From Oscillospiraceae bacterium (lineage in GTDB: Bacteria; Bacillota; Clostridia; Oscillospirales; Ruminococcaceae), in the NCBI GenBank assembly GCA_014799385.1, contig JAAVIC010000006.1, positions 52,037-116,036 on the forward strand: a stretch of 64,000 nt of DNA, written 5' to 3'. A program made the translations under genes and the position numbers. Under the pieces are notes generated by a model. It saw only the letters and a program-made list of their open reading frames with translations. It did no database searches and was not told where the DNA came from. Shown piece after piece: positions 1 through 64,000 of this stretch. Each line of letters starts with the position of its first letter. Position 1 is the stretch's first letter.

Positions 1-9731: not shown

Positions 9732-9800
9732 ACCGCTCTCACGGATCGCGGCATTTGCCCGGAAATCGGGAAACACCAAAACCCTTTACTGTGACGGCGG
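9732..9800 (+). promoter_or_regulatory. Putative structured rpsO (S15) autoregulatory leader
   Basis: CCGCTCTCACGG pairs with CTGTGACGGCGG, enclosing internal helices, just upstream of the RBS. Confidence 0.45.
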
Positions 9801-9822
9801 AGAAATTTAACGAGGTGTTATT

Positions 9823-10089
9823 ATGTTAAGAAAAGAAGAAAAGACAGCCGTAATCGAGGCTAACCGCAAGCATGACAAGGACACGGGTTCTCCCGAGGTT
9901 CAGATCGCGATTCTTACCAAGAGAATCAACGACCTTACCGAGCACATCAAGGTTCACAAGAAGGATCACCACTCCACTCGCGGACTTCTCAAGATGGTAG
10001 GCCGCAGAAGAAATCTGCTGAACTACCTCCAGAAGAAGGACATCGAGCGTTATCGTGCAATCGTTGCGAAGCTCGGCTTGCGTAAGTAA
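9823..10089 (+). CDS. rpsO: 30S ribosomal protein S15
   Basis: [13 protein letters not shown]...[23 protein letters not shown] signature. Confidence 0.99.
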
Positions 10090-10188
10090 TCGGTAATCAT
10101 TAACAAAGGGCAGAGGCAGGGGGCAGAGCGTTTCAGCGGCACTCTTCTGCCCTTTAGTCACATTATTTGTCCCGAAAGGATTTTTAGA

Positions 10189-12312
10189 ATGTTTGAGAAT
10201 TACAAAGTATTTAAGACAATGTTTGCCGGGCGCGAGCTTACCGTTGAATCGGGCAAGGTATGCGGATTGGCGAACGGCTCGTGCTGGGTTCGTTACGGCG
10301 AGACCACAGTGATGGTAAACGTAACCGCCTCCGCGAAGCCCCGCGATGGCGTGGATTTCTTTCCGCTTTCCGTGGACTATGAGGAGAAGCTCTATTCCGT
10401 GGGCAAGATTCCCGGCGGATTTCTGCGCCGTGAGGGTAAGCCCTCCGAAAAGGCGATTCTGACCTCCCGTGTAGTTGACCGCCCCATGCGTCCGCTGTTC
10501 CCGAAGGATATGCGCAATGACGTGGCTATCACCATGACCGTGCTGTCCGTTGACCCCGATTGTTCCCCCGAGATTCTCGGTATGATTGGCGCGTCTATCG
10601 CGGTTTCCATTTCGGATATTCCGTGGAACGGACCGATTGGAGGAATTTCCGTAGGTCTGGTGGACGGCGAGATAGTTCTTATGCCGAACGCGGAACAGCG
10701 CGCTAAGAGCGATTTGAACCTCACCGTGGCAAGCTCCGAGAAAAAGGTTGTTATGATTGAGGCAGGCGCAAACGAGGTTTCCGATGATTTGATGTTCGAT
10801 GCAATTATGGCGGGACACAATGAAATCGTAAAGTCGCTGATTCCGTTTATCAAGGACATTCAGGCGCAGATCGGAAAGCCCAAGTTCGAGTTCACAAGCA
10901 GTGACGTAGACCACGATATGTATGACGCGATTTCCGATTTCGCAATTGAAAAGGTTCGCTATGCGATGGATACGGACGACAAGAATATCCGCGAGGAGCG
11001 TCTCCAGCCCGTTTATGCCGAGGTTCACGAGAAGTTTGACGAGCAGTATCCTGAGCAGATCGCGATGATTGACGAATGTATGTACAAGCTCCAGAAGTTC
11101 GTGGTTCGCCGTTGGTTGTTGGACGATGGAAAGCGCGTAGACGGACGCGCTCTCGACCAGATGCGTCCGCTTGCCGCAGAGGTTGGAGTTCTGCCGAGAG
11201 TTCACGGTTCGGGAATCTTCACGCGCGGTCAGACGCAGGTTATGACAATTTGTACGCTCGGTCCCGTATCGGACGCGCAGAAACTCGAGGGTCTTGATGA
11301 GGAAGAAACCAAGCGTTACATTCACCATTACAACTTCCCGAGCTACTCTGTGGGCGAAACCAAGGCGTCCAGAGGTCCGGGCAGACGTGAGATAGGTCAC
11401 GGCGCGCTGGCTGAACGCGCTCTCGTGCCCGTAATTCCGAGCATTGAGGAGTTCCCCTACGCGATTCGTCTTGTGTCCGAGGTTCTCAGCTCCAACGGTT
11501 CGACATCGCAAGGCTCCGTGTGCGGCTCTACGCTTGCTCTTATGGACGCCGGTGTTCCGATTAAAAAGCCCGTTGCAGGTATCTCCTGCGGACTTATCAC
11601 CGAGGGCGAACGTTGGATGACAATGGTTGACATTCAAGGCGTTGAGGACTTCTTCGGCGATATGGATTTCAAGGTTGCGGGTACTCATGATGGTATCACC
11701 GCAATTCAGATGGACTTGAAGATTGACGGTCTTACTCCCGAAATCATCAAGAGCGCGTTCGAGAAAACTCACAAGGCGCGCGATTATATCCTTGACGAGG
11801 TAATGCTCAAGGCAATTCCCGCTCCGCGTCCCGAGGTCGGCAAGTACGCTCCCAAGATGCTCACCACCAAGGTTCCCGTGGAGAAGATCAGCGATGTTAT
11901 CGGCAAGGGCGGAAAGGTTATCCAGAAGCTCTGTGCAGACTTCGAGGTCAAAATCGATGTGGACGAGGACGGCAATGTATTCATCTGTGGTGTGGACGCG
12001 GAAAAGGCAAAGGCGTGTGTTCAGGTAATCCACGCTATTGTAAATCCGCCTGAAATCGGTGCGATTTACAAGGGCAAAGTTGTCCGCATCATGAACTTCG
12101 GTGCGTTTGTTGAAATTGCTCCCGGCAAGGACGGTATGGTTCATATCTCCAAGCTCGAGAATCACCGCGTTGAAAAGGTGGAGGACGTTGTTTCCGTTGG
12201 CGATGAAATCATTGTCAAGGTTATGGAAATCGATAATCAAGGAAGAATCAATCTCTCCCGCAAGGACGCTCTCGCTGATATTGAGGCGAAGAGAAGAGCG
12301 CAGCAGAACTAA
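10189..12312 (+). CDS. pnp: Polyribonucleotide nucleotidyltransferase (PNPase)
   Basis: FFPLSVDYEEK, RREIGHGALAERAL, SNGSTSQGSVCG and GDMDFKVAGT motifs; KH and S1 domains; follows rpsO. Confidence 0.98.
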   Translation: MFENYKVFKTMFAGRELTVESGKVCGLANGSCWVRYGETTVMVNVTASAKPRDGVDFFPLSVDYEEKLYSVGKIPGGFLRREGKPSEKAILTSRVVDRPMRPLFPKDMRNDVAITMTVLSVDPDCSPEILGMIGASIAVSISDIPWNGPIGGISVGLVDGEIVLMPNAEQRAKSDLNLTVASSEKKVVMIEAGANEVSDDLMFDAIMAGHNEIVKSLIPFIKDIQAQIGKPKFEFTSSDVDHDMYDAISDFAIEKVRYAMDTDDKNIREERLQPVYAEVHEKFDEQYPEQIAMIDECMYKLQKFVVRRWLLDDGKRVDGRALDQMRPLAAEVGVLPRVHGSGIFTRGQTQVMTICTLGPVSDAQKLEGLDEEETKRYIHHYNFPSYSVGETKASRGPGRREIGHGALAERALVPVIPSIEEFPYAIRLVSEVLSSNGSTSQGSVCGSTLALMDAGVPIKKPVAGISCGLITEGERWMTMVDIQGVEDFFGDMDFKVAGTHDGITAIQMDLKIDGLTPEIIKSAFEKTHKARDYILDEVMLKAIPAPRPEVGKYAPKMLTTKVPVEKISDVIGKGGKVIQKLCADFEVKIDVDEDGNVFICGVDAEKAKACVQVIHAIVNPPEIGAIYKGKVVRIMNFGAFVEIAPGKDGMVHISKLENHRVEKVEDVVSVGDEIIVKVMEIDNQGRINLSRKDALADIEAKRRAQQN

Positions 12313-12342
12313 TAAGAAAGTCCCCCTCTTCCGAGGGGGACT

Positions 12343-12509
12343 CAGACTGTCGATAAACCCTCGCACCGCCCCACCGCATTACGGCGGGGCTTACTTCGTC
12401 AAAGCCCTAACGGCAGGCATAAAGCCTAGCCGTTAGGGCTTTTCCTCGTCTGCGAGTGTTTCTCGACAGTCTGGGAAATGCGAATTAAATTGACTTTTTC
12501 TACAATCTG
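12343..12509. mobile_element. MITE-like element flanked by an imperfect 24-bp duplication of a terminator hairpin
   Basis: Ends CAGACTGTCGATAAA / TTTTTCTACAATCTG; flanks AGTCCCCCTCTTCCGAGGGGGACT (12319-12342) and AATCCCCCTCTTCAGAGGGGGATT (12510-12533); homologous to 35579-35704. Confidence 0.72.
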
Positions 12510-12535
12510 AATCCCCCTCTTCAGAGGGGGATTTC

Positions 12536-13693
12536 TTAATTGACAGGATATTCGCTTCCCTTATAGATTCCCGAAACCGCCAGTGTTAGGAATCTGAAAT
12601 CGTCCATAAGGTTGATTTCCTCACCCGCAAATTCGCCCATAACGCGAACGGTGGGGCGGAGGACATTAGGACTGTGGGAGATGACTACTCCGTGTCTGCC
12701 GTCGGTGAGCTGAACCACAGTGCCGACAGGGTAGGGGTTGAACGCGCGTAGGAATGCTTGAGTGACCTCAAGGTCGAAATGGCTCTCGCACGCTCCAAGT
12801 ATGTATTCCTCTGTTTCGGGGACTGACCACGGCACGCGGTAGGGGCGGTTTGAAGTTAACGCGTCAAACACATCACAAACGGTGAGAATCCGCGCAACGA
12901 GCGGAATCTTCTTCCCCGCAATTCCTGTGGGATAACCCGAGCCGTCAAACTTTTCTTGATGGAACAGCACTCCCGAAAGAACATTCGAGTTATAATTTCC
13001 GCTGTTTTTGAGGATATTGTAGCCAATAAGCGGATGCCGTTTGATTTCGGCAAATTCCTCATCGGTGAGCTTTCCGGGCTTGATGATTATATCGTGGTCG
13101 ATATTGGATTTACCGATGTCATGAAGTAACCCCGCAACGACCAAATCCTTGATTTCGTCAACGGAAAGCCCCATTTCCACACCGACAGATGTGGAGAGCA
13201 TTGCCACGCGCAGACAATGCTTGTAGGTGTAATCGTCGTAATTCTGTAAGGCAATCATCTGTTTGCCGAGAAAGGACGGGTCGCTTGCGATGTCGGTGAT
13301 TATATCATTTGCTATGTTATCCACCTTTTGAATCGAAGCTTGCGAAAGCTCTTTTATCTCTTCGTTGCAGTCGAAAATTTCGTCCAAGTCGGTAAGCGCG
13401 TGACTGAGATCTTCGTTGATTATACGTTCGTCAATTGGCTGCTCATCTGAAACAAGGGATTCGGGTTTAGACGGGGAGCGCCGCGCCACACCCGAGGTGT
13501 CCACACCGCTCGTAAGTCCGCCGATGTTGATTCGCACAGATTTTATTCCCTCCGATTTGAGCATTTCGATCATACTTCTTGACAGAAATGTTCCCTTGGG
13601 AATCAGCGTTCGGTATTCGGTGGCAGTTGTGGTATCAACGTTTTCAGCGAGCTGCATACCTTCTCTAAGCTCATTAACAGGTATAATAATCAT
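12536..13693 (-). CDS. HD-GYP domain protein (cyclic dinucleotide phosphodiesterase)
   Basis: YTYKHCLRVA, LLHDIGK, HQEKFDGSGYPTG and CDVFDALTSNRPYR motifs. Confidence 0.9.
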   Translation of the reverse strand: MIIIPVNELREGMQLAENVDTTTATEYRTLIPKGTFLSRSMIEMLKSEGIKSVRINIGGLTSGVDTSGVARRSPSKPESLVSDEQPIDERIINEDLSHALTDLDEIFDCNEEIKELSQASIQKVDNIANDIITDIASDPSFLGKQMIALQNYDDYTYKHCLRVAMLSTSVGVEMGLSVDEIKDLVVAGLLHDIGKSNIDHDIIIKPGKLTDEEFAEIKRHPLIGYNILKNSGNYNSNVLSGVLFHQEKFDGSGYPTGIAGKKIPLVARILTVCDVFDALTSNRPYRVPWSVPETEEYILGACESHFDLEVTQAFLRAFNPYPVGTVVQLTDGRHGVVISHSPNVLRPTVRVMGEFAGEEINLMDDFRFLTLAVSGIYKGSEYPVN

Positions 13694-13712
13694 AACCCGT
13701 CCCCCCTTAAAT

Positions 13713-14618
13713 TCAGATTAACGGAGATTTGTAAATTCCATCTTCCACATATTTGGAAAGCGTTTCCCGCGCGGATTCGATGTCACTTTCATAGGTAACT
13801 CCAAACCATCTGGAATCGGTGGGAATATCACGGACACGCAATCCGCGGCTTGACTGAATTTCTCTACCGACTACGTCCGCGATTGTAAGCTCCGCCGTTC
13901 CCTCATCGGGCTGAAGATTGTCGAGAAACTTCCTGAGCTGATGCCGCAGAACCCCCATAAACTCCGCATTAAATCCCCACATACTCATCGAGGCGGTGTC
14001 ATCATCGTGAAGAAGCCGCTCATAGCCGTCATATTTTCCGCGGATTATGCCGTCTTCGCCGCGAATTATCTGCTTGGTTTCCTCAACCGAGGTAATCAGT
14101 CCGTCTGCATTTGCGCGGCAGATTCCGCGGTTGACTGCGCCGTATTCGGAGAGGGTATTCGCAAGTCTGAAATCCACCGAGCAAGCGTCTGCGTCGGGAT
14201 TTTTCAGAAATCCCGCCAACGCGGCGAACGCTTTCGCACCATAGAAATCATCCGCGTTGATAACCGCGAAATTCCCGTCAATCACACCGTTGCAGCACCA
14301 CAGTGCCTGCGCCGTTCCCCACGGCTTAACTCGTGAGGGGAAGTCCTTTTCGCGCTTGGGGAGCTGTTCGACAGACTGGAAAACATACTCCGTCTTGACG
14401 ATTTTCTCCACCCGCGCACCGATTGTCGACTTGAACAACTCCTCGATATCCTTGCGGATAATGAACACGATCCGATCAAATCCGTTTTTCACCGCGTCAT
14501 TCACGGAATAGTCTATCAGCAGCTCTCCCGATGGACCGAGCGGCTCAAGCTGCTTTATCCTATTCCCGAATCTTTTTCCCATTCCTGCCGCGAGTACGAC
14601 TAAAGTTAATTCCGACAT
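13713..14618 (-). CDS. Sugar-phosphate nucleotidyltransferase family protein
   Basis: VVLAAGMGKRFG, KQLEPLG, KPWGTAQA and VINADDFYG motifs. Confidence 0.88.
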   Translation of the reverse strand: MSELTLVVLAAGMGKRFGNRIKQLEPLGPSGELLIDYSVNDAVKNGFDRIVFIIRKDIEELFKSTIGARVEKIVKTEYVFQSVEQLPKREKDFPSRVKPWGTAQALWCCNGVIDGNFAVINADDFYGAKAFAALAGFLKNPDADACSVDFRLANTLSEYGAVNRGICRANADGLITSVEETKQIIRGEDGIIRGKYDGYERLLHDDDTASMSMWGFNAEFMGVLRHQLRKFLDNLQPDEGTAELTIADVVGREIQSSRGLRVRDIPTDSRWFGVTYESDIESARETLSKYVEDGIYKSPLI

Positions 14619-14623
14619 TTTAT

Positions 14624-14800
14624 TCTCCTTATCTTAAAAGCAAATCCAAAAGCGCGAAAACGAAATCCGCGATGCGGATTTCGTTTCCGCCCGCCTGCGT
14701 GTCATATCACACAGCAATGCGGTGTGATATGACACGAGCGTTTTGGATTTGCACTTGACTCCTATAAGTTGACTAAAGTTATAATGTTCCAAATCGCGCT
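14624..14800 (-). repeat. Modular leader repeat, copy 4
   Basis: GCAAATCCAAAA...TTTTGGATTTGC with two nested hairpins; ends GATTTGCTTTTAAGATAAGGAG at the RBS. Confidence 0.75.
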
Positions 14801-14923
14801 ATCGGTTAGATGTTTTGGTATATTGCGCCTTGAATTGCGCTGATGATACAAGCGTTTTGATTTTGTACTTCTCTCACAACAGCGGATATGGTTATAATCC
14901 GACCGACTGTCGATTGTACACTG

Positions 14924-15529
14924 TTAAAAGATAGATGGCGCGTTTTTCTCAAGCTCACGCTCCAAATCCTCAAGATCGTCCGACAGCTCCTTTTTGGACT
15001 TGCCCGTTATTTTGGCGCGGTACTCGTTCGTCAGATAATCCAAATGGCTCTGCCAGGTCTTGCCGTTTATATCCTCGTCCCATCGGAGCGCGTCGAGCAG
15101 GGCATAGTACATAAGCTCGTCAAAATCCTTGAAACAGAGAGTAGGCGATTCATAATCATCGTGATAGTACAAAACGATTTTCGGTTCGGATTTTCCCTCA
15201 TAAACGAACAGATACAAGTCGCCCGCGCCATTCTGCGCGAATGGAACGAGCTTTATCCCCTTGCGCAGCGTTTCACCCGTGTCCTCGGCGCGCCATGACA
15301 GCCATTCTGCAAGCTCCTCGGCTCGTTCGGGAATCTCCTCGAAGAATAAAGGCTCAACCTCGCCGTTCATCATCATAAACGATTTTGGGTCGTTATCGTA
15401 TTTTTCGCGAATCTTTCGGAACTCATCGGGCAGAAGCTCCAACCATTCCATAGCCCCCGTATCGTAAATCTTGTGAAATCCGTTCGGGAATATTACCTCA
15501 AATTGCTTTTCAATATCCGATAATTTCAT
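14924..15529 (-). CDS. SMI1/KNR4-like (immunity-type) protein
   Basis: Start ATG 15529; LVPFAQNGAGDLYLF...IVLYYHD motif; ORF-track N-terminal extension overlaps the upstream gene. Confidence 0.7.
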   Translation of the reverse strand: MKLSDIEKQFEVIFPNGFHKIYDTGAMEWLELLPDEFRKIREKYDNDPKSFMMMNGEVEPLFFEEIPERAEELAEWLSWRAEDTGETLRKGIKLVPFAQNGAGDLYLFVYEGKSEPKIVLYYHDDYESPTLCFKDFDELMYYALLDALRWDEDINGKTWQSHLDYLTNEYRAKITGKSKKELSDDLEDLERELEKNAPSIF

Positions 15530-15542
15530 TGTAATTTTCCCC

Positions 15543-16286
15543 CTAACAATAAAATTCCAACAGCTCCTGCACAGCGAACAACGTGCTGTCCGCTGCTGTT
15601 TTCTCGTACTCCCGCAGCACTTCGACAACCTGCTCCCGTTCGGGGAGCGTTTTCCTGTAATACGGGTCGAGATACCAATCCAAGCAGAGCAGCAGACTAT
15701 TCCGCGCGTTGAAATCGCCCGTTTTAAGAACACATTCCACTGCGTCCGCGCCGCTTTCCACCGTTTGGATTTCGATTTTCCCATACCGTGTAGAACGCGG
15801 GAAGGACTTTACCATTCGCTTGTCGGTGACGGTTTTACCGCCGACCTCGCATTGAATTGTGTCACCGTTCGCGCGGAATCCATGCTTTGTGTAGAATCGT
15901 TCCGCGCGCTCGTTACCCTCCAGAACGTACAGATAAACATCGTCAAATCCGCACTCGCAGAGCCAATTCGCCGCGTAATCAAGCAGTTCCCCCGCATGAC
16001 CTTTACCCCAAAATTGGGGTAAAGCATACATCGTGTGGATCTCTCCCCAGCCGCGCATTTGCGGCTCGGCAGCGGGACGCGCGTGACAGTGCGCCGCAAT
16101 CTGCGTTCCGTCAAGGATTACAAAGCTGCCCTCGTCCAAAAAATCGGTACGCGCTTTATACCAATCGGGAGTAATCCCGTCAAGGTATTCCTGCGACAGC
16201 AGTCCTTTGTAACCGTGTTTCCAGCTTGCTGCGTACAGCGCACCGACTTCGGCAAGGTCGTTTTCGGTCATTCTGTGAATTTCCAT
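15543..16286 (-). CDS. GNAT acetyltransferase with C-terminal extension
   Basis: MYALPQFWGKGHAGELL and VLEGNERAERFYTKHGF motifs; start ATG 16286. Confidence 0.82.
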   Translation of the reverse strand: MEIHRMTENDLAEVGALYAASWKHGYKGLLSQEYLDGITPDWYKARTDFLDEGSFVILDGTQIAAHCHARPAAEPQMRGWGEIHTMYALPQFWGKGHAGELLDYAANWLCECGFDDVYLYVLEGNERAERFYTKHGFRANGDTIQCEVGGKTVTDKRMVKSFPRSTRYGKIEIQTVESGADAVECVLKTGDFNARNSLLLCLDWYLDPYYRKTLPEREQVVEVLREYEKTAADSTLFAVQELLEFYC

Positions 16287-16291
16287 TTTGT

Positions 16292-16618
16292 TCACCCCAT
16301 CCACAAACGTTCCGCGTCGGCAACCTCGCTCCACTTGCTTTCCAAGACCGACAGAATTTCATCGATATGTTCCGCAATGTCTTCACGACAATTCGGCGAG
16401 ATACTTTCATCTTGCATTACATACGCTTTGACCTGCGCAAATTCCTCCAGAATATCCGGTAAATCCCTTTGGTAAAGCCATACTCCGTTTCCGATAAGCC
16501 GCAGCTCCAAATCGTCTATCACCCGCTGCCAGACCGTGTTGAAAGTGTTCTCGCCCGAAACCGCAATACAGCGAAATTTTTTCGAGCTTTCCTCAACTCC
16601 GTAAATCTCAACAGACAT
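16292..16618 (-). CDS. Small acidic hypothetical protein
   Basis: 108-aa ORF with RBS, tightly packed in the operon. Confidence 0.65.
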   Translation of the reverse strand: MSVEIYGVEESSKKFRCIAVSGENTFNTVWQRVIDDLELRLIGNGVWLYQRDLPDILEEFAQVKAYVMQDESISPNCREDIAEHIDEILSVLESKWSEVADAERLWMG

Positions 16619-16649
16619 TACCTACCCTCTCAAATTGGACAACCGTCAA

Positions 16650-17033
16650 TCAGTCAAGTATGTTTCTCGGCAATCCCTCAAACAGCGCGTCCATTTCCTC
16701 ATAAGTCAATCCGCGAATAAGCGCCCAGCCGTCCTTTTGCGCGAGGAAATACGGCTCAAGCCGCTTTATCGCTTCATGATATTCCATAGTTCCGATTACG
16801 CTGTCCTTTGTGAGGCTGACTATGGAGATTATCCATTTGTCTATGGTCTTGCCCTCTATTTTCCATTGCTCCTCGGGAACGATCGGAAAAAGCGAATCGG
16901 CAGTTTCGGTAAGCGCAAATGCCACAATTACGCTATCCTCTTTCTGATACACGCGCGGATTGGCTTGATAAGCCTCTTTCCAGCGAGTGTTCAACTCATC
17001 GTTTGTGTTTTTCTTTCTGCTAAAAATACCCAT
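16650..17033 (-). CDS. DUF4299 C-terminal-like protein; paralog of 196-591
   Basis: 127 aa, GGAGG RBS; aligns along nearly its whole length with 196-591. Confidence 0.72.
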   Translation of the reverse strand: MGIFSRKKNTNDELNTRWKEAYQANPRVYQKEDSVIVAFALTETADSLFPIVPEEQWKIEGKTIDKWIISIVSLTKDSVIGTMEYHEAIKRLEPYFLAQKDGWALIRGLTYEEMDALFEGLPRNILD

Positions 17034-17077
17034 TATATCCTCCGATTCGTGATAATCGCCATATCACACGTCAACTG

Positions 17078-19720
17078 TCAATTGTTTTTAAGACCTTCGA
17101 TGGATTCAAGAATCTTCTTCATTTTCTCCTCAGCCTTGGCGAGCTTTGCACGCTCGTTCTCGACTTGCTGCGCGGGAGCTTTGGCGAGGAATCCGGGATT
17201 GTTCAGCTTGCCCGACAGGAAGTCTATGTCCTTTTGAGCGGCTTTGCGCTCCTTTTCAAGACGTGCAAGCTCCTTTTCGGTATCGACAAGCTCGCCCATC
17301 GGCATAAATACACGCGCGGAATCGGTAACAACCGTAACCATTTTTTCCGTTTTCTCGGCAGACTTAACCACAGTAAACTCTCCCGCGCCGGCGAGCTTCT
17401 CAAAGAACGGCTTCGCGTTCTCGAAAATACTGCTGAACTCGGTTTCCACGATCATTGTAACGCGCTTGGACGGCGGAACGTTCATCTCGTTGCGCTGAAC
17501 GCGAATCGCCCGAATCGTGTCGATTACACGACCGAAGTCCTCTTTTTCGCGCGTGAAGTTCAGCCGCTCGTCATATTCGCACCATTTCGCGACCATAACG
17601 CTTTCGCTCTCGTTCTGCGGGATAGACTGCCATATCTCCTCGGTGATGAATGGCATAAACGGATGGAGCGTTTTCAGAATCCCGGTCATTATAAACACGA
17701 GTACGTTTTGTGCGGTGAGCGCGTCATCTCCGCCCGCTTGAATCCTCGGCTTGGTAAGCTCAATATACCAATCGCAGAAAATATCCCAGATAAAGTCATA
17801 GAGGTTCTGCACCGCAACGCCCAGCTCATAAGCATCAAGGTTCAAGGTAACGTTCTTTATCATATCGTTGTACAGCGACAGCACCCACTTGTCCTCAATT
17901 GCGAGGGCAGCAGTATCAAGCGGTTTAACCTCAAAGTCTTCGGGTAAATTCATCAAAATGTAACGTGACGCGTTCCAGAGCTTGTTCGCGAAGTTGCGGG
18001 AGTTCGTGACCTTGGTTTCCGTCCAGCGCATATCGTTTCCGGGAGCATTGCCCGTAACAAGCGTCAATCGCAGTGCGTCCGCGCCGTATTTGTCGATGAT
18101 CTCCAACGGGTCTACACCGTTTCCGAGCGATTTGGACATCTTACGTCCCAACTCGTCACGCACCAATCCGTGGATAAGAACGTCCTTAAACGGCTTTTCG
18201 CCTGTGTGTTCGAGTCCGCTGAATATCATTCTCGATACCCAGAACGTGATTATATCATAGCCCGTAACCAACGTGTCGGTGGGGTAGAAGTAGTCGTAAT
18301 CGGGGGTCTTTTCGGGCCAACCGAGTGTTGAGAACGGCCACAATGCGGAACTGAACCACGTGTCAAGCGTGTCCTCGTCCTGCTTGACGGGAGAACCGCA
18401 CTTCGGGCATTTTGTAAGCTCGTCCAAGGTAATCTCGGTGTGACCGCAGTCGGGGTTCTGACAGTAGAACGCGGGGATTCTGTGACCCCACCAGATTTGA
18501 CGCGAAATGCACCAATCGCGGATATTCTCCATCCAAAACAGATAACCGTTTTCAAACCGCTTGGGTACGTATTTCAGCTCGCCGCTCTTAACCACGTCAA
18601 TCGCGGGTTGGGCAAGCTCTTTCATCTTTACGAACCATTGCAGAGAGGCGGTCGGTTCAACGGTAGTTCCGCACCGCTGACAAGTGCCGACATTGTGCTT
18701 GTGCGGCTCAACCTTAACAAGCAGACCTTGCGCCTCCAAATCGGCAACCATCGCCTTACGCGCCTCGTATCTGTCCATTCCCGCGTATTTTCCGCCAACG
18801 CCCTCCATAATTGTCGCGTCGTCGTTCATCATATGGATCACGGGCAGATCGTGACGCTTGCCGACTTCAAAGTCGTTCGGGTCGTGAGCGGGAGTGATTT
18901 TAACACAGCCCGTACCAAATTCCATATCAACATAATCGTCCGCAACAACGGGGATCTCACGGTCTGTAAGCGGCAATTTGAGCGTTTTCCCGACAAGGTG
19001 AGCATACCTCTTGTCCTTGGGATTCACCGCAACAGCGGAGTCGCCGAGCAGCGTTTCGGGGCGCGTAGTCGCGATTTCTACGAATCCCGAGCCGTCCGCT
19101 ATCGGATAGTTGATGTGCCAGAAGAATCCGTCCTGTTCCTCGTATTCCGTTTCAACGTCCGAAATTGAGGTCTTGCAGTTCGGACACCAGTTGATTATGC
19201 GCTCACCGCGATAGATAAGCCCCTTTGCGTGCAAGTCCATAAAGACTTTTTGAACCGCCTTTGAGCAGCCTTCGTCCATTGTAAAACGCTCTCTGCTCCA
19301 GTCGCAGGATGTACCCATCTTTTTCTGCTGCTCCACAATGCGGTTTTTGTACTTGTGCGTCCAGTCCCAAGCGCGCTCAAGGAATCCATCGCGCCCCAGA
19401 TCATACTTGGTAACGCCCTCCTCTTTCATTGCCGCAACGATTTTCGCCTCGGTCGCCAGAGCCGCGTGGTCGGTTCCGGGCAGCCAAAGCGCACAGAATC
19501 CCTGCATTCTCTTCCAACGGATAAGTATATCCTGGAGAGTGCAGTCCAGCGCGTGACCCATATGGAGCTGTCCCGTGATATTGGGCGGCGGCATTACGAT
19601 GGTGTACGGTTTCTTTTGGGAATCTCTCTCCGCTTTGAAGAAGCCGCTTTCCTCCCAGTATTTGTAAAGTCTGTCCTCAAACTCCTTAGGGGAGTATGTC
19701 TTGTCCAGTTCTCTTTTCAT
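17078..19720 (-). CDS. valS: Valine--tRNA ligase
   Basis: PPPNITGQLHMGH, DWCISRQIWWGH and KMSKS motifs; C-terminal coiled coil; alternative coupled start at 19786. Confidence 0.98.
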   Translation of the reverse strand: MKRELDKTYSPKEFEDRLYKYWEESGFFKAERDSQKKPYTIVMPPPNITGQLHMGHALDCTLQDILIRWKRMQGFCALWLPGTDHAALATEAKIVAAMKEEGVTKYDLGRDGFLERAWDWTHKYKNRIVEQQKKMGTSCDWSRERFTMDEGCSKAVQKVFMDLHAKGLIYRGERIINWCPNCKTSISDVETEYEEQDGFFWHINYPIADGSGFVEIATTRPETLLGDSAVAVNPKDKRYAHLVGKTLKLPLTDREIPVVADDYVDMEFGTGCVKITPAHDPNDFEVGKRHDLPVIHMMNDDATIMEGVGGKYAGMDRYEARKAMVADLEAQGLLVKVEPHKHNVGTCQRCGTTVEPTASLQWFVKMKELAQPAIDVVKSGELKYVPKRFENGYLFWMENIRDWCISRQIWWGHRIPAFYCQNPDCGHTEITLDELTKCPKCGSPVKQDEDTLDTWFSSALWPFSTLGWPEKTPDYDYFYPTDTLVTGYDIITFWVSRMIFSGLEHTGEKPFKDVLIHGLVRDELGRKMSKSLGNGVDPLEIIDKYGADALRLTLVTGNAPGNDMRWTETKVTNSRNFANKLWNASRYILMNLPEDFEVKPLDTAALAIEDKWVLSLYNDMIKNVTLNLDAYELGVAVQNLYDFIWDIFCDWYIELTKPRIQAGGDDALTAQNVLVFIMTGILKTLHPFMPFITEEIWQSIPQNESESVMVAKWCEYDERLNFTREKEDFGRVIDTIRAIRVQRNEMNVPPSKRVTMIVETEFSSIFENAKPFFEKLAGAGEFTVVKSAEKTEKMVTVVTDSARVFMPMGELVDTEKELARLEKERKAAQKDIDFLSGKLNNPGFLAKAPAQQVENERAKLAKAEEKMKKILESIEGLKNN

Positions 19721-19778
19721 AACTTTGGTTGAAATTCCGAAATGTTTGTCTGTCGGAATTTCTTCTCCTTTCTTATTG

Positions 19779-20504
19779 TTAGTCATACGCTTCGCAGATA
19801 AACTTGAAATCCTCGGATTTGTCAATGTTATCCAGAACGTGCTTTTCGATGTATTCCTTGATATTAACGGCAGAAACGGCGAACAGCGTATCGCGGTAAT
19901 CCTCGTGTGAACACAACAGCATAACACGCAGAGTTTCACGGTCAATCTCTATTCTGCTCTCAACGGAGAAATTCCCGCTGTAATCGGCGCTCTTGGTATC
20001 TCCGCCGTTTTCATCAATAACCGCCTGCATTTCTGCGGGAGTGGCTGTCTTAACGGCAATATCCACCGCGTCACCGTCATAAAAGCTCTCGATAAAAATC
20101 CGCGCAAGCTTTTCATTCCGCTTTAATATCGCTTTTGCGAGCTTTTTCCGCTGCTTTTTGATAAACTCGTAAACGCTGTCATGCGAGGCTTTCATATTGA
20201 TGTATTTGATGTAGACCAACCTTATTTTGTCCTTGTCCGCAAGCTCGATTCTTTCAAGCTCTCCGCTGCCGTCATAGACGACCTTCAGCGTGTCCTTCAC
20301 CGCGTTTTCGGGAACGGAGTAAATTCTCGCAGTACCGTCCCATTTAATCATATCATAATCCAAAATATGGTATTCCTCATCATATTCCAGACACAGCATT
20401 CCGTCTGTTTCGCAATGATTTTCCTCGTCAAATTCCCGAGCGGTTGGAATCTCCTCGAGCTTAAATTCGCCGCTCTTGAATTGTATTGGAATGTCAAAAA
20501 ACAT
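19779..20504 (-). CDS. Acidic hypothetical protein inserted between rqcH and valS
   Basis: ORF with GGAGGT RBS before ATG 20504. Confidence 0.65.
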   Translation of the reverse strand: MFFDIPIQFKSGEFKLEEIPTAREFDEENHCETDGMLCLEYDEEYHILDYDMIKWDGTARIYSVPENAVKDTLKVVYDGSGELERIELADKDKIRLVYIKYINMKASHDSVYEFIKKQRKKLAKAILKRNEKLARIFIESFYDGDAVDIAVKTATPAEMQAVIDENGGDTKSADYSGNFSVESRIEIDRETLRVMLLCSHEDYRDTLFAVSAVNIKEYIEKHVLDNIDKSEDFKFICEAYD

Positions 20505-20519
20505 CTGTAAAACCTCCAT

Positions 20520-22271
20520 TTAATGATTGTCGCGCAGCCGTTCCACCGTTTCCTCACTCGGCGTAACATAAAGCGTCCTGTTGTTGGTAAATATCACCAT
20601 TCCGGGCTTTGCGCCGGCGGGTTTCTTGACGAACCTCACGGGAACATAATCCACGGGAACACCAGAACCCTCGCGCGCCTTGGAGTGGAATGCCGCAATC
20701 TGCGCGGCTTCGATCAGCGTCTGCTCGGAGGGCGGAGAGCCGTCCGTTTTCACGATAACGTGCGAACCCGCAATGTCCTTGACGTGCAGCCAGATGTCCG
20801 CAGCCTTGGCGGTTTTGAGAGTAAGCAAATCGTTTTGACGGTTGTTCTTGCCTACGAGAATTTCAAATCCGTCCGATGAACGATAACGGAGCGGCTCGGA
20901 TGGCTTCTTTGAAGGACGTTCGCCGCCCTTTGCCGCTCTGATGTAACCCTGTTCGCTAAGTTCACGGCGAATCTCGGCAAGCTCTGGATCGCTTTCGGTA
21001 CGCGAAACGCAGTCCAAAACGCTGTCGAGGTACGCAAGCTCCTCTTCATCGCCGCGAATCAGCTCGGTGAGCTTCTTCTCGGCAGTGTCCAGCTTGCGGT
21101 ATTCGGTGTAGTATTTCTGCGCGTTCTGCGCGGGGGTAAGACGCGCGTCCAGGGCGATTTCACGCGGTTCTCCGCTGAAAAAGTCCTCCAGAATGCATTT
21201 GGTCATTCCGCGCTCCAAACGGTAAATATTGGCATTTATCAGGTCGCCGCAGACTCGAAAAACCTCCCTTTCCCCGCATTCGGAAAGCTCCTTTTTGCGT
21301 GTTTCCAAGCGCCGCAAAACGCGTGAATATGCGGAAGAGAGCGTTTTCACAAGTTCCCGCGCACGCTGCCTTGCCGCTCCCGAACGGTCGGATTCCGTGT
21401 AGAATGCGTCCAAAAGCGCATTCGCGGAGGGAAACAAACGTTTGTTCATCACATCGCCGTATTGCCGAATATCCACGAAACAGAAATCCTTGTTCTTTCC
21501 GTTTTCGGAGAGCAAGGTGAACTCCGTCGGGGAGTTAAGCGACTTCCGCGCGTTTTCAAGAAATTCCTCTATCCGGGATTTGTCCGCCGCATTACAAGTC
21601 ACGTCCACATCATTCGCTGCATAGAACGCGCACTCCCGCGCGAAAATCGGCGAGATTCCCTCAAGCGTGTTCATCAAAGCCTTGGAGAGTCTGTCGCGGC
21701 TGTCCGAGAGCCGCGCGAGAATCTCCGAAACGTCCGCCGTGAGCAAATTCAAACGCTCCGAGCGGGGCGGCGGTTCGTACTCGCAATTCGGCAGCACGCG
21801 CCGCGCCGAATCGTCCGATTCCACTGCCGAAACGCGCCGAACGCTGTCTACGATTTTTCCGTTGCGCACGAGGATTATGTTGCTGTTTCGCCCCATAATC
21901 TCGGCGGTGAGCGTGTTTACAACCACATCGCCGATTTCGTTCACACATTCAAAATCAAAGAACAAAATCCGCTCCAGACCGTCCTGGCGAATGTCCACCA
22001 GCCGCCCGTTGCCGAGGTGCTTGCGCAGCAGCATACAGAACATCGGCGGGCTTGGGGGATTTTCAAATTCCGCAGATGTAAGATGAACCCGCGCGGCAGT
22101 GCTGTTCGCCGAGAATACAAGTGATTTTCGGCTCTTGTCCGCTCCATTCAGATTCCGCAGAGAAACTACGATTTCCTCACGCGAGGGCTGGTAGATTTTG
22201 TCAACCCGTGCGCCGATTAAACTGTTCAGTTCCTGTTTAACGCAATGCAAAAGCGCGCCGTCAAGCGACAT
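20520..22271 (-). CDS. rqcH: RqcH/FbpA (NFACT) ribosome quality control protein
   Basis: PPMFCMLLRKHL, EIMGRNSNIIL, GKNNRQND and WLHVKDIAGSHV motifs. Confidence 0.93.
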   Translation of the reverse strand: MSLDGALLHCVKQELNSLIGARVDKIYQPSREEIVVSLRNLNGADKSRKSLVFSANSTAARVHLTSAEFENPPSPPMFCMLLRKHLGNGRLVDIRQDGLERILFFDFECVNEIGDVVVNTLTAEIMGRNSNIILVRNGKIVDSVRRVSAVESDDSARRVLPNCEYEPPPRSERLNLLTADVSEILARLSDSRDRLSKALMNTLEGISPIFARECAFYAANDVDVTCNAADKSRIEEFLENARKSLNSPTEFTLLSENGKNKDFCFVDIRQYGDVMNKRLFPSANALLDAFYTESDRSGAARQRARELVKTLSSAYSRVLRRLETRKKELSECGEREVFRVCGDLINANIYRLERGMTKCILEDFFSGEPREIALDARLTPAQNAQKYYTEYRKLDTAEKKLTELIRGDEEELAYLDSVLDCVSRTESDPELAEIRRELSEQGYIRAAKGGERPSKKPSEPLRYRSSDGFEILVGKNNRQNDLLTLKTAKAADIWLHVKDIAGSHVIVKTDGSPPSEQTLIEAAQIAAFHSKAREGSGVPVDYVPVRFVKKPAGAKPGMVIFTNNRTLYVTPSEETVERLRDNH

Positions 22272-22295
22272 ACCGCCGCCCCCTTTCCGATTGAT

Positions 22296-22718
22296 TTACC
22301 GCTCTGTCTGCTCGGTCATAATTCCCCAACGTATTCCGAATTTATCAACGAAAACTACCCGACAAGAGCTATAAGGTGTAGCTTCCATTTGATATATTGT
22401 TTTGCTTCCGTCTTTCATAATTTCATACGCATGTTGAACTTCCTCTTTCGTATCGAACATAACCGTAAGGAAATTTGAATAACACGTTTGAAATTCAATA
22501 TCAACGTGGTCGTTCAAAATGATTCTTTGATTGCCCAATACAAGCTCCGAATGATATATAAAATCCTTTTGATTTTCTTTAAGCAGCGGATTATATTCGG
22601 GGTCGTTCGCTTCTCCATATGTAATCAGGCAAGAGATTTTTCCATTAAATGCCTTTTCATACATATGAATCGCTTCCCGACAATCCCCTCCAAAAGCTAT
22701 TGTAGGTACGATCTGCAT
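22296..22718 (-). CDS. VOC/PhnB-like glyoxalase family protein
   Basis: FGGDCREAIHMYEKAF, IYHSEL and DKFGIRW motifs; GGAG RBS. Confidence 0.8.
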   Translation of the reverse strand: MQIVPTIAFGGDCREAIHMYEKAFNGKISCLITYGEANDPEYNPLLKENQKDFIYHSELVLGNQRIILNDHVDIEFQTCYSNFLTVMFDTKEEVQHAYEIMKDGSKTIYQMEATPYSSCRVVFVDKFGIRWGIMTEQTER

Positions 22719-22758
22719 TTTTGCGCTCCTTTTACGCCAATCCCGATTTACCGGTATT

Positions 22759-23529
22759 TTACACATACCCGCACGGGTCGCATTCCTTTTCCGCGCTGAA
22801 CACGGGAACCTCGCGGAACATCTCCGTAAGCAGCTTGGCGAACAGATTCGCGGCGGATTTCTCCGTGCCGTAATGCCCCGCGTCAATCAGCGTCATTCCG
22901 CAGTTTTCAGCCTCTATCCAGAAGTTGTGCTTGATGTCGCCCGAGATTATCGCGTCACAGCCGTTCTCTCGCGCAAGGCGCATTATATCACGGTCGACAC
23001 CGCCGCCGCAGCACACCGCGATTCGTTTAATGGCGCGGTTTTGACGGCTGTACCGAACGGATTCGAGGTCGAGCTTGTTCTTACAATGCTCGGCAAGGGA
23101 TTTGGGAGAAAATTCCAGTGCGATGTCGCATATCGCTCCGTAACCGATATTACCGTGAGTTACATCGAGAACTCCCGCGCTCTCGAACTCTAAAAGCTCC
23201 ACCAACGTATCATTCACGCCGTTCGGTGCAATATCGAAATTCGTGTGCATGGCGATTGCGGCAATATTGTTCCGAACCAGCTCCGTTACTGGATTCCACT
23301 CCGCAAGGGACTTCAGACCGTCGAAAATCACGGGGTGATGTGACACTATCAGATTCGCCTTTTTGTCGATTGCCTCCGAAATTATACCGTGGGTAATATC
23401 CAGACAGCAGCATATTCCCGTCAGTTCCGCCTCTGGATCGCCGACCAACAGCCCCACATTATCATAGCTCATCGCAGTATCAAACGGAGCTTTTCCGCTC
23501 AGATACTCAACTACATCTGAAATTTTCAT
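22759..23529 (-). CDS. Nif3-like dinuclear metal centre protein
   Basis: DNVGLLVG, SHHP, HTNFD, GDIKH and DAGHYGTE motifs. Confidence 0.93.
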   Translation of the reverse strand: MKISDVVEYLSGKAPFDTAMSYDNVGLLVGDPEAELTGICCCLDITHGIISEAIDKKANLIVSHHPVIFDGLKSLAEWNPVTELVRNNIAAIAMHTNFDIAPNGVNDTLVELLEFESAGVLDVTHGNIGYGAICDIALEFSPKSLAEHCKNKLDLESVRYSRQNRAIKRIAVCCGGGVDRDIMRLARENGCDAIISGDIKHNFWIEAENCGMTLIDAGHYGTEKSAANLFAKLLTEMFREVPVFSAEKECDPCGYV

Positions 23530-23634
23530 ACGCTCACCTCTATACGGTATGTAATATTATTACAATAATCAACAAAATATAGCATCAATATATTTTACAA
23601 ATAGTAATATTACGATATGGTTTGACAGAATGTA

Positions 23635-24294
23635 TCACGATTTCATACTCTTGGACTTCTCTTCGATTGCTGACGCGAGATTGCGCAAATGCTCCGCTTG
23701 CTCGGCGAATGAGGGAGATTTTTCCATTTTATCGGCATTTTTTCGCAACTTCTCGGCGATTTTGGATAATAAATTACAGTCTGTAATTTTTCCCGTGAGC
23801 GCAAAAACCTCGTCTATTTCACGCGGAGAACCGCAGAACTGCGCCAGAATCACGGAATACGCTTTTCCATTGTCATATGCAGCGCGTTCCTCCAGAATTT
23901 CAAAGCCCGCGCTGTAAAGCCATCGCCGCAGAACATCCGCCTTGGTCATCGGTTGGAGGATAAACTGCGTATCGCCGTTCAGAAAGCGGCAGCCGCCGAT
24001 TATCTCGGCAATCAGTTCGCCGCCCATTCCGCAGATTATCACATCGTCCGCGAAGTCGATTTCATGAAGACCATCGGACTTCACAATTTCAACATTCGTG
24101 ACTCCGCATTCCGAAACTGTTCTGCGAGCCGCTTCAAGCGGTCCGTCACGCAAATCGGACGCGATGACTGCCGCCGATTTGGTCTGCGCAAGATAGCAGG
24201 CGAGCTGCGCGTGGTCGCACCCGACATCAACGGCAATTTTGCCGTTTCTGCACAGCTCCGCCGCTGTCTTAAGCCGATTGTTCAGCGTAATCAA
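23635..24294 (-). CDS. trmK: tRNA (adenine22-N1)-methyltransferase
   Basis: DVGCDHAQL, SDG, ICGMGG and LQPM motifs; adjacent to nif3. Confidence 0.9.
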   Translation of the reverse strand: MITLNNRLKTAAELCRNGKIAVDVGCDHAQLACYLAQTKSAAVIASDLRDGPLEAARRTVSECGVTNVEIVKSDGLHEIDFADDVIICGMGGELIAEIIGGCRFLNGDTQFILQPMTKADVLRRWLYSAGFEILEERAAYDNGKAYSVILAQFCGSPREIDEVFALTGKITDCNLLSKIAEKLRKNADKMEKSPSFAEQAEHLRNLASAIEEKSKSMKS

Positions 24295-24491
24295 TTGCCG
24301 AGAGCCTTGTTGAGCTGTTCAACAATTTCATCCGCGTCAACCGAGTGCACCATACAAGCTTGTCCAACGCTCTCTCCGCGTGCGGACGGGCAGCCGAGAC
24401 AGTGCATTCCCATTCCCAGAAAAATGGGAGCGGCAGCCTCGCCGTTAAAATCCAGAATATCACCGATAATGGTATCAACAGTTACTTTCAT
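24291..24491 (-). CDS. DUF1858 domain protein
   Basis: GMHCLGCPSARGESVGQACMVH motif; 66 aa; AGGAG RBS. Confidence 0.88.
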   Translation of the reverse strand: MKVTVDTIIGDILDFNGEAAAPIFLGMGMHCLGCPSARGESVGQACMVHSVDADEIVEQLNKALGN

Positions 24492-24794
24492 TTTTATTCT
24501 CCTGTATGAATTATTTGAAGCGGAAGTATAGTCCGACTCCATTTTATTATTATACCACATTTTTTGCGATTTGTCTACTACTAATTTGCTAAAATTTGCA
24601 TGAAGGAGCAGACCGTGACAGCTTTTTTCAATAATTCAGGTCTGCCGAGAACATTTGGATTAGCGGTCAAAAAATTGTGTTGACAAACACAAAATTGTAT
24701 GTTATAATAAGTATAATTATAGGTTTGTTAATTTACGAAAGGACGGTGAGTTGGAGCACGGCGGCGAAGGTACTTTGCCGTACTCCGAACGGTT

Positions 24795-26432
24795 ATGGAG
24801 AAGATACTTATTATTGACGATTCCGAGATGAATCGTGAGATTCTCGGCGAAATGCTCGGCGGGGATTATGAGATTCTCGAGTGTGACAACGGTGTGGACG
24901 GTATCCGAATGATCAAAGAGCAGGGTACGGGTATATCGCTCGTTCTGTTGGATATGGTTATGCCCGAAATGGACGGCATCGAGGTCCTGGATATTATGGG
25001 CAAAAACGGTTGGCTTGCCGACATTCCCGTGATAATGATAAGCTCCGAGGATTCTCCCGAGGTAATACATAAGGCTTACGAGTTGGGAGTTACCGAGTAT
25101 ATGCGGCGACCGTTCGACCAGTTGATCGTCCGTAAGCGGTGTCAAAATACCATTATGCTGTACTCTAAGCAGAAGAAGCTCGTAGGTTTGTTCGCCGACC
25201 AGTTCTATGAGCGCGAGAAAAATTCCCGCCTGATGACCGATATTCTGGCGCATATTGTGGAATTTCGCAACAACGAGTGCGCTATGCACGTCATTAATGT
25301 TCAGCGATATACGGAGATTTTGCTGAAGGAATTGGTAAATGTTACCGATAAATACGATGTATCGGACAGCGATATTTCGATGATTTCCAATTGTTCCGCG
25401 CTTCACGATGTGGGAAAAATCGGAATCCCCGATGAGATACTGAACAAGCCGGGTCGGTTCACCGATGAGGAGTTCAAGATTATGAAGTCGCACAGCGCGT
25501 TGGGTGCGCAGATGCTGAACGATTTGCCGTTCCACCGTGAGGAACCGTTGGTGAAGATGGCTTACGGAATCGCGCGTTGGCATCACGAACGTTGGGACGG
25601 GCGCGGTTATCCCGATGGATTAAAGGGCGATGATATTCCGATTTCGGCTCAGGTGGTGTCGTTAGCGGACGTGTATGACGCGCTGACCTCCGAGCGGTGC
25701 TACAAAAAAGCGTTTTCGCACGAAACCGCTATCGAGATGATCTCCAAAGGCGAATGCGGCTGCTTTAACCCGATTTTGATGCAGTGTATGATGAACACCC
25801 AAGAGGAGCTGCGGCTTGTCAAAGAGGGCAGCGGTTCGAACATCAAGGGCGAGGCTGAAATCAAGGATTTTGCACGCGAACTGCTCAAGTCCGATGCGCT
25901 TTATTCCTCCGACCGCCTGCTGCACCTGTTGGAGTACGAGAAGATGAAGAACCGTTTCTTCGAGGGAATCACCGGTGGCTGTTCGTTTGAGTACAACGCG
26001 GCTTCCAAGCTGCTTACGCTGTCCAAAAAGGCGGCGGAATCCATCGGTGTGGACGAAACCATCATCGACCCCGTTCACAATGAGAAGCTGATTGAAATAT
26101 TCGGCAAAGAGACGCTGAAAACGCTCGCCTCAAAGCTCCGCGCAATGCTCCCGGAGCGCCCGATTACGCAGTTTTATCTCCATCAGATAGTCGCTGTAAA
26201 GCCCGGCGAGAGCGCGCCCGTACAGAGCTTCCGTATTTCGTTTGCGGCGGAGGAAAGCGCGCATTATCCCGCGGACACCAAATGCAATGTTTACAAGCTG
26301 GTATGCCGCACCACATGGACTCTTGAGGAGCCTCAGCGATACACGGGCGCTATCGGCAAGCTCGTTACAATGGCGGAAGATTACGGATTTATGAAAGGAA
26401 CTGATATTAATGACGTTAGAGGCTTGTTATAA
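24795..26432 (+). CDS. Response regulator receiver plus HD-GYP phosphodiesterase with C-terminal extension
   Basis: LIIDD...LLDMVMP receiver domain; LHDVGK and HHERWDGRGYP motifs. Confidence 0.9.
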   Translation: MEKILIIDDSEMNREILGEMLGGDYEILECDNGVDGIRMIKEQGTGISLVLLDMVMPEMDGIEVLDIMGKNGWLADIPVIMISSEDSPEVIHKAYELGVTEYMRRPFDQLIVRKRCQNTIMLYSKQKKLVGLFADQFYEREKNSRLMTDILAHIVEFRNNECAMHVINVQRYTEILLKELVNVTDKYDVSDSDISMISNCSALHDVGKIGIPDEILNKPGRFTDEEFKIMKSHSALGAQMLNDLPFHREEPLVKMAYGIARWHHERWDGRGYPDGLKGDDIPISAQVVSLADVYDALTSERCYKKAFSHETAIEMISKGECGCFNPILMQCMMNTQEELRLVKEGSGSNIKGEAEIKDFARELLKSDALYSSDRLLHLLEYEKMKNRFFEGITGGCSFEYNAASKLLTLSKKAAESIGVDETIIDPVHNEKLIEIFGKETLKTLASKLRAMLPERPITQFYLHQIVAVKPGESAPVQSFRISFAAEESAHYPADTKCNVYKLVCRTTWTLEEPQRYTGAIGKLVTMAEDYGFMKGTDINDVRGLL

Positions 26433-26763
26433 CGCGCTCGGTTCGGATTACAAGACCGCGCTGAGCCGTATGGGCGGTTCGGAGAAACTATTGGCGAAGT
26501 TTGCGCGGAAGTTCCCGAACGACCCAACTATGCCCGCGCTGCTTGAAGCGTTTGAGGGAAAGGATTGGCAGACGGCGTTCCGTATGGCGCACACGCTTAA
26601 AGGGTTGTGCGCGAATCTCGGGTTGGATAAGCTGCAGCAGTCCTCGGCGGAGCTTACGGAGGCTTTGCGCAATACCGTTGCGGATAATGCTGACCAGCTT
26701 TTGGAACAGGTTCGCGCCGATTACGATATGACTGTCGGAATAATAAACGACCTTGACGAATAG
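26410..26763 (+). CDS. Hpt (histidine phosphotransfer) domain protein
   Basis: AFRMAHTLKGLCANLG motif; overlaps the upstream gene. Confidence 0.88.
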   Translation: MTLEACYNALGSDYKTALSRMGGSEKLLAKFARKFPNDPTMPALLEAFEGKDWQTAFRMAHTLKGLCANLGLDKLQQSSAELTEALRNTVADNADQLLEQVRADYDMTVGIINDLDE

Positions 26764-26767
26764 TTCC

Positions 26768-26843
26768 GGAGGAAGTGCAAATCGCTTAACGAGCGCAGAT
26801 GAGTTTACTCATCTGCGCGTTATCGAATTTGCTAATTTAAGAT
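26768..26843 (+). repeat. Modular leader repeat, copy 5, between GGAGG and the ATG of the MBL gene
   Basis: GGAGGAAGTGCAAATCG...hairpin...CGAATTTGCTAATTTAAGAT-ATG. Confidence 0.7.
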
Positions 26844-27719
26844 ATGTACGAATTAAATCAAGTCGGCGAACGCACCTATTACATTCAGTCCCCGGTGAAA
26901 ATCGGAGTTTACGCAGCGGATAACGGTGTGTACCTTATTGACAGCGGCAATGACAAGGATATGGGGCGGAGGGTGCGCAAAGTCCTTGACGAGCACGGTT
27001 GGAATTTGTTGGGAATACTGAACACCCACTCCAATTCCGACCACATCGGCGGAAACGCGTATCTGCAAAAGCAGACGGGCTGCAAAATCTTTTCGGGCGG
27101 GATTGAAAAATGCTTCACCGAGCATACGATTCTTGAACCCGCGTTTCTATACGGGGGATTCCCGTGTGCGGATTTGCGGCACAAGTTTCTTTTGGCGGAG
27201 GAGAGCGAAGTAACTGATTTTTCCGCTCCCGAATTTCCGTCAGAGGTGGAGATAATTCCGCTGCCGGGGCACTTTTTCGATATGGTGGGATTCCGCACAC
27301 CCGATGATGTGGTGTTCCTCGCGGACTGCCTGTCGAGCCGCGCAACCCTGGAAAAATACGGAATCACATTTATTTATGATGTCGCGGAGTATCTGAAAAC
27401 GCTCGAATACGTAAAGGCAATGAAGGCGAAAATGTTTGTCCCGTCCCACGCGGACGCAGCCGAAAATATCACGGAGCTGGCTCAGTTCAACATTGACAAG
27501 GTGAACGAAATCGCCGAGAAAATTCTCGGAATATGTTCCGAGCCAATGAGCTTTGAGAGTATTCTGGCGCGGTTGTTCATCGAGTACGGACTGAAAATGA
27601 CGTTTGAGCAGAATGTTCTTGTCGGCAGCACCGTGCGCTCGTATCTCGCGTGGCTGCGCGATTCGGGGCGGTTGGAGGTTCTGTTTGAGGAAAATTATAT
27701 GTTATTCAGACGCAGTTAA
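26844..27719 (+). CDS. MBL-fold metallo-hydrolase
   Basis: THSNSDHIGG, PGH, AD and PSH metal-binding motifs. Confidence 0.88.
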   Translation: MYELNQVGERTYYIQSPVKIGVYAADNGVYLIDSGNDKDMGRRVRKVLDEHGWNLLGILNTHSNSDHIGGNAYLQKQTGCKIFSGGIEKCFTEHTILEPAFLYGGFPCADLRHKFLLAEESEVTDFSAPEFPSEVEIIPLPGHFFDMVGFRTPDDVVFLADCLSSRATLEKYGITFIYDVAEYLKTLEYVKAMKAKMFVPSHADAAENITELAQFNIDKVNEIAEKILGICSEPMSFESILARLFIEYGLKMTFEQNVLVGSTVRSYLAWLRDSGRLEVLFEENYMLFRRS

Positions 27720-27734
27720 AGAGGAGTAACAAAA

Positions 27735-28460
27735 ATGCAGCTATACGAGGGAGATTCATACCGAAATATGTATGATACCGAGGAATACAACAGTATGATT
27801 GAACGTCAGAAATACGTTCTGGACGAGAAGTATTTCTCCAGGCGTGAAATCACTGAGCTGCCCGAGGGGTATATTCTGGAAACCGCAGTATACGGAGATA
27901 CGGAGCAGGTCGGAAAAAGTCATTTTGTAACCAAGGCGGCATTGGTTAAATGCACGCTGAAGCGTAGCGGCGAAACAGTTCACGAGTGGATTTCCACCTA
28001 TTCGCACCCGCGCGAGTTCACCGAGTTTATACAGCACAGCAACGGGCATAAATACTACCCGTTCCACGTGGATTTGTACGGAATCAGCTTTCTGGAGCTT
28101 GATACGCTGAAGGTGTTCAACTACGTTCCCGAGGGGTATCAGCACGATTCCGAATATCCGCTCGGCGAGTCGTTCATCATCACCGATTTGCACTACGATA
28201 TAAACACGGATTTTATCGCGTTCGGCGGGTGCTTCTGGGCGGGCACGTACGATGTGATGGTTATGAAGCTCCCCGATCCGCTGGATTTCGAGATGAAAAT
28301 GGTGGGAATCCACGATATTATAGAGCCGGATTGGGACATTTACGACGACATAGATTTCGCGGAATGGCGGGGCGATAAGCTTTTGGTTACGGCATACGAA
28401 AATAGGGATAAGGTCGAATTTGCGGTCGAAATCGCGGAGATAGAAAAGAGGCTTAAATAA
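27735..28460 (+). CDS. Acidic hypothetical protein
   Basis: 241-aa ORF with GAGGAG RBS; coupled to rmuC. Confidence 0.7.
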   Translation: MQLYEGDSYRNMYDTEEYNSMIERQKYVLDEKYFSRREITELPEGYILETAVYGDTEQVGKSHFVTKAALVKCTLKRSGETVHEWISTYSHPREFTEFIQHSNGHKYYPFHVDLYGISFLELDTLKVFNYVPEGYQHDSEYPLGESFIITDLHYDINTDFIAFGGCFWAGTYDVMVMKLPDPLDFEMKMVGIHDIIEPDWDIYDDIDFAEWRGDKLLVTAYENRDKVEFAVEIAEIEKRLK

Positions 28461-29944
28461 TGGATATTGTAACGTTGGTTTGCTGCGGGGTAAATTTAGT
28501 CCTTTTGGTGATTCTGCTGGTTAAAGTGTTCGGGCAAAAATCAGATGACAAAGGGATAACCGAGCTTCGCAATCAATTGGAGGTGCTGAAACAGACAAGC
28601 TCCGCAGATAACTCGCGGTTGATTGAGCAGTCCGCGCGGCAAGGAGAATCCGCAGTGAATCAAATCATCAAGCTCGGCGAGAATCTGTCCGTTTCACAGG
28701 ACAGACAGCAGACGCGCACCGCCGAGATACTTGACAAGATAAGTTCCGAAATGAAAGGATTGCGTAGCGAAAATCAACAGAGCCTTGAAAAAATCAACGT
28801 CATAGTCACCGAGAAAATGCAGAAAACGCTGGACGAAAAGCTGAACGGCGCGTTTGAAACAGTGGTTCAGAATATGTCGCAGCTTGGAAAAATGCTCACC
28901 GATTCGCAGAACACAAGCCGCAAAATCACTGCCGAAAAGCTGGAGGCTCTGGAGCGGAATTTCGAGGTTATCCGCAAGGAAATCAACTCCACGCTTAAGG
29001 ACATTCAAAGCTCCAATTTCAGCAGTATGGAAAAACTCCGCCGCGAGAATCAAGAAAGTCTTGACAAGATAAACAACACGGTAAACGAAAAGCTGCAAAA
29101 GACTTTGGACGACCGCATAGCAAAGTCGTTTGAGATGGTGAACAGCCGTCTTGAAGAGGTCTACAAAGGGCTTGGCGAGATGAAGAACGTTGCTGCGGGA
29201 GTGTCCGATTTGAAGAACGTTTTGGCGAACGTCAAAACGCGCGGAACGTTGGGCGAAATCCAACTCGGCGCAATTCTCTCGGAGATTCTTGCGCCGGAGC
29301 AGTTCGCCGAGCAAGTTGCGGTTACTCCGCGCGGCGCGGAAAAGGTAGACTTCGCGGTAAAGCTTCCCGGCGCGGAAAACGGCGAATGCGTTTATCTGCC
29401 GATAGACTCCAAGTTCCCCGGAGATACCTACGCGAACCTTATTGACGCATACAATTCCGGTGACGCGGAGCTGCTGAAATCCAAGCGAAAGGTTCTCGAA
29501 ACAGAGATTCTCCGCTGCGCGAAAAGCATTCGCGACAAGTACATAAATCCCCCATATACCACTAATTTCGCGATAATGTTCCTGCCGTTTGAGGGGCTGT
29601 ATGCAGAGGTGGTAAATATGGGTATGGTTGAGCGGCTACAACGGGAGTGTTCCGTTAATATCGCCGGACCGTCCACAATGGCGGCGATGCTGAACAGTCT
29701 GCAAATGGGATTCAAAACCCTCGCGATACAGAAAAAGAGCGGCGAGGTGTGGAAAATTCTGGAATCCGCGAAAAAGGAGTTTGCGACTTTTGAATCGGTT
29801 CTCACCAAGACGCGTGAACGCTTGCGTCAGGCGGACGAAGAACTCGAAAAACTTGTTGGAACACGCACCAATCAGATTAACCGCAAGCTCGCCGCAATCT
29901 CTCTGCCGGATTCCGATAACAAGGATTTACAGTTGACAACTTAA
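28460..29944 (+). CDS. rmuC: DNA recombination protein RmuC
   Basis: KTRGTLGEIQL, VDFAVKLPG, LPIDSKFP and FAIMFLPFEGLYAEV motifs; N-terminal transmembrane helix and coiled coil. Confidence 0.92.
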   Translation: MDIVTLVCCGVNLVLLVILLVKVFGQKSDDKGITELRNQLEVLKQTSSADNSRLIEQSARQGESAVNQIIKLGENLSVSQDRQQTRTAEILDKISSEMKGLRSENQQSLEKINVIVTEKMQKTLDEKLNGAFETVVQNMSQLGKMLTDSQNTSRKITAEKLEALERNFEVIRKEINSTLKDIQSSNFSSMEKLRRENQESLDKINNTVNEKLQKTLDDRIAKSFEMVNSRLEEVYKGLGEMKNVAAGVSDLKNVLANVKTRGTLGEIQLGAILSEILAPEQFAEQVAVTPRGAEKVDFAVKLPGAENGECVYLPIDSKFPGDTYANLIDAYNSGDAELLKSKRKVLETEILRCAKSIRDKYINPPYTTNFAIMFLPFEGLYAEVVNMGMVERLQRECSVNIAGPSTMAAMLNSLQMGFKTLAIQKKSGEVWKILESAKKEFATFESVLTKTRERLRQADEELEKLVGTRTNQINRKLAAISLPDSDNKDLQLTT

Positions 29945-29989
29945 AAAACATATGGTATAATATAAGTATGAATGCTTTTATTATACATT

Positions 29990-30169
29990 AAAGACAACCC
30001 AATATCATTACAGAAAAAAACGTTTGACTGAAGTCAACATAATATTGGGAATTGAAAAAAGGTATAACCATAAAGCGAAAACATTAGACTATAGAATGCA
30101 TTTTTGGGAACAAAAAAAGAGACATAATATCCTTACGGTGAAAACATTCAACTAAAATGAATATTTCAC
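29990..30169 (+). promoter_or_regulatory. Three tandem copies of leader element A upstream of the dockerin/transglutaminase gene
   Basis: Units at about 29990-30060, 30061-30120 (degenerate) and 30121-30169 (3' truncated) share TATCCTTAC(A/G)G-GAAA, the ACTAAAA loop and TTGGGAA. Confidence 0.6.
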
Positions 30170-30191
30170 CAATAACCGGAAAGGAACTGTT

Positions 30192-31658
30192 ATGAAACTT
30201 ACAAAGATTGTCTCGCCGATTGCGGCGATAGCGACAGCATTCTCATTACTGGGCGGGCTCGGTGTTTCCGCGTCGGCGGAAACGTATACATACGCGGCAC
30301 GTTCTTCGGTGGAAAGCCGCGACTGGAGCCGCTACACAACCTCAACAGCGACCGCAAAGCTCTCGGAAAACGAAAGGGAGCTGTACAATAGACTTGACGA
30401 GCTGTGTATGGACTACCTTACAAGCTCAAAGAATGCTGACAGAACAGAAAGTGGGGATTATTATACAGACACCATACGGATTGACGACCTCGGATTCAAC
30501 GATAAAGATGCGTTTGAGGTGCTCTCGTGGTTCAAACACAACAATCCGCAGTACTACTTTATCGAAAACGGCGCGGAATTTCGCACGTATACGTATACAT
30601 ATTCTTCCACACGTACCACCACATTGGAGATGGCGGTTAGTTTTCAGGATTTCGCGATAAACGGAGCCAAGCGCACGCAAATAACCAATGCGATGTTTGA
30701 TAAGCTCGATGAGTGGATTGACGAGTGTTCCTCGGAGAATGGCAGTTTGCAGAAAATCCGCGCGATCAACCGCAAAATCTGCGAATCCATCAAATATGAT
30801 CCGCGCGTTAGGGCGGGAGATGACAGCTACGCCGGCGGGAAAAATCAGTCGATGTATTCCGTACTTATGACCGATGAAACCGTCTGCGCGGGCTATGAAC
30901 TGACATTTGTAGCTATGGCGAACGCTCTCGGAATCGACACTTTGGCGGCTTACAGCAATAACCACGGCTGGAACGTTGTGAGATTCAATGACGGGAAGTA
31001 TTACTATGTCGATGTGACATGGAACGACACGGACAACGGCTATCCCGGATATGTCGAGGACTTTATCGGCATCGGAAAAAATACCGCCGCAAAAGTCGAT
31101 GCGGATCAACCTACCCGCGATTCCCATACATTGAAATTCAACGCGGAAAGGTGGCTTCCGACAATTTCGGCGATAGATTATAAAGAACCCGAAGAAATCG
31201 ATGATTTGTTCAAGGCACCTAAAAACTTAAGAATGATCGACTCACGAATTATGTGGGATGCGGTGTACGGCGTGCAGGAATATGAGGTGCAGGGCGCGTA
31301 CAACCCGCAATTTGATGATCCCGAGAGGTACGTTGCATCTGCCAATCAAACTTCAGTTGAGATCAACATTCCCTATGGAGCGGATACGGTTTGGATACGC
31401 GTGCGCGCAATTCGTATGGGCGAGGCATCCGATTGGACAACTTTGGTCGTAAATCCGAAGAATATGCAATTCCCGCTCGGCGATGTTGACGGCAGCGGAA
31501 AAACAAATGCCGCAGACGCCACAAAGATTCTCAAGCACCTTGTGGGTGCAATGGCGCTCACTTCCGATGAGCTTGATCGCGCTGATGTTGACGGCAATGG
31601 CAGAATGACTGCCGCAGACGCCACCGCGATTCTCAAGATGTTGGTTCAAATGGCATAA
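30192..31658 (+). CDS. Secreted transglutaminase-like (Cys-His-Asp) protein with C-terminal dockerin
   Basis: Signal peptide; VCAGY...HGWN...VDVTW triad; GDVDGSGKTNAADAT and ADVDGNGRMTAADAT duplicated Ca-binding loops. Confidence 0.85.
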   Translation: MKLTKIVSPIAAIATAFSLLGGLGVSASAETYTYAARSSVESRDWSRYTTSTATAKLSENERELYNRLDELCMDYLTSSKNADRTESGDYYTDTIRIDDLGFNDKDAFEVLSWFKHNNPQYYFIENGAEFRTYTYTYSSTRTTTLEMAVSFQDFAINGAKRTQITNAMFDKLDEWIDECSSENGSLQKIRAINRKICESIKYDPRVRAGDDSYAGGKNQSMYSVLMTDETVCAGYELTFVAMANALGIDTLAAYSNNHGWNVVRFNDGKYYYVDVTWNDTDNGYPGYVEDFIGIGKNTAAKVDADQPTRDSHTLKFNAERWLPTISAIDYKEPEEIDDLFKAPKNLRMIDSRIMWDAVYGVQEYEVQGAYNPQFDDPERYVASANQTSVEINIPYGADTVWIRVRAIRMGEASDWTTLVVNPKNMQFPLGDVDGSGKTNAADATKILKHLVGAMALTSDELDRADVDGNGRMTAADATAILKMLVQMA

Positions 31659-31678
31659 ATTGTAGGTTTATACAGACT

Positions 31679-31710
31679 GAATGCCCTCACGCTTTTCCGT
31701 GAGGGCATTC
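31679..31710. terminator. Terminator hairpin between convergent genes
   Basis: GAATGCCCTCACG-CTTTTC-CGTGAGGGCATTC. Confidence 0.75.
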
Positions 31711-31733
31711 GTTGTATGTATCTTGTGAGAAAA

Positions 31734-32594
31734 TCAACCGTTGTAGTTGTTATTATTATCGTAAGGATTATTGTTGGTGGGCTGTTGCTGCTGCTCGTAA
31801 GGGGTATTCGTAGGAGCAACATAAGGATTGACATTTGTGGGCTGCGCATATTGACCGTTATTAATCGGCTGGCTATACTGGTTGTTCATAGGCTGAGCGT
31901 ACTGGTTATTAGCGGGCTGCGTGTATTGATTGTTGACAGGCTGCGCATATTGATTGTTCATAGGCTGACCGTATTGGTTATTCATAGGTTGACCGTACTG
32001 GTTGTTCATGGGCTGACCATACTGGTTGTTTATGGGCTGACCATACTGGTTGTTTATGGGCTGACCATATGGGTTATTTACAGGCTGATTGTTGTAGGGA
32101 ATGAACGGGAGGGACTTCTTGACAAGACACATAATGCCGACAGCCAACATAACGATTCCCGCAACAATGGCGAAGATAAGCCCCGTTGCCGACGGACCTT
32201 GAATTATACCAAGTGTTTCATCACTTGAGGAGAACATACTGCTCATATGAGACCATATTGCGTTTGACATTGCGACAAAGCCTGTAACCGAGTTGAACAG
32301 GAACTGCCCGACAAATCCCAACACGCCTGCGACCGCCGTAACATACGCGGGTATCTTATTGCTCTCCCTGAACAGAAAAGCATACCCGACAAGGGCTAAC
32401 GCGAAAACAAAGCCAATAATAGCTCCGATTCTTGTCACAATTGCCCATCCAAACATAACATTAAAATCTTCGATTTCCTCAAATTCCTCAATGGAAAAGA
32501 CGTTGATAACGGCGATGATTCCGCCGACCAACATCATTAATCCTCCGATAATCAAACCAACGTTAAGTACTTTCTTAATCATGGCAGTGTTCAT
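31734..32594 (-). CDS. Membrane protein (about 4 transmembrane helices) with Q/N/P-rich repeat tail
   Basis: Hydrophobic N-terminal two thirds; about ten QYGQP(M/I)NN-type octapeptides; AGGAGG RBS. Confidence 0.8.
   Translation of the reverse strand: MNTAMIKKVLNVGLIIGGLMMLVGGIIAVINVFSIEEFEEIEDFNVMFGWAIVTRIGAIIGFVFALALVGYAFLFRESNKIPAYVTAVAGVLGFVGQFLFNSVTGFVAMSNAIWSHMSSMFSSSDETLGIIQGPSATGLIFAIVAGIVMLAVGIMCLVKKSLPFIPYNNQPVNNPYGQPINNQYGQPINNQYGQPMNNQYGQPMNNQYGQPMNNQYAQPVNNQYTQPANNQYAQPMNNQYSQPINNGQYAQPTNVNPYVAPTNTPYEQQQQPTNNNPYDNNNNYNG
31850..32095 (-). repeat. 24-bp coding tandem repeat (QYGQPMNN)
   Basis: CTGGTTGTT(C/T)ATGGGCTGACCATA-like unit repeated about ten times. Confidence 0.85.
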
Positions 32595-32607
32595 ATAATT
32601 ACCTCCT

Positions 32608-32675
32608 ATTTTTAGTTCCCAATAAACGTTTATTGGGGTTGAACGTTTTCGCTGTAAGGATATTGGGTTGTCTTT
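32608..32675 (-). promoter_or_regulatory. Leader element A copy directly upstream of the RBS of 31734-32594
   Basis: Follows TTGACA-N17-TAAAAT (32676-32704); ends TATTGGGAACTAAAAAATAGGAGG. Confidence 0.65.
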
Positions 32676-32865
32676 ATTTTATCATATTTTTACAAAATTG
32701 TCAAGTGTTTTCAACAAAAAACGGTTTGCTGCGAATAATCAGTGGCTGAGAAAAATCAGCACGATAATCAAAACTGCCGAAATCCCGCAAATTATCCAAT
32801 TTCTGGTTATAGTGCGTTCCAGTTTTTTGTCGTTTTTGCCGCGGTCAAAACGTTTAGCCATAAAA

Positions 32866-33939
32866 TCACCTCTGAAAATCTACCCGCGCTTTTGGACGCG
32901 TAAACGGGTTTTCTATGTAATGGTCTTTTTCGATCGTCTTGTCGGAAACGAGAAAGTAATCGTGCCGCAGAGCCTCGCCTCCGCCGGGCATTACGGGGTC
33001 GTCCCAGGTAACGTCCACGTGATACCATTTTCCGTCCAGTTCCACCATATTCCACATATGGCTTTCTCCGTTGCCGCGCCCGACTACGCATACACAATTA
33101 TATCCAAGCGCCTGAGCCAGATACATAAACGATTTGGAATAACCCTCGCAGAGAGCCATTCCGTAAACAATCGCCCCGTCCGCCTCGGATATATACTCGG
33201 GTCCGATTCGACTGTATTCTGTGTTGTTCACAATCCAATCGTGAATGAATAGAAGTTGGTCGTATCCCTCGGGCTGCCTCAGCGCATCGTTCAGAATATT
33301 CTGAGCTGCGGCGTTGAAATCGGAATAAAGCTGCTCTTTGTCGTTTCCGTCATTGCGGATTTCCGTGGCCTTCATTGATGTGACAGTCATATTTTGATAT
33401 GAGTATTGATAGCTGTTGCCAAGCTCGACAAATTGCGGATTGTCATAGTCAAACGCCCAATAAACCTTTTCAACGTCAAACTTATCAAATTTTGACCTGA
33501 TCAGCCTGCTCGGAAATTCAAATCCGTATTCTCCGTTCTGAACGGCATTAAAAAGGAGCGCGTATGCCATCTTCTGCGTTGCGTCAAGATGATTATAAGC
33601 CCATTTGCGCGTATAGTCCGTAAGCAGCGAGGATCTGTCCGGCTCGGGAATGACAAACTCCGGCTCCGTTGAGGAGCTTTGAACCGGTTGGACAGGAGTT
33701 GTCTGCGTGGAGGACGAGCTTGAGCTTGATGATATGTAATCCTCAATTCCGTCCGGCTTGACCGGGATTCCGGGGCGATAGTCGCTCGGTCGGCTCGGTT
33801 CTTCTGTCTGCACGGGTTCGGGGCGATCCACCGGGAGTTGGATCGTGCGCGATTCGTTCTCTCCGCACCCCGAAAGCAATAAGCACGCGGAGATGGCGAG
33901 TGCCGTAATTCCGGCGAATTTATGTTTCATTATAATCAC
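32866..33939 (-). CDS. Lipoprotein with transglutaminase-like domain
   Basis: Lipobox LLLSGC; P/S/T-rich linker; LCEGYSK...HMWN...HVDVTWDD triad. Confidence 0.85.
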   Translation of the reverse strand: MIIMKHKFAGITALAISACLLLSGCGENESRTIQLPVDRPEPVQTEEPSRPSDYRPGIPVKPDGIEDYISSSSSSSSTQTTPVQPVQSSSTEPEFVIPEPDRSSLLTDYTRKWAYNHLDATQKMAYALLFNAVQNGEYGFEFPSRLIRSKFDKFDVEKVYWAFDYDNPQFVELGNSYQYSYQNMTVTSMKATEIRNDGNDKEQLYSDFNAAAQNILNDALRQPEGYDQLLFIHDWIVNNTEYSRIGPEYISEADGAIVYGMALCEGYSKSFMYLAQALGYNCVCVVGRGNGESHMWNMVELDGKWYHVDVTWDDPVMPGGGEALRHDYFLVSDKTIEKDHYIENPFTRPKARVDFQR

Positions 33940-34090
33940 TGCCTTTAGTTATTCGGAAAATAGTTGCCAATTACGTTTTCGTTGCAAATGTTGTATTTTT
34001 ATTATACCATAAATTCGCAGAATTTATGGTATAATTGTCCATAATCGCGCGGAGTTTGCCATAGGCGAACGTATGCGCGTGGACATAAAT

Positions 34091-34122
34091 GTATAATAAA
34101 AGCATTTATGCTTTTATTATAC
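34091..34122. promoter_or_regulatory. Perfect 15-bp-arm palindrome containing TATAAT on both strands (operator candidate)
   Basis: GTATAATAAAAGCAT-TT-ATGCTTTTATTATAC; degenerate copy at 29955-29986. Confidence 0.55.
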
Positions 34123-34126
34123 CATA

Positions 34127-34195
34127 TTTTTAGTTCCCAATATTACGTTGATTTTAGTCAAACGCAGTTTGCTGTAAGGATATTGGGTTGTCTTT
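34127..34195 (-). promoter_or_regulatory. Leader element A copy upstream of the lipoprotein gene
   Basis: Follows perfect TTGACA-N17-TATAAT (34196-34224); CCCAATAT/ATATTGGG closing stem. Confidence 0.65.
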
Positions 34196-34239
34196 ATTAT
34201 ACCATGTCTTTCGACAAATGTCAAGTGAAAATAATTCCG

Positions 34240-35481
34240 TCAGAAATCCTCGATTACCTCGTCCGTTTCGTCAATGTCGGGTGAATGCCCCGAAACGGTG
34301 ATATGGTCGGGTTTGTCCTCACCGCGGTAGAGCAGCTTTAACAGAATCGGCGATGCCACGGAACTGCACAGGATAAGCAGAATCACCGAGGTGAAATACT
34401 TCGGCTCGACCATTCCGACCGCCAGACCCTTCTGCGCGACAATTAGTGCGACCTCGCCGCGCGTCATCATTCCAACGCCGATTTTCAGCGAATCCTTGTT
34501 GTTGAATTTCCAGATTTTTGCCATCAGTCCGCAGCCGACAACCTTTGCCGCCAGAGCGACAATTACGAATGCGAGCGAGAACCAAAGCAGACTCAGCGTA
34601 AATCCGTCAAAGTTGGTCTTAAGTCCGATTGACGCGAAGAATACCGGTCCGAACAGCATATAGCTCGAAATATCCATCTTGCCCGCGATGTACTCCGCGT
34701 CACGCAGATTGCAGAGGATTATACCCGCAACGTATGCGCCCGTGATGTCGGCGATTCCGAAGAATTTCTCGGCGCAGTATGCCATAATAAAACACAGCGC
34801 AAGCCCGAAAATCGGGATTCGGCGGTGATGAAGAGAATGCTTATCCAATACCTTGAACAGCATATAAATCAGGAATCCGACCACTATGCTGAACAGTATA
34901 AACAGCAGCGTCTTGATTGCGACCTCGGCGGGCTTTGCGTCAGTGGAACGGAATCCGATGACAAATGTCAGTACAATGATTCCTATTACATCATCGATAA
35001 TCGCCGATGACACGATTATTGTGCCGACCCTGCCCTTGAGATGTCCAAGCTCGCGCAGCGTCTGAACCGTTATGGATACCGAGGTGGCGGTCATTATCGT
35101 GCCTATGAACACACCGCGGAAAAACTCGTCCGAGCCGAACGGCGCGAATCCGAAAAACGCTCCGTACAGTGCCCAACCCAATACCAACGGAACAAATACT
35201 CCCGCGCACGCGATGGAAAGCGCAACAGGACCCGTTTTCACAAGCTCCTTGAGGTTGGTTTCCAGTCCCGCAGAGAACATCAGTAGCACCACGCCGATTT
35301 CCGCAAGCATTACGATAAAATCCGATTGGTTGACTATCCCAAGCATTGACGGACCGATAATCAATCCCGCCGCAATCTGTCCCACCACTTGCGGAGCTTT
35401 CAGTTTTTTGGCAACAAGCCCGAACAGCTTTGCCGCGATAAGTATAATCGCCAAATCCTTAAAACATTCATAGGCTGCCAT
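34240..35481 (-). CDS. Cation:proton antiporter (CPA2, NapA-like)
   Basis: GLIIGP, LMFSAGLET, ATSVSIT, AIIDDVIG and GMMTRGEVALI motifs. Confidence 0.92.
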   Translation of the reverse strand: MAAYECFKDLAIILIAAKLFGLVAKKLKAPQVVGQIAAGLIIGPSMLGIVNQSDFIVMLAEIGVVLLMFSAGLETNLKELVKTGPVALSIACAGVFVPLVLGWALYGAFFGFAPFGSDEFFRGVFIGTIMTATSVSITVQTLRELGHLKGRVGTIIVSSAIIDDVIGIIVLTFVIGFRSTDAKPAEVAIKTLLFILFSIVVGFLIYMLFKVLDKHSLHHRRIPIFGLALCFIMAYCAEKFFGIADITGAYVAGIILCNLRDAEYIAGKMDISSYMLFGPVFFASIGLKTNFDGFTLSLLWFSLAFVIVALAAKVVGCGLMAKIWKFNNKDSLKIGVGMMTRGEVALIVAQKGLAVGMVEPKYFTSVILLILCSSVASPILLKLLYRGEDKPDHITVSGHSPDIDETDEVIEDF

Positions 35482-35578
35482 ATTTTGTCACAGATTCCGT
35501 TATGGAATCTGCGTTTCACCTCACCTTGTTGATTTCATTGTTTTCCCAGCCGTGCGGCGGGGAGCTTTCTCTGTTTCT

Positions 35579-35704
35579 CAGACTGCCGATAAACTCTCGC
35601 ACCGCACCGCCGCAAAGCGGCGGTGCTTACTTTGTCAAGACTCGTCTGCGAGTGTTTCTCGACAGTCTGGGAGTGCAAATTAAATTGGCTTTTTCTACAA
35701 ACTG
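35579..35704. mobile_element. MITE-like element with exact 10-bp target duplication
   Basis: Ends CAGACTGCCGATAAA / TTTTTCTACAAACTG flanked by CTCTGTTTCT at 35569-35578 and 35705-35714; homologous to 12343-12509. Confidence 0.75.
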
Positions 35705-35858
35705 CTCTGTTTCTATTATATTCTTTTTCGATAATAATTTCAATGCCGAAATTGTACAATTTTTCTGCACAGTGTGGAAGTTTTTTCGGTAAATTGTGTT
35801 GACAATGTGAAAAAAATGTGGTATAATTAAAATATGTTATGCAATGGGGGGCTATTTT

Positions 35859-37220
35859 ATGGAAAATTCAAGCAATAGTAAAACATCGGGAAACGGGCGG
35901 TTTGGACTTTCATCAAGCGGTGAATTTAACGCTCCGTACGCGTATGAGAACATGCTTAAACTGGTAGCTCTGGCTGCGGGCGCGGGATTTGTTGCTCTGG
36001 TGATATTCGTATCAATAAAGGTGCTGCGCAATGTAATAGCCTCGCTTCCCGAGGGGGGCAGCGGCGACCAAAGGCTGTTTCCCGCGATTGTTGCGGCTTT
36101 TGTCATTTTCGCGGCGGTGGTTCTGGCTTTGCTTTTTGTCGGATTCACCATAAAATATGTCGGCACGGGATTCAAGTGTACATATGCCGCAAATGATGAA
36201 AAAATGATGCTGAATTACGGCAAAACCGAGTTTATTATTTTCTATCAGGATGTGGATTTGGTTGAATTTTCGCCGCGTTCGTTTTTTAACAAAATCAATG
36301 GGTATGATGTTCAGATTCGTATAAACGGTCAGATTCAAGAATTTTCCATTGTTTCGGACTCGTACATATCCCCCAAAAGCACACCGTTTTTCATTGTTAA
36401 AACGCAATCCGAAAAAATCCGCATCGCAAATGTGGACGTAAACGACGAAAACCGCACAGAGCGTGAAATCGCGATGAACATCGGCAGCGGACGCGCCATT
36501 TCCCAAGCGGAAATCGAGCGCGCCCGCACCAAGAAAACCTCTGTGTATGACCGTTTGGGCGAATTGTTTGACGAGGGCAGTGACAACGTTTCAAACGCTG
36601 AATCTCAGGAGTATGTATCTCCGTATGCGGGAAAGGTTTCGCCTACCGCCGAGGGGTATTCGGGAGATTTGCCCAAAGCTACCGCAATGTTCGAGCGGGA
36701 GAACCACGAAATAGTTCTCGATAACGGACGCGAACGCGACCTCTACGAGATTATGAAAACGGGTTCATTCTATGTAGCGCCCGATAAAAAATCCCTCCTC
36801 ATTGCGTTGATTATCTGGCTCTTACTTGGCGGGGCTGTGGGCGCCGTTATTGGTTATATCATCGCGTATTACACCAGAGTTTTCATTATGATACCCATTG
36901 TCGCTGCTGTAGTTGGCATTTATTTCCTAATTAACGGTCTGAAGCACCAACATGGGCGACAGTATCAATACCGCGCCGATGGTCGCTCTATGAAGATAAC
37001 CTCCAACAGAAAGCCCGAGGAGAACATCGTCTTCGACAATGTAAAGAGCGTCAATTACGTCCGAAAAAACCTCTTCGGAAAGCCCTATGCAATCAACGTT
37101 TCCATAGTCACGCGTTACGGAACTTTGAATTATCGCTACCTGTATCCGCGCTTTGGCAAGGAGATAAAAGAATCAGAATTGCCGTTCGCGATAATCAAGG
37201 ACAATATCCGCAATGAGTAA
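35859..37220 (+). CDS. Hypothetical membrane protein (two paired-transmembrane plus soluble-domain modules)
   Basis: 453 aa; hydrophobic helix pairs near the N-terminus and around residues 310-360; TTGACA-N17-TATAAT upstream. Confidence 0.7.
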   Translation: MENSSNSKTSGNGRFGLSSSGEFNAPYAYENMLKLVALAAGAGFVALVIFVSIKVLRNVIASLPEGGSGDQRLFPAIVAAFVIFAAVVLALLFVGFTIKYVGTGFKCTYAANDEKMMLNYGKTEFIIFYQDVDLVEFSPRSFFNKINGYDVQIRINGQIQEFSIVSDSYISPKSTPFFIVKTQSEKIRIANVDVNDENRTEREIAMNIGSGRAISQAEIERARTKKTSVYDRLGELFDEGSDNVSNAESQEYVSPYAGKVSPTAEGYSGDLPKATAMFERENHEIVLDNGRERDLYEIMKTGSFYVAPDKKSLLIALIIWLLLGGAVGAVIGYIIAYYTRVFIMIPIVAAVVGIYFLINGLKHQHGRQYQYRADGRSMKITSNRKPEENIVFDNVKSVNYVRKNLFGKPYAINVSIVTRYGTLNYRYLYPRFGKEIKESELPFAIIKDNIRNE

Positions 37221-37281
37221 AAAAATCGTTTATATTTATAAAGATTATCCCCGCCGTGTGGCGGGGATTATCTTTTCTGTG

Positions 37282-38556
37282 TTAACCCAGTAATTTCTCG
37301 GCAGTCGCGAGCTTCGCGCAAATGCAGAACAGCTCCATAGCTTGCCGCAAATCCGAAACAGACGGATAGGTGGGGGCTATGCGAATATTGCTGTCGTGAG
37401 GGTCTTTCCCGTAAGGGAACGTTGCGCCCGCGTCCGTGAGGGCTACGCCGCCCTCTTTAGCAAGCTGAACGATACGTTTCGCCGTGCCGTCCATTCCGTT
37501 GAACGAGATAAAGTATCCGCCGTTGGGGCGCGTCCACTTGCCGATTCCAAGCGGCATAAGCTCCTTTTCGAGCATATACAGCACGACCTCGAATTTCGGG
37601 CGGATAATCGCCGCGTGGAAACGCATATGCTCCTCGATACCCTCAAAGTTCTTGAAGTATTTCGCGTGACGAAGCTGGTTAAGTTTATCAAATCCGATAG
37701 TCTGGATTGCCATCTGCTTTTTGATGAAATCAATATTGTCCTTGGACGCGCAGATCACCGCCAGTCCGCCGCCGGGGAAGCTGATTTTAGATGTGGACGA
37801 GAACTCGAACACCATATCGGGATTGCCCGCCTTGCGGCACTCCTCAATGATGTTCAGCAGATGGTCGTGATGGCTGCTGAGATGATGAACGCAGTAGGCA
37901 TTATCCCAGAATATGCGGAAGTCTTTCGCGGCGGGCTTGAGATTCGCAAAGCGGCGAACCACCTCATCGGAGTATGTAATACCCGTGGGATTAGAGTACA
38001 TCGGCACGCACCAGATTCCCTTAATGCTCTCATCGGAGGCAACAAGACGCTCCACCTCGTCCATATCGGGACCATCGGATTTATATTCAATGTTGATCAT
38101 CTCAATGCCAAGCTGTTCGCACATAGCAAAGTGGCGGTCATAACCCGGCACAGGGCAGAGAAACTTGATTTTGTCATACTTGCACCACGGCTTCTCGCTG
38201 CCAAGAACGCCCAACTGCAGCGCACGGATAATCGTATCGTACATCATTTGAAGACTGGAGTTACCCCCAACGATCACCTCGTCCGGTCCGACGTGAAGCA
38301 TATCCATAAACAGCTCTTTTGCCTCGGGGATTCCGTCCAGAACGCCATACGAACGGCAGTCCATGCCGCTCTTGGACTTGCAGTCACCGTCCAGACAGTG
38401 CAGCAGCATATTGATTGAAAGGTCAAGCTGCTCGGGCGCGGGGATTCCGCGCGCCATTGTCAGGTTTACGCCTTTCTCCTTAAATTCCGCGTATTCGCGC
38501 TCCAAAGATGCCTTTTCGGCAATGAGCTGTTCTTTGTTCATTTCTGTGTATCGCAT
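37282..38556 (-). CDS. PLP-dependent aminotransferase class I/II
   Basis: ARGIP, GYDRHF, YSNPTG, WDNAY, STSKISFPG (PLP lysine) and IRIAPT motifs; start ATG 38556. Confidence 0.92.
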   Translation of the reverse strand: MRYTEMNKEQLIAEKASLEREYAEFKEKGVNLTMARGIPAPEQLDLSINMLLHCLDGDCKSKSGMDCRSYGVLDGIPEAKELFMDMLHVGPDEVIVGGNSSLQMMYDTIIRALQLGVLGSEKPWCKYDKIKFLCPVPGYDRHFAMCEQLGIEMINIEYKSDGPDMDEVERLVASDESIKGIWCVPMYSNPTGITYSDEVVRRFANLKPAAKDFRIFWDNAYCVHHLSSHHDHLLNIIEECRKAGNPDMVFEFSSTSKISFPGGGLAVICASKDNIDFIKKQMAIQTIGFDKLNQLRHAKYFKNFEGIEEHMRFHAAIIRPKFEVVLYMLEKELMPLGIGKWTRPNGGYFISFNGMDGTAKRIVQLAKEGGVALTDAGATFPYGKDPHDSNIRIAPTYPSVSDLRQAMELFCICAKLATAEKLLG

Positions 38557-38562
38557 TGCAAT

Positions 38563-38696
38563 TCTCCTTATCTTAATTTGCAAATCCAAAACCGCGCAAA
38601 TATCGGGCATAGCCCGATATTTGCGTTAGCCCCGCCGAATTTGCACGAGTTTCCGATAACTTGATTTTGGTTGTAGCAATCTGCACAAGTCACCGG
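38563..38696 (-). repeat. Modular leader repeat, copy 6
   Basis: CCGGTGACTTGTG...ACTCGTGCAAATTCGG...hairpin...GGATTTGCAAATTAAGATAAGGAG. Confidence 0.75.
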
Positions 38697-38828
38697 ACAG
38701 TAATTTTAATTCGGCGGAAAAACCATCATTAATAATTATACCACATTCCGATAAATTTTGCAAGTAGTTTTTCAAAAACTTGCAAAAAATAATGACTGCG
38801 GCTAACAAAAACCGCAGTCATGGGAAGT

Positions 38829-39257
38829 TTACATATCATCAAATGAATCATCGCTCGTCAATTCAGCCAATTTTTCACGTAATCTATGCAATTCTATGCA
38901 TTCAAGAATACGTTTTTGGGTGAAGTTGACATTGAATGGCTTGGTGATAACGTCCTCAGCGCCGAGGGCAAACGCGCGCTGAAGAACTTTGCTTGAGGGG
39001 TCGGCGCTGATTACAAACACAGGAACTTCATCGGTGTATTTGTTCTTGGAAAAATAATCCAGCAAGCCGAAACCGTCCATTACGGGCATCATAATGTCCG
39101 TAAGCACACAGCAAATCTTGTCCTTGTGTTTTTCGTATTCTTCAATAGCCGAAAAGCCGTTTTCCGCCTCGATAATGTCCATATCCGGAAACATATCGCA
39201 CAGTATAAGCCGATTGAACTCATAATCGTCAACAATTAATACGGTATTTTTTTCCAT
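38829..39257 (-). CDS. Stand-alone response regulator receiver protein
   Basis: LIVDD, LTDIMMPVMDG and ITKP motifs. Confidence 0.88.
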   Translation of the reverse strand: MEKNTVLIVDDYEFNRLILCDMFPDMDIIEAENGFSAIEEYEKHKDKICCVLTDIMMPVMDGFGLLDYFSKNKYTDEVPVFVISADPSSKVLQRAFALGAEDVITKPFNVNFTQKRILECIELHRLREKLAELTSDDSFDDM

Positions 39258-39484
39258 ATGTATACCACCCCCGAAACAGTTGAAAGTTTACATTTGACAG
39301 TTTTGCGCTTTCCATCAATCATTTGATTTTGCGTAACAAAGGTCTTAGTTTTATTATATCATACATTCCGCAAAATGTCAAGTATCACGAAAAAAATGCT
39401 TGTAAAATTTACAAATATGTGCTATAATATAGGCTAGAGGATAAGATGTAAGAATAAGATTTGGAAGTTATAACTAAAACAACA

Positions 39485-39698
39485 AATCGGTGACTTGTGA
39501 ATAGAGCGTTCAATTTCAAAGCCACCTACCGGCTGCGCGGGTATAGAGCGTTTAATTCCAAAGCCACTTACCGGCGACTCGTGCAAATTCGGCAAGCCGC
39601 CGCGGAAGCGGAACGAAGTGGAGCTTTCGCGGCGAGGCTAGCGCAAACGAAGCGCAGCGGAGTTTGTGCGGTGCCGAATTTGCTATTCAAATAAGGAG
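39485..39698 (+). repeat. Modular leader repeat, copy 7, with two 42-bp-period direct repeats
   Basis: ATAGAGCGTT(C/T)AATT(T/C)CAAAGCCAC(C/T)TACCGG at 39501 and 39543, then hairpin ending GAATTTGCTATTCAAATAAGGAG. Confidence 0.78.
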
Positions 39699-39703
39699 AT
39701 AAG

Positions 39704-40177
39704 ATGAACACTAAGACAGCTAACACAAAAACTATCGCCGAAAATCGACAGGTTCGGCATGAATATTTTATTATGGAGAGTATCGAGGCGGGGATTGAAC
39801 TGTTCGGTACGGAGGTGAAGTCGATTCGCGCGGGCGGAGTGAACCTCAAAGACAGTTGGATCTCTATTGATAACGGCGAGGCTTTCATTCGCGGAATGCA
39901 CATCGCGCCTTACGAAAAAGGGAATATCTTTAATCGCGACCCTTATCGTGTTCGGCGGCTGCTGATGCACAAAAAGGAGATTCTGCGGCTGTTCGGACAG
40001 GTGAAACAGGGCGGCTACACGCTGATTCCCGTGTCGATGTATTTTAAGGACAGCCGTGTAAAGATCCAGGTGGGGCTGTGCAAGGGCAAAAAGCTCCACG
40101 ATAAGCGCGCGGACGCCGCAAAGCGCGATGCGGGTCGTGAAATCGAGAGAGCAATGAAGGAGAGAAACGCAAGATGA
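39704..40177 (+). CDS. smpB: SsrA-binding protein
   Basis: EAGIELFGTEVKSIR, RRLLMHKKEI and KGKKLHDKR motifs. Confidence 0.97.
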   Translation: MNTKTANTKTIAENRQVRHEYFIMESIEAGIELFGTEVKSIRAGGVNLKDSWISIDNGEAFIRGMHIAPYEKGNIFNRDPYRVRRLLMHKKEILRLFGQVKQGGYTLIPVSMYFKDSRVKIQVGLCKGKKLHDKRADAAKRDAGREIERAMKERNAR

Positions 40178-40812
40178 GGAAAATATTGGCAATGTTTGCG
40201 GTTTTGGCGGTGATTGCGCTGTCCGCTTGCAACGGGAAATCCAATGTGAGCGACAGCAATTCTACGACTGTTAATGAAAGTTCAACGGTCGTCAGCGAGA
40301 GTTCCGCAGCTGACAACGAGAGCTCAACCACGGTGAATGATTCCGCTCCAATCAATCCGCTGCATCGGGATGATGATTACACAAGCACTGTTTCGGACTT
40401 TACAGTCGAATTTGATGACGGCGAGGCGGAAATCGTGCGCTACAACGGCACGGGCGGAGATGTTGTTATCCCGGCGGAAATCAATGGAATGCGCGTTGCC
40501 GAGATTGAATCACGTGCGTTTGAGAACTGCGTTGGGCTTACGGGCATTACGATTCCCGGCAGCGTGGAGAGTATCGGCGAAGATGCGTTCGCGAACTGCG
40601 TGAATCTGTCCTCCGTAACGATTGAAAACGGTGTGCGTGAAATTGATGAGTACGCGTTTTCGGGTTGTACCGCCCTGACGCGGCTTGACATTCCCGAGTC
40701 TGTTGTGGAAATCGAGCGTTTTGCGTTCAGCGGCTGCTTGAATCTCACCGTAACATATCACGGGAGAACTTATGCGGGGGAGGATATTTTCCGTATATAT
40801 AATGAGAGTTGA
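40174..40812 (+). CDS. Lipoprotein with BspA-type leucine-rich repeats
   Basis: Lipobox ALSAC; S/T-rich linker; IPGSVESIGEDAFANCVNLSSVTI repeats. Confidence 0.85.
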   Translation: MRKILAMFAVLAVIALSACNGKSNVSDSNSTTVNESSTVVSESSAADNESSTTVNDSAPINPLHRDDDYTSTVSDFTVEFDDGEAEIVRYNGTGGDVVIPAEINGMRVAEIESRAFENCVGLTGITIPGSVESIGEDAFANCVNLSSVTIENGVREIDEYAFSGCTALTRLDIPESVVEIERFAFSGCLNLTVTYHGRTYAGEDIFRIYNES

Positions 40813-40960
40813 CATAATTCACAGAAAATCGGATTTAAGATTGTATATTAACTTGCGGTTCTCCCATATTCAGACACGGAGAACCGCATTATAAAATGCA
40901 TTTTGTACAAGATGTACAAAAATTTGAACAAAAAAGCTTTGTTTTTGTTTGCTTTGTATC

Positions 40961-40989
40961 TTGCAAAACATAATACATTGTGGTAGAAT
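40961..40989 (+). promoter_or_regulatory. Candidate promoter of the padR operon
   Basis: TTGCAA-N17-TAGAAT with TG extension. Confidence 0.55.
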
Positions 40990-41084
40990 AAGTATAGGCA
41001 AGAAAATGCATATTTTTTGAATCGCCTATAATGCAAGACAAAGTACCTTAGCAGTTGGAAATTGTTGGAATTTATAAGATTTGG

Positions 41085-41312
41085 AGCGTATATCTAAAAC
41101 CGCTTACCGGGTTGCAAATTTAACGCGGTATAGTTCAAAGCAAGTTGTTGGTGATTCGTGCATAGCGCATTATATTACAACGACAAGTTGTCGGAGTGAA
41201 GTGCAAATCCAAAACGCGAGCGGCGCACATCACCGCAAAGCGGTGATGTGGGTCGCTCGGCGAGTGCACACCGCAGGTGTGCACGGTTTTGAATTTGCTA
41301 TTTAGATAAGGG
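41085..41312 (+). repeat. Modular leader repeat, copy 8 (three ~42-bp units plus hairpin)
   Basis: ...GGTGATTCGTGC / ...GGAGTGAAGTGC units, GCAAATCCAAAA...TTTTGAATTTGCTATTTAGATAAGGGG. Confidence 0.75.
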
Positions 41313-41321
41313 GTTGAGTTG

Positions 41322-41663
41322 ATGAATTCGCAATTGAAGAGAGGAACACTGGAGCTTTGCGCGCTGTCGGTGGTAAACCACGGCGATTGCTACGGATATG
41401 AGTTGGTAAACCGTATCTCCAGATGTATGACGATTACGGAGGGTACGATATATCCGTTGATGAAACGGCTGAAGGACGGCGGTTTGATTGAGAGCTACAT
41501 CGTGGAATCCCCCGAAGGACCGCCGCGTAAGTACTATAAGATTACAGAAACGGGGATCGTGGAGCTTAATCGTTTATCCGAGGAGTGGCGCGAGTTTTCG
41601 AGGAGTGTAAACGAGCTTCTGGAGGAGAATGATATAAGCAGCATAAAGGGGGAGTTAACCTAA
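41322..41663 (+). CDS. PadR family transcriptional regulator
   Basis: QLKRGTLELC, YGYEL, EGTIYPLMKRL and RKYYKIT motifs. Confidence 0.93.
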   Translation: MNSQLKRGTLELCALSVVNHGDCYGYELVNRISRCMTITEGTIYPLMKRLKDGGLIESYIVESPEGPPRKYYKITETGIVELNRLSEEWREFSRSVNELLEENDISSIKGELT

Positions 41664-42880
41664 TGGAAGCGAATAACAAACGTGAGTTTTTCCAATTACT
41701 GACAGCAGAGCTTAACCGTGTTGGAATTGATGATACCGCCGAGATCACGGCGGATTTTGAGGAGCATTTCGCCAACAGTGCGGCAAACGGACTTTCGGAG
41801 GCGGAGGCTTGTCATCGCCTTGGCGATATTAAGGAGATAGCGAGAAATTACCTGAATCTGGAAAGCTCGCGTATCAACAGTATGGTCGCACGCGATGTTG
41901 AGCGAAAGCGCATAAGTCTAACCAAGCCCGGGCGCAGTGTTCCGGCTGATTTGTCGCTGATGAACGCGCGTGACGCGTCAAATTCCGATAACGTGCGGTC
42001 GTATACTCCCGACCATATCTCCCAAGAAATTTATCCGAATCAGAACAACTCTGTTCCAAATTACGCGAATATTAATATGAACGGGGGATATAATTCCAAT
42101 CCGCAAAATGTAAATTTCATTGGACAATCCGCGAATACTAATAACGCAAACGGCGCGAGTACGAATCAGAACGCAGGAGCGGCAACGCAGAACGCGGCTA
42201 ATCAGTCGGTTGCGGACGCGCTGTCGGACGCGGGCAAGGCAATTGCGGACGCGGCAAAAGTTACGGGGCACGCAATCGCGGACGCGTTTTCCAACAGCGG
42301 CGTAAAGGACGCGGTGATCGGCGCGGGAAAATCTGCGGCAAACGCAGTAAAGACAGCGGGTCAATCGGCGGCAGACGCGGTCTCCAGAGCGAAATCCGAA
42401 CACGAGCAAAGGCATAATCAAAACCGTCAGGGCTATGGTGTTCCGCGCCCGAATGACGAATTTCGCGAGAACAATAACCAAAATCATACAGGCTCAATTC
42501 CTCAGCAGACGGGAAAGGCAAAGAATACCAAGGGCGGATTCAAATTCGTTGATGTTTCGATGTTAACCCCCAATGTCAATACCGGTAAGCTCGTCGGAGT
42601 GCTTTTATTGGACATCTTGGTGTGGTGGTGGGTGATTGCGTCGATGGCGGCAATAGTGCTTTCGCTTTTCGCGGCTGCGGCAAAATGTGTGTTCTGGGAA
42701 TCGTTCAAAGGCTTGTTCAGCGGATTCGATACGGTGTTCCCAACAAACTTGTTCCTGTTCACGGGATTTATCGCGCTGGGTATTGCGCTTGTGTGCATTG
42801 CCGTGTGGACTGCAAAACTGCTTGCGCGGCTGGTGATTTTCGTAATTAACTCGCATATCAGGGCGATTTACGACATATAA
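41663..42880 (+). CDS. DUF1700-type membrane protein with long low-complexity insert
   Basis: NKREFFQLL...DFEEHF...GLSEAEACHRLGDIKEIA N-terminal domain; C-terminal transmembrane helices; coupled to padR. Confidence 0.8.
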   Translation: MEANNKREFFQLLTAELNRVGIDDTAEITADFEEHFANSAANGLSEAEACHRLGDIKEIARNYLNLESSRINSMVARDVERKRISLTKPGRSVPADLSLMNARDASNSDNVRSYTPDHISQEIYPNQNNSVPNYANINMNGGYNSNPQNVNFIGQSANTNNANGASTNQNAGAATQNAANQSVADALSDAGKAIADAAKVTGHAIADAFSNSGVKDAVIGAGKSAANAVKTAGQSAADAVSRAKSEHEQRHNQNRQGYGVPRPNDEFRENNNQNHTGSIPQQTGKAKNTKGGFKFVDVSMLTPNVNTGKLVGVLLLDILVWWWVIASMAAIVLSLFAAAAKCVFWESFKGLFSGFDTVFPTNLFLFTGFIALGIALVCIAVWTAKLLARLVIFVINSHIRAIYDI

Positions 42881-42892
42881 GGGGGGAGAAAT

Positions 42893-44215
42893 GTGAGAAA
42901 ACTGTTTTTATTATCCGCAGTGATTTGCGCCGCGAGCTTTCTTATGGCGGCAATTACTTACGGGATCTGGGGTCCCGATAACCCACGTCACGGTGGCAGT
43001 GTCGGCGGCGTAACCTCGTATCAGAGTCGCGGGAGCATATTTAACGAAACCGTGAATCAAGACAAGGAATGGCATATCAACAACGAGTTTACGAATATCG
43101 AGGTGGATTCCGCAGCGGTAAAGACTTTGATCGTTCCTACCTCGGAGAACGAGATGATTCGTGTTTGCGCGCAAGTTCCTACGGGAAAGAGCATTACCGT
43201 AAGCGCAGAGTGGGAGGACGACAGCCTTTGCATCGCGGCACACCCGAAGAGCGTTTCGTTTGGCTTTAGTACCGGAGGTTACGATGGATTTGTGGGCTGG
43301 CTGGACGACATCTTCGGCGACAGCAACGGAATCGTCATTACCATTGAGATTCCCGAGAGGATTCTGAATACGTTCACGCTGAAACAAGGCTCGGGAACCA
43401 CGATAGTCCGCAACATAAACGCGGCGAATAACTATTTTGAAATCGGTTCGGGCACAATAAACTTCTACGGCAGCGGTCAATATCCGCAAAATTATTTCAA
43501 TCTTGATATTGGCAGCGGTAAGGCTTGCGTTACAAATATGTTGGCGGAGCATTACAACATTGATGTAGGCTCGGGTAAGTTTGTGGTAAGCGGTTTGAAG
43601 GGCTACGGAGAAATTGACTTCGGTTCCGGAAAGGGCAGTGTGTTCTACTCGGAACTTGGAGGAATGGAAAATTATTACGATCATAGTGTGGATATGGGTA
43701 GTGGTAATCTCGACTTGTATTTCCCGGAGGGTTATTCTGCATATGTGAATGCAAGTATTGGTTCGGGCTATGTAAATATTGACGCATTGGGGATCAAGCA
43801 AAAGCTTAAATTTGATACCAATGAGAGAGTGCTGATTGGAAGCTATTCTGATTCCACGTGCGAGTTGAATCTTGATATGGGGGCGGGCAGCGTAAACATT
43901 TATGACTCGACCGATGAAGCACTGAACAAATTGATTGAGGAGTATGCGGTTGATGAGCCGTCTCTTCCGCCGAAATCCGACAGCGACACGGCGGCTGTTG
44001 TGGATATTACTACTACTCCTTCATTTGTAGAATCATCCTCACTGTCGGAGGAGCAATCCACATCATTGGTAATTGGAGACGTCACGGTAACAAGCGGAGT
44101 TGTTGAGGAGTCTAATCCTCCCGAGGATACGGACGCGCCCAATCCCTCCGAAGCTCCCGAAGCGCCGAATCCCCCCGATGCTCCGAATCCGCCGGAGATA
44201 GAACAGGCGGCATAA
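42893..44215 (+). CDS. DUF4097 (adhesin-like beta-repeat) protein with acidic Pro-rich tail
   Basis: N-terminal transmembrane/signal helix; repeated (D/N)xGSG turns; GTG start with G-rich RBS. Confidence 0.78.
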   Translation: MRKLFLLSAVICAASFLMAAITYGIWGPDNPRHGGSVGGVTSYQSRGSIFNETVNQDKEWHINNEFTNIEVDSAAVKTLIVPTSENEMIRVCAQVPTGKSITVSAEWEDDSLCIAAHPKSVSFGFSTGGYDGFVGWLDDIFGDSNGIVITIEIPERILNTFTLKQGSGTTIVRNINAANNYFEIGSGTINFYGSGQYPQNYFNLDIGSGKACVTNMLAEHYNIDVGSGKFVVSGLKGYGEIDFGSGKGSVFYSELGGMENYYDHSVDMGSGNLDLYFPEGYSAYVNASIGSGYVNIDALGIKQKLKFDTNERVLIGSYSDSTCELNLDMGAGSVNIYDSTDEALNKLIEEYAVDEPSLPPKSDSDTAAVVDITTTPSFVESSSLSEEQSTSLVIGDVTVTSGVVEESNPPEDTDAPNPSEAPEAPNPPDAPNPPEIEQAA

Positions 44216-44322
44216 CACGATTAATCGCGGAAATCGGTTTTATCGCATAATATCACTTAATATCCGAACAACAGCAGCGTTCCGCTCCGATTTCCGCTTT
44301 TAATATTTTAAGAGGTAACTTT

Positions 44323-44463
44323 ATGAAATTTCATTTTTTTGGCTATCGGTTCAGATTTACTTCACCGAGCGGCTTTAGCTTCGCGGATTCCACGGAGCAC
44401 GAAATCAAGAGTTCAATCCGCATGAAAAGAATCTTCTTTCCGCGGTTGATAAGAAAAAAGTAA
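44323..44463 (+). CDS. Unannotated 46-aa basic, aromatic-rich small ORF
   Basis: AGAGGT RBS 7 nt before ATG; MKFHFFGYRFRFTSPSGFSFADSTEHEIKSSIRMKRIFFPRLIRKK. Confidence 0.45.
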   Translation: MKFHFFGYRFRFTSPSGFSFADSTEHEIKSSIRMKRIFFPRLIRKK

Positions 44464-44484
44464 CGCGTTGACAGTTATTTGGGT

Positions 44485-44573
44485 TATAACCTAAATCCAC
44501 TGTTTGGGGTGCAGGTTTAGCGCGTTATAAATAAAAACAAGTTTTTGGTGATTTGCCATTTCAAATAGGAGGT
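44485..44573 (+). repeat. Modular leader repeat, copy 9 (units only, hairpin absent)
   Basis: AGCGCGTTATAA...TTGGTGATTTGCCATTTCAAATAGGAGG. Confidence 0.6.
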
Positions 44574-44579
44574 ATTATT

Positions 44580-45452
44580 ATGGCTGACAAGCAAATTTAC
44601 AACTTCACAAATGAAATCGAAGAGGTGGAGGTTTCCTCTCTCGGAGCGAAAATCACGGTGCTCTCCACGGAGGATTCCACGATTACCGCAGAGTATCAAA
44701 ACCCTCTCGACAAGCCCGAATTTTGCGCAGTGTTGTGCGGAAAAAAGCTGACACTTAAGGAAAAGTGCACGTTTAACTTTTTCCGCTCAAAGGCTGAGGG
44801 TGAATATTCCATCACCGTGCGGCTTCCGAAAACGATGTATAAGAAAATCAAAATCAACACCGCAAGCGGCGGCGTTGAGCTTCCCGACGCGGCAGTGAAT
44901 GCCGAGCATTTCGAGCTGAACACCGCAAGCGGCGAAATCAACATCAATTCGGCATTTGTTCACGCGGCGATAAAGTCCGCGTCGGGCAATGTCAATGTCA
45001 TCGGTGTTGAGGGTTTAAGCCCCGCAGAGCTGAAAATTTCCACTGTTTCGGGCACGGTCAATGTACGGAATTACTCCGCAGAGAAGTACTCGATAAGCTC
45101 CGTTTCGGGCAAAACGAGTTACAGCGGCGCAACCGGAGAGGGCAATATCACCGTGACTTCGGGCAATGTTGAGATTACCTATGCGGAATGGAACAAGGAT
45201 TTGAAAATCAACGCGGTAAGCGGAAACGTCAACATCATTCTGCCCGATGACAGCGGCGCGGACGTTCGGTTTGACGGAGTTTCGGGAACAGTTAAGACCA
45301 ATCTCAACAACACGGACGGAGGCTTTATGAATCTTGGACGCGGCACAAACGGCGAGTTTGGCGGCTCTAACAAGCACAAGGTGAACATCAATCTCGTAAG
45401 CGGCAAGGTGACGCTTGCGAAGAACGGCTCTTTTGAAACCGTTAAGGAGTAA
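44580..45452 (+). CDS. Cytoplasmic DUF4097 family protein
   Basis: Repeated INTASG / ISTVSG / INAVSG beta-repeat motifs; AGGAGG RBS. Confidence 0.82.
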   Translation: MADKQIYNFTNEIEEVEVSSLGAKITVLSTEDSTITAEYQNPLDKPEFCAVLCGKKLTLKEKCTFNFFRSKAEGEYSITVRLPKTMYKKIKINTASGGVELPDAAVNAEHFELNTASGEININSAFVHAAIKSASGNVNVIGVEGLSPAELKISTVSGTVNVRNYSAEKYSISSVSGKTSYSGATGEGNITVTSGNVEITYAEWNKDLKINAVSGNVNIILPDDSGADVRFDGVSGTVKTNLNNTDGGFMNLGRGTNGEFGGSNKHKVNINLVSGKVTLAKNGSFETVKE

Positions 45453-45506
45453 GTTCCACGGCAATATCGGCGCATAACGCCACATACATGCGCCGTTTGC
45501 ATAAAG

Positions 45507-45533
45507 AAATTCCCCTCTGAAAAGAGGGGAATT
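45507..45533. terminator. Bidirectional terminator
   Basis: AAATTCCCCTCT-GAAA-AGAGGGGAATTT with A and T tails. Confidence 0.8.
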
Positions 45534-45537
45534 TTTA

Positions 45538-47943
45538 TTAGTACTTATTGGGATCCAATTTTACAGTGTAGTTCACAGGTTTCATTGTCGCCTTGGACAC
45601 CGCTGTTGTTGACGGAGCGGATACAAACAAATCCTCGTCATCGTCCGGGAGGGAGATTTTCGGCTTTGATGCCGAAGCGGCAGGTTTGCTCGGTTCCGCT
45701 TTCGGAACGGGCGCAGGTTTGGCTGTCGGCTTGGGAGTGGGTTTCGGCTCTGCCTTTGCTTTTTTCTCGTCATCGGGCATTACTATTGCTTTGGGAGCGG
45801 GTTTAGCTGCCGACTTAGGCGCGGGTTGTTTTGTTGCGGGCTTGGCAGCCTGTTTGGGCGGCTCTGATTTGGGCGCGGCAGCAACGGGTTTCTGTTCCGC
45901 CTTTGCGGGAGCGGGTTTTTCGTCATCGGGCATTGTTATTGCCTTGGGAGTAGGTTTCTTGTATTCAGCCTTGGCGATGGGTTTCGGTGATTCAGCTATC
46001 GGAGCTTCCGCCTTGGGAGCGGGATTCGGTTTCCGAACAGGCGCACTGCCGTCTACCACGAACTTGTCAACCGTTTCCTTAAGCATTGCGGACTGTTCGG
46101 CAAGCGTTTCGGAGGAACTTGCGCACTCACGCGAGGCATCGCTTACCTGAGCTACCGACACGGAGATTCCGTTCATGCGCTCCAGTACCGACTGAATCGA
46201 TTCAGCTTGTTTTACGGAAGCGTCCGCGATTTCGTTTACTACGTCCGCGGATTCTGCCGCCTTGCCGATGATCATCTCCAACATTTGAGCGGTTTCGTTG
46301 GCGATAACCGTGCCGTTTTTAACTGCCTTGACGGAGGTTTCTATAAGCCCCGTAGTGGATTTCGCTGCCTCGGCGGTTTTGTTGGCGAGGTTTCCGACCT
46401 CGCCCGCAACCACCGCGAAGCCCTTACCGGCAGCACCTGCGCGAGCAGCCTCAATGGATGCGTTCAGTGAGAGAATGTTCGTCTGGAACGAAATATCCTG
46501 AATGGTCTTGATGATGTTCGCAATCTCTGCGGACGTGGAGTTTATTTCCTCCATTGCCGCCAACATACGCTCCATCTTTTCGTTGCCTTCGTTTATCGCC
46601 TTGACCTCGGTTTCGGTCATTTCGCGCGCCACTGCCGCGTTTTCGGTACTCTTGGTAATCTGCTTGTAAACGTCGTTCAAGCTATCGTTCAACTCCTGAA
46701 CGGTTTGAGCTTGTTCGCTTGCCGCGCGGCTCAACATCGCGGAGTTTGCGGACATCTGCGCAGAACCGGCGCTTACCTCTTTGCCTGCGTTGTCAATGCT
46801 TATTACAACTTCTCTCATCGCGTTTACGATGCTTTCCAAAGCGTTCTTAACGGGCAGATAATCCCCGCTGTACTGCGCCTTGGGATTCACACGGAGATTC
46901 TGCGCCGCGATTTCCTCGGCGGTGTACTGAATATCTCCGATGATGTGGCGGTTGAACTCTGCCATGGCATTGACGGATTCCGCCAGCACGCCAAATTCGT
47001 CCTTGCTGCGGATATCAAGCGGCTCGCCGGACAGATTTCCGCGGCTGATTTCGATAATCTTTTCGCGAATCTTGTTCAGCGGGTTGATGAGGTGCTTCGA
47101 GAAATACAGATTTGCGGCAACGATTATTACCGCCATAATGAGTACTATAACGATATTGGAACAAAGCGAGACAATAACGCCATTGTAATATCCCGCCGAT
47201 TTCACGCTGATAAGCACGGTCCAACCCGGAAAGTCCTCTAAGCCGTATGCCGCGTAGCAGCTGCGGCTTTCGCCTTTTCCTTTGGGGCGGATGTCGGTGG
47301 TCTTAGTTCCCATGGACTGTACATAATCCGAGTACGAGATGCCTGCCGCGCCGGTCGCCGAAGTGGCGATCACCGCTCCGCTTTCGTTCAGCAGATATGT
47401 ATCCCACGGAACGGAAGTCAAGATTCCCGAAAGTTTATCGACACTCATTTCCGAGGCGAAGATACTTCCGCTTTGGGTCTTAACGGCAATCCAGAATGTG
47501 GAGTTTGCGTCTGCGGGAGTTGTAGTCACCACGGAGGCGCTTGCCAATGCGGATCTCACCGTCGAGGGCAGTTCACCGCCATAGGACTGCCCCGCCTCGT
47601 CCACATAGACGTTTTTAATAACGGTGCGGTCAAACATCGCGAGAGCCGCCGCGTGAGCCGCTTTTTCCTCCGCTGTGCCGTTTACGAACTCGTAATCGTG
47701 CGCGTGGTCGCTGATCAGGACTATCACGCTTTGCAATCCGTTTTCCACAATGGTCTGTGCACTGTCAACACTTTCGTTCAGCATAGTTTGCACGTTGTCT
47801 TGGGTGAATTGATACTGAATAGTCAAGCCCACCAAAACATTAATTACCAGACAGCTCAGCAATATTATGCTCATCAGCAGCACCTTTCCCTTTACGGAAT
47901 GCAGCAACTTCTGCTTCTGCGGCATATTCTGTTGAATCTCCAT
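45538..47943 (-). CDS. Methyl-accepting chemotaxis protein with long P/K/A-rich C-terminal tail
   Basis: Two transmembrane helices, HAMP domain, [40 protein letters not shown] hairpin tip. Confidence 0.93.
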
Positions 47944-47947
47944 AAAT

Positions 47948-48275
47948 CCTCCTTATTTAGATGGCAAATCCAAAACCGTGCACACCTGCGGTGTGCACTT
48001 GCCTGAGCGTCACGGTTCACGCTGCGCGTGCACCGTGACGCTCGCATTTTGAATTTGCATTATTTAGATGGCAAATCCAAAACTGCGCAAATGAAATCCG
48101 CTTTGCGAATTTCATTTGCGCTCGCCGAACGCCCCGCTACACTCCGCAATGCGGAGTGTGGTCGGGTCGCTCGCGTTTTGGATTTGCATTAATCACCAAT
48201 GGGTTGTGTTTGGTTATAACGCGCAAAATTCGCGTCCCAATGCGCGGTTTTAGAATTTACCGCTACATATAGCAT
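47948..48275 (-). repeat. Modular leader repeat, copy 10 (two full hairpin modules plus units)
   Basis: ATTTAGATGGCAAATCCAAAAC occurs at about 47955 and 48062; each module has nested GC hairpins. Confidence 0.8.
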
Positions 48276-48306
48276 ACCACATTTTTCACAAAATGTCAAG
48301 AGGGTT

Positions 48307-49320
48307 TTAATCCCTCGTGTCAACAGCGGCGGGGGTGAGCCTTATCAGCACCTCCGTGCCCGTATTGTCCGACTGGACGGTGATTTCGTGACCAAGCTCG
48401 CGGCATATGCGTTTGCAAAGATACAGTCCGATTCCCGTGGAGGCTTGCGCGCCGGTTTTAGGACCGTTGAACGTTCCGCGCCCGTTGTTGCCCGTGTATC
48501 CCCGCTCAAAAATCCTCGGCAGATCCTCCGCCGGGATCCCTATTCCCGTGTCGCGAACGGAAAGCATATTATCGGCAAGCACCGCTATCGTTACGCTGCC
48601 CCGCTTGGTGTATTTCAAAGCGTTGGAAATCACTTGCTCCACCACGAACAGCAGCCATTTTTCGTCCGTCAGAACATAATAATCCATTGGTTCGTAAACC
48701 AATTTGATATGCTGTCTGATAAACTGCGGGGAGAACTTTCTTACCGCCGCGCGGATAATCTTGTCCAACGGGCACTTTTTCAGCACGTAATCGCTGTTTT
48801 CGCCGTCCATATGAATGTAACATAGCGCCATTTTAACATACTGTTCGATTTTCAGCAGCTCGCCTGACAGCTCGCGGGATTCGTCCGTGTCCATTCCCTG
48901 TAACAGCAAGCTCATCGCGGAAATCGGTGTTTTGATCTGGTGCGCCCACATTGTGAAGTACATCACTGCCTCGTTATAACGGCGGTCGGAGTTGGTGTGA
49001 AGCGTACGCTTCTCCTCGTGTAGCAGCTCCAACAGCGTGTGATAGCACTCATCGATTTCGTTGTCACAATCCGGAAGATGTTCGAGCGTGAGGAGAATCT
49101 CGTTCTTAAGACCGCGCAGAGTGCGGAACTTCCGCCAGTAGCGGTGGAAATCCCCAAAGGCGGCAGCGGCGGTTATCACCGCGCAGATTGCCCCCGCGTA
49201 GAAAACGGCGTGCAGCGGAAGTCCGTAAAGCATCATAAACAGCGCGAATACCGCGCCGACCGTCAGTATTACGATGATTATGCGCCGCCTGTAATACAGA
49301 TAATTCGAGAAAAATTTCAC
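48307..49320 (-). CDS. Intramembrane-sensing histidine kinase, BceS/GraS-like
   Basis: Two closely spaced transmembrane helices; WAHQIKTP H-box; EQVISNALKY, DTGIG and GIGLYL boxes. Confidence 0.9.
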   Translation of the reverse strand: MKFFSNYLYYRRRIIIVILTVGAVFALFMMLYGLPLHAVFYAGAICAVITAAAAFGDFHRYWRKFRTLRGLKNEILLTLEHLPDCDNEIDECYHTLLELLHEEKRTLHTNSDRRYNEAVMYFTMWAHQIKTPISAMSLLLQGMDTDESRELSGELLKIEQYVKMALCYIHMDGENSDYVLKKCPLDKIIRAAVRKFSPQFIRQHIKLVYEPMDYYVLTDEKWLLFVVEQVISNALKYTKRGSVTIAVLADNMLSVRDTGIGIPAEDLPRIFERGYTGNNGRGTFNGPKTGAQASTGIGLYLCKRICRELGHEITVQSDNTGTEVLIRLTPAAVDTRD

Positions 49321-50798
49321 GGCTTTTTCCTCTTGGTGAAAATCGGCTCGGAGCGGCGGTCTGTGTTTTTCTTGGAGCGTTCAAGGCGTTCGGCTTCAAC
49401 GGCGCGTCTGTCCGCTTCAATTTGTTCCAGCTTGGATTTGCTTTTCTCTGCCAAATCCAACAGCATCAGGCGGTTATTGAACGAGGGCTTATCCAGGACG
49501 ATTTCAAACAGTGCGTCCATAAGCTGCTCGGCTTCCAAATCCGTTTCCACCAGGTGACGTTCCAAAAGCTCACGCTTAGTGACGGCAAGTTGGTCTATTT
49601 TATAGCACTCGCCAGTTTCGAGAATTTCATTCAGCGCAGCAAGAGAGGCTCGGAGTTTTACCGTCTGCGGAGGTTCGCTCTCCTCCGTTTTTGCGCGGCT
49701 GTCGGCGATTTCGCATTGAAGAAGATTTTTCAGGTCCGTGGGACCCAACTCGCGGATAAGCGCTTTAAGCTCGCGTCTGCCCTCGGGAATTGGCACATCG
49801 TGGTGATAAACCAACCAACTGATTTCCTCGGACATATTCCGCGGAAACTCCAGGCGGCGCATTATTCCCTCCGCAAGCAGCCGCGAACGTTCTCCGTGAC
49901 CCTTGAAATGCCCGTGCCCGGTGCTGTCAAGATACATACAGTCGGGCTTGCCGAGGTCGTGGAACAGCATAGCAAAGCGGATTTCCGGGACGGGGAGCGC
50001 GAATCCGACCGATTTTGCGATGTGTGTCCAGACGTCAAACGCGTGGTGAACCGAACGCTGATCCAGTCCGATACAAGACGCGATTTCGGGGAGGACGTAT
50101 TTAAGTATATCGGCGTTTTGTTCGAGGGCGCGAGCGGCGAATTTTCCCATTATAATGCGTTCCAGCTCCGTTCGTATCGACTCTGCGTCCGCGTATTCAA
50201 AGCAAGAGATGTTCGCGCGCATACAGTCGCGGGTTTTCTCCTCGATTTCGTACTCGTCCTCGGAGCAATAGCGAATCGCCTCCAGAAGCCGCGAGGGCTG
50301 CGTTGTGAAGCTCCCCGACATATCGTAAACTGCGGTAACCTCTGACTTGGTGTTTATCGTGACGTTCTCGCCGATAGCAACGATCTGCTTTATCTCGCCT
50401 GTCAGCGCGGATTTGCCGTCATACGGGTCAATCAAGCCCTCTTTCGGGGAGTATGCCATTGCGTTCATTGTGAATCCGCGCCGTTTGAGATCGACATCGA
50501 GAGAGTCCGCGTACATTACGCGGTTTCCGACAACCTCGCGGCGGTAGGGCGAGATCTGCACCACCATTCCGAGAATAGTGACGAGAATCTCCCCGCGTTC
50601 TCTGCCCTCGTCCGAGATTCGATAATCCCGAAACGCGAACATAATGTCGTTGATTTCCGCGTTCGTTACGACATCGAAGTCCTGCGGATTACGTTTGAGA
50701 ATCAGCTCGCGCACGCAAGCCCCGACAATATATGCCTCAAAGCCCGCATTCTCCAACTTCTCCAGAACTTCGGTTATTTGCTGCGGTAAAATAATCAT
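49317..50798 (-). CDS. CCA-adding enzyme/poly(A) polymerase-like nucleotidyltransferase with HD domain; specificity motifs altered
   Basis: GACVRE...DFD, DLKRRGFTMNAMA and FHDLGKP motifs; RRD and EDxxR motifs are not canonical. Confidence 0.8.
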   Translation of the reverse strand: MIILPQQITEVLEKLENAGFEAYIVGACVRELILKRNPQDFDVVTNAEINDIMFAFRDYRISDEGRERGEILVTILGMVVQISPYRREVVGNRVMYADSLDVDLKRRGFTMNAMAYSPKEGLIDPYDGKSALTGEIKQIVAIGENVTINTKSEVTAVYDMSGSFTTQPSRLLEAIRYCSEDEYEIEEKTRDCMRANISCFEYADAESIRTELERIIMGKFAARALEQNADILKYVLPEIASCIGLDQRSVHHAFDVWTHIAKSVGFALPVPEIRFAMLFHDLGKPDCMYLDSTGHGHFKGHGERSRLLAEGIMRRLEFPRNMSEEISWLVYHHDVPIPEGRRELKALIRELGPTDLKNLLQCEIADSRAKTEESEPPQTVKLRASLAALNEILETGECYKIDQLAVTKRELLERHLVETDLEAEQLMDALFEIVLDKPSFNNRLMLLDLAEKSKSKLEQIEADRRAVEAERLERSKKNTDRRSEPIFTKRKKP

Positions 50799-50903
50799 AG
50801 AAACCAGTCCTTTTTGATATAACTATTCATTATAATTATACACCATTTATTGCAGAATTGCAAGCGGTTTTCTATTTTATTTTGCGAATGGGAATCACAG
50901 AAA

Positions 50904-50932
50904 AGCCGCCCCTCGAACTTTGAGGGGCGGCT
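50904..50932 (-). terminator. Terminator of dockerin operon 2
   Basis: AGCCGCCCCTC stem followed by TTTT on the minus strand. Confidence 0.75.
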
Positions 50933-50958
50933 CACTCTGTTGAAAAATTGTTTTTTGT

Positions 50959-51870
50959 TTACTGTTCGTTGATAAGGAACTTCAGAATCGCAGTCGCGTC
51001 TGCGGCGGTCACTTTGCCGTTCTGATCCATGTCGGCATTTACGCTGCCAATATAGGATAGTTCCATTATGCCCGTCAGGTGTTTGAGGACTGCCGTTGCG
51101 TCTGCGGCGGTTACTATGCCGTCACAATTGGCGTCGCCCTTTTTCCAGGTCGGAGTAGGTGTGGGTTCGGGAGTGGGCGTTGGAGTAGGTGTGGGTTCGG
51201 GTTCCGGAGCAGGTGCGGGGGTAGAATCTATAGCAAAATTAACCCTGATATCTATATCGTTGGCGGGCATTGAAAATGTATATACGGTTTGGTTCGGCTG
51301 CCCCTGAATAGTGTCGGTTTTACAATATCTCGGCTGTCCCGAAACCCACAATTGGCTATTGTGATACTGCACCAGGATGTTATCAACCTTGTAGCCCTCT
51401 TTCGGAGTGGCGGTTATGGTTATCGTTTCGCCCTGTTTTAATGCCCCCTTATCGTCAATGGATATATCTCCCCCAAAGTTTTTGAGCTTCTGATAGATGT
51501 AAAAGGGTTTGTTGGTGGAGCTTGAAAATTCCACATTGTAGCTTACTTCTTCGTCCGGCATATTAATGATATAGGTTTTGCTTTGGCTACGCGGGTGGTC
51601 ATATATAAGTTCTTTATTGGATTTTCTTGCAACTACTGTAAAATTATCAATTTCACAACCATTACTTGCCGTTACGGTTATGGCTACTTGTGTGCCTGCG
51701 GCGGCTTGTGAGGGTGCGTTTACCGTTCCGGGACCTTCGGAACGATTGCATACAATGGGGTGGGTGGCTTGCGCCGCCGAAGCGGTTGTGTTGAATGCGC
51801 TGTTTGCGCTGAATGTGCCTGCCGTGAGAGCCAATGCCATCACAGCAGCAATTATTCTCTTGAATTTCAT
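50959..51870 (-). CDS. Secreted dockerin protein 7 (type A leader, two InlB-B-like repeats, PT linker)
   Basis: Signal peptide MKFKRIIAAVMALAL; F.MP..D(V/I) repeats; KGDANCDG...AADAT x2; ends KFLINEQ. Confidence 0.88.
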   Translation of the reverse strand: MKFKRIIAAVMALALTAGTFSANSAFNTTASAAQATHPIVCNRSEGPGTVNAPSQAAAGTQVAITVTASNGCEIDNFTVVARKSNKELIYDHPRSQSKTYIINMPDEEVSYNVEFSSSTNKPFYIYQKLKNFGGDISIDDKGALKQGETITITATPKEGYKVDNILVQYHNSQLWVSGQPRYCKTDTIQGQPNQTVYTFSMPANDIDIRVNFAIDSTPAPAPEPEPTPTPTPTPEPTPTPTWKKGDANCDGIVTAADATAVLKHLTGIMELSYIGSVNADMDQNGKVTAADATAILKFLINEQ

Positions 51871-51898
51871 TGCGTTTTCCTCCTATGTAGTTTCAATA

Positions 51899-52786
51899 TT
51901 AAGACTTGCCTACAAGCATTTTTAGAATCGCAGTTGCGTCTGCGGCGGTCACTTTGCCGTTCTGATCCATATCGGCATTTATACTGCCCACATATGATAA
52001 CTCCATTATACCCGTCAGGTGTTTGAGGATTGCCGTTGCGTCTGCGGCGGTCACTTTGCCGTCACAATTGGCGTCGCCCTTTTTCCACGTTGGAGAGGGG
52101 GTTGGTGTAGGGTCTGGCGTGGGATTTGGAGTTGGTGTGGGATTCGGGGTAGGTGTAGGATTCGGGGTAGGTGTAGGAGTAGGCTTCGTGGTTGATTGGA
52201 ATCGGCAATATACAACCACAGCATACGCGGGCATTATAAAACTGTTTCCATTAAGCGGAACGATGTCCGCGCTATTCTTATGATTATGCACATAAAGCTC
52301 GGCAATTTCTGCGCCTGCTTTCGGTACAGCGTTTATAGTAATTGTTTCACCTTCAACAGCCCCATATTTACTGACACTCACCTCCCCCAATCCCTCACTT
52401 CCGTCCATATCACAAGAAATCATGTACACCGTGATTGGTTTCATGTGTGTGGTTACACGTACATCGGCATCCGGCATTTGGAATGTCGCGGTGCATTTAG
52501 TCGTCTGAGAACTGATAAGAGTCTGTTCGTAATATTTACCGCCAAGATAATATGATAAAACTATTTTTTCAATCGTGCGGAAGGATTTGGGTTCTGCGGT
52601 TATTGTTACGGTGTCTCCCTCGCGGGCTTTGGGTTTATCGGATTCAATAGATATAAGTTGGTCAGAACCATTTATCACAATAGAGTGTTCTTCTTTTTCT
52701 GCAAATGCCACGGTGCTGAACGAACCCAGCGCAACGATTGAAGCAAGCGCGGCTGCCATAATTGACTTTTTGCCTTTGAATTTCAT
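51899..52786 (-). CDS. Secreted dockerin protein 6 (type B leader, two repeats)
   Basis: MKFKGKKSIMAAAL leader; PT/PN linker; dockerin ending KMLVGKS. Confidence 0.88.
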   Translation of the reverse strand: MKFKGKKSIMAAALASIVALGSFSTVAFAEKEEHSIVINGSDQLISIESDKPKAREGDTVTITAEPKSFRTIEKIVLSYYLGGKYYEQTLISSQTTKCTATFQMPDADVRVTTHMKPITVYMISCDMDGSEGLGEVSVSKYGAVEGETITINAVPKAGAEIAELYVHNHKNSADIVPLNGNSFIMPAYAVVVYCRFQSTTKPTPTPTPNPTPTPNPTPTPNPTPDPTPTPSPTWKKGDANCDGKVTAADATAILKHLTGIMELSYVGSINADMDQNGKVTAADATAILKMLVGKS

Positions 52787-52814
52787 TGAATTTGCCTCCT
52801 ATGTAGTTTCAATA

Positions 52815-53480
52815 TTAAGACTTGCCTACAAGCATTTTTAGAATCGCAGTCGCATCTGCGGCGGTCACTTTGCCGTTTTGGTCCATGTCGGCATTTACGC
52901 TGCCCACATAGGAAAGTTCCATTATGCCAGTCAAATGTTTGAGGATTGCCGTTGCGTCTGCGGCGGTCACTTGGCCGTCACAATTGGCATCGCCCTTTTT
53001 CCAACTGAGTGTCGGAGTTGGGTCGGGAGTCGGTGTCGGAGTGGGAGTAGGGTCGGGTGTGGGAGTAGGTGTGGGGTCAGGCTTTGATGTGGGTGGGTTA
53101 ATGAAATCAAAACGCACACCAACCTGTACATTAACTGAGGGCATTGTAAATCTTTTTTCGTATGTGCCGGTTATGTCGCTGTCATGAAAAAAACACTCCC
53201 CATTTCCTTGGTTGTAATATAAGCTAAATGAACCAATCTTACATCCGGCATCCGGTGTCACAGTTACGATTATCTCCTCGCCTGCCTCAGGGTAGTAATT
53301 ACTAATCACAACACGCCCATCCGGGCATTCTCCATTCGGATAAATTTGACCTACCGAAGCACAACCTACAAAGAGCTTTTTTGCCGGTTGCTCTGCCAGT
53401 GCTACCATACTAAACGAGTTTGCTGCAACAATCGTTGAAAGCGCGGCTGCCATAATTGACTTTTTGCCTTTGAATTTCAT
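52815..53480 (-). CDS. Secreted dockerin protein 5 (type B leader, one Cys-rich repeat)
   Basis: Same leader, linker and dockerin architecture. Confidence 0.88.
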   Translation of the reverse strand: MKFKGKKSIMAAALSTIVAANSFSMVALAEQPAKKLFVGCASVGQIYPNGECPDGRVVISNYYPEAGEEIIVTVTPDAGCKIGSFSLYYNQGNGECFFHDSDITGTYEKRFTMPSVNVQVGVRFDFINPPTSKPDPTPTPTPDPTPTPTPTPDPTPTLSWKKGDANCDGQVTAADATAILKHLTGIMELSYVGSVNADMDQNGKVTAADATAILKMLVGKS

Positions 53481-53507
53481 TGTTTTCCCTCCCGTACGGT
53501 TTCAATA

Positions 53508-54413
53508 TTATGACTTGCCTACAAGCATCTTTAGAATCGCAGTCGCATCTGCGGCGGTTACTTTGCCGTTTTGATCCATATCAGCATTTACGCTGCCAAT
53601 ATAGGATAGTTCCATTATGCCCGTCAAGTGTTTGAGGACTGCCGTTGCGTCTGCGGCGGTTACTATGCCGTCACAATTGGCATCTCCCTTTTTCCAATTG
53701 AGTGTCGGAGTTGGGTCGGGAGTTGGTGTCGGAGTGGGCGTGGGTTCCGGTGTGGGGGCAGGAGCAATATCTTCAACGAAATTAACGCAAATATCTATAT
53801 CGTTGTCGGGCATTGAAAATGTGTATACGGTTTGGTTCGGCTGCCCCGGAATAGTGTCGGTTTTAGAATACTTCGGCTGACCGGGGGTATATGATTGGCT
53901 GTTGTAATACTGAACCAAGACATTGCCAACCTTATAGCCCTCTCTCGGAGTGGCAGTTACGGTTACCAAATCGCCTGGGCTTATTGCTCCTTCCTCCTTG
54001 TCAACCGATATATTTCCCCGACCGGTGTAATACGTTTGATAGATATAATAGGGACGATTGACAGATTTTGAAAAGATCACGTTGTAGTATACCCATTCAT
54101 CCGGCATAACAAATTCATAGGTCTTGCTTTTGCTGCAAGGGGAGTCGTTTATAAGTGTTTTGCCGGATTCTGAAACTACCGTAAAACGATATACTGCATA
54201 ACCCTCATCCGCTGTTGCGGTTAGTTTTACTGTATCACCTGCGGCTGCCTGAGGTGATACATTTACTGTTCCGGGACCATCAAATTGATGGCGGCGAATA
54301 TCGTGGGTGGCTTGTGCCGCCGAAGCGGTTGTGTTGAACGCGCTGTTTGCGCTGAATGTACTTGCTGTGAGAGCCAAGCTCATTACAACAGCTGTTATGG
54401 ACTTAAATTTCAT
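53508..54413 (-). CDS. Secreted dockerin protein 4 (type A leader, two repeats); close paralog of 50959-51870
   Basis: FSANSAFNTTASAAQATH and KTDTI.GQPNQTVYTFSMP shared with protein 7. Confidence 0.88.
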   Translation of the reverse strand: MKFKSITAVVMSLALTASTFSANSAFNTTASAAQATHDIRRHQFDGPGTVNVSPQAAAGDTVKLTATADEGYAVYRFTVVSESGKTLINDSPCSKSKTYEFVMPDEWVYYNVIFSKSVNRPYYIYQTYYTGRGNISVDKEEGAISPGDLVTVTATPREGYKVGNVLVQYYNSQSYTPGQPKYSKTDTIPGQPNQTVYTFSMPDNDIDICVNFVEDIAPAPTPEPTPTPTPTPDPTPTLNWKKGDANCDGIVTAADATAVLKHLTGIMELSYIGSVNADMDQNGKVTAADATAILKMLVGKS

Positions 54414-54491
54414 CGAATCATCCTCCTGTGCAAAAACAGATTAATTTCTTGTTGCAAGCTATTTTGCAACACAGCATAGCTTGTAAAATAT

Positions 54492-54520
54492 ATTATAACA
54501 CAATATAATTTGTTTGTCAA
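54492..54520 (-). promoter_or_regulatory. Promoter of dockerin operon 2
   Basis: TTGACA-N17-TATAAT. Confidence 0.8.
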
Positions 54521-54564
54521 TAGATTTTTCTCAAATTTCATTAAATAATTTTATGGGAATAAGT

Positions 54565-54597
54565 GTGAGCCGCTCCCTATTTCAGGGAGCGGCTCAC
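54565..54597 (-). terminator. Terminator of dockerin operon 1
   Basis: GTGAGCCGCTCCCT-ATTTC-AGGGAGCGGCTCAC. Confidence 0.75.
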
Positions 54598-54620
54598 TCT
54601 GTTGAGAAATTGTTTTTTGT

Positions 54621-55238
54621 TTACTGTTCGTTGATAAGGAATTTCAGAATCGCCGTTGCGTCTGCGGCGGTCACTTTGCCGTTCTGATCCATGTCGGCAT
54701 TTACGCTGCCAATATAGGATAACTCTATTATGCCCGCCAAGTGTTTAAGTACCGCTGTTGCGTCTGCGGCGGTTACTATGCCGTCACAGTTAGCGTCGCC
54801 CTTTTTCCAACTGAGTGTCGGAGTTGGGTCGGGGGTCGGTGTAGGTGTGGGAGTAGGGGTTGGGTCGGGGTCTGGTTCATAATCAAAGGTTACGATTACA
54901 GCTACATCGTGATCCGGCATTTGGATTGGCACCTCACATTTACCCGTCACAAAACTGGCAAGAACTTCTTTATTATAACTATCTATAGATTCTGCTATAG
55001 ATAACCATTTAATTATGACACCGGATTCAGGTTCTGCGGTTATTGTTACGGTATCGCCTTCGCGGGCTTTGGTTTTATTGGTAGCTATACGTCCGTTTCC
55101 ACGTGAAGTGGGTCCTATATATATCCGAACATTATGTTCGGTTTTTTCTTCCGCAAATGCCACGGTGCTGAACGAACCCACTGCAACGATTGAAGCAAGC
55201 GCGGCTGCCATAATTACCTTTTTACCTTTGAATTTCAT
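54621..55238 (-). CDS. Secreted dockerin protein 3 (type B leader, one repeat)
   Basis: Same architecture; ends KFLINEQ. Confidence 0.88.
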   Translation of the reverse strand: MKFKGKKVIMAAALASIVAVGSFSTVAFAEEKTEHNVRIYIGPTSRGNGRIATNKTKAREGDTVTITAEPESGVIIKWLSIAESIDSYNKEVLASFVTGKCEVPIQMPDHDVAVIVTFDYEPDPDPTPTPTPTPTPDPTPTLSWKKGDANCDGIVTAADATAVLKHLAGIIELSYIGSVNADMDQNGKVTAADATAILKFLINEQ

Positions 55239-55266
55239 TGTGTTTTCCTCCTATGTAGTTTCAATA

Positions 55267-55911
55267 TTAAGTCTTTCCGACAAGTAGCTTCAGAATCGCC
55301 GTTGCGTCTGCGGCGGTTACTTTGCCGTTCTGATCCATATCGGCATTTACGCTGCCCATATAGGATAGTTCCATTATACCCGCCAAGTGTTTAAGCACCG
55401 CTGTTGCGTCCTCGGCGGTCACTTTGCCGTCGCAGTTAGCGTCGCCCTTTTTCCAAGTCGGAGCGGGTGTGGGAGTAGGAGTAGGCGTTGGGGTGGGCGT
55501 AGGGGTAGGAGTTGGGGTAGGAGTAGGGTCAGGTTCGGGAGTAGGTTCGGGTATGAAATCCCAAACCACAGAAACAGTTACGTGTTTTGCGGGCATTGTA
55601 AACGTTGTGGTAAACGTTGAAGTACCGCTCGAATAGAGTTGTCCGTTAATATAAAGATTATTATACCTGCAGCCCGCAGCGGGCGTCACGGTCACGGTTA
55701 TGGTTTCGCCCGGGGAAATATCCCGGGTTTTGCTTACAGACAATGTCCCGGAGGGCTGTTGGATTCTGTCTCCATACTTGGGGTAAGATGTAATGCTGTT
55801 GATTGAATAAGTTTGGGTGCTTCCCGCAAACGCTGTCGCGCTGAAAGAGTTTGCCGCAACAATTGCCGAAAGCGCGGCTGCCATAATTGCCTTTTTACTC
55901 TTGAATTTCAT
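55267..55911 (-). CDS. Secreted dockerin protein 2 (type B leader, one repeat, long PT linker)
   Basis: Same architecture; ends KLLVGKT. Confidence 0.88.
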   Translation of the reverse strand: MKFKSKKAIMAAALSAIVAANSFSATAFAGSTQTYSINSITSYPKYGDRIQQPSGTLSVSKTRDISPGETITVTVTPAAGCRYNNLYINGQLYSSGTSTFTTTFTMPAKHVTVSVVWDFIPEPTPEPDPTPTPTPTPTPTPTPTPTPTPAPTWKKGDANCDGKVTAEDATAVLKHLAGIMELSYMGSVNADMDQNGKVTAADATAILKLLVGKT

Positions 55912-55938
55912 TGTTTCTCCTCCCGTACGGTTTCAAAA

Positions 55939-56583
55939 TTACGACTTGCCTACAAGTAACTTCAGAATCGCAGTTGCGTCTGCGGCGGTTACTTTGCCGT
56001 TTTGATCCATATCAGCATTTACGCTGCCCATATAGGATAGTTCTGTTATGCCTGCCAAGTGTTTGAGTACCGCTGTTGCGTCCTCGGCTGTTACTTTGCC
56101 GTCACAATTTGCGTCGCCCTTTTTCCAAGTGGGAGCGGGAGTTATGGGAGGCTGCTCCGGAGTAGGCTCGGGTGTGGGATCGGGAGTAGGCTCAGGTGTA
56201 GGTTCGGGCACGGGTGCATAATCCCAAATTGCGGTTACGTCCACATCAGCATCAGGCATTTGGAAACATGCGGTATATTGAGTTGTTATATCGCTGGCAA
56301 GAGTCTGTTTGTTCCCATTGTACTCAAGAATTATTTTTGCTTGGCAGCCGGGATAAGGTTCTACTGTTATTTCTACGATTTCGTCTTCGCAGACTTGAGC
56401 TTTATTGGTATTTATACGTCCGCCTCTAGTTACATGTTCGTTTGCGGGCGTATTTGGAATACGTGAATGAAGTTTAACATTATGTTCGGTTTTTTCCGCC
56501 AATGCAACTGTATTGAACGAACCCACCGCAACGATTGAAGCAAGCGCGGCTGCTATAATTGACTTTTTGCCTTTGAATTTCAT
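55939..56583 (-). CDS. Secreted dockerin protein 1 (type B leader, one repeat)
   Basis: Start ATG 56583 after CAGGAGGA RBS; same architecture. Confidence 0.88.
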   Translation of the reverse strand: MKFKGKKSIIAAALASIVAVGSFNTVALAEKTEHNVKLHSRIPNTPANEHVTRGGRINTNKAQVCEDEIVEITVEPYPGCQAKIILEYNGNKQTLASDITTQYTACFQMPDADVDVTAIWDYAPVPEPTPEPTPDPTPEPTPEQPPITPAPTWKKGDANCDGKVTAEDATAVLKHLAGITELSYMGSVNADMDQNGKVTAADATAILKLLVGKS

Positions 56584-56664
56584 TGTGCTTTCCTCCTGTG
56601 CAAAAGAACAGAACCAATTTCCTGTGTAAGCTATATTGCAGTACAATATATCTTTTTAAGATGT

Positions 56665-56693
56665 ATTATAACACAAGAAAGCTGTCTTGTCAA
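56665..56693 (-). promoter_or_regulatory. Promoter of dockerin operon 1
   Basis: TTGACA-N17-TATAAT; flanks resemble those at 54492-54560. Confidence 0.8.
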
Positions 56694-56812
56694 TATATTT
56701 TCCTTAAATTTCATTAAATATTTTTATAGGAAAATCGCTGTATACCGCGAAATTCTATTTACAGCATTTGAAATAATTGGAAAACTTTTTCCGAAAAAAT
56801 TCACAAAAGGAC

Positions 56813-56841
56813 TTGCATTTTGTGAAATGTTGTTGTATAAT
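56813..56841 (+). promoter_or_regulatory. Promoter of the EF-G paralog
   Basis: TTGCAT-N17-TATAAT with TG extension. Confidence 0.7.
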
Positions 56842-56902
56842 AGTTATAAAGTTCCTGATTCTTACCAACCAACAAGGAATTAACGAATTATTTTCAACTG
56901 AA

Positions 56903-56948
56903 AGGGGTGAAGTGCAAATTCGGCAATCCACCGAATTTGCTATTAAAA
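56903..56948 (+). repeat. Modular leader repeat, copy 11 (minimal hairpin) directly before the ATG
   Basis: GGGGTGAAGTGCAAATTCGG-CAATCCA-CCGAATTTGCTATTAAAA-ATG. Confidence 0.7.

Positions 56949-64000: not shown

Follow-up and report, generated by a model that had tools for sequence, protein, structure and literature searches.

Seven dockerin-bearing genes in the window, the 64,000-nucleotide stretch of DNA from an uncultured gut Oscillospiraceae bacterium analysed here, form an array of a recombining family whose secreted products are, judging from sequence, probably bound by a predicted receptor and displayed on the cell wall. We hold the whole explanation, a recombining dockerin family combined with wall display on a predicted anchored and divergent cohesin, with somewhat better than even confidence. 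The array comprises seven co-oriented ORFs on the minus strand (205-303 aa), each of which encodes, behind a Sec signal peptide, one or two beta-sandwich modules that a Pro/Thr linker connects to a canonical two-repeat dockerin (Table 1). As these genes are paralogous, with intact reading frames, and at least four other assemblies carry syntenic arrays, the arrangement is not due to chance. The sequence-only reading that preceded this analysis had described a secreted dockerin array with constant ends and variable middles, and the ORFs, Pfam matches and region-by-region identities bear this out. It had also described the products as non-catalytic, and Pfam indeed found no catalytic domain in any of the seven proteins.

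The division of the array into operons of three and four genes, each with homologous promoters and terminators, likewise held up. Both promoters are of the sigma-70 type, match the consensus at all 12 positions and are homologous to each other, as are their surroundings, while the hairpins that follow g3 and g7 are also homologous; the one after g3 was missed by the terminator scan because its T tail is weak. The intergenic spacers (27-28 nt) are near-identical, as had been claimed, and fall into two subtypes, TATTGAAACCGTACGGGAGG and TATTGAAACTACATAGGAGG. Each gene has its own ribosome-binding site, and the signal peptides are of two types, MKFKGKK... in g1, g2, g3, g5 and g6 and MKFK(S/R)I... 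in g4 and g7.

Table 1. Coordinates of the array genes, their transcription signals and two further dockerin genes in the window.
Feature	Coordinates	Strand	Description
Operon 1 promoter	56665..56693	-	TTGACA-17-TATAAT with TG extension; 12/12 consensus matches
g1	55939..56583	-	214 aa from ATG at 56583; one beta-sandwich module; Flg_new_2 sub-threshold
g2	55267..55911	-	214 aa; g1-type architecture; Flg_new_2 E 3e-7, Dockerin_1 E 1e-9; missing in strain L028
g3	54621..55238	-	205 aa; g1-type architecture; closes operon 1; dockerin tail ...KFLINEQ common to g3 and g7
Operon 1 terminator hairpin	54562..54600	-	after g3; 17-nt arms, 94% complementary
Operon 2 promoter	54492..54520	-	TTGACA-17-TATAAT with TG extension; 12/12 consensus matches
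g4	53508..54413	-	301 aa; two beta-sandwich modules, PT linker and dockerin; Flg_new_2 E 2e-15
g5	52815..53480	-	221 aa; one module
g6	51899..52786	-	295 aa; two modules
g7	50959..51870	-	303 aa; two modules; g4 paralog in signal peptide and middle
Operon 2 intrinsic terminator	about 50901..50931	-	after g7; GCCGCCCCTC ... GAGGGGCGGC then TTTT; read from the sequence
696-aa secreted protein, different dockerin	59046..61136	+	Dockerin_1 E 1.4e-7; array neighbour outside the array, same dockerin set
Transglutaminase-like protein, C-terminal dockerin	30156..31655	+	non-CAZyme cargo; Transglut_core E 3e-6; Dockerin_1 E 3e-9

The constant C-terminal end is a genuine dockerin. Pfam assigns Dockerin_1 to all seven proteins (E 2e-10 to 1e-9), and, taking an EF-hand-like calcium loop (D-x-[ND]-x-[DN]-G ... 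D) plus a helix in each repeat as the mark of the family, the domains belong to PF00404 (type I-like), with two repeats of about 22 residues and calcium loops DANCDGKVTAED and DMDQNGKVTAAD. In the AlphaFold model of g4, the dockerin forms three helices (residues 253-297; pLDDT 87-91 as means per ten-residue block) and superposes on the Ruminococcus flavefaciens ScaB dockerin 4uyq_B with a TM of 0.78 and an rmsd of 1.5 A; ruminococcal and clostridial dockerins are the nearest structures. Among g1-g7 the dockerins are 82-97% identical at the amino acid level and 80-92% at the nucleotide level. Across the ten paralogs found in this genome, their dN of 0.065 and dS of 0.59 give a dN/dS of about 0.11, compared with 0.08-0.11 for flanking housekeeping genes, so their likeness is maintained by strong purifying selection rather than recent copying. 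The two repeats are also almost symmetric, with KVTA[AE]DATA[VI]LK present twice. Near-identical, symmetric dockerins under such selection are consistent with a single type of shared receptor, and the earlier proposal of one receptor type fits these values. The low dN/dS also lends indirect support to a putative calcium-dependent binding of the dockerins to a cognate cohesin.

In contrast to their ends, the middles of g1-g7 are only 23-60% identical at the amino acid level. Flg_new_2 (PF18998, the divergent InlB B-repeat family) scores above the Pfam gathering threshold of 23.6 bits in five of the seven (g4, 57.0; g7, 56.5; g6, 36.2; g2, 30.7; g3, 23.9 bits) and below it in g1 (15.8 bits) and g5 (15.1 bits). 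The InlB B-repeat fold is beta-grasp-like. The g4 model, however, consists of two domains (36-114 and 124-214) that form all-beta Ig/FN3-like sandwiches, with no helix in residues 36-214, and Foldseek returned only generic tandem Ig/FN3 matches for it (E 1e-4, TM <= 0.26), with no InlB structure among the best 50. The description of the middles as InlB-B-like stands at the level of Pfam.

Comparison of strains shows both a constant block in the array and the reshuffling of cassettes by recombination. While the flanks in strain L028 are 98.4-98.9% identical to the window at the nucleotide level, its array has five genes rather than seven. One of these, a1, is an exact g1/g3 chimera, its first ~480 nt being 100% g1 and its last ~120 nt 100% g3, with a crossover point inside the dockerin DNA and g2 missing from the strain. 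The first module of g4 has also been replaced in L028 (codons 33-150, dS 0.60, versus 0.04-0.06 for flanking genes), g5 is 99.7% identical to its ortholog at the nucleotide level, and the length of the g6 PT linker varies between strains. Within the window, the middle of g7 is 60% identical to that of g4 in amino acids and its dockerin 97% identical to that of g3 (92.5% nt). Across genomes, the same cassette is found on different dockerins (the middle of a family member, d2, differs from that of g7 by a dS of 0.10, and its dockerin by a dS of 0.93). A second locus of the family contains two genes here and four in the other strain, where chimeric tails are again present. The sequence-only reading had named invariance across strains as a result that would count against it; gene number, order and cassette content all differ among strains. 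The constant block measures about 300 bp and consists of the dockerin, whose sequence purifying selection preserves, the spacer of 27-28 nt and the signal peptide of the following gene. It also provides the homology for unequal and allelic recombination, by which variable cassettes are deleted, added or swapped. Recombination at this block leaves close strains with different gene numbers and cassette sets.

The same variability could be read as a decoy or evasion library, in which the modules are surface antigens that have diversified to evade host IgA or the receptor-binding proteins of phages. The presence of 21 cassette types among the 41 family members collected, the differing strain content at two loci, and a dN/dS in the middles that exceeds those of dockerins and flanking genes all accord with such a library. 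Nevertheless, dN/dS in the middles ranges from 0.07 to 0.76 and is below 1 in every reliable comparison, a pattern of relaxed selection in which positive selection is not demonstrable, and the earlier suggestion of decoys against phage or antibodies is not supported. Programmed antigenic or phase variation would call for a dedicated switching device, be it an invertible promoter, a slipped-strand repeat in the coding start, a silent-cassette donor locus or a DGR. None was found in the promoter surroundings or the gene copies: neither promoter is flanked by inverted repeats that convince, and all copies have their own ribosome-binding sites and intact frames. The variation is seen between strains and not within the assembly. 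Since both promoters are apparently constitutive, all genes would be expressed together, unlike in usual antigenic variation, and we regard evasion as very improbable.

The array genes belong to a lineage-specific family with ten copies at three loci of this genome (99.9% complete, in 33 contigs): the seven of the array, two at C1:57078-58625 and one on contig C2, which sits behind an ECF sigma/anti-sigma pair. In one of the pair on C1 (C1:57918-58472), an in-frame deletion between the repeats has collapsed the dockerin to a single one (WKKGDANCDGRVNAEDATAILKLLVGNP). The family accounts for 10 of the 17 dockerin ORFs in the genome. Six of the seven others were put through Pfam, which identified one transglutaminase-like protein, one with a weak, sub-threshold BspA-type LRR match, and dockerin only in the rest. 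Among the dockerin proteins searched with Pfam, which do not include that of the truncated gene on contig C25, there was neither a glycoside hydrolase nor a CBM.

The absence of any cohesin from the genome had likewise been named as a result that would count against the sequence-only reading, and for classical cohesins this is, formally, what was observed: Pfam Cohesin gave no match in the genome at E <= 0.001 (and at most 12.7 bits at E <= 10), and an HMM built from 19 cohesin domains of genomes of the same family gave nothing at E <= 20. With neither a Pfam cohesin nor a dockerin-bearing CAZyme in a genome of this completeness, the system is not a cellulosome; both cellulosome and amylosome were rejected as candidates, as no recognisable cohesin scaffoldin is present. 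A divergent anchored candidate was, however, identified outside the window. It belongs to a rare family of proteins (about 190-210 aa) of the NPxTG sortase-anchored type, with two paralogs in the genome, at C25:138304-139083 (P0051) and C1:42940-43563. In these proteins a signal peptide precedes a single beta domain (about 115 aa), which an S/T linker joins to a sorting signal of the NPxTG type; a transmembrane stretch and a basic tail complete the layout. In P0051 the sorting signal, SPATG/NPxTG, is followed by a hydrophobic tail and RKRK. The NCBIfam model NF033846 (Rumino_NPXTG) matches the C-termini of three distant members of this family, one of them above the cut-off, and the genome has four sortase genes.

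Several observations give moderate support to the view that this protein is a distant relative of cohesins, and make it a putative dockerin receptor. HHalign of the candidate against a cohesin profile gave probabilities of 73-80% over 90-145 columns, compared with at most 2% for reversed and shuffled controls, and a genome of a sister genus (L018) encodes a bona fide Pfam cohesin with the same architecture. The similarity is distant: the candidate had no match in Pfam or among PDB sequences, an HMM of its domain alone reached just 11.8 bits on true cohesins, and the sole Pfam Cohesin match on a family member, at 22.5 bits, is below the cut-off of 24.1 and was not reproduced with the default filters of hmmscan. 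Typical cohesins, at about 140 aa, are also longer than this domain. Gene order is in keeping with a receptor role: at 11 of the 14 loci examined in the genus, the gene directly upstream of the candidate ends in a dockerin. The candidate genes adjoin other dockerin genes rather than the seven-gene array, and in genome G024 the upstream neighbour itself belongs to the small family. Of the 81 genomes surveyed in the genus, G000 and G024 alone combine the small family with strong orthologs of the candidate, a co-occurrence that, if the two are sister species, could equal a single evolutionary event.

This evidence bears on two other explanations. One is that the dockerin-like module has no cohesin-type partner and serves in calcium-dependent binding to wall polymers, in self-association or merely in stabilisation, as has been suspected of the orphan dockerins in many genomes that lack cellulosomes. 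The moderate cohesin homology of the candidate would be compatible with this, and the invariant cysteine within the first calcium loop (DANCDG), a residue unusual at this place in classical dockerins, could indicate a different chemistry. On the other hand, near-symmetric repeats that very strong purifying selection has conserved in ten paralogs are the pattern expected if the dockerin binds a specific protein partner in a dual mode, and a partner-free module would leave the tight linkage of anchor and dockerin genes unexplained; we consider it unlikely. The other explanation is that the cell has no receptor of its own and releases the proteins, which dock on cohesins of other community members, such as cellulosome- or amylosome-bearing relatives, as hitch-hikers or competitors for scaffoldin sites. 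This genome has no classical cohesin, and cohesins occur in no more than 1-2 of the 81 species in the genus but are common elsewhere in the family (37 of 151 genomes from other genera); the canonical array dockerin is structurally nearest to ruminococcal and clostridial ones, all of which would suit foreign docking. Cohesin-dockerin pairs are normally species-specific, though, the array is tied to no particular foreign scaffoldin, and these genomes encode, beside dockerin genes, a conserved candidate receptor that is found together with the family; we consider such docking slightly less likely still.

Under the preferred explanation, wall display, the secreted array proteins would be held on the cell wall non-covalently and in a calcium-dependent manner through their dockerins, the receptor being the small NPxTG sortase-anchored protein with its very divergent minimal cohesin. 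This would constitute a non-cellulosomal cohesin-dockerin display that presents a strain-variable set of binding modules, most likely, by analogy with CttA-ScaE of R. flavefaciens, for adhering to surfaces of dietary, host or microbial origin. More tentatively, and with somewhat less than even confidence, we propose that a seemingly "cohesin-free" genus of gut Oscillospiraceae uses a new class of minimal divergent cohesins (~115 aa, NPxTG-anchored) to display non-enzymatic dockerin cargo from recombining cassette arrays. If so, a single anchor would carry a different set of Ig-like binding modules in each strain, and the whole would be a modular system of surface display, naturally evolved and with no part in fibre degradation.

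Among known systems, CttA-ScaE (and ScaB-ScaE) of the R. flavefaciens cellulosome offers several parallels: a secreted binding protein that has no catalytic function and ends in a dockerin, a small sortase-anchored single-cohesin protein that receives it (putative here), an anchor gene directly downstream of dockerin-bearing genes, and a dockerin on which the array model superposes. The systems differ in that no scaffoldin, dockerin-bearing CAZyme or Pfam-recognisable cohesin is present here, the domain of the putative anchor falls short of a cohesin in length and resembles one only distantly, and the cargo consists of about ten copies of recombining small Ig-like modules rather than a single cellulose-binding protein.

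The organisation of the array in turn recalls the Listeria internalin clusters inlGHE and inlC2DE, where small secreted or surface proteins with conserved ends are encoded in tandem and recombination between neighbouring paralogs yields chimeric genes and alters gene number between strains; the modules here even match a Pfam family named for the InlB B-repeat. However, the array has no LRR domain, attachment would be through a dockerin instead of GW, LPXTG or free secretion, and the organism is a gut commensal rather than an invasive pathogen.

The single-repeat dockerin at C1:57918-58472 has a counterpart in the naturally truncated dockerins of R. flavefaciens (PMC12270676), but it is one of ten copies here and looks like a by-product of recombination. 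Finally, with 17 dockerins and no Pfam cohesin, the genome falls into the category of "few dockerins, no cohesins" recognised among non-cellulosomal Clostridia in the Hungate1000 survey, which assigns no function or partner to such orphan dockerins (PMC6118326). What sets this genome apart from that category is that more than half of its dockerins belong to one tandem-array family with a cassette organisation, and that it offers a conserved candidate for their receptor.

The array comprises seven intact tandem genes (g1-g7) encoding proteins of 205-303 aa, each of which begins with a Sec-type signal peptide (e.g. MKFKGKKSIMAAALASIVA...AFA|E), continues through a variable middle, or cassette, and a Pro/Thr linker of 23-33 residues, and ends in a dockerin. 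Pfam searches identified a C-terminal Dockerin_1 domain in all seven proteins (E about 1e-10). The middles matched Flg_new_2 (PF18998, 'divergent InlB B-repeat') once or twice per protein, above the gathering threshold in g2, g3, g4, g6 and g7 and below it in g1 and g5; no catalytic domain was found in any of g1-g7. The genes are separated by spacers of 27-28 nt that fall into two near-identical subtypes, both with a GGAGG ribosome-binding site. Perfect extended sigma-70-type promoters, embedded in homologous upstream and leader sequence, precede g1 and g4, and hairpin terminators homologous to each other follow g3 and g7; the array therefore consists of two operons, g1-g3 and g4-g7. The sequence-only reading had described the array accurately, and the layout of three plus four genes that it proposed is borne out by these promoters and terminators. 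With such consensus promoters, both operons look set for strong, constitutive transcription; no invertible promoters were found at the array, nor was any switching device seen. Between its -10 box and its ribosome-binding site, each operon leader also contains one short, conserved hairpin (arms TTGCAAGCTAT/ATAGCTTGTAA and AAGCTATATTG/CAATATATCTT), possibly a leader element common to both operons.

Positions of the array, its signals and related loci (window coordinates unless a contig or locus is named; C1, C2, C20 and C25 are contigs of the same genome and L035 is another assembly)
Feature	Position	Strand	Description
Array, g1-g7	50901-56693	-	
Operon promoters	56693-56665 and 54520-54492	-	TTGACA-17-TGnTATAAT, 12/12
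Leader hairpins	54452-54486 and 56628-56654		
Large dockerin protein	59046-61136		696 aa
P0051, candidate receptor	C25:138304-139083		212 aa
P0051 paralog	C1:42940-43563		sorting signal NPNSG
Dockerin gene upstream of P0051	C25:139038-139526		
Single-repeat dockerin gene	C1:57918-58472		second family locus
Third family locus	C2:277-3621		
Third family locus in L035	L035:942-6753		
Weak cohesin match	C20:179846		184 aa

In an AlphaFold model of g4 (28 family sequences in the input alignment, mean pLDDT 74), residues 36-114 form one all-beta domain (pLDDT 81-96, as ten-residue block means over residues 31-110) and residues 124-214 a second, followed by a disordered linker and a three-helix dockerin (block means 87-91). 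Against the PDB, Foldseek matched the beta domains only to tandem Ig/FN3 structures of a generic kind (E about 1e-4, low TM). The dockerin model matched that of Ruminococcus flavefaciens ScaB (4uyq_B; TM 0.78, rmsd 1.5 A, 30% identity), as well as a C. thermocellum dockerin.

The dockerins and the middles have been subject to different constraints. Among g1-g7 the dockerins are 82-97% identical in protein and 80-92% in DNA, and their repeats are near-symmetric (DANCDGKVTA(A/E)DATAVLK and DMDQNGKVTAADATAILK), with both calcium loops canonical. Across the 21 paralog pairs, dN is 0.065 and dS 0.59 (dN/dS about 0.11), so that the protein is constant while the DNA has diverged and the array copies must therefore be old. 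Local exchanges clearly occur, and recent gene conversion could be invoked as the main cause of the constant dockerins, but a paralog dS of about 0.6 rules this out; the constancy reflects purifying selection on the protein rather than very recent copying. The cysteine of the first loop (DANCDG) is almost invariant in all seven array dockerins, and in related genomes the dockerins of a WEKGD subtype carry another cysteine ahead of the second loop (QGCKNAD). The middles, on the other hand, share only 23-60% identity, and where they can be aligned their dN/dS ranges from 0.07 to 0.76, compared with 0.08-0.11 in flanking housekeeping genes. Their evolution is relaxed or diversifying, with positive selection not demonstrable.

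The locus, which is flanked by an EF-G paralog on one side and by a CCA-enzyme-like gene and a histidine kinase on the other, was recovered in four other assemblies. One of these, L028 (ENA ERZ27276805), shares 98.4-98.9% DNA identity in the flanking genes (dS 0.04-0.06) and has five array genes, compared with seven in the window. The first gene in L028 matches g1 at 100% identity over about 480 nt and then, from a switch point inside the dockerin, g3 at 100% over the last ~120 nt; g2 is missing, as are the halves of g1 and g3 that lie between, which is the signature of unequal crossover between dockerin-coding repeats. The g4 ortholog is 98-100% identical outside nt 90-450, the region encoding the first beta domain, where identity drops to 74-83% (dN 0.19, dS 0.60), so this cassette has been replaced between strains. 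Orthologs of g5, g6 and g7 are 99.7, 97.1 and 96.5% identical, respectively, and that of g6 differs in the length of its PT linker. At a greater distance (flank dS 0.16-0.24), relatives have different cassettes at this site, and the terminal gene always retains a ...KFLINEQ tail. Between two genomes, a g7-type middle has a dS of 0.10 and the attached dockerins one of 0.93; cassettes and dockerins thus have separate histories.

Similar events are evident at a second locus of the family, in the PPDK-MgtE interval, which holds two genes in this genome and four in the L028 sample, again with chimeric tails. In one member here, an in-frame deletion between the two repeats has left a single-repeat dockerin (WKKGDANCDGRVNAEDATAILKLLVGNP); intact versions are present in other samples (P0015 and gene e1 of L036). 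Altogether, the 41 family members collected represent 21 cassette types when grouped at 60% identity. The exact crossovers within dockerin DNA clearly illustrate how a tag conserved for its function can also drive the reshuffling of a gene family. In the window, a separate dockerin protein (696 aa) shares 95% identity overall with its counterpart in L028 and only 62-87% over the first 180 nt of its gene, so its N-terminus is strain-variable as well.

The array family is rare, with 38 matches among 5.8 billion proteins (E <= 1e-5), most of them through the dockerin alone, and among 81 species of the genus it is present in only this genome (G000) and one other (G024). Topical literature searches found no description of such arrays, and one on the sample and accession identifiers gave no results. 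The genome (2.69 Mb, 99.9% complete, 33 contigs) encodes 17 dockerin ORFs, 10 of which, at three loci, belong to the family. Six of the other seven were run through Pfam, yielding one transglutaminase-like domain and one weak, sub-threshold BspA-type LRR match, and otherwise no domain beyond the dockerin and no glycoside hydrolase or CBM. No classical cohesin was detected in the genome, either with Pfam Cohesin at E values up to 10 or with HMMs that we derived from the cohesins of related genera, including a 19-domain HMM. This dockerin set is therefore not a cellulosome. Pfam cohesins occur in only 1-2 of the 81 species of the genus, compared with 37 of 151 genomes across the genera of the family.

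At the third family locus, the dockerin genes (one here, four in L035) follow genes for an ECF sigma factor and for an anti-sigma-like protein with a membrane anchor, which has 585 aa here and 690 aa in L035; this arrangement recalls sigma-I/RsgI control of cellulosomal genes. The dockerins of this locus are of a subtype (YKKGDVNGDG...) distinct from that of the array. The 585-aa protein, encoded 5' of the dockerin gene, was considered as a cohesin carrier and rejected: its match to Pfam Cohesin spans 39 residues with just 14.9 bits, its AlphaFold model is of low confidence (pLDDT 56), and its HHalign probability against cohesin is 2.9%. A role as anti-sigma partner of the adjoining sigma factor fits it better. 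A second candidate, on contig C20, has a weak Pfam cohesin match (E 0.2-0.3) and was set aside for its lack of linkage to any dockerin gene. Anchoring through SLH domains was ruled out, as these are absent from the genome.

A scan for cell-wall sorting signals identified a candidate receptor, P0051, whose signal peptide is followed by a beta domain (about 115-125 aa), a linker rich in S/T, SPATG, a hydrophobic stretch and RKRK. The genome encodes four sortases, and the C-termini of distant P0051-family members match the NCBIfam 'NPXTG-anchored protein' model (NF033846). Both P0051 and its paralog lie directly 3' of a gene with a terminal dockerin. Across the genus, 11 of the 14 candidate-receptor loci show this arrangement, and in G024 the gene preceding the candidate belongs to the array family. 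Strong orthologs (E about 1e-72) were found in only two of the 81 genus genomes, the same two that hold the small dockerin family. In this genome the dockerin gene upstream of P0051 is cut by the contig end within 19 Ser codons, and it is also cut in the related assembly L037. An ORF of >1700 aa with GGxGxD-type calcium-binding repeats extends past the 3' end of contig C21 and resumes at the 5' end of C25, the peptide TVYYPYSGYDAIL being common to both ends.

The P0051 family is itself rare: a set of 1.8 billion proteins yielded 12 representatives. It matches no Pfam model and gave only chance matches to PDB sequences. Nevertheless, HHalign of a 16-member family alignment against our cohesin profile gave 73-80% probability over 90-145 columns, with characteristic strands in register (G-D/E-T-V-T-V...; G-L-E-x-V-S; V-A-T-L-T-Y-K-V), whereas the probability was far lower for the controls (1.9% for the reversed alignment, <=0.2% for ten column shuffles), for the array family (16.5% over 37 columns) and for the anti-sigma protein (2.9%). 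A domain-only HMM of the family scored just 11.8 bits on a true cohesin, and one family member (G242) reached 22.5 bits against Pfam Cohesin in a six-frame search (cut-off 24.1), a result that was not reproduced by hmmscan at default settings. In a sister genus (L018), a bona fide Pfam cohesin has an architecture identical to that of P0051: signal peptide, cohesin, linker, NPGTS, transmembrane stretch and RKRKK. Overall, the P0051 family is probably the dockerin receptor of the genus; that it is a true cohesin homolog is somewhat less probable.

These observations lend themselves to a model in which array proteins would be secreted and then tethered via their dockerins to a sortase-anchored mini-cohesin, where they would compete for one site, since the array dockerins are nearly identical, and in which the Ig-like modules may serve as binding modules of the adhesin type. 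As no switching device was found, diversity would arise between lineages and not by programmed variation within a cell. Surface display of binding modules on one receptor type, as first proposed from the sequence, remains the best reading, with a partner that is not a classical cohesin; the accompanying idea of decoys or evasion found no support.

Dockerins in cohesin-free genomes are common among gut and rumen Clostridia, and to our knowledge no role has been assigned to them. This locus makes the question testable, as it offers a compact and highly conserved dockerin, two candidate receptors whose genes lie beside dockerin genes, and a natural series of at least 21 interchangeable cargo modules. 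If the proposed pairing is true, cohesin-dockerin biology would include not only enzyme complexes but also the strain-variable display of adhesins by commensals, and there would be a class of receptors that Pfam-based cohesin surveys overlook. Among known systems, the nearest parallel in function is the anchoring module of R. flavefaciens (CttA-ScaE and ScaB-ScaE). Compared with that module, the array system lacks a scaffoldin and enzymes and belongs to a genus otherwise scored as cohesin-free; its candidate receptor would at most count as a highly divergent cohesin, and its cargo consists of multicopy, recombining Ig-like modules.

Follow-up and report, generated by a model that had tools for sequence, protein, structure and literature searches.

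The locus examined here raises the question of why, in a tandem array of dockerin genes, the ends of a gene track its position in the operon rather than the identity of the body between them. The array lies on the minus strand of the window, a 64,000-nucleotide stretch of an Oscillospiraceae genome, where seven genes form two tandem operons, A1-A2-A3 and B1-B2-B3-B4 (50.9-56.7 kb). An original prediction held that homologous recombination within near-identical dockerin, spacer and signal-peptide blocks swaps, deletes or duplicates whole variable cassettes, and does so without a dedicated recombinase. We examined this proposal by dissecting the array segment by segment, by comparing it with other strains at the same chromosomal site, and by searching for enzymes and cis sites of recombination.

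Architecture of the dockerin array

Each operon opens with a perfect promoter and closes with a hairpin (Table 1), and every gene of the array is built on one plan: a predicted signal peptide is followed by a single Ig/FN3-like Flg_new_2 domain or a pair of them, then by a Pro/Thr linker, and last by a type I dockerin. The dockerin (PF00404, with two calcium-binding F-hand repeats) scores 38.8-41 bits in seven of seven genes (cut-off 22.9), and the N-termini, in their sequence, combine MKFK... with a hydrophobic core and with an A-x-A site. For the middle domain, PF18998 (Flg_new_2) gives 57.0 bits in B1, 56.5 in B4, 36.2 in B3, 30.7 in A2 and 23.9 in A3 (gathering cut-off 23.6); A1 (15.8) and B2 (15.1) fall under the cut-off and are tied in by BLASTP to A3 (E 5e-14) and A2 (5.5e-10). 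An AF2 model of B4, with a domain pLDDT of 70-94, has tandem Ig/FN3-like matches, and a fold search with this model returned generic tandem Ig/FN3 matches only, at low TM-scores and with no lead on function. The genome, which is 99.9% complete, contains 16 dockerin ORFs; a search of it for PF00963 cohesins gave none at E <= 0.001, a screen that divergent cohesins could escape.

Table 1. Features of the dockerin array, with coordinates in the window.
Feature	Coordinates	Strand	Description
Operon A promoter/5'UTR block	56591..56732	-	TTGACA-17-TATAAT at 56665-56693; RBS motif TTTGCACAGGAGGA at 56591-56604
A1	55939..56583	-	type-B leader, 1 beta-sandwich domain, PT linker, dockerin 55939-56127, tail LLVGKS
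A2	55267..55911	-	type-B leader (AANSFS variant, like B2), 1 Flg_new_2 domain, dockerin 55267-55455, tail LLVGKT
A3	54621..55238	-	B3-like 'MKFKGKK' leader, 1 domain, B4-like linker, dockerin 54621-54809, tail KFLINEQ
Operon A terminal hairpin	54565..54597	-	-31.1 kcal/mol, z -7.9; 5' flank common with B4 terminator
Operon B promoter/5'UTR block	54421..54559	-	promoter at 54492-54520; motif TTTGCACAGGAGGA at 54421-54434
B1	53508..54413	-	type-A leader, 2 Flg_new_2 domains, dockerin 53508-53696, tail KMLVGKS
B2	52815..53480	-	type-B leader, 1 domain, dockerin 52815-53003, tail KMLVGKS
B3	51899..52786	-	type-B leader, 2 domains, long PT linker, dockerin 51899-52087
B4	50959..51870	-	type-A 'MKFKRIIAAV' leader, 2 beta-sandwich domains, dockerin 50959-51147, tail KFLINEQ
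Operon B terminator hairpin, then U-run	50897..50940	-	-32.5 kcal/mol, z -6.4

Both promoters match TTGACA-17-TATAAT at 12 of 12 positions, with a TG upstream, and each sits in a 144-nt promoter/5'UTR block whose closing end is TTTGCACAGGAGGA; this motif has two exact occurrences in the 64 kb, against 0.02 expected. Internal gene tails adjoin the ribosome-binding site of the next gene at a spacing of 27-28 nt. Because the two promoter blocks are 80.6% identical, the terminator flank is shared, the spacers after A1 and after B1 are of matching type, and the leaders of A3 and B3 have 92.7% nucleotide identity, operons A and B probably descend from the duplication of one whole promoter-to-terminator unit.

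Leaders, bodies and gene ends follow different groupings

Inspection of the individual segments bore out the mismatches on which the prediction had been built. A3 and B4 both end in KFLINEQ, and their downstream DNA is nearly identical from the last codons to the terminator stem; the resemblance reaches further than had been noted, with 54580-54875 matching 50919-51207 at 87% over 297 nt. These two genes differ in leader and in domain number, B4 having 'MKFKRIIAAV' and two Flg_new_2 stretches and A3 having 'MKFKGKK' and one. The first genes of the operons share TTTGCACAGGAGGA yet are of different type, with a type-B leader in A1 and a type-A leader in B1, and the close paralogs B1 and B4 (whole-gene identity 77% for DNA and 71% for protein) have unlike C-termini, KMLVGKS and KFLINEQ. 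What did not stand was the description of the constant blocks as near-identical. Dockerin pairs are 80-97% identical; dS between them is 0.28-1.08, and the longest stretch without a mismatch measures 16-64 nt. Paralog dockerins have a dN of 0.034 and a dN/dS of ~0.06, and their mean dS of 0.57 implies that homogenisation is slow and patchy. Conservation of the dockerin at the protein level is, on these values, largely the work of purifying selection.

Separate trees for the leader and for the two halves of the dockerin are incongruent, as anticipated, and AU tests, for which the clades were named only after inspecting the data, reject the rival pairings. The leader tree joins B1 with B4 at 100/100 and rejects (A3,B4) with p 1e-7; for the 3' half of the dockerin, the tree joins A3 with B4 at 95/94 and rejects (B1,B4) with p 9.6e-4; in the tree of the dockerin 5' half, genes group by operon. 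Breakpoint tests on triplets, another check that had been proposed, place a switch inside the dockerins of B1 and B4. The B1 dockerin is B4-like over nt 1-99 and A1-like from nt 114 (breakpoint interval 53583-53598), with informative sites dividing 13:1 and then 1:31 (Fisher p 1.9e-9 if the flank is counted and 9.8e-6 on coding sequence alone). The PHI test was not significant for the seven window dockerins alone (p 0.07-0.12), and gave p 5e-4 when tails and flank were included and p <= 0.001 across all strains.

We also considered whether A3 arose recently by the joining of a B3-like N-terminus to a B4-like C-terminus. Its two ends agree with this, as does strain L022, in which B3' and B4' stand unfused before the operon A terminator, but the middle is only 42% identical to domain 1 of B3, so that any such fusion would be old.

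Rearranged forms at the same site in other strains

Comparison strains, all of them metagenome assemblies in which repeats can be misassembled, reveal several structural forms between flanks that are 94-98.7% identical: A1-A2-A3, an A1/A3 chimera, a pair of other genes (X-Y), and B3'-B4' before the operon A terminator. In L013 and L014, a single operon A gene, an exact A1/A3 chimera, replaces A1-A2-A3. The L013 sequence follows A1 and then A3 (informative sites 6:0, then 0:41). The crossover lies where the two parental dockerins agree over 17 nt, and its interval corresponds to 56065-56083 in A1. L013 and L014 are two samples, assembled differently, and are 100% identical over 13.9 kb. This form is a cassette deletion; 17 nt of identity is short for RecA, and template switching is therefore equally possible. 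In L017 and L018, again two samples, two unrelated cassettes fill the interval from the A1 leader to the A3 linker, an arrangement that is a cassette swap. Thus, of the outcomes that had been foreseen, swapping and deletion are both represented, and a recent duplication was not caught.

Strain L022 has an unfused B3'-B4' pair ahead of the operon A terminator, and the hairpin of operon A stands after a B4-like gene in that strain.

Smaller exchanges are seen within orthologous genes. In a more distant strain, the body of the B4 ortholog is 94.0% identical and its dockerin 78.0%, and this dockerin is closest to the others of its own genome; ortholog dockerins overall have a dS of 0-0.46, versus 0.04-0.06 in the flank. 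Patches of ortholog dockerins match paralogs, namely a B2-type 5' half in L019_B3 (p 7e-4) and a B2 tail in the B3 gene of the window (p 1.1e-4), where the tails of B3 and B2 are the same, which is not so in L013 or L019. Patches are visible in L019_B4 (an A3-type tract) and L013_B1 as well, and are not significant on a single-breakpoint test. An apparent half dockerin in B2 of L018 was set aside, as it lies 17 nt from a contig end, is the sole departure from the 99.8% identical L019 and is possibly artefactual. Between strains, domain 1 of B1 is hyperdivergent, with a dN/dS of 0.31 and a dS of 0.68, values that indicate an old allele rather than targeted mutagenesis.

A second locus carries two, two or four genes by strain, chimeric members included. 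One of these, L021_C1, consists of an A2 dockerin core followed by a locus-2 tail (sites 19:0, then 0:27; p 2e-13). Among 18 species of the genus and 12 of the order, searches gave dockerin-level matches only, and scans of genome contigs and JGI metagenomes yielded one further informative MAG; the gene family is narrow in distribution.

Recombination enzymes and cis sites

The expectation that no dedicated recombinase serves the array agrees with what the surrounding sequence contains. No integrase or resolvase is found on the contig within ~88 kb of the array; there is no reverse transcriptase near it, matches being confined to other contigs (C1 at ~145 kb, and C25); and the search for inverted repeats near the array produced just one 22-nt pair of 82% complementarity, which is not meaningful. 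RecA is encoded in the genome. Breakpoints are scattered over dockerin nt 45-63, 99-114 and 177-180, leader nt ~75 and the linker, and all cassettes are complete genes with a ribosome-binding site and start codon, with no silent partial cassettes.

Discussion

The data show recombination inside the constant blocks and make it highly probable that ordinary homologous recombination in these ends fused, deleted and swapped whole genes, a reading that holds mainly because of the other strains at the same site. The mosaic, its breakpoints and the structural differences between strains are direct observations; from them we infer the enzymology, the direction of each event and the selective reason. 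Three constant blocks of DNA (the intergenic spacer with the signal peptide, the linker, and the dockerin), kept similar by purifying selection and patchy gene conversion, would be the places at which general homologous recombination occurs, either of RecA type or through template switching. Unequal crossover between the blocks of different genes would produce gene fusion, or the loss or gain of intervening cassettes; short conversion tracts would copy dockerin segments from one paralog to another, inside the array as well as from locus to locus; and exchange between strains would swap the variable middles by way of junctions that lie in the constant blocks. The majority of junctions fall upstream of the last ~7 codons, such that the extreme C-terminus, the spacer or terminator, and the promoter keep their position as the body changes.

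Could the mosaic instead have been set once, by duplication units with boundaries offset into the dockerins, and its tails simply inherited with no later exchange? Promoter and terminator homology does reflect duplication of a whole unit, the dS of 0.28-1.08 between paralog dockerins implies that most of their similarity is old, and PHI on the window alone was not significant. However, paralog-matching patches are strain-specific (the A3-type tract of L019_B4, the B2-type 5' half of L019_B3, the B2 tail of the window's B3), dS between ortholog dockerins rises to 0.46 against 0.05 in the flank, and three to four structural forms occur among strains with flanks 94-99% identical; history alone is contradicted by this comparison and is improbable. 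That positional likeness stems from constraint without DNA exchange, be it on cohesin specificity, on the start of translation of the following gene or on the surroundings of the terminator, we consider very improbable: the mosaic signal is present at synonymous and non-coding sites, the chimeras are exact with clean switch points, and whole genes are present or absent, even though the dockerin dN/dS of ~0.06 and the 27-28 nt at which internal tails abut the next ribosome-binding site fit such constraint.

Constant ends with variable middles recall cassette systems, and the hyperdivergent domain 1 of B1 could likewise suggest programmed diversification by a site-specific recombinase or shufflon, a diversity-generating retroelement, or silent donors of the pilE/pilS kind. 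The lack of an integrase or resolvase within ~88 kb, of reverse transcriptase matches other than on separate contigs and of meaningful inverted repeats, together with cassettes that are complete genes, breakpoints at many positions and the old-allele values of B1 domain 1, leaves this a very slim prospect. Nor do we give appreciable weight to the mis-joining of repeats, in the window genome or in the comparison contigs. Contigs L011, L014, L017, L018 and L019 do all end within constant blocks; yet an ENA contig matches the window array at 100% over 7.4 kb, operon B has the same order and tails in four assemblies, the chimera recurs in two differently assembled samples and the X-Y form in two samples, and identical runs between paralogs (16-64 nt) do not reach the assembly k used for the k119/k141 contigs.

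Recombination in the constant blocks, which is our preferred reading, is itself a textbook mechanism; what the array offers is a nucleotide-resolution record of dockerin, linker and signal-peptide coding blocks as recombination substrates. Such recombination accounts for the grouping of dockerins by genome instead of by orthology, and for the capacity of dockerin-tagged families to change cargo quickly from strain to strain. For annotation and pangenomes, it follows that gene ends are unfit for calling orthology and that assemblies will break or mis-join in the blocks. The strain-variable Ig-like modules, putatively docked at the surface, are candidates for interactions with phage or with the niche, in a gut or rumen lineage of Oscillospiraceae that has received little study. 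A more speculative and rather doubtful proposal is that the two loci form a population-level "cassette display," in which dockerin, linker and leader serve as handles for exchanging surface-docked Ig-like binding modules, and old alleles such as B1 domain 1 (dS 0.68) might persist because phage, host IgA or substrate niches impose diversifying or frequency-dependent selection. If true, it would amount to the first variable surface repertoire that is driven by recombination and built on a cohesin-dockerin system, in a genome without a detectable canonical cohesin.

A full-text literature search returned nothing relevant on gene conversion, concerted evolution or recombination of dockerins, or on Flg_new. 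Cellulosome and amylosome proteins of Oscillospiraceae (Ruminococcus flavefaciens, R. bromii) likewise have a Sec leader and a PT linker and end in a type I dockerin that has two F-hand repeats, and there too the dockerins of one genome resemble each other. The array differs in its cargo, which lacks any enzyme or recognised CBM and is limited to small Ig-like Flg_new_2 modules, one or two per protein, and its genome differs in having just 16 dockerin ORFs and no Pfam cohesin match. In Neisseria pilE/pilS and Borrelia vlsE, variable cassettes are also exchanged via flanking conserved sequence, but those systems use silent, promoterless partial cassettes, one expression site and special cis elements, and act at high frequency, whereas the cassettes of the present array are all complete genes that look expressed, and rearrangements are observed only when strains are compared.

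Parallels also exist in families with conserved ends that recombine around variable middles and yield chimeras, as in locus switching of Helicobacter pylori babA/babB/babC and in the emm-like genes of group A streptococci. There, as here, the locus supplies the promoter and gene end and the body is exchanged, by RecA-type rather than site-specific recombination; in the present array, by contrast, the 3' block is a dockerin, the operons are tandem and co-oriented, copy-number change by unequal crossover is prominent, and there is no known link to host or immunity. The tandem lpl lipoprotein cluster of Staphylococcus aureus varies in copy number by strain through recombination in conserved parts, and resembles our locus as a co-oriented array of secreted or surface paralogs with strain-variable copy number; it differs in protein family and in that each gene here is built of leader, middle, linker and dockerin modules. 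The array is thus an example of a known process, concerted evolution with unequal crossover in a tandem surface-protein family.

The dockerin array and its products

Seven co-oriented genes occupy the minus strand between 50.9 and 56.7 kb, separated by spacers of 27-28 nt except for a single 207-nt gap. A perfect promoter (TTGACA-17-TATAAT, with a TG upstream) lies ahead of operons A and B alike, and each operon is closed by a strong hairpin (-31.1 and -32.5 kcal/mol). The two hairpins (54565-54597 and 50897-50940) have a common 5' flank and first stem bases; the stems otherwise differ, the changes falling on both arms in a way that preserves pairing. All seven products follow one plan, in which an MKFK signal peptide comes first, followed by one or two modules of Flg_new_2 type (PF18998) and, after a Pro/Thr linker, a type I dockerin; five pass the PF18998 cut-off, and the remaining two were connected through BLASTP. 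An AlphaFold model of B4 contains two all-beta domains (block pLDDT 70-94), for which the PDB matches are tandem Ig/FN3 modules.

Coordinates of the array genes (window positions) and of the second locus
Feature	Position	Strand	Operon or setting
A1	55939-56583	-	operon A
A2	55267-55911	-	operon A
A3	54621-55238	-	operon A
B1	53508-54413	-	operon B
B2	52815-53480	-	operon B
B3	51899-52786	-	operon B
B4	50959-51870	-	operon B
second locus	own genome, C1:57075-58469		between PPDK and MgtE

The variable middles of paralogs share 26-42% protein identity (61% for B1 and B4), and the DNA of leader, linker and dockerin is 74-97% identical among genes of one leader type; between the two types, leaders are just 40-57% alike. 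The B3 linker (52088-52195) consists of units of 12 and 18 nt, and its counterpart on contig L013, from another strain, has an additional 18-nt unit (301 vs 295 aa), indicating slippage within the linker repeats. Past the EF-G-like gene, the array adjoins a plus-strand gene (59046-61136) for a secreted protein of 696 aa that has a divergent dockerin at its C-terminus; this gene is kept in other strains (L013, L017). In the window's own genome just 16 ORFs carry a dockerin, eight from the array's family; the genome is 99.9% complete and gave no Pfam match to cohesin PF00963, and the docking partner may be very divergent.

Mosaic relationships within the window

Among the window paralogs, the closest relative of each gene shifts from segment to segment. 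Spacer and leader pair A3 with B3 (92.7%), A2 with B2 (82.3%) and B1 with B4 (77.4%); over dockerin nt 1-100, B1 and B4 are 97% alike and the remaining genes cluster by operon; over nt 101-165 the pairs are A1 with B1 and A3 with B4; and in the tail A3 matches B4 at 23/24 nt and B2 equals B3. The original prediction, that gene ends track position rather than gene identity, is confirmed as an observation: the KFLINEQ tail and downstream sequence are common to A3 and B4 up to the first arm of the terminator (an end resemblance of 297 nt at 87%), and the RBS motif TTTGCACAGGAGGA was found at the two operon starts only (0.02 expected), where it ends a promoter/5'UTR block of 144 nt with 80.6% identity between operons. 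B1 and B4, described there as close paralogs with different C-termini, are paralogous over their full length (77% DNA identity) and do differ in their tails. The constant blocks were mistakenly called near-identical, as dockerin-block dS is 0.28-1.08 (mean 0.57; dN 0.034); the longest identical runs between these blocks are 16-64 nt.

Separate maximum-likelihood trees for the leader and the dockerin 3' half conflict. The leader tree unites B1 with B4 (100/100), with A3-B4 excluded by the AU test (p 1e-7), and the dockerin 3'-half tree unites A3 with B4 (95/94), with B1-B4 (p 9.6e-4) and A3-B3 (p 0.002) rejected, the AU-tested clades having been chosen after inspection of the data. In a triplet test, B1 is B4-like at 13/14 informative sites to nt 99 and A1-like at 31/32 from nt 114 (Fisher p 1.9e-9 with flank, 45 breakpoints tried; 9.8e-6 for coding sequence only, 26 tried). 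The PHI test was not significant for the seven window dockerin cores alone (p 0.07-0.12), and gave p 5e-4 with tails and flanks added and p <= 0.001 with all strains.

The same site in other strains

Decisive evidence came from comparisons with other strains, all of them metagenome assemblies, whose loci were recovered by exact-protein look-ups across several such assemblies. The shared chromosomal site is flanked by the EF-G-like gene and a PolyA_pol-type nucleotidyltransferase. Haplotype 2 (L013 and L014, from separate samples and 100% identical across 13.9 kb), with flanks 97-98% identical to the window, has one operon-A gene in place of A1-A2-A3. This gene equals A1 to dockerin nt 45 and A3 from nt 63, with informative sites divided 6:0 then 0:41 and zero mismatches around the junction; it is the expected product of an unequal crossover deleting 1318 bp. 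Haplotype 3 (L017 with L019, and L018 from a separate sample) agrees with the window to about nt 75 in the leader of A1; agreement resumes at the A3 linker, and between these points lie two unrelated cassettes, X and Y. In haplotype 4 (L015, L016 and L022), which belongs to a more distant strain (flank identity about 94%), a B3'-B4' pair precedes an operon-A-type terminator and operon-B promoter, and a different single-domain gene with a KFLINEQ end precedes the nucleotidyltransferase; its B4 is 94.0% identical to window B4 in the body and only 78.0% in the dockerin, whose nearest matches are other dockerins of its own genome. Comparison of the haplotypes thus shows the last operon-A slot held by four different bodies, whose 3' ends are all of one kind.

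Differences between ortholog dockerins are clustered and match paralogs. B4 of L019 carries an A3-type tract at dockerin nt 54-88, the 5' half of the L019 B3 dockerin is B2-type, B1 of L013 has a short patch of A1 type, and the window B3 tail is that of B2, from which B3 of L013 and L019 differ. Ortholog dockerin dS runs from 0 to 0.46, against 0.04-0.06 for the flanking gene. In L018, 17 nt separate a B2 ortholog with half a dockerin (4485-5048) from the end of the contig; the B2 dockerin is complete in L019, which is otherwise 99.8% identical, and the half dockerin is possibly an artefact of assembly.

Between the window and L013, B1 domain 1 (54040-54320) has diverged to dS 0.68 and dN 0.21 (dN/dS 0.31). 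Local hypermutation is disfavoured as the source, since the adjoining leader and dockerin have dS 0 and 0.02 and the window allele is closer, at 89%, to a haplotype 4 gene (L022) than to B1 of the near strains. These sequence comparisons point to allelic replacement, in which an old allele would have been moved through recombination.

A second locus and the mechanism of exchange

The second locus behaves the same way as the window array, with two genes both in the window strain and in L021 and four in L020. Leader, middle, and dockerin with tail of the window strain's gene 2 match three different L020 genes, and gene 1 of L021 joins an operon-A2 dockerin core to a locus-2 tail (sites 19:0 then 0:27). 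Gene 1 of the window strain (C1:57915-58469, minus strand) encodes a 184-aa protein with half a dockerin, the start of the first F-hand being joined to the end of the second by a 102-nt deletion whose junction is a short repeat present in both dockerin halves; the L020 ortholog has a complete dockerin. In L021, a 593-nt gap between the two genes (5631-6223) holds remnants (leader, dockerin end) of a third gene with its variable middle deleted.

The genome encodes RecA; no integrase, resolvase or reverse transcriptase was found on the contig closer than about 88 kb, no meaningful inverted repeats are present, and junction positions are many and varied. A dedicated rearrangement system therefore does not fit; general homologous recombination or template switching acting on diverged direct repeats does. 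We infer the direction of single events by parsimony. Because junctions lie mostly upstream of the last seven or so codons, the tail, spacer, promoter and terminator remain tied to position. The proposal of homologous recombination in the constant blocks without a dedicated recombinase is thus supported by the chimeras, the segment trees and the lack of a nearby recombinase. In the literature searched, we found no earlier description of such evolution for dockerin genes; the process itself is an ordinary one, the concerted evolution and unequal crossover of a tandem surface-protein family.
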